This document shows, one piece after another, positions 1 to 24,949 of a stretch of DNA of 24,949 nt. Numbering within the stretch: position 1 is the stretch's first letter; every line of letters begins with the position of its first letter. The DNA lies in the UHGV virus genome UHGV-0184459; one strand, given 5' to 3'. Under the pieces are notes generated by a model. It had not been told where the DNA came from. It was given only the letters and a program-made list of their open reading frames with translations, and made no database searches. Made by a program: the position numbers and the translations under genes. The stretch is from a virus.

Positions 1-1103
1 GGTATCTGATTTTCCCCTGTTCCCACATTCCGTTTTGCCGCTTCTCCCAAACCAAGGTATGTGAGAAGACCAGCTACATCCTTTCCACTCAAATTGGTAA
101 GCGTATTGTCCAGCGGTTGTTTACCTGCCAGTGCATTAAGCATTGTCGTGGCAAAGTTCGGGTCATTCCCCAGCGCCGCCGCCAGTTCATTCAGTGTATC
201 CAGTGCCGCAGGTGCAGAACCCACCATTGCCGCAATCGCCGATTTCACAAAAGCCGTAGTGGCAATCTGTGTATTGTTAACCGACTGTGCGGCAGTGGGG
301 GCTGTTGGCGTTCCGGTGAGTGCCGGACTTGACAGCGGTGCTTTGAGTGCCAGCGCATTGTTAATGGTGGTACTGAATTTCGGGTCATTATTAATGGCAG
401 CGGCAATTTCTTTCAGCGTATCCAGTGTGGCTGGCGCACCATTAATAAGGGCCATCAGTGCCGCCTGAACAAACGCGGTGGTCGCAATCTGCGTGGTGTT
501 ATTCCCCTCCGCTGGCGTTGGCGCTTTGGGTGTTCCGGTCAATGTCGGGCTTTCTTTGGGTGCATACTGTGAATGCGGGTCCGGTGCGGCAAGATGTTTT
601 GCCATCTTATCATCCACGAACACCTTCAGCTCCAGTACCTTGTCATCCACATACTTGCGGGTTGCCAGCACGACGGCAGGGTCGATTTTCAGGGTGATAT
701 TGTCCGTGCTGCTGGTAATCAACACCATGCGCACGGTCTGGGTGCGCCCGCTGCCTTCAGCCAGTTGCGGCTTATAGCTTTCCGGGCAGTTGCCTACGGC
801 AATCAATGCCCCGGACTCATCAAACAGACCCACTTCACGTATCCACCAACCACCCTCATTTTCAGGGATCACCTGTTCAGCAATAATCTGGCTGCTGTTC
901 TGCGGGTCGATATAGAGCATATTCAGCGCAGCCCGGCGTTTCTCATTTACCAGTGCCGTCTGCTTTGCGTCCGGCGTCGGCAATGCTCCGCCGCCATCGC
1001 CCACCGCCATATGGGTAATTTTTAGCGGCACACCGAGCGCGGCGGCGCTGGCAAGTTTCGCCGCTCCAATATCCGTCAGCAGGGTATAAAATTTTGTGCT
1101 CAT
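1..1103 (-). CDS. H: Tail fiber protein gpH, N-terminal part (C-terminus lies beyond window start)
   Basis: Manual minus-strand translation from ATG at 1103 gives MSTKFYTLLTDIGAAKLASAA...GDGGG...AESYKP...LAEGSGR with no stop to position 1; strongly resembles P2 gpH as recalled. Contains an internal ~70-aa duplication (NNTQIATTAFV...LDTL.E.AAA..NDP.F). Plus-strand ORFs here are antisense artefacts. Confidence 0.85.
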   Translation of the reverse strand, partial: MSTKFYTLLTDIGAAKLASAAALGVPLKITHMAVGDGGGALPTPDAKQTALVNEKRRAALNMLYIDPQNSSQIIAEQVIPENEGGWWIREVGLFDESGALIAVGNCPESYKPQLAEGSGRTQTVRMVLITSSTDNITLKIDPAVVLATRKYVDDKVLELKVFVDDKMAKHLAAPDPHSQYAPKESPTLTGTPKAPTPAEGNNTTQIATTAFVQAALMALINGAPATLDTLKEIAAAINNDPKFSTTINNALALKAPLSSPALTGTPTAPTAAQSVNNTQIATTAFVKSAIAAMVGSAPAALDTLNELAAALGNDPNFATTMLNALAGKQPLDNTLTNLSGKDVAGLLTYLGLGEAAKRNVGTGENQI

Positions 1104-1705
1104 GGATTCACTCTCATTGTGTCAATAACATGGACCGCCCCGCCTTCATGCGCGGTGCCGCCGGAAATAATTGTTTCGTTGATATACGGATAGATCGTGA
1201 TTTCTTCGCCAAGATAGCTGGCGGCTCCCACCCAATGCGGGCCGCTGGTCTGCAGGTTGATGGACATGCCGATCATGTGACGGCTACATGGTTTGGCATC
1301 GCTTATCAGTCGCTCAAGTTCCAGATAGGTATCTTCAGTGATGCCCTGGTCCTGCACGCCGATATCCAGACGAAACGTGCCCGGTGCCTCTCCGATCTGC
1401 CACCACTCAATAATGCGGATCAGAAAGCCGAACGGCTCCACCACCCGCCGCACGGCACTGGTGGTCCCTTTATGCTGATGAATATAAAAAGCATCCTTCA
1501 CCACCTGGCGCTTGACGCTTTCTGTCCAGCCCTCGTCCCAGCGATCCACAGAGAACGCCCAGGCGAGATAAGGCAGGAAACTGATCGGACAGGTTGCCGG
1601 ATTCCACAAGTCACGCAGCGGCACCTGCAGATCAGAAATCCCGCTACAGGTCTGCGCCAGTCGGCGCTCCAGTGAAGTTGAACCCGGTGGCAGCAGACTA
1701 TTCAT
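1100..1705 (-). CDS. I: Baseplate assembly protein gpI
   Basis: 201-aa ORF, ATG at 1705 with GGAGGA Shine-Dalgarno; motifs LAWAFSVDRWD, GTFRLDIG, DAKP.SRH typical of P2 gpI; 4-nt overlap with H start. Confidence 0.85.
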   Translation of the reverse strand: MNSLLPPGSTSLERRLAQTCSGISDLQVPLRDLWNPATCPISFLPYLAWAFSVDRWDEGWTESVKRQVVKDAFYIHQHKGTTSAVRRVVEPFGFLIRIIEWWQIGEAPGTFRLDIGVQDQGITEDTYLELERLISDAKPCSRHMIGMSINLQTSGPHWVGAASYLGEEITIYPYINETIISGGTAHEGGAVHVIDTMRVNP

Positions 1706-2606
1706 CCGTTCCTCCGTTGGTCACGCTCCACTGCGTACATGATGCCGCCTGCGTTTTGTTCAGAACCACATCCGCCAGCGGAGAAGCCAGTTCCACACGT
1801 TGAACACCCTCAACATGCAGCGCGGCAAAAATAGCACTACGGCGAATATCCCGACCGAGCCGCGTCTGACTGGCGATGTACCTCTGCAGGCTGACTTTTG
1901 CCGCTGCCATTACCGGCTCTGCTTCCGGTCCCGGATAAAGAAAAATGGTGGCTTCCACACGGTACGGGATGATTTCTGCGCTGCGAACCGTCAGACGGTC
2001 AGCCACCGGGCGGACATTCTCACTGTTCAGGGCTTTCTCCACCACATCCAGCAAATCTTTTTCTGCTGTTCCGTCGCCTTCACGGCTCAGGACAGTCAGT
2101 ACCACCTCTGCAGGTGCCGGACTGGTTGCACTGGCATCCGCCACCCGACCGTCGGCGCTTCGGGCATGAAATTCATAAGCGGCAGTTGGCCCCGCAACAG
2201 AAAGCCCTTCAAAGGCTGCGGGCACACGCAGGCGTAACGCTTCATCGCTTTCCATCACAGCCGCAACGGGTGGCACAGCGTCATTATCAGCAGGCGTCAC
2301 CGTCAGGCGTTTCACGTTGTAGTTGGCAGCGAGCTGGTCAAGATCGCCGCCCATCGCGTAAGCCACCATCACCGCCTGCGCGGCTTCATTAATGCGCTGG
2401 CGCAGAAGCAACTCACGGTAAGCGTTCTCCTGCAACAATTTGGTGACGGGTTCAGATTCCAGTTCCAGCGTGCGGATCACTGCTTCCTGCTCATCTTTCG
2501 GATGAAGCGCCACAAATTCTGCCTTGCGTTCGGCAAGCAGCGTCTCAAAGTCCGGCACATCCACAATCTGCGGTGCAGGCAACTGCGAAAGGTCAATCAC
2601 TGCCAT
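1698..2606 (-). CDS. J: Baseplate assembly protein gpJ (gp6-like wedge)
   Basis: ORF trimmed to ATG at 2606 (MAVIDLSQLP...) preceded by AGGAG; the listed ORF start upstream is probably spurious. Position between W and I as in P2. Confidence 0.85.
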   Translation of the reverse strand: MAVIDLSQLPAPQIVDVPDFETLLAERKAEFVALHPKDEQEAVIRTLELESEPVTKLLQENAYRELLLRQRINEAAQAVMVAYAMGGDLDQLAANYNVKRLTVTPADNDAVPPVAAVMESDEALRLRVPAAFEGLSVAGPTAAYEFHARSADGRVADASATSPAPAEVVLTVLSREGDGTAEKDLLDVVEKALNSENVRPVADRLTVRSAEIIPYRVEATIFLYPGPEAEPVMAAAKVSLQRYIASQTRLGRDIRRSAIFAALHVEGVQRVELASPLADVVLNKTQAASCTQWSVTNGGTDE

Positions 2607-2952
2607 TCTCTGCTCCTGTTGATACTGAAAGGGACACAGGCACACCGTTATTCCGCCGTCCGGTCAGCTCCACCACCATTGAACCGTCAAAATTGCTGTT
2701 AATAGTGATGGAATCCAGCGTCAGCCGTGGCTCCCAGCGACTCAGTGCAACATACACAGCCGACATGACCTGCAGGCGTAATGCCGGATTTTGTGGCTGA
2801 TCTATCAGTGCAGACAGCAGGGAACCATATTCCCGGCGGGCAATACGGCTACCCTGCGGTGTCAGCAGAATGTCCCGCACCGACTGGCGCAGATGATCAA
2901 TATCAGTAATGACTTTGCCGCTGGTATTGTTCATCCCGCTATAAAGCGTCAT
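2593..2952 (-). CDS. W: Baseplate protein gpW (gp25-like)
   Basis: 119-aa ORF, ATG at 2952 overlapping V stop; sequence ...DILLTPQGSRIARREYGSLL..IDQPQNPAL... matches gpW/gp25 family as recalled. Confidence 0.85.
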   Translation of the reverse strand: MTLYSGMNNTSGKVITDIDHLRQSVRDILLTPQGSRIARREYGSLLSALIDQPQNPALRLQVMSAVYVALSRWEPRLTLDSITINSNFDGSMVVELTGRRNNGVPVSLSVSTGAENGSD

Positions 2953-3527
2953 ACCGGGCCTCCGGTTGTATCGCCGCCTTTCAGGACGCCAGTATGCTGA
3001 TGCGCATCAACCACGATCCCGTTAGAATTCATCGCTCCGCCGCCCTGGGTAACGCCACCATTGATCACCACTTCGCTGTTAATGCGCGTGCGGTCAGCCT
3101 CCAGTACAAACTCACTGGTTTTCATGGTGATGTTGTCAGCAGCCTCAATGACCATTGATTTGATGCCCCTGACATACCAGCGCCCGGTGGCGGGTTCGTA
3201 TTCAAACCAGCCACCGTCAGGATGTTCTGTCACGCAGGCATCCGCCGACGTCGACGGTGGTGCGAACTGATTCGAATAGACAGCGGGCAGCGCAAAGGCG
3301 GTTTCCAGATTGCCGCCCAGACTCAGCAGCACCACCTGCTCACCTTCCGATGGTCGCCACCATGTACGGGCATTCCCGGCACGCAGCGTCAGCCAGCTGA
3401 TCCAGTTGGTTTCAAGCTCGCCCGTTTTCACCCGGCAAAGCCAGTTTTCCCTGTCCACTTCGGTGACTACCCCTGTGCGGATCAGGTTGGTGATAAGGCG
3501 CATGATTTCGGTTAATTGTGCGTTCAT
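2949..3527 (-). CDS. V: Baseplate spike/hub protein gpV
   Basis: 192-aa ORF, ATG at 3527; N-terminus MNAQLTEIMRLITNLIRTGVVTEVD and C-terminal HQHTGV..GGDTTGGPV resemble P2 gpV. Confidence 0.85.
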   Translation of the reverse strand: MNAQLTEIMRLITNLIRTGVVTEVDRENWLCRVKTGELETNWISWLTLRAGNARTWWRPSEGEQVVLLSLGGNLETAFALPAVYSNQFAPPSTSADACVTEHPDGGWFEYEPATGRWYVRGIKSMVIEAADNITMKTSEFVLEADRTRINSEVVINGGVTQGGGAMNSNGIVVDAHQHTGVLKGGDTTGGPV

Positions 3528-3573
3528 AGGGAAAGGTTGCCATCAGGGGAAGAAAGGCGGCAGTGCTGCAACT

Positions 3574-3591
3574 TGTATCAGTGCTGATACA
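3574..3591 (-). promoter_or_regulatory. TGT-N12-ACA dyad (TTGTATCAG..CTGATACAA) in the S-V intergenic region; candidate Ogr/Delta/B-type late promoter activator site for V
   Basis: Perfect TGT-N12-ACA with extended dyad symmetry read directly; P2-family late promoters carry this element centred near -55; lies upstream of V on the minus strand. Confidence 0.5.
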
Positions 3592-3595
3592 AAGA

Positions 3596-4042
3596 TCACC
3601 CCGCCAGCCATTGCAGAATCATGTCGCGGGTCATTGCCTCAACATCATCATTTACACCCAGAAGGCGACGCTCTGCGTAACGCACCTCCGGTCCCTTACG
3701 ACTGACGCGATCTCGCAGGCCGTAATGGTGAACGCGGGCAATGCGCTGCACCTTGCCTTCAAACTGCACGCTGGCAGAGTCGGTGCTGGCGGCAGTTTTC
3801 AGGTATTTTGTGGTGCGCAGCTTTGCAAACATCTGACGTTTGATACGGCCTTTTTTACTGCGTGCTGTTACCCGTCGCGGTTCATAGCTGCTGCCGTCAG
3901 GATTGCGCTGCATCCTGATATTCTGCTGCTGTGTCCGGCGAAGTTCCTGCGCCAGCTGGCGCATCATGCGGCTTCTCGAGGCTGGTTCCAGATTCGCCAG
4001 CAAGGCACTCAGCCAGTCGTCCACCTTCTGCAGTTCAGCCAC
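3596..4042 (-). CDS. S: Tail completion protein gpS
   Basis: 148-aa ORF with GTG start at 4042; motifs LANLEP, PDGSSYEPRRVTARSKKGRIKR.MF.KLRT, ARVHHYGLRDRV typical of gpS. Confidence 0.8.
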   Translation of the reverse strand: MAELQKVDDWLSALLANLEPASRSRMMRQLAQELRRTQQQNIRMQRNPDGSSYEPRRVTARSKKGRIKRQMFAKLRTTKYLKTAASTDSASVQFEGKVQRIARVHHYGLRDRVSRKGPEVRYAERRLLGVNDDVEAMTRDMILQWLAG

Positions 4043-4466
4043 GTTTCACCGTCCACATTTCTTCAGGTGCATCAGGTTCCGCTATAGCTTCAACGCTCGA
4101 CACACTGCCGTCAGTGCTGACCAGCACACGTTCCGTCAGTTGCAGGTTCAGGCTGATATCACAGACATCGTTGCGCAGAATATCCACCTCAAAGGTGAAT
4201 AGCTTTTCCCGTAACGCCGGGTTATTGATGGCATCGGGCTGGTTATCCCTCAGCCACAGCAAAACCGGGGCCATCAGCAGATTCTGGTCGCCGCTGAAAT
4301 CCTCAATCACCGCGTTCAGTGTGTAACGGTACTCCCACGACATGGAGCTGGCCCCCGTGGCAACCAGCGAACCGTTATCCACAAACAGATGCAGTTTGTC
4401 CGGGTTATTGCGGACATAAGGCACCGCTTTATTGAGGGCGTGGCGCAGGGATTGTGGTTTGTTCAC
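4035..4466 (-). CDS. R: Tail completion protein gpR
   Basis: Listed ORF begins at TTG 4487; an in-frame GTG at 4466 with AGGAG 9 nt upstream gives MNKPQSLRHALNKAV...FVDNGS, matching the gpR N-terminus as recalled. Confidence 0.75.
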   Translation of the reverse strand: MNKPQSLRHALNKAVPYVRNNPDKLHLFVDNGSLVATGASSMSWEYRYTLNAVIEDFSGDQNLLMAPVLLWLRDNQPDAINNPALREKLFTFEVDILRNDVCDISLNLQLTERVLVSTDGSVSSVEAIAEPDAPEEMWTVKRG

Positions 4467-4719
4467 TGTTTCGCTCCTGACACGCAATAATCATGTCCAC
4501 TTTGTCTGCACAGACCGCCCAGGCGGCCTCCGTTTCATCCAGCAACGCATTCAGATCACCGTTAGTGCGCGGTGCTGCCTGCTCCAGCCGACACGGCGTC
4601 ACTCGCGGACAACCACTGACGGTAAGCTGCACCTCCGGTGAGTGCCGGACGTTCCCGCAGCCGGATAATGTCAGCAGGCAAAGGAGTATCAGCCCAGTGG
4701 CGTAAATCCTCGTTCTCAC
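4429..4719 (-). CDS. lysC: LysC-like outer-membrane spanin lipoprotein (Rz1 equivalent), overlapping the 3' end of lysB in another frame
   Basis: GTG start with GAGGA upstream; lipobox LTLSGC after a signal-like N-terminus; Pro-rich C-terminus; overlapped arrangement as in P2 lysB/lysC. Confidence 0.5.
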   Translation of the reverse strand: MRTRIYATGLILLCLLTLSGCGNVRHSPEVQLTVSGCPRVTPCRLEQAAPRTNGDLNALLDETEAAWAVCADKVDMIIACQERNSEQTTIPAPRPQ

Positions 4720-4990
4720 GTTTCAGTTCCTCGATCCGGCGTTGTCGTTGTCTCAGCTGTGCGCTGGTCTGTTCTGCTTCGGCATAGAGCCGCGCCTGCT
4801 CCCGGTTATTGGTTTCAGTCAGAATGGACAGGCTGATAAGCTGGCTGTTGCTCTTTGCCAGTGCCTGGCTTTTGCTCTGCAGCTCGTTTGCCTGCGTGCT
4901 GATGGTCTGGCTGGCATCAGCCAGCCGCCACGTCTGCCAGCCCAGCGCCGCCAGTAATAACGCCAGCACAACCAGCAGCAACCGGTTCAT
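4562..4990 (-). CDS. lysB: LysB-like inner-membrane spanin (Rz equivalent)
   Basis: 142 aa; N-terminal transmembrane helix (LLLVVLALLLAALGW) then coiled-coil-like region (QLRQRQRRIEELKRENEDLR); ATGA overlap with lysA stop. Confidence 0.7.
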   Translation of the reverse strand: MNRLLLVVLALLLAALGWQTWRLADASQTISTQANELQSKSQALAKSNSQLISLSILTETNNREQARLYAEAEQTSAQLRQRQRRIEELKRENEDLRHWADTPLPADIIRLRERPALTGGAAYRQWLSASDAVSAGAGSTAH

Positions 4991-5364
4991 GCTGCTACCT
5001 GTTGCGCCATCTGATTACGGGTGATCCAGAAGGCAATAACGGTCAGTAGATAAAAGACCAGGGTAATAGCCCACCCCGTCCATGCGAGACTTACAACAAT
5101 CAGCAATCGCATCACCCAACAGATAAATACGTTTTCTTTTCGGGTAATTGTCTTCAGCAAAGATGCCCTTAACTCCTGCCAGAGCGGGCCATTCTGAATT
5201 AACGCAGCCAGTGCTACCGGAATTACCGCCCATGTCAGCAAACAGGCTACCCAAACGCCGGACGCTGCCAGTACCGGAAAGATCCCCTGCGGATACACCA
5301 TTGCTGCGATTAACAGCGCCATCCATAACATCAGAAACAGCCCGCTGATTAATTTCTTTTTCAT
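4987..5364 (-). CDS. lysA: LysA-like lysis-timing membrane protein
   Basis: Trimmed to ATG at 5364 (MKKKLISGLFLML...), 2 nt after the endolysin stop; about 4 predicted transmembrane segments; position matches P2 lysA. Confidence 0.65.
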   Translation of the reverse strand: MKKKLISGLFLMLWMALLIAAMVYPQGIFPVLAASGVWVACLLTWAVIPVALAALIQNGPLWQELRASLLKTITRKENVFICWVMRLLIVVSLAWTGWAITLVFYLLTVIAFWITRNQMAQQVAA

Positions 5365-5365
5365 T

Positions 5366-5878
5366 TCAGTTTGCACCCTGTAAACACCAGGCCATCTCCC
5401 GCGCACGGCGGTTATCCAGCCCCTGATTAAACACACCTTTTACATAAACCCAGCGCGGCAACTGTCGGCACGCATCCGCCCAGCGCCGCTGATTGAGCAA
5501 TTTCACCAGCGTGGAACTACAGGCATTGCCCGTCCCCACGTTGAAGGCAAACGACACCGTAGCGTCATACACCTTCTGTGGTGGCTGTTGCTTCACACAC
5601 CTTTCCAGTGCCCGCTCCACACGCAGCACGTTGGAGATCAGCCCTTCCGCGGCCTGTCGTTCCGTAATGGTTTTGCCTGGAATGACGCCAGATGTATTAC
5701 CAATGCCGTCGGTCCAGACACCCGCGCTGCACTGATACGGCTGCAGACGACAGCCTTCGTAATCGGCAATCAGTTTCAGCCCCTCCACGGAGGTGTGAAG
5801 CTGCTGAAAACCCGGTAGCGCGGCAGCAATAGCCAGCACGGCCCCGACAAGGCAGCGTTTAACGATTGATGGATTCAT
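5366..5878 (-). CDS. Endolysin, T4-lysozyme-like (GH24) with N-terminal signal-anchor-release (SAR)-type hydrophobic segment
   Basis: 170 aa; ATG 5878 with GGGAGGA Shine-Dalgarno; Ala/Gly-rich weakly hydrophobic N-terminus (CLVGAVLAIAAALPGF) followed by catalytic pattern E-x8-D-x5-T (ADYEGCRLQPYQCSAGVWTDGIGNT). Confidence 0.85.
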   Translation of the reverse strand: MNPSIVKRCLVGAVLAIAAALPGFQQLHTSVEGLKLIADYEGCRLQPYQCSAGVWTDGIGNTSGVIPGKTITERQAAEGLISNVLRVERALERCVKQQPPQKVYDATVSFAFNVGTGNACSSTLVKLLNQRRWADACRQLPRWVYVKGVFNQGLDNRRAREMAWCLQGAN

Positions 5879-6074
5879 AGTCCTCCCGCGAGATCTGCCC
5901 GTCGCGCAGAAGCTGGTAGGCTTTGTGTTTGTAGTACCAGTTGATAGCCAGCATCAGCACACCAATCATCAGGCCGCCCAGCGTTGAGGCATCCTTGATG
6001 GACAAATCGCCCAGCCAGGCCAGCACGACGGCGATGCAATACGTGATAAAGGCGCTGATTCGCTCAAGCGTCAT
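5859..6074 (-). CDS. Small two-TMD holin (pinholin-like)
   Basis: 71 aa, two hydrophobic helices and charged C-terminal tail; directly upstream of the SAR-type endolysin with 20-nt overlap. Confidence 0.6.
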   Translation of the reverse strand: MTLERISAFITYCIAVVLAWLGDLSIKDASTLGGLMIGVLMLAINWYYKHKAYQLLRDGQISREDYESINR

Positions 6075-6077
6075 AAT

Positions 6078-6281
6078 TCAGTCCCATAGCTGGACGGTCT
6101 GCACGGTGGTGGTTGTCGGTATGTCCGGCAGCTCCACCTGCAGCCCGTGAGGTAAAAAGGGGCCGTATTCGGCAAGCCCCGGATTTGCCTTCAGTACCTG
6201 CTCCGTGACACCCTGCGTGCGCCCGTAATGACGCCAGCAAAGCGCGTCCACCGTGTCATACTGATGCGCACGCACTTTCAT
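6078..6281 (-). CDS. X: Tail protein gpX
   Basis: 67 aa, MKVRAHQYDTVDALCWRHYGRTQGVTEQVLKANPGLAEYGPFLPHGLQVELPDI, matches P2 gpX family. Confidence 0.8.
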   Translation of the reverse strand: MKVRAHQYDTVDALCWRHYGRTQGVTEQVLKANPGLAEYGPFLPHGLQVELPDIPTTTTVQTVQLWD

Positions 6282-6808
6282 CAGATAAGCTCCACTGTGC
6301 AGTGCGGCGCATCCTGCACCCGGCTGATGGCCCAGCGGGCGTCACGCCACAAATCACCGCTGGCTTCTACCAGTTCCTCGCCCCGCTTCACACCGGATGC
6401 TGTGGCGTCATAGTCCTGATAACGCTCGTTGAGCATGGCGCGTGCCCAGCAGTAAACCGCGTTGAAATAGTGATGAATACGCTCACTTTTGCCGTCCAAC
6501 TGTTCCGCCGGAACCTCTGCCAGCGAGGCATATCCCAGCATCTGCTGACGTCTGCGAAACTCATACAGCTCTGCGTTGACCTCCGAAATTGCCGACAGCG
6601 CAACCTGCTTTAAACGCGGCTGCGTCACCGTGCCGTCAGTGCGCATGACACAGCGAAACTCCGACAGGTCCACATCAGGCCAGAACGGCGTATTTCTGAT
6701 GATTTCCGCCTGTTCCGGTGCCTGTTCTGGCGCAACAAACTTCATGCTGCTTTCTCCTGAAATAAAGGGCGGTGGACGGGGTTTTGATGTGGCAGTGCCT
6801 TTCGCCAC
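6281..6808 (-). CDS. L: Head completion/stabilisation protein gpL
   Basis: 175-aa ORF with GTG start at 6808; an internal ATG at 6745 with strong AGGAGA Shine-Dalgarno is an alternative start. Motifs NTPFWPDVD, ELWRDARWA typical of gpL. Confidence 0.8.
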   Translation of the reverse strand: MAKGTATSKPRPPPFISGESSMKFVAPEQAPEQAEIIRNTPFWPDVDLSEFRCVMRTDGTVTQPRLKQVALSAISEVNAELYEFRRRQQMLGYASLAEVPAEQLDGKSERIHHYFNAVYCWARAMLNERYQDYDATASGVKRGEELVEASGDLWRDARWAISRVQDAPHCTVELI

Positions 6809-6840
6809 CCCGTGCCGCCCGTGCGCGGGGGCACGTTCTG

Positions 6841-7491
6841 TCAGCGGCTGTCATTGCGCAGTCTGCGCTCCAGCTGCTGTTTGTCTTTTTTCACGCCACA
6901 GCGGGGATCGAGCTGTAACGCATGGTTGAGATGATTAAGGGCGGAAGCCGGATTGCTTTCACTCAGGACAGCGCCAATCGCTTTATGCAGACGCGCCCGT
7001 GACTGGTCCGGCATATCCAGACCGTCTGTCAGCTCCAGCGTCTGCAGCAACAGATCGGCATCAAAGCCGGTGGCGGCAAGCATTGCGCTCTGCGCCGCGT
7101 CTGCCATTTCCTCTGCCAGCACGGTCTGCACGTTGCGGTTACCCAGCGGCATCACCCAGCCATGACGCAGGGCATGACGCCCGATCTCCAGCGCCCCTGC
7201 ATAATCTCCGGCATCAATGCGCCACAGCATCACGTACATCAGCACGTCATCCTGTTGAGCGCCTCCGGCAGCCAGAACGCCCTCCGCCCAGGCGGCATAT
7301 TTCGGCAGCAGCTCCACCTTGATTTCCGCTTTTTTGACCGTGGACTGAACGCCCTTGAGACGGCGGCGGTCTTCCGCCAGTTGCAGCAGCATCAGGTCAT
7401 AGCCCGACGCGTGGCGAACACTGCCACCCTCGCGAGCGGCCTGTTCAGCCTGAACGCGCAGGCGATGCTGCCGTGCGGGACTCAGGCTCAT
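6841..7491 (-). CDS. M: Terminase small (endonuclease) subunit gpM
   Basis: 216 aa; ATG 7491; position between N and L and sequence character consistent with P2 gpM. Confidence 0.8.
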   Translation of the reverse strand: MSLSPARQHRLRVQAEQAAREGGSVRHASGYDLMLLQLAEDRRRLKGVQSTVKKAEIKVELLPKYAAWAEGVLAAGGAQQDDVLMYVMLWRIDAGDYAGALEIGRHALRHGWVMPLGNRNVQTVLAEEMADAAQSAMLAATGFDADLLLQTLELTDGLDMPDQSRARLHKAIGAVLSESNPASALNHLNHALQLDPRCGVKKDKQQLERRLRNDSR

Positions 7492-7494
7492 GAA

Positions 7495-8553
7495 TTACGC
7501 TCCGGTTTCTGCTGCGGCGGCGCTGAAGTCACCAATCTGGATGTTTTCCACCAGTGCAGCGCAGCGATAGTCCTCAACCACATAGGCTTCGTTAACGGAT
7601 TCAAAATTTTCAATCCGGTCACGTTTCGGGTTGTCGATAACTGAACGGCGGCGGGTATCTTCCTGCCAGTAGATGGACAGGTTATCCAGACGGGTGATCA
7701 GCAGCGCATTCGGCGGGAAGAACGGCGCACGCACCGCCTGCAGGCCACCCATGCGTTTCTGACTGATGATCATATCGGCAGCCAGTTTTTCACTGTTTTC
7801 CTGCTCTTTGTTGACCAGCGGGAAATACTTGTCAGACAGCAGTTCACGACCGCAAATCACCACCAGATCGTCATCGTCCTGGTAGACCACATCGATAAGC
7901 TCATTGACGGCATCCATCACTACGGCGTCCAGGTTGGCATATTCGCCACCTTTCCCGACTTTCACCGCGCCCGGTGTGGTTTCACCGCCCGTGGTGGTGC
8001 TGCCCATGACGTGATCCGGTGCATCCTCACGGATTTTCTGCAGCCAGCCTTTGTTCACATCCTGCAGCAGCGGGTTTTCGCTACGGTTGGAGGTTTTCGC
8101 ACGCTTCACGCCGTTAAAGCCGATCATGATGCGGTCCAGTGCCTGACGTTTCACGATGGCGTTACGGATACGCACCTGGAAATCCTGAAACTTCGCCCAC
8201 AGGTCCAGCTTCGCGTAGGTCAGCACCGTGTCAAAGTTGGTCTGTTCGCATTTGTATTCCACATCGACCATCAGCGTCGGATCGACAGGTTCTCGCTCTT
8301 TCGCGGTGGTATCAGTGGTTCCGGCAATGGTGCTGCCAACACCCAGCCCCAGCAACTGACCAGACTGCTCAGTCACTGGCGTGACGTTAATCAGCGTCAG
8401 GAAAGCGGCGGACTGCTGGATCTGGTCTTCCAGCGTCTGCTGCACGGACGGCTCTACGGTGAACTTGCTGGACAGTTCTTCAACTGCCACACCGTTCAGA
8501 CGCGCCAGCTGCTGCAGGTAAGCGTTAAAAGCAAAGCGGGTATTCTTCTTCAT
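7495..8553 (-). CDS. N: Major capsid protein gpN
   Basis: 352 aa; MKKNTRFAFNAYLQQLARLNGV... matches P2 gpN family; ATG at 8553. Confidence 0.9.
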   Translation of the reverse strand: MKKNTRFAFNAYLQQLARLNGVAVEELSSKFTVEPSVQQTLEDQIQQSAAFLTLINVTPVTEQSGQLLGLGVGSTIAGTTDTTAKEREPVDPTLMVDVEYKCEQTNFDTVLTYAKLDLWAKFQDFQVRIRNAIVKRQALDRIMIGFNGVKRAKTSNRSENPLLQDVNKGWLQKIREDAPDHVMGSTTTGGETTPGAVKVGKGGEYANLDAVVMDAVNELIDVVYQDDDDLVVICGRELLSDKYFPLVNKEQENSEKLAADMIISQKRMGGLQAVRAPFFPPNALLITRLDNLSIYWQEDTRRRSVIDNPKRDRIENFESVNEAYVVEDYRCAALVENIQIGDFSAAAAETGA

Positions 8554-8569
8554 CGGGTTTTGTGCTCCA

Positions 8570-9403
8570 TCAGCAATTGGTCAGAGTGTCAGCGGGGGCG
8601 TTACCGCCTGTTGCACGCTGGCGGTAGTCCTGGCGGCTGTCTTCATGACTCAGCTTATTCACCAGTTCGTTAAAGGCGGTCTGCTGTGCCTGCAGGGCAG
8701 TCTCCAGCTCAGACAGACGTTCTTCCTGCTCAGACAGGGATTTTTCGGTGCGTGCGCTCAGGTTTTGCTGCTCAGTGGCGACCAGCTCCACGGCCTTATG
8801 CACATCAGAGAACCGGGCATCGTCGGACTGCTCTTTTTTGGTAAACAGCGCCGTGACACGGGCAAACAGGGACGGTTTGTCCTCCTGGATTTCTTCCAGT
8901 TCGATCACTGTTTCCTCTGCGGCGGTAAAGAGATTGGCGGGATTCTGCTTGCGGTTTGCCAGCGGGTTATGGGCTGCACTGGCGCTGAATGTCAGCATTT
9001 CCGTACCCAAACTGGCAGGGTCATCAGTGGCAGCCAGGCCGACCAGGTAGGCTTTGCCCGTATCAGCGAACTTCGGGCTGACTTCCATAGAGGTGAATAA
9101 TTTCTGGCCTTTTTTCACCAATTCCACCAGGGACTCCGTTGGCTCAACGTCGGCATACAGCGCCATCTTGCCTGCCAGCGGGCCTTCCGTGATTTCTTCA
9201 GCAAACAGCGCCGTCACCTTGCCGTAACGGTTAAAGGTGCTGTCCGGGAGATAAGACTTGATGTGCTCAAGGTTAATCAGCGCGGTATACACCGCCGGGT
9301 TGTAGCTGGCTGCCATCTGTTCCAGCCATTCACGCTGGATTTCGCGTCCGTCGGTGGTGGCACCTTCCACCCCGATGCGAAAACGCTTTGCTTTCACTGT
9401 CAT
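8570..9403 (-). CDS. O: Capsid scaffolding protein gpO
   Basis: 277 aa; MTVKAKRFRIGVEGATTDGREI...LVGLAATDDPASLGTEML...ATGGNAPADTLTNC closely parallels P2 gpO as recalled. Confidence 0.9.
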   Translation of the reverse strand: MTVKAKRFRIGVEGATTDGREIQREWLEQMAASYNPAVYTALINLEHIKSYLPDSTFNRYGKVTALFAEEITEGPLAGKMALYADVEPTESLVELVKKGQKLFTSMEVSPKFADTGKAYLVGLAATDDPASLGTEMLTFSASAAHNPLANRKQNPANLFTAAEETVIELEEIQEDKPSLFARVTALFTKKEQSDDARFSDVHKAVELVATEQQNLSARTEKSLSEQEERLSELETALQAQQTAFNELVNKLSHEDSRQDYRQRATGGNAPADTLTNC

Positions 9404-9481
9404 GAGCCGTGCTCCGTTAGAAATAACTTACTGGAGCCTTATGGTTGCGGTGATGGGGGCAGTGAAACAATGCGCGGTATT

Positions 9482-9499
9482 TGTACCGACAACCACACA
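9482..9499 (-). promoter_or_regulatory. TGT-N12-ACA element in the divergent O/P intergenic region; candidate late-promoter activator site
   Basis: TGTaccgacaaccacACA read directly; located 79-96 nt upstream of the O start; P2-family late promoters PO/PP lie in this interval. Confidence 0.45.
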
Positions 9500-9545
9500 A
9501 ACCGCAGGCGGGGAAAGCCTTCATTCAAGGCTGTAGGTTTGTGCC

Positions 9546-11312
9546 ATGAACACCACACTGACACCCGCAGATCTCGATCCCCGTCGGCAGGCCATGCTGC
9601 TGTACTTTCAGGGATACCGCGTAGCCCGCATTGCTGAAATGCTGGGCGAGAAAGTTGCAACCGTTCACAGCTGGAAGAAACGCGACAAGTGGGGTGACTA
9701 TGGGCCGCTGGATCAGATGCAGCTCACCACCGCCGCACGTTACTGCCAGCTCATTATGAAGGAGCACAAAGAAGGGAAAGATTTCAAAGAAATTGACCTG
9801 CTGGCGCGCCAGTCGGAGCGCCACGCGCGGATCGGCAAGTTTAACAATGGCGGCAACGAAGCCGACTTAAACCCTAACGTCGCCAACCGCAACAAAGGCC
9901 CGCGCCGTCAGCCGGAAAAGAATGTTTTCACCGATGAACAGATAGAGAAACTGGAAGAAATCTTCCATTCCTCCATGTTCAACTACCAGCGCCACTGGTG
10001 GGAAGCCGGAAAAACCAACCGCATCCGCAACCTGCTGAAGTCACGCCAGATCGGCGCGACCTTTTACTTTGCCCGTGAAGCCCTGATTGACGCCCTGCTT
10101 ACCGGACGTAACCAGATTTTCCTTTCTGCCAGTAAGGCACAGGCTCACGTCTTTAAGCAGTACATCATCGACTTCGCCAAAGAAGTCGAGGTGGAGCTGA
10201 AAGGCGATCCGATGGTGCTTCCTAACGGGGCCACGCTTTACTTCCTCGGCACCAATGCCCGCACGGCGCAGAGTTACCACGGCAACCTGTATCTGGATGA
10301 ATATTTCTGGATACCGAAATTCCAGGAGTTGCGCAAAGTGGCTTCCGGTATGGCTATTCACAAGAAATGGCGACAAACCTATTTTTCCACGCCATCCAGC
10401 CTGACCCACAGTGCTTATCCGTTCTGGTCCGGTGCGCTGTTCAATCGTGGGCGCAACAAAGCCGATAAGGTGGACATCGACCTGTCCCACAGCAATCTGG
10501 CCCCCGGCCTGCTGTGCGCAGACGGGCAGTACCGCCAGATAGTCACTGTGGAAGATGCGGTGCGCGGCGGCTGTAACCTGTTCGACCTCGACCAGTTGCG
10601 CATGGAGTACAGCCCGGACGAATACCAGAACCTACTGATGTGCGAGTTTGTGGACGATCTCGCGTCCGTGTTTCCGCTCAGCGAGCTGCAGGCGTGCATG
10701 GTGGACAGTTGGGAAGTCTGGACCGACTTTCATGCTCTGGCCCTGCGCCCGTTTGGCTGGCGCGAAGTGTGGATCGGTTATGACCCGGCAAAAGGTACGC
10801 AGAACGGCGACAGCGCCGGATGCGTGGTGGTGGCACCGCCAGCCGTGCCGGGCGGTAAGTTTCGCATTCTTGAGCGTCACCAGTGGCGCGGGATGGACTT
10901 CCGCGCCCAGGCTGACGCAATCAAAAAACTGACCGAGCAGTACAACGTGACCTACATCGGCATCGACTCAACCGGCGTTGGTCACGGGGTTTACGAGAAC
11001 GTGAAAGCGTTCTTTCCTGCCGTCCGGGAGTTTGTCTACAACCCCAACGTTAAAAACGCCCTGGTACTCAAGGCCTACGACATTATCAGCCACCGCCGTC
11101 TGGAGTTTGACGCCGGACATACCGACATTGCGCAGTCATTTATGGCAATCCGTCGCGCCACCACCGCCAGTGGCAACCGCCCGACCTATGAAGCCAGCCG
11201 CAGCGAAGAAGCCAGCCACGCCGATCTGGCATGGGCAACGATGCACGCACTGTTTAACGAACCGCTGCAGGGCGAATCCGCCAATACCAGCAATATTGTG
11301 GAGATTTTTTGA
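9546..11312 (+). CDS. P: Terminase large (ATPase) subunit gpP
   Basis: 588 aa; N-terminus ...LDPRRQAMLLYFQGYRVARIAEMLGEKVATVHSWKKRDKW matches P2 gpP family. Confidence 0.9.
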   Translation: MNTTLTPADLDPRRQAMLLYFQGYRVARIAEMLGEKVATVHSWKKRDKWGDYGPLDQMQLTTAARYCQLIMKEHKEGKDFKEIDLLARQSERHARIGKFNNGGNEADLNPNVANRNKGPRRQPEKNVFTDEQIEKLEEIFHSSMFNYQRHWWEAGKTNRIRNLLKSRQIGATFYFAREALIDALLTGRNQIFLSASKAQAHVFKQYIIDFAKEVEVELKGDPMVLPNGATLYFLGTNARTAQSYHGNLYLDEYFWIPKFQELRKVASGMAIHKKWRQTYFSTPSSLTHSAYPFWSGALFNRGRNKADKVDIDLSHSNLAPGLLCADGQYRQIVTVEDAVRGGCNLFDLDQLRMEYSPDEYQNLLMCEFVDDLASVFPLSELQACMVDSWEVWTDFHALALRPFGWREVWIGYDPAKGTQNGDSAGCVVVAPPAVPGGKFRILERHQWRGMDFRAQADAIKKLTEQYNVTYIGIDSTGVGHGVYENVKAFFPAVREFVYNPNVKNALVLKAYDIISHRRLEFDAGHTDIAQSFMAIRRATTASGNRPTYEASRSEEASHADLAWATMHALFNEPLQGESANTSNIVEIF

Positions 11313-12346
11313 TGGGAAAGAGTAAGAAGAACCGAGCTGCGGCGACGAAACAGATCCAGCTTAAAAGTCAAACTACAGCCGAAGCATTCAGCTTCGGCGA
11401 TCCCGTTCCTGTTCTGGACCGCCGTGAACTGCTGGACTATGTGGAATGCGTACAGATGGACCGTTGGTATGAGCCGCCCGTCAGCTTTGACGGACTGGCG
11501 CGCACCTTCCGCGCCGCCGTGCATCACAGTTCCCCGATTGCAGTAAAGTGCAACATTCTGACCAGTACCTATATCCCTCATCCGCTGCTCAGCCAGCAGG
11601 CTTTTTCGCGTTTTGTGCAGGACTATCTGGTATTTGGTAACGCCTACCTGGAGAAACGCACGAACCGCTTCGGTGAAGTTATCGCCCTTGAACCTGCCCT
11701 GGCAAAATACACCCGACGCGGGTTAGACCTGGATACCTACTGGTTTGTGCAATACGGTATGACCACTCAGCCATATCAGTTCACGAAAGGCAGCATCTTT
11801 CATCTGATGGAACCGGACATCAACCAGGAGATCTACGGCCTGCCCGGTTATCTTTCTGCTATTCCATCCGCCCTGCTCAACGAGTCTGCCACGCTGTTCC
11901 GCCGCAAGTATTACATTAACGGCAGTCATGCAGGCTTCATCATGTATATGACCGACGCCGCGCAGAACCAGGAAGATGTGAACAACCTCCGCAACGCGAT
12001 GAAAAGCGCCAAAGGTCCAGGCAACTTCCGCAACCTGTTTATGTACTCGCCTAACGGCAAAAAGGACGGGCTTCAGATCATCCCGTTGTCAGAAGTCGCA
12101 GCGAAAGATGAATTTCTGAACATCAAGAACGTGAGCCGGGACGACATGATGGCGGCGCATCGTGTGCCGCCACAAATGATGGGGATAATGCCTAATAATG
12201 TCGGGGGGTTTGGGGATGTTGAGAAGGCGGCGCGTGTTTTCGTACGTAACGAACTTACACCACTCCAAGGCCGCGTGATAGAAATTAACGAGTGGCTGGA
12301 TGATGAAGTGATTCGCTTTAACCCATACCTGACTGAGGAAGATTAA
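11312..12346 (+). CDS. Q: Portal protein gpQ
   Basis: ATG at 11312 overlapping the P stop (TGATG); 344 aa; follows P as in the P2 P-Q operon. Confidence 0.9.
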   Translation: MGKSKKNRAAATKQIQLKSQTTAEAFSFGDPVPVLDRRELLDYVECVQMDRWYEPPVSFDGLARTFRAAVHHSSPIAVKCNILTSTYIPHPLLSQQAFSRFVQDYLVFGNAYLEKRTNRFGEVIALEPALAKYTRRGLDLDTYWFVQYGMTTQPYQFTKGSIFHLMEPDINQEIYGLPGYLSAIPSALLNESATLFRRKYYINGSHAGFIMYMTDAAQNQEDVNNLRNAMKSAKGPGNFRNLFMYSPNGKKDGLQIIPLSEVAAKDEFLNIKNVSRDDMMAAHRVPPQMMGIMPNNVGGFGDVEKAARVFVRNELTPLQGRVIEINEWLDDEVIRFNPYLTEED

Positions 12347-12433
12347 CGCTCACCTGACCTATCCTTCATATCAACCGCTCTTCCTGGGGCGGTTTTTACC
12401 CCCACTTCAATAGACGGTTTAGGGATGACAATC

Positions 12434-12453
12434 AAAACGCTCCTAAGAGCGTT
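12434..12453. terminator. Short hairpin (AAACGCTC-loop-GAGCGTTT) between convergent Q and the Toprim-like gene; possible bidirectional terminator
   Basis: 8-bp inverted repeat read directly; flanked by T-rich tracts on both strands; overlaps the stop codon of the 12443..13162 gene. Confidence 0.35.
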
Positions 12454-13162
12454 TCTGTTTACGGTTTGACTCTATTTGTTTTTTTAGCTGGATAAGCCTT
12501 TCAACTAACTCAAACACTTTTGTACTTGGATTATCAGTATCGCTAGCTTCAGCAGCCTGTAAACTTCTCTTAGCCCTAAGGACTACTTCATTTAAATCTT
12601 TTGACTCTAAAGCGTTTAGGGTTTTCTGAAAAATCCCTTTTGAGCCTTTCTCATAGTCCTTAATATATTTTCTTAACTCATTTACAATTTGATTTCCTGA
12701 ACTATTACCAGGTAAATTTCTAAATGCCTTTGTCGAATAGGTATAATGTAGAAGTAACCAATATTCAAAACAAGGTACTGAATTCACAGTAAACCAAGTT
12801 GAGCTTGGTTTACTTCTCCTGATAGCGTCAAGCGCTGCCATGTAATCAGAGTGGGCATCCTTATCAATCACTACAAAGATTTGATCATAAGGAGCCCCCT
12901 GTTCAGTCATTTTTTTATGCTGTTCTTTTGCATGACGAACAACACACATAGGACTAGAGCCACATTCTCCAGTTACATCAATTACACTTGCTGTAAGTAA
13001 TTCAAAATGATTTATCAAATCCTCAAAGTAATTTGGTTCAGTTTTTTTACCCTCACAAACAATTAATATTTTAGCGAGAGGGGATTTTATTGCATTACGT
13101 CTTGCTAGATCCTTAGCCGTTTTAGGGGCACGTTTCTTTTTGAATAAATCCTCGCTTCCCAT
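12443..13162 (-). CDS. Toprim-like (RloB/AbiLii-like) protein, candidate nuclease partner of the upstream ATPase
   Basis: 239 aa; N-terminal ILIVCEGKKTEPNYF (conserved Glu) and downstream IFVVIDKDAHSD (DxD) fit a Toprim/RloB pattern; C-terminal NPST motif; ATG 1 nt after the ATPase stop; AT-rich codon usage unlike the phage backbone. Confidence 0.6.
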   Translation of the reverse strand: MGSEDLFKKKRAPKTAKDLARRNAIKSPLAKILIVCEGKKTEPNYFEDLINHFELLTASVIDVTGECGSSPMCVVRHAKEQHKKMTEQGAPYDQIFVVIDKDAHSDYMAALDAIRRSKPSSTWFTVNSVPCFEYWLLLHYTYSTKAFRNLPGNSSGNQIVNELRKYIKDYEKGSKGIFQKTLNALESKDLNEVVLRAKRSLQAAEASDTDNPSTKVFELVERLIQLKKQIESNRKQKRS

Positions 13163-13163
13163 A

Positions 13164-14429
13164 TCAAATCCCCGTCAATTTCTTGATGAACGGCAATGCT
13201 CCATACCGACCGTCTAGGTATGCGGCTTCTAAATTTTCTCTTCCTTTCCTTGGACTAAAATCAGTCAATGGATATAGATTAGTTTCACTGAGTTCATTTT
13301 TCTCACAAAACCAAACTTGATCACGTCTAAAAATGCTTTGATTCAGAATGGATGTTTCATGTGTTGAGAAAATTAACTGCGCACCTTTTTTATTAGTAAC
13401 CGGACTATTAAAAAGATTTACCAAGAAACTAACCAACTTTGGATGCAATGTATCGTGAAGCTCGTCGATTAATAGTACATATCCATTATCGAGCGCATCT
13501 AACCATGGACCAGCTAAAGAAAAAAGCTTTTGAGTGCCATGAGATTCCTCTTCAAGAGAAAAACTTACCGGCTCACCTTTATCGTTATAATGGACAGTAG
13601 TAACATCAAAAACTTCTTTATCCTTCATATTAGAAATAACGATTTTTTTGATATCATCTGGCATATCAGATGGCAAATCATCTGGATTAAATTTTTCTCT
13701 CTTAACTAAAACATCATCAATGCCAATATCTGCAGCTTGCAAAAAATTCAAGATATCTTTCTTCATATCCTCGGTGCAGCGTTTAGCGGAGAATGTATTA
13801 GCCCATCCATTAATTCCAGAAAGTCTCAGTGTTTTTTTAAACCAAGTAAAAACAGGCTTAAGCTGCTCGCTATTTAATTGAACAGCTGTAGACAAGAACA
13901 GGGCATTATTTCTAGTTGAACGCTGCCAAACTTGTTTTTCACCAAGTAGTGATGCGCCAAAATCCCAATCATATTCCTGCTTCTCTTCATCCCAAGCTCT
14001 GAAATACCACTTTTGAGGCCTTCCTTTTGGGTACGCAAAGAGCCATTCATCAATAATTCTTTCATTTGTAGCAGAAAAACCAAATTGATACCGGGTGCCC
14101 TCTGCAATAAAAGTAACTTCAAATTCAGTAGGTTTTTTAATTGAATCTGAATCAAGCTTGAAGGGGAATACGGGAACCTCTTCACCAGCCTGAGAGTTAG
14201 ATGCAGAGTGGATAACTAAATCCATCATAGCCCTGACAGCCAGAAGTACATTCGACTTGCCCGCTGCATTCGCACCGTAAATAACAGCTGACTTTAGAAC
14301 ATTAAGGTTAACGTTTCCCTCTACTGTAAAGATATTCTCTTCTAACTCGTTACTTTTGTTAGCAATAAGTGAAAGTGTTTGTTTGTTTTTGATTGAGAGA
14401 TAGTTCTCAACATTGAATTCAATAAGCAT
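13164..14429 (-). CDS. AAA/ABC-type ATPase (AAA_15/AAA_21-like), candidate anti-phage defence ATPase
   Basis: 421 aa; Walker A GANAAGKSN, Walker B/D-loop LLIDELHDTLHP, H-loop-like FSTHETSIL; strong AGGAGG Shine-Dalgarno; AT-rich. Confidence 0.75.
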   Translation of the reverse strand: MLIEFNVENYLSIKNKQTLSLIANKSNELEENIFTVEGNVNLNVLKSAVIYGANAAGKSNVLLAVRAMMDLVIHSASNSQAGEEVPVFPFKLDSDSIKKPTEFEVTFIAEGTRYQFGFSATNERIIDEWLFAYPKGRPQKWYFRAWDEEKQEYDWDFGASLLGEKQVWQRSTRNNALFLSTAVQLNSEQLKPVFTWFKKTLRLSGINGWANTFSAKRCTEDMKKDILNFLQAADIGIDDVLVKREKFNPDDLPSDMPDDIKKIVISNMKDKEVFDVTTVHYNDKGEPVSFSLEEESHGTQKLFSLAGPWLDALDNGYVLLIDELHDTLHPKLVSFLVNLFNSPVTNKKGAQLIFSTHETSILNQSIFRRDQVWFCEKNELSETNLYPLTDFSPRKGRENLEAAYLDGRYGALPFIKKLTGI

Positions 14430-14607
14430 TTTTACCCTCCTGGTGGTTGAATAATCTTAGTTGCAAAAGCAACAAACGTCACCAACAACCAAATCTTAAG
14501 GCATTTTATGACAAAAAACGTCAAAATGGTACTCATAAAATGAATTTAAACCAGTTTATTAGACTTAACATCTAATATTTACGGCTAGCTTTCGCCCTGA
14601 ACGCGCG

Positions 14608-14626
14608 CTCGTATCCCCGCCACGCC
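14608..14626. other. Candidate cos cohesive-end site (reverse orientation), GGCGTGGCGGGGATACGAG
   Basis: Reverse complement of 14608..14626 matches the first 13 nt of the 186/P2 19-nt cohesive end as I recall it (GGCGTGGCGGGGAAAGCAT / GGCGAGGCGGGGAAAGCAC), then diverges; lies between the packaging genes and the tum/A region as expected. Confidence 0.35.
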
Positions 14627-14829
14627 TGCCCGCTTTATGTAGTGGTTTTCATGCACCTGCATGATCTACGCAAAAGCCCGCCAGTTCTGGCAGGCCTTAG
14701 CAAAAACGATCCTCAAACGATCATGCGATCTCATGCGGCATAGACATGCACCACAGAGCTAACGCCTCGCACAGCTCGTTGTTCAACCTTGCTGACGCCA
14801 GAAGCAAGTTCAGACGCCAGCAACGTTTC

Positions 14830-15063
14830 TTAATGCAGCCAGCTGTCGTCTTCCCACACCTTCTGCATAATTTTCATCACTTGTTTTCTTTCTTCGTCCA
14901 GTTGCAGTCCGGTCAGTTCCACACCGTTAGAGCTACCTTTGCGGATACGAATTACCGTTTTGGGATACAGGGGGCGCAGATTGCGGTAAAGCTCGGATTC
15001 AAGGGCGTCCAGTGTAGACTGGCTAACCTTCTGCTCTTTATCGATCATTATTTCAATGCGCAT
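14830..15063 (-). CDS. DinI-family protein (Tum C-terminal-like, SOS-inducible antirepressor module)
   Basis: 77 aa from ATG 15063 with GAGGTG Shine-Dalgarno; MRIEIMIDK...LDALESELYRNLRPLYP...LTGLQLDEERKQVMKIMQKVWEDDSW parallels E. coli DinI as recalled. Confidence 0.75.
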   Translation of the reverse strand: MRIEIMIDKEQKVSQSTLDALESELYRNLRPLYPKTVIRIRKGSSNGVELTGLQLDEERKQVMKIMQKVWEDDSWLH

Positions 15064-15073
15064 AAAAGTCACC

Positions 15074-15262
15074 TCAGCTGATGACATCCATTGAGCGGTT
15101 GTATTCGTGGGTTCTGATTTTTGCCATGAGTTCATCTGTCAGTTCAGAAACCCACTGCAGGGCCAGCCCCTTCTCTTCATCACTACACTCACTAGCCGCT
15201 ACAAGCTTAAGAAAAAAATCAATGCGCTGGAGCTTCAAAGACTCCAAAAAATAGTCCTGCAT
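15074..15262 (-). CDS. Small protein upstream of and translationally coupled to the DinI-like gene (possible Tum N-terminal-equivalent)
   Basis: 62-aa ORF, ATG 15262 with AGGAGG Shine-Dalgarno; its stop TGA overlaps the Shine-Dalgarno of the DinI-like gene; LexA box about 45 nt upstream. Confidence 0.45.
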   Translation of the reverse strand: MQDYFLESLKLQRIDFFLKLVAASECSDEEKGLALQWVSELTDELMAKIRTHEYNRSMDVIS

Positions 15263-15304
15263 CTTTCCTCCTATGACACCAAAGCAATACTGTATACATA
15301 ACCA

Positions 15305-15320
15305 CTGTTTATATTTACAG
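15305..15320 (-). promoter_or_regulatory. LexA (SOS) box CTGT-N8-ACAG upstream of the tum-like operon
   Basis: CTGTTTATATTTACAG (minus sense tACTGTAAATATAAACAGtg) matches the LexA consensus CTGT-N8-ACAG with AT-rich spacer; a second half-site TACTGTATACATA at 15288..15300. Confidence 0.6.
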
Positions 15321-15414
15321 TATATAATAATCTTACTGATGTAAAACGTTTTTTTATGCTCATCAGCCTGATATGCCTGGTATTATTAAGAGCACGAATT
15401 GTTAACCCGCGTAA

Positions 15415-17829
15415 TTAATACAGGTTTCGCCACTTATCATCTTCCTGCAAACGCTGGTTCCGATAGAAGATACGCAGGCCTGCTCCTGACGGAATACTGC
15501 CGCCGCGAAGCAGTAAATCGACCTCTTTCTCGCTGCCATCAAATCCCCTGGACTTCAGTTCATACACGAGCTGCTGTCGCTGATGATCTGTAATTCGCTG
15601 TTTGTAGTCTTTACGCCGTTTCGGTTTCACAAGGCGTAACCTTGCTGCCAGTTCCCGGCGCTCTTTTTTGCTCATACTGTGCAGGTAATCGTGCAACTCC
15701 TTGTCATCCATGCGGGTGATATCCGTTCTGGTATCTCCATCAGCTGATTTGTCTTTCCCTTGTTGGTACAAATTTTCAGCAAGGGGACAGTTATTGCCAC
15801 GAGTCCAAGGGGCGCAAGCGCCCTGGTCGGCTGCCGCCTCCTGAACGTCAACGGCTTTACGAACCATTTTCCACTTCACTGCATGAGTGCAGATCTTGCC
15901 CTCTGCAATGGGTGACCAGATGCCATAAATACGAATGCCGTGATCGCCATAGGCGGTCGGCTCTTCGTTGATTTCATAAGCGGTTCTGATGAGGTGATAT
16001 TTACGGGGAACCAGTACGCCGCCCTGCTTCATGATGTAGGTGGCAAAACAACCAGCATCAGCAGCAGCCAGAATGGCATCAAGACGCGGGTTATCCAGTA
16101 CCGGCGCACCTGCTTTTTTGTCACCCTGTTGCCTTGCCGCCTGACCAGCCAGCAAGCGAAGTTCACGGTAAGCCTGACGCCCCGGAATACCAAAGAAGCG
16201 GAATTGCTGAACACGATGCAGAGACGCCCAGGCATTCACGTATTCAGCGTTATCACGCAGAGATTTACCCGTTTCCTTGCTGATCTCGCCAGCCAGACCA
16301 CGACCGTCAATGTTCTTACTGATATATTTCGCGATGTAGCTTGTCGGCGTTCCTTTGCGCGGGTTAATCAACTCAGACTTAAAGCGCGGCCCAGTGTTAT
16401 TGCCCAGCTCCTCGCGGTCTTCACGGATGGCAAACTTACGCAGTAATGCAGTGATGGCACGGCGGTCTTTTTTGCGCATGAAACACAACAGGTGCCAGTG
16501 AACTGTGCCATCATGATGCGGCTCAGCCACCCGCACGCCATACCAGCGCAACCCGGCTTTGTGCATCGCCTTACGAAATGCAGCAAACATGCCGACCAGA
16601 TAATCGCTGCTTTGTCTTACCGTCGCGTTTGTCCAGGTCGGGTTTGGTCTGCCGTTATTTAGCGTGGAATGGAAACGCGACGGACAGGTGATAGTGTAGA
16701 AAACGGCGCAGTCACCGCGCATTTCCGCGATAAGCTCCAGACCTTTAACACAGGCCATCATCTCATTGCGGCGATGCGCAGGGTTGCTGCTGCTGGCGTT
16801 TACCACATCCTCCATGTCCAGCGTGTCGCCGTCTTCGTTCACCAGTTCATGAGAACGGAAAAACTCCAGCGACTTACGGCGCTGCTCACGTTTATGCATC
16901 ACGGCTTCATAGCTGACATAAGGAGATGCTTTTTTGCTGACCAGGCAAACAGCGCGCAACTGCTCTTCCCGCCATTCGCAACGCATCTTCCATAATTTCC
17001 GATACCACCAGTCGGCGCACAACATACGCGCCAGCGAACCCGGAATGAGTTCATAGGGCACGGGTTTACGGCGGTTTCTTTTCCGACGGAGTTGCTCAAA
17101 CGCAGGTGGGATGACATCCAGACGCAGGGTTTCCGCTGCCACCTTTTCCCATGTCTTGCGGATTTCTTCTGGCTTAACGTCATCGGTGGCATACAAATCA
17201 CCACAAGCTGCATCAAGGCACATACTCATATGCGCAGCTACCAGGGTGGACAGGCGTTTCACCTGATCCTGACTCATTTCAGGCAGGATCAGCAGGCCGT
17301 CCAGCCCTTCATGGCTTGCCATAAAGCGAAAAGATGCAGATAGCTGACTGTCGCGTACATGCTCCAGTCGTTCCAGACATGGCTTAATCGTCTCACGTAA
17401 ATAGCGGGAATAAGCCTTTGGCCTGCCCAGGCTGCTGAAGTATTCAATACGTTGCATCAGCGGCTTGCTGATATGGGAAGGCTGGGCGTTGACGTCCGCC
17501 AGAATGACCATGTCTGAATTAAAACGCTGCTGCTCATGCGCCAGCTTTGCCCGGCTAATGAGCTTATCCTGCTCCATTTCGCGCTGGACAGGATCACGTG
17601 ATTCATTAAAGAAATAACGCTCCCAGACCTGATCACTCAGTGCCTCGCGGCGCAACTGTTCCTGCTCGTTATCGGCAGCGTACAGAGTGATCAGGTTTGA
17701 AAGCGTAGAAACCGGCGCAACTTCCGCCGGGTCCAGATAAGGGTTAATGGCCTTTTTCGGGCTGTTCCATGAGAATGCTGCGGCAGCCTCGTTAAAGCCG
17801 CAGCAGTTGTTCATATCGGCATGACTCAT
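15415..17829 (-). CDS. A: Rolling-circle replication initiation protein gpA
   Basis: 804 aa; HUH motif ([10 protein letters not shown]) and tyrosine motif ([10 protein letters not shown]); size and position as P2/186 A. Confidence 0.9.
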
Positions 17830-18683
17830 GCACGTACTCCGTACACGGCAGAACTATCCACGCCACGCGAATAATCAAATCCCATCCAGCAGCGCGGCCC
17901 GGAAACAGCAATGATTTCTGTTGCTGATTTACCCTCGCCAGCTGCCACACCGATGCTGCGTTTTACCTTGATATAGTGGTGAGTAAAATTGCGATACAGC
18001 GAACGGATCAGGGATGTGTCACTGTTAGAAACAATGACCGGATGTCCTTCTGATGACCGATGTTCAAGAACGGATGCCAGGTGATACTGGTCATCTTCAG
18101 TGAAACCATCAGTGTGATAGCCGGAAAACGTACCGTCATATGGCGGATCGCAATACACCACATCTCCCGCCTTCAACATCGCCAGCGTTTCATCAAAGCT
18201 GGCGCAGATAAACGTTGCTCGCTGGGCTTTTTCTGCAAATGTGCGAAGTTCTTTTTCAGGGAAATACGGATTTTTATAATTACCGTAGGGAATGTTGAAA
18301 TGCCCGCTCTTGTTATAGCGACATAAACCACGGTAACCGTGACGATTGAGATACAGGAAATATACCGCTTTCATGAAATCAGTAATTTCAGTTGAGCAGT
18401 TAAACTCCTGCCTTATGTTGTAATAAGCCACCTCCCTGTTTGCGATCTCAAATAAAACTCTGGCGCGAGATATAAACGATTCACAATCAGCGGCAACCTT
18501 TTTATAGAGGTTGATTAAATCAGGATTAATATCCGCAACCAGATAGCTGGGATAATCCGTTTCCATCATCACAGCACAGGAACCCGAGAAAGGTTCAACC
18601 AGTCGCGGGCCAGCAGGAAGGTATTTTTTCAGTTCTGGCATAATGGCGGTTTTATTTCCCGCCCATTTCAGGATGGTGCTCAT
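17826..18683 (-). CDS. dam: Dam-type DNA N6-adenine methyltransferase
   Basis: ATG 18683 ([11 protein letters not shown]...) with GGAGGTG Shine-Dalgarno; SAM-binding region EPFSGS and catalytic DPPY motif; ATGA overlap with the A start. Confidence 0.85.
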
Positions 18684-18907
18684 ACAGCACCTCCGTTGTA
18701 ATGTTTGCCTTTCAGTTCTGCGATTTCCTGACAGGTAATGCAAAGCTGCACTCCCGGAATGGCGCGGCGTCGTGCTGGCGGAATTGGCGCTTCACATTCA
18801 ATGCAAAGTACGCGTGACACGCCCGGTGATTTGGCACGGGCTGCACGGATATGGCGCTGGCGTTCTTCTTCAACGCGCTGCTGTACGAGATCCATTGCAT
18901 CAGCCAT
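18680..18907 (-). CDS. TraR/DksA-family C4 zinc-finger protein
   Basis: 75 aa; C-x2-C-x17-C-x2-C (CIECEAPIPPARRRAIPGVQLCITC). Confidence 0.7.
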   Translation of the reverse strand: MADAMDLVQQRVEEERQRHIRAARAKSPGVSRVLCIECEAPIPPARRRAIPGVQLCITCQEIAELKGKHYNGGAV

Positions 18908-19140
18908 TAGTGGATCTCCTGCGCTTCGTTCTGGATTGCTTCAGCAGTCACGCGCAGCAGTTCTGCCGCTTCCACGTGGTTTAGCTGGCGGGATGAGATA
19001 TGACACGCCAGGCTATCAAGGCGAGCAGCCATTGCTTCAGCCCTTGCCCGGCGTTCTTCCAGACGAGCCTCTGTCAGTAAAATATTAAGCCCTGCGTCAT
19101 CCGGTCCGGTTTTAGTCGTGTGGGTTTCAATATTACGCAT
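18907..19140 (-). CDS. Hypothetical early-region protein
   Basis: ATG 19140 with AGGAGA Shine-Dalgarno (listed ORF starts at TTG 19146); 77 aa; coupled to downstream gene (ATGA). Confidence 0.45.
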   Translation of the reverse strand: MRNIETHTTKTGPDDAGLNILLTEARLEERRARAEAMAARLDSLACHISSRQLNHVEAAELLRVTAEAIQNEAQEIH

Positions 19141-19207
19141 AATCAATTCTCCTGAATTTAGATAAAGGGATGCCCGGCGGGTTTACGCCATTAATTTCAT
19201 TAGTTGG

Positions 19208-19549
19208 TTAATTCGGCATGGTTAGCCGTCTGGGAAATAAGCTCACCACTGCACGAAAATGATTCATTGTTTTAATCAGCTCCCGCTTTTCGTCAGTGGT
19301 CAGCTCATTAATGCTGATGCTATGACGTTCAGCTGGAATTTTTGCCATAAAGAATATGGCAGCCAGTGCCCGTTTATTTTGTTCATTATTGATATCCCGT
19401 GGATCACGCATATCTTTAATAAACCGCTCAAGCTCTGACTCAATATTCAGGCCAAAAACTTTCGCCCTTAACTCCGCAATGTGATTAAGTCCATTCAGGC
19501 GTTCACCGGGGCTTAATGGAACAGTTGCTGCAGCGCCATTAATTGCCAT
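19208..19549 (-). CDS. Hypothetical early-region protein
   Basis: 113-aa ORF with ATG and G-rich Shine-Dalgarno-like sequence; no family recognised from sequence. Confidence 0.5.
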   Translation of the reverse strand: MAINGAAATVPLSPGERLNGLNHIAELRAKVFGLNIESELERFIKDMRDPRDINNEQNKRALAAIFFMAKIPAERHSISINELTTDEKRELIKTMNHFRAVVSLFPRRLTMPN

Positions 19550-19571
19550 ACTTCATATCCCCCAAACGCAG

Positions 19572-19796
19572 CTATCGTTCTTTGTTCTTACGGTAACGCT
19601 CAAGAGGAGATACATTTTTTCGTATCGTCTCTTTAACCTGCTCTCCCCGTAAAAACGTCCCATCCTTTAACGTGAAAAAGTAACTGCCATCGCCCGACAA
19701 TGACGGATAGCAACAGCGCAAATCATCTTCAGGTACTGAATAACTCTCCCCTCTGTAACGAAACTGATAAACCACTTCACTTTCTGCCGCATACAT
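19572..19796 (-). CDS. Hypothetical small protein
   Basis: 74 aa; ATG 19796 with GGAGA Shine-Dalgarno; protein-like composition throughout. Confidence 0.45.
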   Translation of the reverse strand: MYAAESEVVYQFRYRGESYSVPEDDLRCCYPSLSGDGSYFFTLKDGTFLRGEQVKETIRKNVSPLERYRKNKER

Positions 19797-19963
19797 TTGG
19801 ACTTTCTCCGTTTCCTCGTGGTCAATTCAGACAGCAATTCATCTTGTGAATGACATGGATGCCAGCGTTTTCCATCCTCACCCGTGATCCAGCCGTGACC
19901 GTAGTGCATTGCCGGGCTTTGTTTTACCAGCAGCGATGCAAATGATGGTTCTTTCGTCAGCAT
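19667..19963 (-). CDS. Possible small ORF immediately downstream of cII, overlapping the next gene in another frame (extent uncertain)
   Basis: ATG 19963 with GAGGTG 3 nt upstream; N-terminal part (MLTKEPSFASLLVKQSPAMHYGHGW...) looks protein-like, C-terminal part overlaps 19572..19796 and may not be coding. Confidence 0.25.
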   Translation of the reverse strand: MLTKEPSFASLLVKQSPAMHYGHGWITGEDGKRWHPCHSQDELLSELTTRKRRKSKCMRQKVKWFISFVTEGRVIQYLKMICAVAIRHCRAMAVTFSR

Positions 19964-19970
19964 AAACACC

Positions 19971-20480
19971 TCACAGCAAACCGAATGAAGCACCAAGGCC
20001 AGTCATGGTATCAACTGCACTCGCCATCGCAGGATTAGCCTGCAAACGGGCTTGCAATGAAACAGCAGCCAGCGCCATCAGTCGTGTTACAGAGTTAATG
20101 CTGCTGATAGCATCACGACGACCGGCACTAGTTTTTACATCACCAGATACCGCACCTGCTGCAACACGCCCGATCTCTGCAGTTGCGCTCATGACGTAAT
20201 GCGGCAGTTTCTCTTTTGCTACCTCATTAATCGGTACACATGGCAGACAATGAATCTGTGCCAGAAAACCATCTACCAACGTTGAATCTTCAGTCAGATC
20301 GGTAAGCAGCCAGATTTCTGGTGCGGTTAATAAATGAGGTTGAGCTGGGTTCAGCTTGTTCCGCAGAATCTGCACATTCATGCCCGCACGTTCTGCCAGT
20401 TGCACCAGATTGTGGCGCAGTGCGAATGCACGACAGGCTTCATCAAAATGTGGATGTTTGGAAACTTGGTAATCAAACAT
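19971..20480 (-). CDS. cII: CII-like lysogeny establishment regulator (phage 186 type)
   Basis: ATG at 20480 gives 169 aa [45 protein letters not shown]..., closely matching phage 186 CII as recalled. Confidence 0.8.
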
Positions 20481-20512
20481 GGTCGACACCTCTGATGTAT
20501 CCCAAAATGGAA

Positions 20513-20734
20513 CTAGTTGAATACAACATTGCAATCAGTAAGTGCATCAACGGTAAGAGCAGCAAGGTTGATCATTACCTTTTCTCTTTTCTTGTCTTTA
20601 CGAAGACGATGCCGAGGAATGCGACCATCCGCCAACATATCGTTGATTGTGTCGATTGAAAGACCAGTAAGTTCGCTATAACGCTCGATTGTGACGTGTG
20701 GCGTATTCAGAGTTATTGAAATGTTAGGGGTCAT
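20513..20734 (-). CDS. apl: Apl/Cox-like excisionase and transcriptional regulator
   Basis: ATG 20734 with AGGAGA Shine-Dalgarno; 73 aa basic HTH-like protein ([27 protein letters not shown]); first gene of the lytic operon opposite cI. Confidence 0.65.
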
Positions 20735-20784
20735 GATGCAACATCTCCTATTGGCTTGTGGTGAGCCTGTAGTAATCGTGACAA

Positions 20785-20800
20785 GTACCCAATTGGGTAC
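20785..20800. promoter_or_regulatory. Perfect 16-bp palindrome GTACCCAATTGGGTAC in the apl-cI switch region; candidate repressor operator
   Basis: Palindrome read directly; sits in the 95-bp interval between divergent apl and cI starts; a GTACCCA half-site recurs at about 20843..20849. Confidence 0.4.
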
Positions 20801-20829
20801 AAAACTGATACTAGGATCGCAAAAGAGAT

Positions 20830-21426
20830 ATGTCAACATCAAAGTACCCAAGTGAGATCAAAATAAATCCCAATAAAGGTGGTAAGGCTGCGATTGAGCG
20901 ATTAGTCGAAGCCTATGGCTTTACGACACGACAGGCTTTAGCTGATCACTTGGAAGTATCAAAAAGCACACTAGCGAACAGGTATTTGCGGGATACATTT
21001 CCTGCTGACTGGATAATCCAATGTGCTCTTGAAACAGGAACCTCCCTCAAATGGTTAACTACCGGACAAGGCCTTAAGCAAAGCTCGCTGACAGCAGCTA
21101 CAGAAGAGCTTGTTAAGTTTCGCCTTGCCGCAGGCAAAATGATTGAAGACGGTTCATATGTCTTCGATTCATCATTTCTTCCTGCAAACCTTTCATCACC
21201 AATTGTTGTTCAGGATGGACTCGTCACATACATTTGTGATCAAAAATTTTCTGAAGTACTTGATGGAAACTGGTTAATCAATATCGACGGAACCTATTCC
21301 ATTCGAAAAATCACAAGGCTTCCTAAAGGAATGATTAAAATTACAACAGCAGAGAATAGCTTTGAATGTGCATTTTCTGATATTGAAGTGGTTGCTTGTA
21401 TAAGAAGTACAATAGTCTCGAATTAA
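20830..21426 (+). CDS. cI: CI immunity repressor (phage 186 type)
   Basis: 198 aa; N-terminal HTH region (ERLVEAYGFTTRQALADHLEVSKSTLANRY) and C-terminal domain; divergent from apl/cII as in 186. Confidence 0.8.
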   Translation: MSTSKYPSEIKINPNKGGKAAIERLVEAYGFTTRQALADHLEVSKSTLANRYLRDTFPADWIIQCALETGTSLKWLTTGQGLKQSSLTAATEELVKFRLAAGKMIEDGSYVFDSSFLPANLSSPIVVQDGLVTYICDQKFSEVLDGNWLINIDGTYSIRKITRLPKGMIKITTAENSFECAFSDIEVVACIRSTIVSN

Positions 21427-21446
21427 TATAGTAAAAGGATTTTAAA

Positions 21447-23123
21447 ATGAATTCATTTGCCATCGTTATACTCTTATTAGCATTTCTCGCCCCTGTTCTA
21501 GCTGTAATATTATTTAAACAAAGTAAAAAACACAAAGCGGCTATAGATAACCTGACAGCTAACAACATAGCCCTTTCTAACCAACTGATTGAAAATCAAG
21601 AAAAACTAGCACAGACCGTACGAGAATTATCAGAGCTTGAAGGGCGAGCAGCACCATTGTGGCAATACGAAGAATTGCACAGCGCAGTAATGGATGCAGA
21701 GAATAAGATAAAAAATGCGGACTCAATAGCCAAGCAAAAAATAGATGAAGCCCAAATTAAGGCAGCTAAAACAGTAAACGAAGCAAATTATCAAGCTCAG
21801 ATGACAATAAGCAACGCTAATAGCGAAGCTATAGCAATCACCAAAGACGCTCGCGATGCACGCCTGAAAGCCAAAGAACGTCTTGATAATGCTAATAATA
21901 AAGCAAATGAGCTAATCTCAAATGCTAATGACAATGCAGTAAAAATTATTTCTGATGCAGAAGAAAGAGCAAAGGAGATTGCTGGTTCAGCATATGAAGC
22001 TAAAGAGTTTGCAGAAAAATATGAAGCAGTTGCAAAATCAATGAAAAATAAAATTGAAGGTTATGGTGATGAATGGATCATCCCTAACCGTAGTGTACTT
22101 GATGAGCTGGCAGAAAATTATGAATTTACAGATGCAGGCAAGGAATTACAAAAAGCCAGAGAGTTAACCAAATCATTAATAAAAACTAATAAAGCTGCTT
22201 CGTGTGATTATGTTGAGCAAAAGAGGCGTAATACTGCCATAAACTTTGTTTTGGATGCCTTCAATGGAAGAGTTGACAGTATTTTATCAAAAGTCAAACA
22301 CAACAATTTTGGAAAACTTTCCCAAGAAATAAAAGATGCATTTCAACTAGTAAATTACAATGGCTCTGCCTTTAGGTCCGCAAAAATAAGTGACATCTAT
22401 CTTCAGGCAAGACTCAACGAGCTAAAATGGGGTGTAGCAGTTAATGAAATTATGCTCGAAGAAAAAGAAGAGCAAAGAAGGATTAAAGAACAGCTTCGTG
22501 AAGAGGAAAGAGCTCGTAGAGAATATGAAAAAGCGATAAAAGAAGCTGAAAAAGAAGAAAAAGCTATTCAGCAAGCTATAAATAAAGCAACGAAAGAACT
22601 TATGCTTGCAAATGAAGAACAACGCTTAGCTTTAGAGCAAAAAATAGCTGAACTACAGTTAAAATATGAAGAAGCTGAAGCTAAAAATCAACGAGCTATT
22701 TCTATGGCTCAACAAACCAGATCAGGCCACGTCTATATCATTAGTAATATTGGTTCATTTGGCGAAGATGTATATAAAATTGGAATGACACGCCGCCTTG
22801 AACCACTTGATCGTGTTCGTGAACTCGGAGATGCTAGTGTTCCTTTTTCGTTCGATGTTCATGCGATGATTTATAGTGATGATGCACCATCATTAGAAAA
22901 CCATCTGCATAAAGTTTTCAACGAAAAGCAGGTCAATAAAATTAACTCACGAAAAGAGTTTTTTAACGTAAATTTAAAAGAAATTAAATCAGTTATTGAA
23001 GACATGAACATCAACGCCCACTGGACAATGTTTGCAGAGGCGAAAGAATATAGAGAGTCTCTAGCTATTGAGCAGGAGCGCAAAGCAGCCACTTCCGCCA
23101 ACGATGAACTACATGTTGCTTAG
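21447..23123 (+). CDS. Membrane-anchored coiled-coil protein with DUF4041-like and C-terminal T5orf172 (GIY-YIG-like) domains; cargo gene
   Basis: 558 aa; N-terminal TM helix (FAIVILLLAFLAPVLAVILF), long Lys/Glu/Ala-rich coiled coil, C-terminal GHVYIISNIGSFGEDVYKIGMTRRLEPLDRVRELGDASVPFSFDVHAMIY...LENHLHKVF matching the T5orf172 pattern; strongly AT-rich. Confidence 0.7.
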   Translation: MNSFAIVILLLAFLAPVLAVILFKQSKKHKAAIDNLTANNIALSNQLIENQEKLAQTVRELSELEGRAAPLWQYEELHSAVMDAENKIKNADSIAKQKIDEAQIKAAKTVNEANYQAQMTISNANSEAIAITKDARDARLKAKERLDNANNKANELISNANDNAVKIISDAEERAKEIAGSAYEAKEFAEKYEAVAKSMKNKIEGYGDEWIIPNRSVLDELAENYEFTDAGKELQKARELTKSLIKTNKAASCDYVEQKRRNTAINFVLDAFNGRVDSILSKVKHNNFGKLSQEIKDAFQLVNYNGSAFRSAKISDIYLQARLNELKWGVAVNEIMLEEKEEQRRIKEQLREEERARREYEKAIKEAEKEEKAIQQAINKATKELMLANEEQRLALEQKIAELQLKYEEAEAKNQRAISMAQQTRSGHVYIISNIGSFGEDVYKIGMTRRLEPLDRVRELGDASVPFSFDVHAMIYSDDAPSLENHLHKVFNEKQVNKINSRKEFFNVNLKEIKSVIEDMNINAHWTMFAEAKEYRESLAIEQERKAATSANDELHVA

Positions 23124-23181
23124 CAATGTATGTTTCATAGTAATCACACATTGATTACTGGTTACATATACAGTTAAATTT

Positions 23182-23205
23182 AGCCCTCTGATATGAGGGC
23201 TTTTT
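23182..23205 (+). terminator. Rho-independent terminator (AGCCCTC-tgatat-GAGGGCT + TTTT) ending at the int start codon
   Basis: 7-bp GC-rich stem, 6-nt loop, T-run; read directly. Confidence 0.5.
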
Positions 23206-24258
23206 ATGGCAGTACGAAAACTAACCACAGGGAAATGGCTTTGCGAATGTTACCCCGCCGGACGAAGTGGGCGTCGTGTGCGTAAACAATTCGCTACCAA
23301 AGGCGAAGCACTGGCTTTTGAGCGCCACACGATGGAAGAAACCGAAGCAAAGCCCTGGCTGGGTGAATCAGTGGATCGTCGAACACTGAAAGACGTGGTT
23401 GAGCTATGGTTCAAACTACATGGTAAATCTCTGACAGCTGGGCAGCATGTCTATGACAAATTGCTGTTGATGGTTGACGCTCTGGGCAATCCTCTTGCAA
23501 CCGATCTCACCTCTAAAATGTTTGCCCACTATCGAGATAAACGCCTGACAGGCGAGATCTACTTCAGCGAGAAATGGAAGAAAGGAGCAAGCCCGGTCAC
23601 CATTAACCTGGAGCAAAGCTATCTAAGTAGTGTTTTTAGCGAACTATCCCGTCTGGGCGAATGGTCGTATCCGAACCCACTGGAGAACATGCGAAAATTC
23701 ACCATCGCAGAAAAAGAGATGGCATGGCTTACCCATGAGCAGATTGTTGAATTGCTGGCTGATTGCAAACGTCAGGACCCAATTCTGGCACTGGTAGTTA
23801 AGATATGCTTAAGCACAGGCGCACGCTGGCGTGAAGCCGTAAATCTTACCCGCTCACAGGTGACCAAATACCGAATTACCTTTGTCAGAACGAAGGGGAA
23901 GAAAAACAGAAGCATCCCTATCAGTAAAGAGCTTTACGAAGAGATCATGGCGCTTGATGGGTTCAATTTCTTCACAGACTGCTATTTTCAATTTTTATCC
24001 GTGATGGAAAAAACGTCTATCGTGCTCCCTCGCGGTCAACTCACACACGTTCTGCGCCATACGTTTGCGGCGCACTTCATGATGTCGGGTGGAAACATTC
24101 TGGCCTTACAAAAAATTCTCGGACACCACGATATAAAAATGACTATGCGTTACGCACATCTGGCACCGGATCATCTAGAAACGGCGCTCCGTTTCAATCC
24201 TCTGGCAACGCTGCCAAGTGGCGACAAAGTGGCGGCAGCGGTTGGCATTACCCCGTAA
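23206..24258 (+). CDS. int: Tyrosine integrase (P2/186 family)
   Basis: 350 aa; conserved catalytic regions GARWREA (Arg), HVLRHTFA (His/Arg), MRYAHL (Tyr); adjacent to att region. Confidence 0.9.
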   Translation: MAVRKLTTGKWLCECYPAGRSGRRVRKQFATKGEALAFERHTMEETEAKPWLGESVDRRTLKDVVELWFKLHGKSLTAGQHVYDKLLLMVDALGNPLATDLTSKMFAHYRDKRLTGEIYFSEKWKKGASPVTINLEQSYLSSVFSELSRLGEWSYPNPLENMRKFTIAEKEMAWLTHEQIVELLADCKRQDPILALVVKICLSTGARWREAVNLTRSQVTKYRITFVRTKGKKNRSIPISKELYEEIMALDGFNFFTDCYFQFLSVMEKTSIVLPRGQLTHVLRHTFAAHFMMSGGNILALQKILGHHDIKMTMRYAHLAPDHLETALRFNPLATLPSGDKVAAAVGITP

Positions 24259-24276
24259 TAACCACCACTGACCACC

Positions 24277-24314
24277 AACCTAACTTATTGTTTTTAACCT
24301 AACTTATTGTTTTC
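24277..24314. repeat. Tandem 19-bp direct repeat (AACCTAACTTATTGTTTT[T/C]) in the att region; candidate integrase arm-type sites
   Basis: Two adjacent copies, 18/19 identical, read directly; preceded by duplicated ACCACC motifs; lies between the int stop and the host gene. Confidence 0.5.
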
Positions 24315-24319
24315 ATTAA

Positions 24320-24343
24320 CCCGTTTACATAAATGGGTTTTTT
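24320..24343 (+). terminator. Hairpin CCCGTTTA-cat-AAATGGG followed by TTTTTT; probable terminator downstream of int
   Basis: 8-bp stem (one G.U pair) plus T6 tract; read directly. Confidence 0.45.
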
Positions 24344-24362
24344 GTTATCTAAAACTTATCTA

Positions 24363-24899
24363 CTACCCTGCAACCCTCTCAACCATCCTCAAAATCTCCT
24401 CGCGCGATAGCGGCTTACGGTCGGTGACAAAATGCAGCGTCATCCCCTCAATAAACGCATCAAGCGCGCGGGCGGTTCCGGGTTCAAACCATTGTTCGAG
24501 CGTTTGCTGACTGCGCTGCATCCAGTTTTGCATTACCGTTTTTAATAGCGGTTTTCGGCTAGCCAGCGCGTAGAGCTGGTACATCAGCTCCATGTTATCC
24601 GGCGTTGCAACCTGTGAGCTGTAGATCATATCGGTGATAGCCTGGCATGCGCCCGGAGCATCACTAACATCGCTAAAAAATGCCTGATATTGCCGGGACA
24701 TGATCTCAGTAAAACTGCTGAACGCCTCCAGTAACAACTCATCAATTCCTGAAAAATAGTAGGTCATCGATCCCAACGGTACCCCGGCAAGGGTAGCAAT
24801 TTTGCGGTGCGTAACAGCATGTATTCCGTAAAGTTTCACCGCCTCCAGCGTGGCCTGGATAATTTTTTCTCGCCGTTGCGGATCGTTAGCGCGACGCAT
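24363..24899 (-). CDS. TetR-family transcriptional regulator (host gene flanking the prophage)
   Basis: ATG 24899 ([49 protein letters not shown]...) typical TetR N-terminal HTH; the listed ORF start at 24929 is a TTG. Resembles an E. coli TetR regulator (possibly RcdA/YbjK) but I cannot confirm the identity. Confidence 0.8.
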
Positions 24900-24949
24900 G
24901 TCATTTCCTCTCTCTGCAATTGTGTACAAATGTACACAACCTTGCTAAT

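What the first reader, a model, noticed from the sequence alone, without database searches (positions are those of the whole stretch)
12443..14429. AT-rich two-gene ATPase + Toprim-like cassette between portal gene and cos: candidate split OLD/AbiL/PARIS-type anti-phage system
Seen in sequence: a 421-aa ABC/AAA-type ATPase (Walker A GANAAGKSN, Walker B LLIDELHD, H-loop STHE) is translationally coupled, 1-nt gap, to a 239-aa protein with Toprim-like motifs (ILIVCEGKKTEPNYF, VIDKD, NPST). Both are much more AT-rich than the flanking phage genes, and the pair is bracketed by a hairpin at 12434..12453 and an AT-rich promoter region at 14430..14600. Established knowledge: P2-family phages carry variable anti-phage cargo such as old and tin in the interval between the replication gene and the packaging genes near cos, and ATPase + Toprim pairs are the core of OLD, Gabija, PARIS (AriA/AriB) and AbiL (AbiLi/AbiLii, RloA/RloB) systems. 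Inference: this is a prophage-encoded abortive-infection or exclusion system. I cannot tell from sequence alone which family it belongs to or whether this variant is already described.
Basis: partly seen in the sequence, partly recalled or inferred. Interest (0 to 1): 0.8.

Follow-up and report, generated by a model that had tools for sequence, protein, structure and literature searches.

The report
AbiL/RloAB anti-phage cassette in P2-like prophage
A P2/186-like prophage carries, in its known swappable slot next to the DNA-packaging site, an ordinary member of the AbiL (RloA/RloB) two-gene anti-phage family: an ATPase plus a small putative nuclease whose way of working nobody has yet solved.

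Summary
Two intact minus-strand genes, a 421-aa ATPase (13164..14429) and a 239-aa protein (12443..13162), lie 1 nt apart. Their GC is 36-37% against about 52-57% in the flanking phage genes.

Profile searches settle the family:
- The ATPase is AAA_21 (7.8e-39) and PADLOC AbiLi (1e-100).
- The small protein is RloB PF13707 (2.7e-35) and PADLOC AbiLii (1.6e-29).
- There is no DUF4435 or OLD-Toprim hit, no fusion and no helicase, so it is not PARIS, OLD or Gabija.

The pair sits between the portal gene and a cos site (14608..14626), inside the published gpA-gpQ defence hotspot of P2-like phages. A closely related prophage carries a PIN-domain gene in the same slot. Only 1 of 5426 complete E. coli genomes has this cassette. 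Both genes are under strong purifying selection (dN/dS 0.06-0.09). Diverged relatives sit in type I R-M operons, defence islands and other prophages.

The mechanism is inferred: an ATPase sensor controls a nuclease effector, possibly acting on tRNA.

Verdict: a new member of a known kind, of low to moderate interest.

The parts
13164..14429 (-). abiLi/rloA-like gene: a 421-aa Rad50/SMC-type ABC ATPase, the presumed sensor or regulator
   Evidence: Pfam AAA_21 at 7.8e-39 and PADLOC AbiLi at 1.1e-100. Walker A, signature, Walker B and H-loop residues are invariant in 47 homologues. The AF2 model has pLDDT 86.8. Foldseek matches Rad50, SbcC, PtuA, retron ATPases and OLD at 1e-10 to 1e-8. dN/dS is 0.057.
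12443..13162 (-). abiLii/rloB-like gene: a 239-aa RloB-family protein, a putative Toprim-like metal-dependent nuclease and the presumed effector
14430..14593 (-). Upstream region that travels with the cassette: Shine-Dalgarno AGGAGG (14436..14441), a candidate weak promoter GTGACG-N17-TAAGAT (14482..14454), and a highly conserved ~110-nt leader
   Evidence: Sequence. There are 4 differences in ~110 nt against the Klebsiella phage copy, compared with dS 0.31 in the genes. It lies inside the swapped segment. No consensus promoter was called.
12434..12455 (-). Hairpin overlapping the rloB stop codon, a possible weak terminator
   Evidence: The fold has a 9-bp stem at -12 to -13 kcal/mol with z-score -2.2. 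The terminator scan did not call it.
12298..14593 (.). Extent of the exchangeable cargo slot, defined against a closely related prophage that carries a PIN-domain gene instead
   Evidence: blastn against E. coli WP4-S18-ESBL-08 shows homology ending at 12297 and resuming at 14594. The annotation there is a PIN domain protein.
14608..14626 (-). cos cohesive-end sequence. It is context rather than part of the system and marks the boundary of the slot.
   Evidence: It aligns with P2 cosR/cosL and the adjacent flank. The surrounding ~100 nt occur in 1276 of 5426 E. coli genomes.

Best explanation
This is an AbiL-type (RloA/RloB-type) two-gene anti-phage system carried as exchangeable cargo in the cos-proximal gpA-gpQ hotspot of a P2/186-like prophage.

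Shown here:
- There are two intact, tightly coupled genes under strong purifying selection.
- One is a Rad50/SMC-like ABC ATPase with a complete nucleotide-binding site.
- The other is an RloB-family protein with an invariant acidic cluster (E37, E42, D100-x-D102, E133) plus H104 and H139 at the C-terminal edge of a four-stranded parallel sheet.
- The cassette has foreign base composition.
- It is present or absent between otherwise near-identical prophages.
- Relatives occur in defence contexts.

Inferred:
- The lysogen expresses both proteins from the cassette's own upstream region.
- The ATPase oligomer holds the RloB nuclease inactive and acts as the infection sensor.
- A product of an incoming heterologous phage changes the ATPase state and frees or activates RloB.
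- RloB then cuts a nucleic acid and stops phage production, by abortive infection or growth arrest.

The target is not known. By analogy with the two ATPase-coupled Toprim effectors whose substrates are known in vivo, PARIS AriB and P2 Old, I rate tRNA as the most likely target (about 0.5) and phage or host DNA as second (about 0.3).
For: Family assignment: Pfam AAA_21 and RloB, and PADLOC AbiLi 1.1e-100 and AbiLii 1.6e-29.

Catalytic residues are invariant across homologues.

Selection: dN/dS is 0.06-0.09.

Gene order ATPase then RloB, with a gap of 12 nt or less or a called overlap, holds in every locus examined.

Cargo status:
- The cassette is in 1 of 5426 E. coli genomes, while the adjacent cos segment is in 1276.
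- A PIN-domain gene occupies the same slot in a sister prophage.
- Diverged RloAB pairs (48% and 71% RloB identity) sit in the same P2 slot in Serratia.

Defence contexts elsewhere:
- hsdM-hsdS-rloA-rloB-hsdR beside CBASS on a Tn7-like element.
- Between Wadjet and a type III R-M system.
- At the ends of lambdoid prophages.

Literature:
- The P2 gpA-gpQ locus is a validated defence hotspot (PMC9122126; PMC13586616).
- AbiL is grouped with ABC ATPase + TOPRIM systems (PMC11464382; PMC13064643).
- F. nucleatum AbiLii is toxic in E. coli (PMC3985639).
- AAA partners neutralise TOPRIM_OLD toxins (PMC10440598).
- PARIS AriB and P2 Old are tRNases (PMC12409363; PMC12445682).
Against: No phenotype exists for this cassette or, as far as I could find, for any enterobacterial RloAB pair.

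The nuclease and Toprim assignment is weak on its own:
- Foldseek finds nothing at E<=1e-3.
- hhalign against P2 Old gives probability 0.4.
- No Toprim-clan Pfam model hits at E<=10 in any of 53 family members.
- A pairwise alignment with the Old Toprim region is matched by 38 of 300 shuffles.

In the one published test, F. nucleatum AbiLi did not neutralise AbiLii, and L. lactis AbiLii was not toxic. The sequestration model is therefore not established for this family.

No promoter was detected by consensus scan.
Confidence: 0.75

Rival explanations
1. Same family and same defence role, but the effector acts on DNA rather than tRNA. It would nick or degrade phage or host DNA, as reported for Gabija GajA and for class 1 and class 2 OLD nucleases in vitro.
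Against: The two ATPase-coupled Toprim effectors with in vivo substrates known, AriB and P2 Old, are tRNases. L. lactis AbiL is tabulated as acting 'after transcription' (PMC13064643). Nothing in the sequence discriminates RNA from DNA.
Confidence: 0.3
2. The pair is primarily a toxin-antitoxin addiction module that stabilises the prophage or the slot, with no meaningful anti-phage role.
For: The organisation is bicistronic and tightly coupled. F. nucleatum AbiLii is toxic. NetFlax places AAA/TOPRIM_OLD pairs in the toxin-antitoxin network, with neutralisation shown for two pairs.
Against: The order of a large ATPase first and a small effector second, together with the defence-island and R-M contexts, fits defence modules. 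AbiL was discovered by its phage-resistance phenotype. In PARIS, deleting either gene was non-toxic (PMC9122126). A prophage does not need addiction at one cargo slot that is freely exchanged.
Confidence: 0.1
3. It is an accessory of restriction-modification, a guard against anti-restriction in the manner of PrrC and RloC. That would make it functional only alongside a type I R-M system and therefore inert or decaying in this prophage.
For: Relatives with 52% RloB and about 59% ATPase identity lie between hsdS and hsdR. That position gave the family its name ('R-linked ORF').
Against: No hsd genes are in the window. Both genes are intact and under dN/dS below 0.1 in the prophage lineage. Stand-alone pairs are common.
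Confidence: 0.1

Closest known systems
AbiL (AbiLi/AbiLii) of Lactococcus lactis plasmid pND861, as modelled in PADLOC and DefenseFinder
   Same: A two-gene operon with an AAA_21-type ABC ATPase followed by an RloB-family protein. Both PADLOC models hit (1.1e-100 and 1.6e-29). It is carried on a mobile element.
   Different: The carrier is a Gram-negative P2-like prophage rather than a lactococcal plasmid. I could not compare directly with the prototype sequences. The phage spectrum and mechanism are unknown for both systems.
RloA/RloB of Campylobacter and Neisseria type I R-M loci (Pfam PF13707)
   Same: The RloB domain is matched end to end (profile positions 1-195 of 195). The ATPase is about 61% identical to Neisseria proteins, one of which is annotated RloA. 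Relatives are found inside hsdM-hsdS-...-hsdR operons.
   Different: Here the pair is not linked to any hsd genes. It is stand-alone prophage cargo.
PARIS (AriA/AriB)
   Same: A split ABC ATPase with a small Toprim-type effector, often carried by P4 and P2 hotspots. It is the best-understood model for how such a pair may work: an ATPase hexamer sequesters the nuclease, a trigger releases it, and it cleaves tRNA.
   Different: The effector is RloB, not DUF4435, and there is no AriB or DUF4435 hit. The PADLOC AriA hit is to a 304-position model matched over the same residues (48-363) as Pfam AAA_21, so I take it to be the generic AAA_21 profile. AriA and AriB structures are not among the top structural matches.
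P2 Old (class 1 OLD nuclease)
   Same: It occupies the same hotspot of the same phage family and combines an ABC ATPase with a Toprim nuclease. It shares the motif pattern hhhEGK-TE ... DxD.
   Different: Old is a single 586-aa polypeptide and lies on the A side of cos. This cassette is split into two genes and lies on the Q side. There is no significant sequence similarity.

Membership tests
AbiL (PADLOC/DefenseFinder definition) | A protein matching the AbiLi model | tested here: met
   PDLC02335 AbiLi at E 1.1e-100 and 334.9 bits over residues 1-418
AbiL (PADLOC/DefenseFinder definition) | A protein matching the AbiLii model | tested here: met
   PDLC02337 AbiLii at E 1.6e-29 over residues 9-237. 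The reported profile span is partial (15-99 of 170).
AbiL (PADLOC/DefenseFinder definition) | The two genes are adjacent and co-oriented | tested here: met
   1-nt gap on the same strand
AbiL (PADLOC/DefenseFinder definition) | Abortive-infection or phage-resistance phenotype | not testable with these tools
   Needs plaque and growth assays
AbiL (prototype) | Direct similarity to L. lactis AbiLi and AbiLii | not tested
No Lactococcus record appeared among the 40 of 189 plasmid hits listed.
RloA/RloB | RloB domain PF13707 above the gathering score | tested here: met
   122.8 bits against a cut-off of 31.5, full-length match. All 53 aligned homologues match.
RloA/RloB | Partner AAA_21/AAA_15 ATPase immediately upstream | tested here: met
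   AAA_21 at 135 bits against a cut-off of 27. The same order holds in all loci examined.
RloA/RloB | Linkage to type I R-M (hsd) genes | tested here: not met
   No hsd genes in the window. The linkage is seen only in relatives. It is a historical rather than an obligatory feature.
PARIS | AriB effector with DUF4435 (PF14491) | tested here: not met
   No DUF4435 hit at E<=10 in any of 53 family members, and no AriB hit in PADLOC
OLD class 1 (P2 Old) | ATPase and Toprim (PF20469) in one polypeptide | tested here: not met
   Two separate ORFs. There is no PF20469 hit, and hhalign against P2 Old gives probability 0.4.
Gabija | Fused GajA plus a UvrD-like helicase GajB | tested here: not met
   There is no helicase ORF in the slot 12298..14593, and no GajA or GajB model is among the PADLOC hits shown
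Toprim-fold nuclease | Conserved Glu after strand 1 and DxD after strand 3 of a four-stranded parallel sheet | tested here: met
   E37, D100 and D102 are invariant. The strands are at 32-37, 58-63, 94-100 and 123-129.
Toprim-fold nuclease | Significant structural or profile similarity to known Toprim domains | tested here: inconclusive
P2 gpA-gpQ defence hotspot cargo | Located between the replication gene A and the portal gene Q, next to cos | tested here: met
   Portal at 11309..12346, cos at 14608..14626, replication endonuclease at 15415..17829
P2 gpA-gpQ defence hotspot cargo | Content varies among closely related prophages | tested here: met
   1 of 5426 genomes has the cassette against 1276 with the cos flank. 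A sister prophage carries a PIN-domain gene there.

The most novel reading that the evidence does not exclude
RloAB/AbiL may be an independently evolved functional analogue of PARIS and PrrC. In this reading the RloA ATPase guards against phage anti-restriction or DNA-mimic proteins, which would explain why relatives sit between hsdS and hsdR. Once triggered, it releases RloB as a Toprim tRNase with its own tRNA specificity. The conserved basic N-terminal tail of RloB (M1, G2, L6, F7, R11, L19, R21) would serve as the tether to the ATPase. This E. coli prophage copy would then be a convenient model for solving a mechanism that has been open since 1999.
Probability: 0.3. Interest if true: 0.55.

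Novelty: new member of a known kind. Interest (0 to 1): 0.3.

Why it matters
AbiL/RloAB is a very large family. A profile search found 10,658 clusters at 50% identity with E<=1e-3. No mechanism is described in any paper I could find, and neither component has a relative of solved structure by sequence.

A native copy in an E. coli prophage, with its own regulatory region, is a convenient experimental handle in the host where PARIS and P2 Old were solved. It could show whether tRNA cleavage is the general output of ATPase-coupled Toprim effectors.

As a genomic finding it is ordinary. It confirms the known behaviour of the P2 hotspot.

Tried and rejected
Tests of the Toprim assignment, all negative:
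- Profile-profile comparison of the RloB alignment with full-length P2 Old gave probability 0.4.
- Comparison with the RloB-type protein of hotspot family 90 in PMC9122126 gave probability 1.2. It aligned only the EG..TE and DxD motifs, and the two ATPases are unrelated by BLASTP. Family 90 is therefore a different, very distant lineage.
- hmmscan of all 53 RloB homologues against Pfam at E<=10 found no Toprim-clan model.
- Foldseek against the PDB found no hit at E<=1e-3.
- A Smith-Waterman alignment with the P2 Old Toprim region was matched by 38 of 300 shuffles.

Attempts that yielded too little:
- My last homologue search, meant to build an OLD-Toprim alignment, returned only 3 fragments, so a proper profile-profile test could not be done.
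- The supplements of PMC13586616 are not held, so I could not read how often AbiL is called in P2 elements.
- One literature search was wasted on prefix matching.

Scans with no result:
- PDB sequence searches with both family profiles found no relatives.
- Rfam on the whole window gave no match.
- The repeat scan of the cassette found only short chance-level pairs.
- The promoter and terminator consensus scan found nothing in the upstream region or at the hairpin.

Rejected readings:
- PARIS, OLD and Gabija membership (see the membership table).
- A pseudogene or decaying remnant, because the ORFs are intact and dN/dS is below 0.1.
Full report
**What is there.** The window is a P2/186-like prophage.
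- It carries tail, lysis and capsid genes, a terminase (9546..11312) and a portal gene (11309..12346).
- It carries DinI (14830..15135), a replication endonuclease (15415..17829) and a Dam-type methylase.
- It carries CII and CI regulators and an integrase (23206..24258). The annotation of near-identical loci agrees.

Between the portal gene and the cos site lie two minus-strand ORFs.
- One encodes 421 aa (13164..14429) and the other 239 aa (12443..13162).
- They are separated by one nucleotide (TGA-T-ATG), and a strong AGGAGG precedes the first.
- Their GC is 0.37 and 0.36 (GC3 0.31 and 0.26), against 0.52-0.57 (GC3 0.62-0.70) for the portal and terminase genes.

The cos site is at 14608..14626. 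GGCGTGGCGGGGATACGAG, together with its upstream flank, aligns with the annotated cohesive end of P2.

Two details are weaker than stated.
- The hairpin (12434..12455) is real but modest, with a z-score of -2.2, and the terminator scan does not call it.
- No consensus promoter is found upstream.

**Which family.**
- The ATPase matches Pfam AAA_21 (7.8e-39), and the small protein matches RloB PF13707 end to end (2.7e-35).
- PADLOC assigns AbiLi (1.1e-100) and AbiLii (1.6e-29).
- The only other matches for the small protein are marginal ones to PDC-M12B.
- No DUF4435 (AriB), OLD-Toprim or GajA/GajB assignment is obtained.

NCBI already annotates identical proteins as 'AAA family ATPase' and 'RloB family protein'.

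**Are the proteins functional?**
- Against the Klebsiella phage ST13-OXA48phi12.1 copy (91% DNA identity), dN/dS is 0.057 for the ATPase and 0.086 for RloB.
- In 47 ATPase homologues the Walker A, ABC signature, Walker B and H-loop residues are invariant.
- In 53 RloB homologues E37, E42, D100, D102, H104, E133, W135, H139 and K172 are invariant.
- The ATPase model (pLDDT 86.8) matches Rad50, SbcC, Septu PtuA, retron-associated ATPases and Thermus OLD at 1e-10 to 1e-8.
- The RloB model (pLDDT 88) has a beta-alpha-beta-alpha-beta-alpha-beta-alpha core. E37 follows strand 1 and D100-x-D102 follows strand 3, which is the Toprim arrangement.

**How good is 'Toprim'?** It is only moderately supported by my own tests.
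- Foldseek finds nothing at E<=1e-3.
- hhalign against P2 Old, Pfam at E<=10, and a shuffled pairwise alignment are all negative.
- By eye, P2 Old reads LLVEGKTE...VDGKGS...ILADCDF, and RloB reads LIVCEGKKTE...VTGECGSS...VVIDKDAH, in the same order. This is motif-level evidence only.

I accept 'Toprim-like, probably a metal-dependent nuclease' as likely but not proven.

**Is it cargo?** Yes.
- megablast finds the whole cassette in 1 of 5426 complete E. coli genomes (ETEC4091, 98.5% identity). The adjacent ~100-nt cos segment is in 1276 genomes.
- Among phage records, only Klebsiella phage ST13-OXA48phi12.1 carries the cassette, at the same position.
- Against a sister prophage in strain WP4-S18-ESBL-08, homology stops at 12297 and resumes at 14594. 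The intervening slot there holds a PIN-domain gene.
- The exchangeable unit is therefore 12298..14593. It includes the 164-nt upstream region, whose last ~110 nt are much better conserved than synonymous sites.

This is the published gpA-gpQ, cos-adjacent defence hotspot of P2-like phages (PMC9122126; PMC13586616). Supplementary file 6 of PMC9122126 already lists the arrangement 'hypothetical + DinI + AAA_21 + RloB'. In P2 itself, old and tin lie on the A side of cos, and only about 140 nt separate cos from the tQ terminator. Here the cargo is on the Q side.

**Relatives and their contexts.** The exact proteins occur on 81 and 161 contigs, and the listed accessions for them are from E. coli. 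The 90% clusters extend to Salmonella, Klebsiella, Cronobacter and Enterobacter.

Diverged pairs occur in several settings:
- In the same P2 slot in Serratia fonticola (48% RloB identity) and S. marcescens (71%).
- At the end of a lambdoid prophage in Proteus.
- Next to a prophage integrase, close to a neighbouring element that encodes an ATP-dependent nuclease and a UvrD-family helicase (a Gabija-like pair), in E. coli EC1515. Fourteen other E. coli genomes carry the same pair, but I did not inspect their contexts.
- Between Wadjet and a type III R-M system in Cellvibrio.
- As hsdM-hsdS-rloA-rloB-hsdR beside CBASS on a Tn7-like element.

The gene order is always ATPase then RloB, separated by 12 nt or less or overlapping in the gene calls. 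A profile search of 1.84 billion representatives gives 10,658 clusters at E<=1e-3. The top 150 are nearly all stand-alone proteins of about 200-250 aa, and none is long enough to be a fusion with an ATPase.

**Mechanism.** Nothing is published for AbiL beyond three points.
- The lactococcal phenotype is tabulated as 'after transcription'.
- F. nucleatum AbiLii is toxic in E. coli, and its AbiLi did not neutralise it.
- AAA partners neutralise TOPRIM_OLD toxins in two other species.

The best-supported model is by analogy. The ABC ATPase senses infection and controls the nuclease, as in PARIS, where the AriA hexamer sequesters AriB until a trigger such as Ocr releases it. Because AriB and P2 Old both cleave tRNA, tRNA is my preferred target, with DNA as the main rival. 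The placement of relatives inside type I R-M operons, where PrrC and RloC also sit (my own knowledge), suggests that anti-restriction proteins are candidate triggers. All of this is inference.

**Verdict.** It is a new member of a known kind and is already annotated at the domain level in public databases. Its interest lies only in being a tractable E. coli representative of a large family whose mechanism and structure remain unsolved.

Noticed in passing
window 21447..23123 (+): There is a second AT-rich cargo gene (GC 0.37, GC3 0.27) between the CI repressor (20830..21426) and the integrase (23206..24258). It encodes a 558-aa DUF4041 + T5orf172/MUG113 protein that matches PADLOC PD-Lambda-1 at 2e-120. 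The prophage therefore carries two defence systems in two different hotspots.
   Followed up: partly
window 14430..14540 (-): The ~110 nt upstream of the ATPase start differ at only 4 positions from the Klebsiella phage copy, although synonymous sites in the genes have diverged by dS 0.31. This suggests a conserved promoter, operator or leader, yet no consensus sigma-70 promoter is detected.
   Followed up: partly
window 12443..13162, RloB residues 1-30: The N-terminal tail is basic and modelled with low confidence, yet it is strongly conserved across the family (M1, G2, L6, F7, R11, L19, R21). It could be a docking peptide for the ATPase or a nucleic-acid-binding arm.
   Followed up: no
L011 3197..4342 (E. 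coli WP4-S18-ESBL-08): A sister prophage carries a 381-aa PIN-domain gene in exactly the slot occupied here by the AbiL cassette. Homology breaks at window positions 12297 and 14594.
   Followed up: yes
L001 8456..9448 (E. coli ETEC4091): The only E. coli genome with the same cassette has an extra insertion of about 1.2 kb, containing two hypothetical genes, on the other (A) side of cos. It lies between window positions 14751 and 14759, so both sides of cos are variable.
   Followed up: partly
L006..L009 (Alloalcanivorax and marine metagenome contigs): An RloAB pair is embedded as hsdM-hsdS-rloA-rloB-hsdR. It lies downstream of a TniQ gene (Tn7-like element) and next to a SAVED/CD-NTase CBASS operon.
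   Followed up: partly
plasmid hits H45..H60: Many plasmids of 3.5-6.9 kb in Klebsiella, E. coli, Enterobacter and Salmonella encode an ATPase about 33% identical to this one. One of them is annotated abiLI.
   Followed up: no
window 17826..18743 (-): A Dam-type (D12 class) orphan adenine methyltransferase lies upstream of the replication gene. This is typical of 186/Fels-2-like phages.
   Followed up: no
window 24363..24929 (-): A TetR-family regulator gene lies beyond the integrase. It is probably host DNA flanking the attachment site.
   Followed up: no

What the first reader, a model, noticed from the sequence alone, without database searches (positions are those of the whole stretch)
14830..15320. 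LexA-box-controlled two-ORF locus with a stand-alone DinI-like protein (tum-like SOS induction module)
Seen in sequence: a consensus-like LexA box (CTGT-N8-ACAG, AT-rich spacer) about 45 nt upstream of a 62-aa ORF whose stop codon overlaps the Shine-Dalgarno of a 77-aa protein clearly related to DinI. Established knowledge: phage 186 is SOS-inducible through the LexA-repressed tum gene near the right cos end, and Tum is reported to have a DinI-like C-terminal region. Inference: here the DinI-like module appears as a separate translationally coupled ORF in a different frame, so either the antirepressor is bipartite in this phage or a frameshift has split a tum-like gene.
Basis: partly seen in the sequence, partly recalled or inferred. 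Interest (0 to 1): 0.5.

Follow-up and report, generated by a model that had tools for sequence, protein, structure and literature searches.

The report
Split tum SOS prophage-induction operon
This is the ordinary, already described DNA-damage switch of Fels-2-type P2-like prophages: a LexA-repressed promoter drives a small antirepressor gene (tumA) and a separate DinI-like gene (tumB), which together are the split form of phage 186's single tum gene.

Summary
On the minus strand, downstream of replication gene A, a near-consensus LexA box (15303..15322) overlaps the -10 of a p95-like promoter. It is followed by a 62-aa ORF (15262..15074), a 10-nt gap and a 77-aa DinI-family ORF (15063..14830).

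The interpretation (a tum-like SOS induction module) is also correct, but the arrangement is not new.
- The two proteins are 98% and 99% identical to Fels-2 STM2728 and STM2726.1.
- The arrangement matches PSP3 tumA/tumB, annotated in GenBank. The published literature describes it as [quoted passage not shown].
- The 62-aa protein is 61/62 identical to E. coli HS ECHS_RS04495. That gene was deleted as "tum" in a 2025 study, and the deletion abolished mitomycin C induction.
- A profile of the 62-aa family matches 186 Tum residues 5-48 at 36 bits, against at most 8.6 bits in 3000 shuffles.
- The locus occurs in 1125 of 5426 complete E. coli genomes, so a sequencing frameshift is excluded.
- The frame offset between the two genes varies (0, 1 or 2) among relatives, so a programmed frameshift is excluded.

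One modest new lead: nearly invariant TumA is paired with divergent CI repressors that share only their N-terminal domain.

Verdict: already known; low interest.

The parts
15340..15345 (-). -35 hexamer TTTACA of the p95-like SOS promoter
   Evidence: Read from the sequence. A 17-nt spacer separates it from TACTGT. This is the same layout as the annotated 186 p95 promoter (TTCACA, 18 nt, TACTGT). It is invariant in the window, HS and Fels-2. The generic sigma-70 scan misses it because TACTGT matches only 3 of 6 positions of TATAAT.
15317..15322 (-). -10 hexamer TACTGT, which is also the left half of the LexA box
   Evidence: analogous to the annotated -10 of 186 p95.
15303..15322 (.). LexA operator (SOS box) TACTGTAAATATAAACAGTG
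   Evidence: Matches 17 of 20 consensus positions and is the only such site in the window; 0 of 100 shuffles gave one. A CTGT-N8-ACAG box sits about 25-45 nt upstream of the homologous gene in 186, PSP3, Fels-2, HS, 813R9, YenM_06.16-2 and ESSI2_ev015. It stays conserved where the flanks diverge. LexA binding itself is inferred.
15288..15305 (-). Conserved GTGG-N8-ACAGTA element just 3' of the LexA box. It could be a degenerate second LexA half-site or part of the transcription start region.
   Evidence: The TACAGT motif is invariant across 7 aligned relatives. Function unknown.
15074..15262 (-). tumA: 62-aa antirepressor gene, homologue of the N-terminal part of 186 Tum. Its AGGAGG Shine-Dalgarno is at 15267..15272.
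   Evidence: - 61/62 identical to Fels-2 STM2728 and to E. coli HS ECHS_RS04495. ECHS_RS04495 is the gene deleted as 'tum' in PMC12055606, with loss of MMC induction.
- The family HMM matches 186 Tum residues 5-48 at 36.2 bits, against at most 8.6 bits in 3000 shuffles.
- PHROG cross-matches link it to 186 Tum.
- The AF2 model is a helical hairpin with pLDDT 88.5.
15068..15085 (-). Junction hairpin GUCAUC-AGCUGA-GGUGAC. The tumA stop codon is in the loop and the tumB Shine-Dalgarno (15070..15075) is in the 3' arm. It may couple translation of the two genes.
   Evidence: Flagged. The stem is kept in Fels-2 and HS but absent in more distant relatives, so the evidence is weak.
14830..15063 (-). 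tumB: 77-aa DinI-like protein
   Evidence: - Pfam DinI, E=6.6e-23.
- 99% identical to Fels-2 STM2726.1, 77% to PSP3 TumB and 41% to the 186 Tum C-terminal part.
- phrog_189, 'RecA filament binding protein DinI'.
- Matches PDB 1GHH.
14787..14824 (-). Long hairpin directly after the tumB stop codon, with no U tract
   Evidence: RNA fold.
14671..14698 (-). Intrinsic-terminator-like hairpin GGCCUGCCAG-AA-CUGGCGGGC followed by UUUU. It is the likely end of the tumA-tumB transcript.
   Evidence: RNA fold of 14640..14835, z-score -3.9; coordinates. The scan tool missed it because the loop is short.
20830..21426 (+). cI: 186-type immunity repressor, the presumed target of TumA
   Evidence: Pfam Phage_CI_repr plus Phage_CI_C, with no S24 peptidase domain. 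It is 100% identical to the cI of phage 813R9 and homologous to 186 CI.

Best explanation
The locus is the SOS induction operon of a Fels-2-type P2-like (Peduoviridae) prophage, in the split tumA-tumB form.

Proposed mechanism:
1. In an undamaged lysogen, host LexA sits on the operator that overlaps the -10 of the promoter downstream of replication gene A and keeps the operon off.
2. DNA damage activates RecA, LexA cleaves itself, and one transcript carrying tumA and tumB is made. It probably ends at the terminator near 14671..14698.
3. TumA is a 62-aa helical hairpin homologous to the N-terminal part of phage 186 Tum. It binds the prophage's 186-type CI repressor, which has no self-cleavage domain, and stops it from binding DNA. 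The early lytic promoter then fires and the prophage is induced.
4. TumB is a DinI-like protein translated from its own Shine-Dalgarno and ATG, 10 nt after the tumA stop. It corresponds to the DinI-like C-terminal part of 186 Tum, which in 186 is also made separately from an internal start. It most likely modulates the RecA filament and the SOS signal rather than acting on CI.

Shown here: the sequence anatomy, the homologies and the conservation.
Shown elsewhere: the 98%-identical tumA is required for mitomycin C induction, and induction depends on LexA cleavage.
Inferred: LexA binding at this site, the TumA-CI contact and the role of TumB.
For: 1. Anatomy. TTTACA, 17 nt, then TACTGT overlapping a 17/20 LexA box that is unique in the window. 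This is the same layout as the annotated 186 p95 promoter and LexA site.
2. Near-identity to known loci. TumA is 61/62 and TumB 99% identical to Fels-2 STM2728 and STM2726.1. The promoter and operator are identical in Fels-2 and E. coli HS.
3. Annotation and literature. PSP3 carries tumA ('similar to 5' end 186 tum; UV induction of prophage') and tumB. Lemire et al. [quoted passage not shown]
4. Experiment on the orthologue. PMC12055606 deleted 'tum (locus tag ECHS_RS04495)' in the E. coli HS prophage DuoHS. The deletion mutant, like lexA(Ind-), no longer lysed or formed virions after MMC. ECHS_RS04495 is the 189-nt gene between gene A and the DinI-like gene, and its product is 61/62 identical to the window protein.
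5. Homology to 186 Tum. The family HMM scores 36.2 bits on Tum residues 5-48, against at most 8.6 bits in 3000 shuffles. 186 Tum matches phrog_698, the window protein's family, at E=2.4e-5. Both proteins also match phrog_8554 and phrog_1993.
6. Conserved LexA box. It is found upstream of every homologue fetched, including stand-alone tumA genes with no dinI partner.
7. The target is present. The window encodes a 186-type CI with HTH and CI_C domains and no peptidase domain.
8. TumB is a DinI-family protein.
9. It is a real gene pair, not an error. It occurs in 1125 of 5426 complete E. coli genomes, the TumA family has 484 protein clusters, and substitutions are mainly at third codon positions.
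Against: - Nothing was measured on this exact sequence.
- Pairwise BLASTP of TumA against 186 Tum finds nothing. PSP3 TumA is not significantly matched by the TumA family HMM (4.1 bits). The link to PSP3 runs only through 186 Tum and phrog_1993.
- The HS experiment shows that tumA is necessary, not that it is sufficient, and it does not show a CI contact. An in-frame tumA deletion could also lower tumB translation if the two genes are translationally coupled.
- The PSP3 antirepressor assignment is a personal communication quoted second-hand. The primary paper (Bunny et al. 2002) could not be read here.
- The consensus promoter scan reports no sigma-70 site in 14400..15500.
- The role of TumB is unproven. 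Deleting the dinI homologues of Gifsy prophages had no significant effect on induction.
Confidence: 0.9

Rival explanations
1. The two ORFs are one tum-like gene broken by a sequencing error or a recent frameshift mutation. On this view the locus is a pseudogene or an assembly artefact.
For: 186 has a single fused tum gene. In the window the DinI frame is open for 25 codons upstream of its ATG.
Against: - The same 62-aa ORF, short gap and 77-aa ORF occur in about 70 phage records and in 1125 complete E. coli genomes.
- The C-terminal tail of the 62-aa protein and its stop position are conserved down to about 73% identity.
- Both ORFs show purifying selection.
- tumB has its own Shine-Dalgarno and ATG.
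- The frame offset between the genes is 0, 1 or 2 in different relatives.
Confidence: 0.01
2. A programmed ribosomal frameshift or stop-codon readthrough fuses TumA to TumB, and the resulting 186-Tum-like fusion is the active antirepressor.
For: The DinI frame overlaps the 3' end of tumA without a stop codon for 25 codons in the window, Fels-2 and HS. The fused form exists naturally in 186.
Against: - The required shift would be +1 in the window, +2 in SopEPhi and ST437phi4.1, and 0 in MLG42 and PSP3.
- The open upstream stretch shrinks to 4-14 codons in relatives.
- No slippery heptamer is visible in the overlap (sequence reading).
- The junction hairpin is not conserved.
Confidence: 0.02
3. 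The antirepressor is truly bipartite: TumA and TumB must form a complex, reconstituting 186 Tum, to inactivate CI.
For: - In 186 the two modules are one polypeptide.
- The genes are adjacent, closely spaced and possibly translationally coupled.
- TumB is as conserved as TumA.
Against: - The PSP3 upstream gene alone is reported to carry the antirepressor activity.
- TumA homologues with a LexA box occur without any dinI partner in Yersinia phage YenM_06.16-2 and phage ESSI2_ev015.
- The Gifsy dinI homologues are dispensable for induction.
- In 186 the DinI-like part is annotated as a modulator only.
Confidence: 0.07

Closest known systems
Fels-2 STM2728 / STM2726.1, and E. coli HS prophage DuoHS tum (ECHS_RS04495) with its DinI-like gene (ECHS_RS04500)
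   Same: - Same position after gene A, identical promoter and LexA box, and the same 62-aa ORF, 10-nt gap and 77-aa ORF layout.
- The proteins are 98-99% identical.
- The HS gene is required for MMC induction.
   Different: - There are one or two amino-acid changes.
- The sequence downstream of the tumB stop differs, because different cargo is inserted.
- The CI repressor paired with it is only 44% (Fels-2) or 55% (HS) identical overall.
Phage PSP3 tumA / tumB
   Same: A split tum behind a LexA box and a p95-like promoter. tumA is annotated for UV induction and tumB as DinI-like. TumB is 77% identical.
   Different: - TumA is only about 14-22% identical, depending on the alignment, and belongs to another PHROG (1993 rather than 698).
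- In PSP3 the two genes are in the same frame, separated by a stop codon and 3 nt. In the window they are in different frames with a 10-nt gap.
Phage 186 tum (p95 SOS operon)
   Same: - A LexA-repressed promoter with the box over the -10, placed after gene A.
- An N-terminal antirepressor module homologous to TumA and a C-terminal DinI-like module homologous to TumB.
- The DinI-like part is also made on its own, from an internal GTG start.
   Different: - In 186 it is one fused 146-aa reading frame.
- orf97 follows in the 186 operon. In the window a terminator-like hairpin and an AbiL defence cassette follow instead.
Gifsy-1/-2/-3 dinI-gfoA/gftA LexA-controlled antirepressor operons (Lemire et al. 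2011)
   Same: A LexA box controls a two-gene operon with a small antirepressor and a DinI homologue. Induction works by antirepression, not repressor cleavage.
   Different: The gene order is reversed, with dinI first. These are lambdoid phages, and their antirepressors and repressors were not found to be related in sequence to TumA or CI (no cross-hits).
E. coli chromosomal DinI (PDB 1GHH)
   Same: Same Pfam family and length, with the acidic C-terminal W-E-x-D-x-W helix aligned.
   Different: TumB scores 42 bits against the NCBIfam DinI equivalog cut-off of 111. It is therefore a phage DinI-like paralogue, not dinI itself.

Membership tests
186 Tum-type LexA-controlled antirepressor (Tum N-terminal module / TumA) | Sequence homology to the N-terminal (non-DinI) part of 186 Tum | tested here: met
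   The family HMM scores 36.2 bits on Tum residues 5-48, against at most 8.6 bits in 3000 shuffles. 186 Tum matches phrog_698 at E=2.4e-5, and both proteins match phrog_8554 and phrog_1993. Pairwise BLASTP alone fails.
186 Tum-type LexA-controlled antirepressor (Tum N-terminal module / TumA) | LexA box overlapping the promoter immediately upstream | tested here: met
   A 17/20 consensus box at 15303..15322 overlaps the TACTGT -10 and is unique in the window. It is conserved in all homologous loci examined. Physical LexA binding was not tested.
186 Tum-type LexA-controlled antirepressor (Tum N-terminal module / TumA) | Encoded by a P2/186-like prophage, downstream of replication gene A, together with a 186-type non-cleavable CI repressor | tested here: met
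   gpA (Pfam Phage_GPA, E=1.4e-127) lies at 15415..17829. CI carries Phage_CI_repr plus Phage_CI_C and no peptidase domain. Gene order is syntenic with Fels-2 and 186.
186 Tum-type LexA-controlled antirepressor (Tum N-terminal module / TumA) | Required for SOS (UV or mitomycin C) induction of the prophage | not testable with these tools
   Shown for the 61/62-identical E. coli HS orthologue (PMC12055606), not for this sequence.
186 Tum-type LexA-controlled antirepressor (Tum N-terminal module / TumA) | Binds CI and reversibly prevents its operator binding | not testable with these tools
   Established for 186 Tum (Shearwin et al. 1998, as cited). Here it is only inferred.
Split tum operon (tumA-tumB of PSP3 / Fels-2) | Two separate adjacent ORFs, an N-terminal Tum module followed by a DinI-like module, in one LexA-controlled unit | tested here: met
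   No promoter-like site was found between or within the two ORFs, and the gap is 10 nt.
DinI family (Pfam PF06183) | Score above the Pfam gathering threshold across the whole domain | tested here: met
   81.3 bits against a cut-off of 24.2, covering profile positions 1-63 of 63.
DinI family (Pfam PF06183) | Orthologue of chromosomal dinI (NCBIfam equivalog NF007893) | tested here: not met
   42.4 bits against a cut-off of 111. It is a DinI-like paralogue.
DinI family (Pfam PF06183) | Binds RecA filaments and modulates co-protease activity | not testable with these tools
   Inferred from family membership only.

The most novel reading that the evidence does not exclude
TumA recognises the conserved N-terminal DNA-binding domain of CI. 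If so, one nearly invariant TumA allele could serve many different CI variants and could cross-induce co-resident Fels-2-type prophages that carry divergent CI repressors.

Supporting observations:
- Phages whose TumA is 98-100% identical carry CI proteins that are 65-76% identical in the N-terminal 81 residues but only 26-41% identical in the C-terminal domain.
- Over 78 pairs from 13 phages, TumA identity tracks CI N-terminal-domain identity (Spearman 0.76) far better than C-terminal-domain identity (0.26).

These pairs are not independent and shared ancestry is not controlled, so this is a lead, not a result.
Probability: 0.35. Interest if true: 0.4.

Novelty: already known. Interest (0 to 1): 0.12.

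Why it matters
The finding adds little to what is known about SOS induction. The split tum arrangement is annotated in PSP3, described in the literature for Fels-2 and PSP3, and was genetically tested in 2025 in an E. coli HS prophage whose gene differs by one residue.

Its practical value is for annotation. The 62-aa antirepressor has no Pfam or NCBIfam model, its PHROGs are labelled 'unknown function', and RefSeq calls it 'hypothetical protein' in more than a thousand complete E. coli genomes. Recognising it tells an annotator that such a prophage is SOS-inducible by antirepression.

The pairing of TumA with the CI N-terminal domain could guide experiments on cross-induction between co-resident P2-like prophages.

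Tried and rejected
- Pairwise BLASTP of the 62-aa ORF against 186 Tum gave nothing. Family profiles were needed to show the homology.
- Pfam, NCBIfam and PADLOC have no model for the 62-aa protein.
- A PDB sequence search found nothing for it. Foldseek of the AF2 model returned only generic helical hairpins with E>1, so nothing was concluded from the fold.
- The sigma-70 scan found no promoter. The promoter was instead assigned by analogy with the annotated 186 p95.
- The idea that the junction hairpin mediates translational coupling is only weakly supported, because the hairpin is confined to the window/Fels-2/HS subgroup.
- A programmed frameshift or readthrough fusion was rejected because the frame offset varies among relatives.
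- The second CTGT-N8-ACAG (13886..13901) was dismissed as chance: it lies inside a coding sequence and has a GC-containing spacer.
- Rfam and tRNA scans of the window found nothing.
- Bunny, Liu & Roth 2002, the primary source on the Fels-2 tum, is not held in the library. It is cited only through Lemire et al. 2011.
- The representative-library search found no TumA relative fused to a DinI domain among 66 hits. Whether the 186 fusion or the split form is ancestral remains open.

Full report
**What is in the sequence**

The finding lies on the minus strand of a P2-like prophage. Reading 5' to 3' on that strand, the elements are as follows.
- Replication gene A lies at 17829..15415 (Pfam Phage_GPA, E=1.4e-127).
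- A 150-nt intergenic region follows. It carries TTTACA (15345..15340), a 17-nt spacer and TACTGT (15322..15317).
- The 20-mer TACTGTAAATATAAACAGTG (15322..15303) begins at that -10 hexamer.
- Next come an AGGAGG Shine-Dalgarno and a 62-aa ORF (15262..15074).
- The TGA stop of that ORF overlaps GAGGTG, the Shine-Dalgarno of a 77-aa ORF (15063..14830).
- Two hairpins follow. The second (14698..14671) is GC-rich with a U tract, like an intrinsic terminator.

The 20-mer matches 17 of 20 positions of the LexA consensus. It is the only site in the window within three mismatches, and 0 of 100 shuffles gave any. The 77-aa protein is a clear DinI-family member (Pfam 81.3 bits against a cut-off of 24.2; 1GHH at E=3.9e-6). 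It is 40% identical to residues 71-145 of 186 Tum.

**What it corresponds to**

The 851-bp region is 94-97% identical to about 60 Peduoviridae records from Escherichia, Klebsiella and Salmonella. The promoter-to-tumB segment (516 bp) occurs in 1125 of 5426 complete E. coli genomes, once with 100% identity.

- **Fels-2.** The same layout is annotated as STM2728 (62 aa, 'hypothetical') and STM2726.1 ('DinI family protein... similar to TumB of PSP3'). It has the same 10-nt gap. The window proteins are 98% and 99% identical to these.
- **PSP3.** The equivalent genes are named tumA ('similar to 5' end 186 tum; UV induction of prophage') and tumB ('similar to dinI and 3' end of 186 tum').
- **186.** The record annotates the p95 promoter with its -10 (TACTGT) inside the LexA site, the 146-aa Tum ('inhibits CI DNA binding'), and shorter in-frame products. 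One of these is a GTG-initiated DinI-like product that 'modulates SOS induction'.

The window has the same promoter and operator architecture as 186.

**Literature**

Lemire et al. 2011 (PMC3121763) state that 186 Tum looks like an antirepressor fused to DinI. [quoted passage not shown] For this they cite Bunny et al. 2002 and a personal communication from G. Christie.

A 2025 study (PMC12055606) deleted 'tum (locus tag ECHS_RS04495)' in the E. coli HS prophage DuoHS. The deletion strain, like lexA(Ind-), did not lyse or assemble virions after mitomycin C. In the RefSeq record, ECHS_RS04495 is the 189-nt 'hypothetical protein' gene between the gene A endonuclease and the DinI-like gene. Its product is 61/62 identical to the window ORF, and the promoter and LexA box are identical.

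**Is the 62-aa ORF really related to Tum?**

- Pairwise BLASTP finds nothing, and MAFFT identities to 186 Tum-N and PSP3 TumA are only about 14-22%.
- The family is large: 484 clusters at 90% identity and 66 representatives at 50% identity, with members down to 36% identity.
- It shows a conserved motif, E..LQRI.L..RLVA...C...[DE]K.LA..W..EL.
- An HMM built from 29 family members scores 36.2 bits on 186 Tum residues 5-48. It scores 38.1 bits on the 'tum protein' of Yersinia phage YenM_06.16-2. The best of 3000 shuffled controls scores 8.6 bits.
- Independently, 186 Tum matches the window protein's PHROG (698) at E=2.4e-5. Both proteins match phrog_8554 and phrog_1993, and phrog_1993 is the family of PSP3 TumA.

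The homology therefore holds and the refutation condition is not met.

The AF2 model is a confident helical hairpin (helices 2-22 and 28-61, pLDDT 88.5). It has no informative structural neighbours.

**Error, frameshift or fusion?**

Both ORFs evolve as coding sequence. Against SopEPhi, tumA has 7/3/21 differences at codon positions 1/2/3, with 19 synonymous and 7 non-synonymous codon changes. tumB behaves similarly.

Among relatives the gap between the genes is 10-13 nt (3 nt in PSP3). The frame offset is 1 in the window, Fels-2, HS and ST13phi12.1. It is 2 in SopEPhi and ST437phi4.1, and 0 in MLG42 and PSP3. A sequencing error, a recent pseudogenising frameshift and a conserved programmed frameshift are all excluded, and the 'different frame' is incidental.

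TumA homologues behind a LexA box also occur without any dinI partner, in YenM_06.16-2 and ESSI2_ev015. None of the 66 representative relatives carries a DinI domain. This fits the published view that 186 Tum is a fusion of two separable modules.

A hairpin that puts the tumA stop codon in its loop and the tumB Shine-Dalgarno in its stem (15085..15068) could couple translation. It is confined to the closest relatives, so it carries little weight.

**Mechanism**

- *Shown:* the anatomy, the homology and the conservation of the LexA box across diverged loci. Also shown is a 186-type CI with an HTH domain and a CI_C domain but no peptidase domain, which cannot be inactivated by RecA-stimulated self-cleavage.
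- *Shown elsewhere:* tumA and cleavable LexA are needed for induction.
- *Inferred:* LexA occupies 15303..15322 and blocks the promoter. After DNA damage the tumA-tumB mRNA is made. TumA binds CI and stops operator binding, as 186 Tum does. TumB acts on RecA filaments to tune the SOS signal, as proposed for DinI and for the short 186 Tum products.

**A side observation that may be new**

TumA is 98-100% identical in more than 40 phage records. The CI proteins of those phages are only 43-55% identical to the window's CI.

Splitting CI at residue 81 of the window protein gives N-terminal domains that are 65-76% identical and C-terminal domains that are 26-41% identical. Across 13 phages (78 pairs), TumA identity correlates with CI N-terminal-domain identity (Spearman 0.76) much more than with C-terminal-domain identity (0.26). 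This suggests TumA contacts the DNA-binding domain and might act across divergent CI variants. The pairs are not independent and shared ancestry is not controlled, so it remains a lead.

**Verdict**

The feature is an already known and very common module, so interest is low. The main practical point is an annotation gap. The antirepressor has no Pfam or NCBIfam model, and genome records call it 'hypothetical protein'.

Noticed in passing
window 12443..14429 (- strand): The cargo directly downstream of tumB is a two-gene AbiL-type defence system. The 421-aa protein matches AbiLi (PADLOC E=1.1e-100; Pfam AAA_21). The 239-aa protein matches AbiLii (PADLOC E=1.6e-29; Pfam RloB). It sits in the variable region between the tum operon and the portal gene. 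Homology to Fels-2 and HS stops right after the tumB stop codon.
   Followed up: partly
window 21447..23123 (+ strand): A 558-aa PD-Lambda-1 defence protein is inserted between cI (20830..21426) and int (23206..24258) (PADLOC E=2e-120; Pfam DUF4041, T5orf172 and MUG113). In Fels-2, int follows cI directly.
   Followed up: partly
window 20830..21426 (cI) versus 15074..15262 (tumA); loci L004, L006, L010-L012, L020-L022: Nearly invariant TumA (98-100% identical) is paired with CI repressors that are conserved only in the N-terminal HTH domain (65-76%) and not in the C-terminal domain (26-41%). Across 13 phages, TumA identity tracks N-terminal-domain identity (Spearman 0.76) rather than C-terminal-domain identity (0.26).
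   Followed up: partly
window 15288..15305 (- strand): Directly 3' of the LexA box is a GTGG-N8-ACAGTA element whose TACAGT is invariant in seven aligned relatives. It could be a degenerate second LexA site or part of the transcription start region. 186 and PSP3 have no equivalent.
   Followed up: no
window 15074..15262; E. coli genomes: There is an annotation gap. The experimentally supported antirepressor has no Pfam, NCBIfam or PADLOC model. Its PHROGs (698, 8554, 1993) are labelled 'unknown function'. RefSeq lists it as 'hypothetical protein', and some sources call it 'levan regulatory protein'.
   Followed up: yes
L007:6904..7132 (Yersinia phage vB_YenM_06.16-2) and L008:2385..2638 (phage ESSI2_ev015): These phages carry stand-alone tumA homologues (60 and 70 aa) behind a perfect CTGT-N8-ACAG box, with no DinI-like gene next to them. 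The Tum N-terminal module therefore exists fused (186), split with dinI (PSP3, Fels-2 and this window) and alone.
   Followed up: partly
window 13886..13901: A second CTGT-N8-ACAG match (CTGTAGACAAGAACAG) lies inside the AbiLi coding sequence. Its spacer is GC-containing and it has no TA flanks, so it is probably chance.
   Followed up: no
L017 (Escherichia phage 500465-1, NC_049342) 249..881: This record has compensating single-base indels inside tumA, and a 1-nt deletion at the start of the dinI-like gene that changes the annotated ORFs. They may be sequencing errors in that record.
   Followed up: no

What the first reader, a model, noticed from the sequence alone, without database searches (positions are those of the whole stretch)
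21447..23123. AT-rich cargo gene inserted between cI and int: membrane-anchored coiled-coil protein with C-terminal T5orf172 (GIY-YIG-like) domain
Seen in sequence: a 558-aa ORF with an N-terminal transmembrane helix, a long Lys/Glu/Ala-rich coiled coil and a C-terminal segment (GHVYIISNIGSFGEDVYKIGMTRRLEPLDRVRELGDASVPFSFDVH...LENHLHKVF) that fits the T5orf172/DUF4041 pattern. It sits in a strongly AT-rich block immediately after cI and carries its own terminator. Established knowledge: in P2 and 186 the repressor gene and int are adjacent, so this is an inserted gene expressed from the lysogenic transcript. Inference: candidate superinfection-exclusion or defence effector. I am not aware of a defined function for this architecture.
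Basis: partly seen in the sequence, partly recalled or inferred. Interest (0 to 1): 0.65.

Follow-up and report, generated by a model that had tools for sequence, protein, structure and literature searches.

The report
SNIPE (PD-λ-1) anti-phage nuclease gene

Summary
The 558-aa ORF at 21447..23123 (+) is real. It has one N-terminal transmembrane helix, long helical regions, a DUF4041 domain and a C-terminal T5orf172/MUG113 (GIY-YIG) domain.

It matches the PADLOC model PD-Lambda-1 at E=2e-120. Over DUF4041, linker and nuclease it is 50% identical to the experimentally studied PD-λ-1 protein of ECOR26, and 74% identical in the nuclease domain. The catalytic Glu is conserved (reference E414 = E484 here). 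[quoted passage not shown] RefSeq already labels this exact gene "DUF4041 / SNIPE associated domain-containing protein".

It sits 20 nt after cI in a 186-like (Peduoviridae) prophage integrated next to rcdA. In phage 186, Cartapus and RE2010, cI and int abut. In sibling E. coli prophages the same slot holds at least 8 different contents, so it is a cargo hotspot. The swapped unit is the cI C-terminal domain plus the cargo.

The "own terminator" belongs to the conserved int leader, not to the cargo.

The N-terminal stalk is unlike the studied SNIPE and about 70 aa longer, so phage specificity may differ.

Verdict: a known system in a known type of hotspot. Interest is low.

The parts
21447..23123 (+). 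SNIPE / PD-lambda-1 family gene (558 aa): a membrane-anchored GIY-YIG nuclease for anti-phage defence.
   Evidence: ORF. PADLOC PD-Lambda-1 at E=2e-120. PHROG 1847 at 2.5e-133. BLASTP to the reference PD-lambda-1 of phage PhiR26_1 gives 50% identity over aa 265-555, E=5e-77.
21456..21515 (+). Single N-terminal transmembrane helix (aa 4-23), followed by the basic stretch KQSKKHK. Predicted topology is N-out/C-in.
   Evidence: Hydropathy scan, charge, coordinates.
21519..22058 (+). N-terminal helical stalk (aa 25-204). It is unrelated in sequence to the studied SNIPE, about 70 aa longer, and the fastest-evolving part among orthologues. It is the putative specificity or adapter region.
   Evidence: Alignment with the reference gives 25% identity with many gaps. 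Weak DivIVA and V-ATPase-E hits. 65-75% variable columns in TM + aa 25-125. Helices 2-64 and 72-203.
22245..22412 (+). DUF4041 domain, PF13250, now labelled 'SNIPE' in newer Pfam (aa 267-322). In the reference it binds DNA and contacts the phage tape measure protein.
   Evidence: Pfam 3e-12. 'PF13250:SNIPE' label. Function from PMC13190303.
22422..22721 (+). Long Glu/Lys/Arg-rich linker helix (aa 326-425) between DUF4041 and the nuclease.
   Evidence: 47% identical to the reference. Helix 317-425 in the model.
22725..23006 (+). GIY-YIG-type nuclease domain (T5orf172/MUG113; aa 427-520). The catalytic Glu E484 is encoded at 22896-22898.
   Evidence: Pfam hits. 74% identity to the reference nuclease domain, with reference E414 aligned to E484.
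20830..21426 (+). cI repressor (198 aa), immediately upstream. Its C-terminal domain (from about 21050) belongs to the same exchanged low-GC module as the cargo.
   Evidence: Pfam Phage_CI_repr + Phage_CI_C. Homology breakpoints at 21012-21082. cI alignment. Near-full-length copies of this cI allele occur in 163 E. coli genomes and of the gene in 163, and 164 genomes hold the contiguous cI-gene-int region.
23124..23205 (+). Conserved int leader. It holds a promoter-like element (TTGATT 23151-23156, 17 nt, TTAAAT 23174-23179) and a hairpin at 23182-23201 whose 3' arm GAGGGCT contains the int Shine-Dalgarno. A T-run follows and leads into the int ATG.
   Evidence: Terminator scan, sequence, conservation upstream of int irrespective of cargo.
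23206..24258 (+). Tyrosine integrase (350 aa). The prophage end abuts host rcdA.
   Evidence: Pfam Int_N + Phage_integrase. Matches in 1135 E. coli genomes. rcdA flank.

Best explanation
The gene encodes a member of the SNIPE (PD-lambda-1) family. This is a single-protein, direct (non-abortive) anti-phage defence carried as cargo by a 186-like temperate myovirus.

Proposed mechanism, by homology to the studied E. coli SNIPE:
1. The protein is made constitutively in the lysogen, most likely on the cI transcript.
2. [quoted passage not shown] This keeps the non-specific GIY-YIG nuclease away from the chromosome.
3. When a phage injects its genome, the stalk and the DUF4041 domain engage the injection machinery, that is the tape measure protein and/or an inner-membrane entry factor, and the entering DNA.
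4. The nuclease cuts that DNA before infection can start.
5. DNA already in the cell, including the resident prophage, is spared.

What is shown here: family membership, the domain layout, conservation of the catalytic Glu, and the genomic setting.

What is inferred: expression, membrane localisation, nuclease activity and target phages.
For: Family match: PADLOC PD-Lambda-1 at E=2e-120, covering aa 105-550 against model positions 35-481 of 491.

Domains: Pfam DUF4041, T5orf172 and MUG113, all above their cut-offs.

Similarity to the reference: 50% identity (E=5e-77) to the reference PD-lambda-1 of ECOR26 phage PhiR26_1 over DUF4041, linker and nuclease, and 74% in the nuclease domain. Reference E414, whose E414A change abolishes defence and toxicity, aligns with E484 (PMC13190303).

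Membrane anchor: a single TM helix with positive-inside topology, as in the reference.

Annotation: RefSeq names the identical gene 'SNIPE associated domain-containing protein' or 'DUF4041 domain-containing protein'.

Expression: the gene starts 20 nt after cI, has its own SD, and no promoter-like site lies between them.

Slot: the same slot in sibling prophages holds other cargo, including an OLD/AriA-like ATPase.

Second defence system: the same prophage carries AbiL in the classical P2 hotspot.

Divergence pattern: variation is fastest in the TM and stalk and slowest in the nuclease, matching the published family pattern.
Against: No experiment exists on this orthologue.

The N-terminal ~260 aa cannot be aligned to the studied protein, and DUF4041 is only 28% identical. 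Residues tied to tape-measure binding in the reference differ here: W257 is K327, E223 is S292 and N250 is Q320. Partner proteins and phage range therefore cannot be transferred from the reference.

The AlphaFold2 model was too poor (pLDDT 51.9) to confirm the folds independently. No solved structure is detectable by sequence.

Co-transcription with cI has not been demonstrated.
Confidence: 0.88

Rival explanations
1. The protein is an abortive-infection or toxin-type effector. In this reading the membrane-tethered nuclease is released or activated on infection, degrades host DNA and kills the cell to stop phage spread, rather than directly cutting incoming DNA.
For: The untethered reference protein is highly toxic and cleaves the chromosome (PMC13190303). 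The stalk and DUF4041 interface here differ from the reference, so regulation could differ.
Against: The reference system is a direct defence: infected cells survive and grow, and phage DNA is cut during injection. Nuclease, linker and topology are conserved here. There is no partner antitoxin gene in the slot.
Confidence: 0.06
2. The protein is a superinfection-exclusion factor aimed at related P2/186-like myoviruses, or at other non-siphoviruses, rather than at siphoviruses. The divergent stalk would recognise a different entry apparatus.
For: The gene is inherited as a unit with the cI C-terminal domain, that is with the immunity module. The stalk is unrelated to that of the ManYZ-associated reference. 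The literature proposes the N-terminal region as the specificity adapter.
Against: The reference SNIPE protected against no myovirus or podovirus of the BASEL set. [quoted passage not shown] Homo-immune superinfection is already blocked by cI.
Confidence: 0.05
3. The T5orf172/GIY-YIG domain marks a selfish homing-endonuclease-like or DNA-binding (Bro-like) phage gene with no defence role.
For: T5orf172 and GIY-YIG domains also occur in phage homing endonucleases and Bro-type proteins (general knowledge). The gene is AT-rich and horizontally mobile.
Against: The TM anchor, DUF4041, the full-length PADLOC match and the 50% identity to a validated defence protein all argue otherwise. The gene occupies a cargo slot and does not interrupt a conserved gene.
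Confidence: 0.01

Closest known systems
SNIPE (= PD-lambda-1) of E. coli ECOR26 phage PhiR26_1. Protein RCP76574.1 / XSB42081.1, 500 aa. Vassallo et al. 2022 (PMC9519451); Saxton et al. 2026 (PMC13190303).
   Same: The order of parts is the same: TM helix, helical N-terminal region, DUF4041, long linker helix, GIY-YIG (T5orf172/MUG113) nuclease. Both are single-gene systems carried by temperate phages. Identity is 50% over the C-terminal 290 aa and 74% in the nuclease, and the catalytic Glu is conserved.
   Different: This protein is 58 aa longer, with about 70 extra residues in the N-terminal stalk. The stalk and TM cannot be aligned to the reference, and DUF4041 is only 28% identical. Residues at the tape-measure interface differ. 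The carrier is a 186-like myovirus prophage with the gene in the cI-int slot on the lysogenic strand, whereas the reference lies in a lambdoid phage between ren and rha.
cI-int defence hotspot of Vibrio K139-like P2-related phages (Rousset et al. 2022, PMC9122126), and the 'integrase-primase' minor hotspot of P2-like prophages (Moura de Sousa et al. 2026, PMC13586616).
   Same: [quoted passage not shown]
   Different: Here the hosts are Enterobacteriaceae and the backbone is 186/Elveevirus-like. The exchanged unit includes the cI C-terminal domain, and a conserved hairpin leader precedes int. I did not find PD-lambda-1 named in either paper's main text.
Membrane-associated entry-stage defences and exclusion systems such as Zorya and Kiwa, as compared in the SNIPE paper's discussion.
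   Same: They act at the inner membrane at the time of genome injection.
   Different: They have unrelated proteins and multi-gene architectures. No sequence relationship was found or tested here.

Membership tests
SNIPE / PD-lambda-1 | Full-length match to the family profile used by defence-system finders. | tested here: met
   PADLOC PDLC03976 at E=2e-120 and PDLC03977 at 6e-117, covering aa 105-551.
SNIPE / PD-lambda-1 | Central DUF4041 (PF13250) domain. | tested here: met
   Pfam 46.6 bits against a cut-off of 27, aa 267-322. The domain is labelled 'SNIPE' in the precomputed newer Pfam.
SNIPE / PD-lambda-1 | C-terminal GIY-YIG-type nuclease (T5orf172/MUG113) with the catalytic Glu (E414 in the reference). 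| tested here: met
   T5orf172 at 63.3 bits and MUG113 at 72.7 bits. 74% identity to the reference domain, and E414 aligns with E484. Nuclease activity itself was not tested.
SNIPE / PD-lambda-1 | N-terminal membrane targeting. The reference has a single-pass TM, N-out/C-in. About 66% of homologues have 1-2 TM helices. | tested here: met
   One hydrophobic segment at aa 4-23 (KD 3.16) followed by KQSKKHK. No dedicated TM predictor was available, and localisation is untested.
SNIPE / PD-lambda-1 | Stand-alone single-gene system. | tested here: met
   It is the only gene between cI and int here and in Klebsiella, Citrobacter and Enterobacter prophages.
SNIPE / PD-lambda-1 | Protects against phage by cleaving DNA during injection, and interacts with the tape measure protein and/or ManYZ. 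| not testable with these tools
   Known only for the reference protein. The interface residues differ here.
SNIPE / PD-lambda-1 | Predicted elongated fold: TM, helical stalk, DUF4041 bundle, linker helix, alpha/beta nuclease. | tested here: inconclusive
   The secondary-structure order agrees, but the model has mean pLDDT 51.9 and pTM 0.22. No fold search was attempted.
P2-like prophage defence hotspot cargo | The locus lies between conserved backbone genes and has different contents in otherwise near-identical prophages. | tested here: met
   At least 8 different contents in 14 sampled loci sharing the int and cII/apl flanks at 90-98% identity. The slot is empty in 186, Cartapus and RE2010.

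The most novel reading that the evidence does not exclude
The 558-aa enterobacterial form may be a functionally distinct SNIPE subtype. Its long stalk resembles ATP-synthase-b or DivIVA, and its DUF4041 surface is diverged. These could direct it to a different inner-membrane entry factor or tape-measure class than the ManYZ/lambda-oriented reference, giving a different phage range.

It is also exchanged together with the cI C-terminal domain, as one 'immunity plus defence' cassette, at a cI-int hotspot. The other occupants of that hotspot have no PADLOC hit, and only the DUF4747 one carries any family name. They are proteins of 314, 348 and 488 aa, a three-gene set, and a DUF4747 pair, and they would be candidates for new defence systems.
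Probability: 0.3. Interest if true: 0.4.

Novelty: already known. Interest (0 to 1): 0.2.

Why it matters
The practical value is correct annotation. Phage records currently call this gene 'chromosome segregation ATPase'. It is in fact a SNIPE-family entry-stage nuclease, present in about 3% of complete E. coli genomes (164 of 5426) and across Enterobacteriaceae.

The cI-int slot of enterobacterial 186-like prophages is a compact place to look for further, still unnamed, defence genes.

None of this changes current understanding.

Tried and rejected
Structure prediction: AlphaFold2 on a 20-sequence alignment of 82-100% identical homologues gave mean pLDDT 51.9. That is too low for a fold search, so none was run and the second job was not spent.

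Solved structures: sequence searches with the whole protein and with the nuclease domain found nothing meaningful.

NCBIfam: only weak coiled-coil-type hits (DivIVA, SMC, V-ATPase E), all far below their cut-offs. I treat them as compositional or helical similarity.

Coiled coil: a simple Fourier test for heptad periodicity supported a coiled coil only for aa 25-64, so 'coiled coil' is not asserted for the rest.

Promoters: the scan found fewer sites than expected by chance in this region (4 against 9.0), so no promoter claims rest on it.

tRNA at the attachment site: none in the window.

First boundary script: it returned nothing because all loci are stored in one file. It was re-run correctly.

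NAR 2026 P2 survey: I looked for PD-lambda-1 in its supplements, but none are held.

Homing-endonuclease reading: rejected (see rivals).

Full report
**1. The observation**

It begins 20 nt after the cI stop codon and has its own Shine-Dalgarno (AAAGGA, 21434-21439).

A hydropathy scan finds one strongly hydrophobic segment and no other. It spans aa 4-23, with a mean Kyte-Doolittle value of 3.16. The basic stretch KQSKKHK follows it, which predicts an N-out/C-in single-pass anchor.

Pfam gives three hits, all above the curated cut-offs:
- DUF4041, aa 267-322, E=3e-12.
- T5orf172, aa 427-520, E=3e-17.
- MUG113, aa 443-520, E=4e-20.

The protein is rich in Ala, Glu and Lys. An AlphaFold2 run gave only a low-confidence model (mean pLDDT 51.9), so I use only its secondary structure. 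That shows helices at 2-64 and 72-203, a helical bundle at 215-310, a helix at 317-425, and then an alpha/beta domain at 431-530. Heptad periodicity is clear only for aa 25-64. 'Long helices' is therefore shown, and 'coiled coil' is not.

The gene is 36.9% GC, against 48.8% for int and 52% for the rest of the prophage. The low-GC block starts inside cI at about 21050.

**2. What it is**

The PADLOC library matches the protein to PD-Lambda-1 at E=2e-120 over nearly its whole length. PD-lambda-1 came out of a functional selection for anti-phage genes in E. coli (Vassallo et al. 2022, PMC9519451). The source protein is RCP76574.1 of ECOR26, 500 aa, with DUF4041 at 197-252 and T5orf172 at 357-448.

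In 2026 the same laboratory renamed it SNIPE and worked out how it acts (Saxton et al., Nature, PMC13190303):
- The TM helix sequesters the nuclease from the chromosome. The TM-deleted protein is toxic and makes double-strand breaks.
- E414A abolishes both defence and toxicity.
- DUF4041 binds DNA and contacts the phage tape measure protein.
- The protein associates with ManYZ, the inner-membrane entry factor of lambda.
- It protects against siphoviruses, but not against the myoviruses or podoviruses tested.
- It does not affect an induced prophage.

The reference gene is present in the phage collection as 'PD-lambda-1' of phage PhiR26_1. Compared directly, the two proteins are 50% identical over aa 265-555 of ours (E=5e-77).

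Identity by region:

| Region | Identity to reference |
|---|---|
| TM helix | 30% |
| N-terminal stalk | 25%, with many gaps |
| DUF4041 | 28% |
| Linker helix | 47% |
| Nuclease | 74% |

Reference E414 aligns with E484, encoded at 22896-22898.

RefSeq already annotates the identical gene as 'DUF4041 domain-containing protein' or 'SNIPE associated domain-containing protein'. The precomputed newer Pfam labels PF13250 as 'SNIPE'. Membership of the family is therefore secure at the sequence level. Activity, localisation and targets are inferred.

**3. Setting**

The window is a Peduoviridae (186/Elveevirus-like) prophage. It is 90% covered at 97.7% identity by the isolated myovirus vB_EcoM-813R9, and it resembles Klebsiella phages KP12 and 4LV2017. 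The prophage is integrated next to rcdA.

cI and int abut in phage 186 (cI 22433-23011, int 21423-22433) and in Cartapus and RE2010.

The insertion is not unique, however. Among complete E. coli genomes:
- The int matches 1135 genomes.
- This cI allele matches 171 genomes (163 near full length).
- The SNIPE-like gene matches 164 genomes (163 near full length).
- The contiguous cI-gene-int region is present in 164 genomes.

In sibling prophages with the same flanks, the slot holds something else:

| Slot content | Locus |
|---|---|
| 63-aa ORF | L007, L008, L009, L024 |
| 314-aa protein | L010, L011 |
| Three small ORFs | L012 |
| 488-aa protein | L022 |
| DUF4747 protein plus a 201-aa protein | L023 |
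| 662-aa OLD/AriA-like ATPase | L006 |
| 348-aa protein (Klebsiella phage 4LV2017) | L002 |

BLASTN breakpoints place the left edge of the exchanged segment inside cI, at 21012-21082, which is after the HTH domain. The right edge is at 23124-23166, just after the stop codon. The cI proteins share the N-terminal domain and diverge in the C-terminal one. The mobile unit is thus the cI C-terminal domain plus the cargo.

The same cI(198 aa), 20 nt, 558-aa gene, ~82 nt, int layout recurs in Klebsiella, Citrobacter and Enterobacter, with different integrases and host flanks. The 558-aa form is found at 82-100% identity across many enterobacterial genera.

A repressor-integrase hotspot in P2-related phages was already described for Vibrio (Rousset et al. 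2022). A 2026 survey lists an 'integrase-primase' minor hotspot holding 8% of P2 defence systems. So the setting is also of a known kind.

**4. The 'terminator'**

The hairpin at 23182-23201 (AGCCCTC / TGATAT / GAGGGCT, then a T-run) runs directly into the int ATG at 23206. Its 3' arm contains the int Shine-Dalgarno.

The whole 60-80 nt leader is conserved upstream of int whatever the cargo. The 5' arm varies in a way that keeps pairing: GCCCTC or GCTCTC against the constant GAGGGC. A -35/-10-like element lies just before the hairpin. The hairpin therefore belongs to int regulation, not to the cargo. Whether it terminates the cI-cargo transcript, masks the int ribosome-binding site, or both, is untested.

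**5. Mechanism and rivals**

The best explanation is the SNIPE mechanism as described in section 2 (confidence 0.88).

What differs from the studied protein is the part thought to set specificity:
- The stalk is unrelated and about 70 aa longer.
- Residues at the tape-measure interface differ: W257 is K327, E223 is S292 and N250 is Q320.
- Among the 558-aa orthologues, variation concentrates in the TM and the first 100 stalk residues, with 65-75% variable columns against 13-20% in the linker and nuclease.

This mirrors the published family-wide pattern. It also fits the authors' catalogue of TM-bearing homologues with N-termini resembling ATP-synthase-b, DivIVA or FtsB.

The rivals are an abortive-infection toxin, exclusion of P2-like phages, and a selfish endonuclease. 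All are less likely, for the reasons given with each.

**6. Novelty and score**

This is a known defence system. Standard tools and current RefSeq annotation recognise it, and it sits in a known type of prophage hotspot. The orthologue itself is untested and has a distinct stalk, which leaves a modest chance of a different phage range. Interest is 0.2.

Noticed in passing
window 12443..14429 (- strand): There is a second defence system in the same prophage. AbiLi (421-aa ORF, 13164..14429; PADLOC 2e-99, Pfam AAA_21) and AbiLii (239-aa ORF, 12443..13162; PADLOC 2e-29, Pfam RloB) sit between the portal gene (11309..12346) and the replication gene gpA (15415..17829). That is the classical P2 old/tin hotspot.
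   Followed up: partly
window 23124..23205: This is a conserved int leader. It has a promoter-like element (TTGATT, 17 nt, TTAAAT) and then a hairpin whose 3' arm is the int Shine-Dalgarno, followed by a T-run into the ATG. Sibling prophages keep the pairing with a C-to-T change in the 5' arm. A transcript starting near 23186 could not form the hairpin, so read-through from cI might be terminated or masked while an int-specific transcript is translated. This is untested.
   Followed up: partly
window ~21012..23166; loci L002, L006-L012, L022-L025: The cI-int slot of enterobacterial 186-like prophages next to rcdA is a cargo hotspot with at least 8 different contents. The exchanged unit includes the cI C-terminal domain. 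Most occupants (314, 348 and 488 aa, a three-gene set, DUF4747 + 201 aa, a 63-aa ORF) have no PADLOC hit, and those scanned against Pfam have no Pfam hit, so they are candidates for unnamed defence genes. One occupant is an OLD/AriA-like ATPase.
   Followed up: partly
phage records ON470620 (27859-29463), OM835953, KP836356, OZ018341, MW221967: Homologues of this gene are annotated 'chromosome segregation ATPase' in several phage records. No ATPase domain was found, so this looks like a mis-annotation caused by the coiled-coil-like composition.
   Followed up: no
L005 (Synechococcus phage Ssp-JY37, 4908-6575); Marinitoga viruses (H85, H86): These are unexpectedly close homologues (52-55% identity over 73-89% of the protein) in phages recorded from a cyanobacterium and from Thermotogae. 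The family either moves very widely, or host assignment of the Synechococcus records deserves a check, since their neighbours look like a proteobacterial temperate phage.
   Followed up: no
H154 (NZ_CP116094.1) and L011 (NZ_CP119120.1): Insertion sequences hit this slot. An IS4-like ISVsa5 interrupts the SNIPE-like gene in strain DETEC-S560, and an ISKox3 sits between the cargo and int in strain GENOMIC22-004.
   Followed up: no
L024 (E. coli T7Express/BL21 derivative, NZ_CP053597.1): The laboratory B-strain derivative carries a degraded relative of this prophage at the same rcdA site. It has truncated gpA and cII genes and the 63-aa ORF in the cI-int slot.
   Followed up: no
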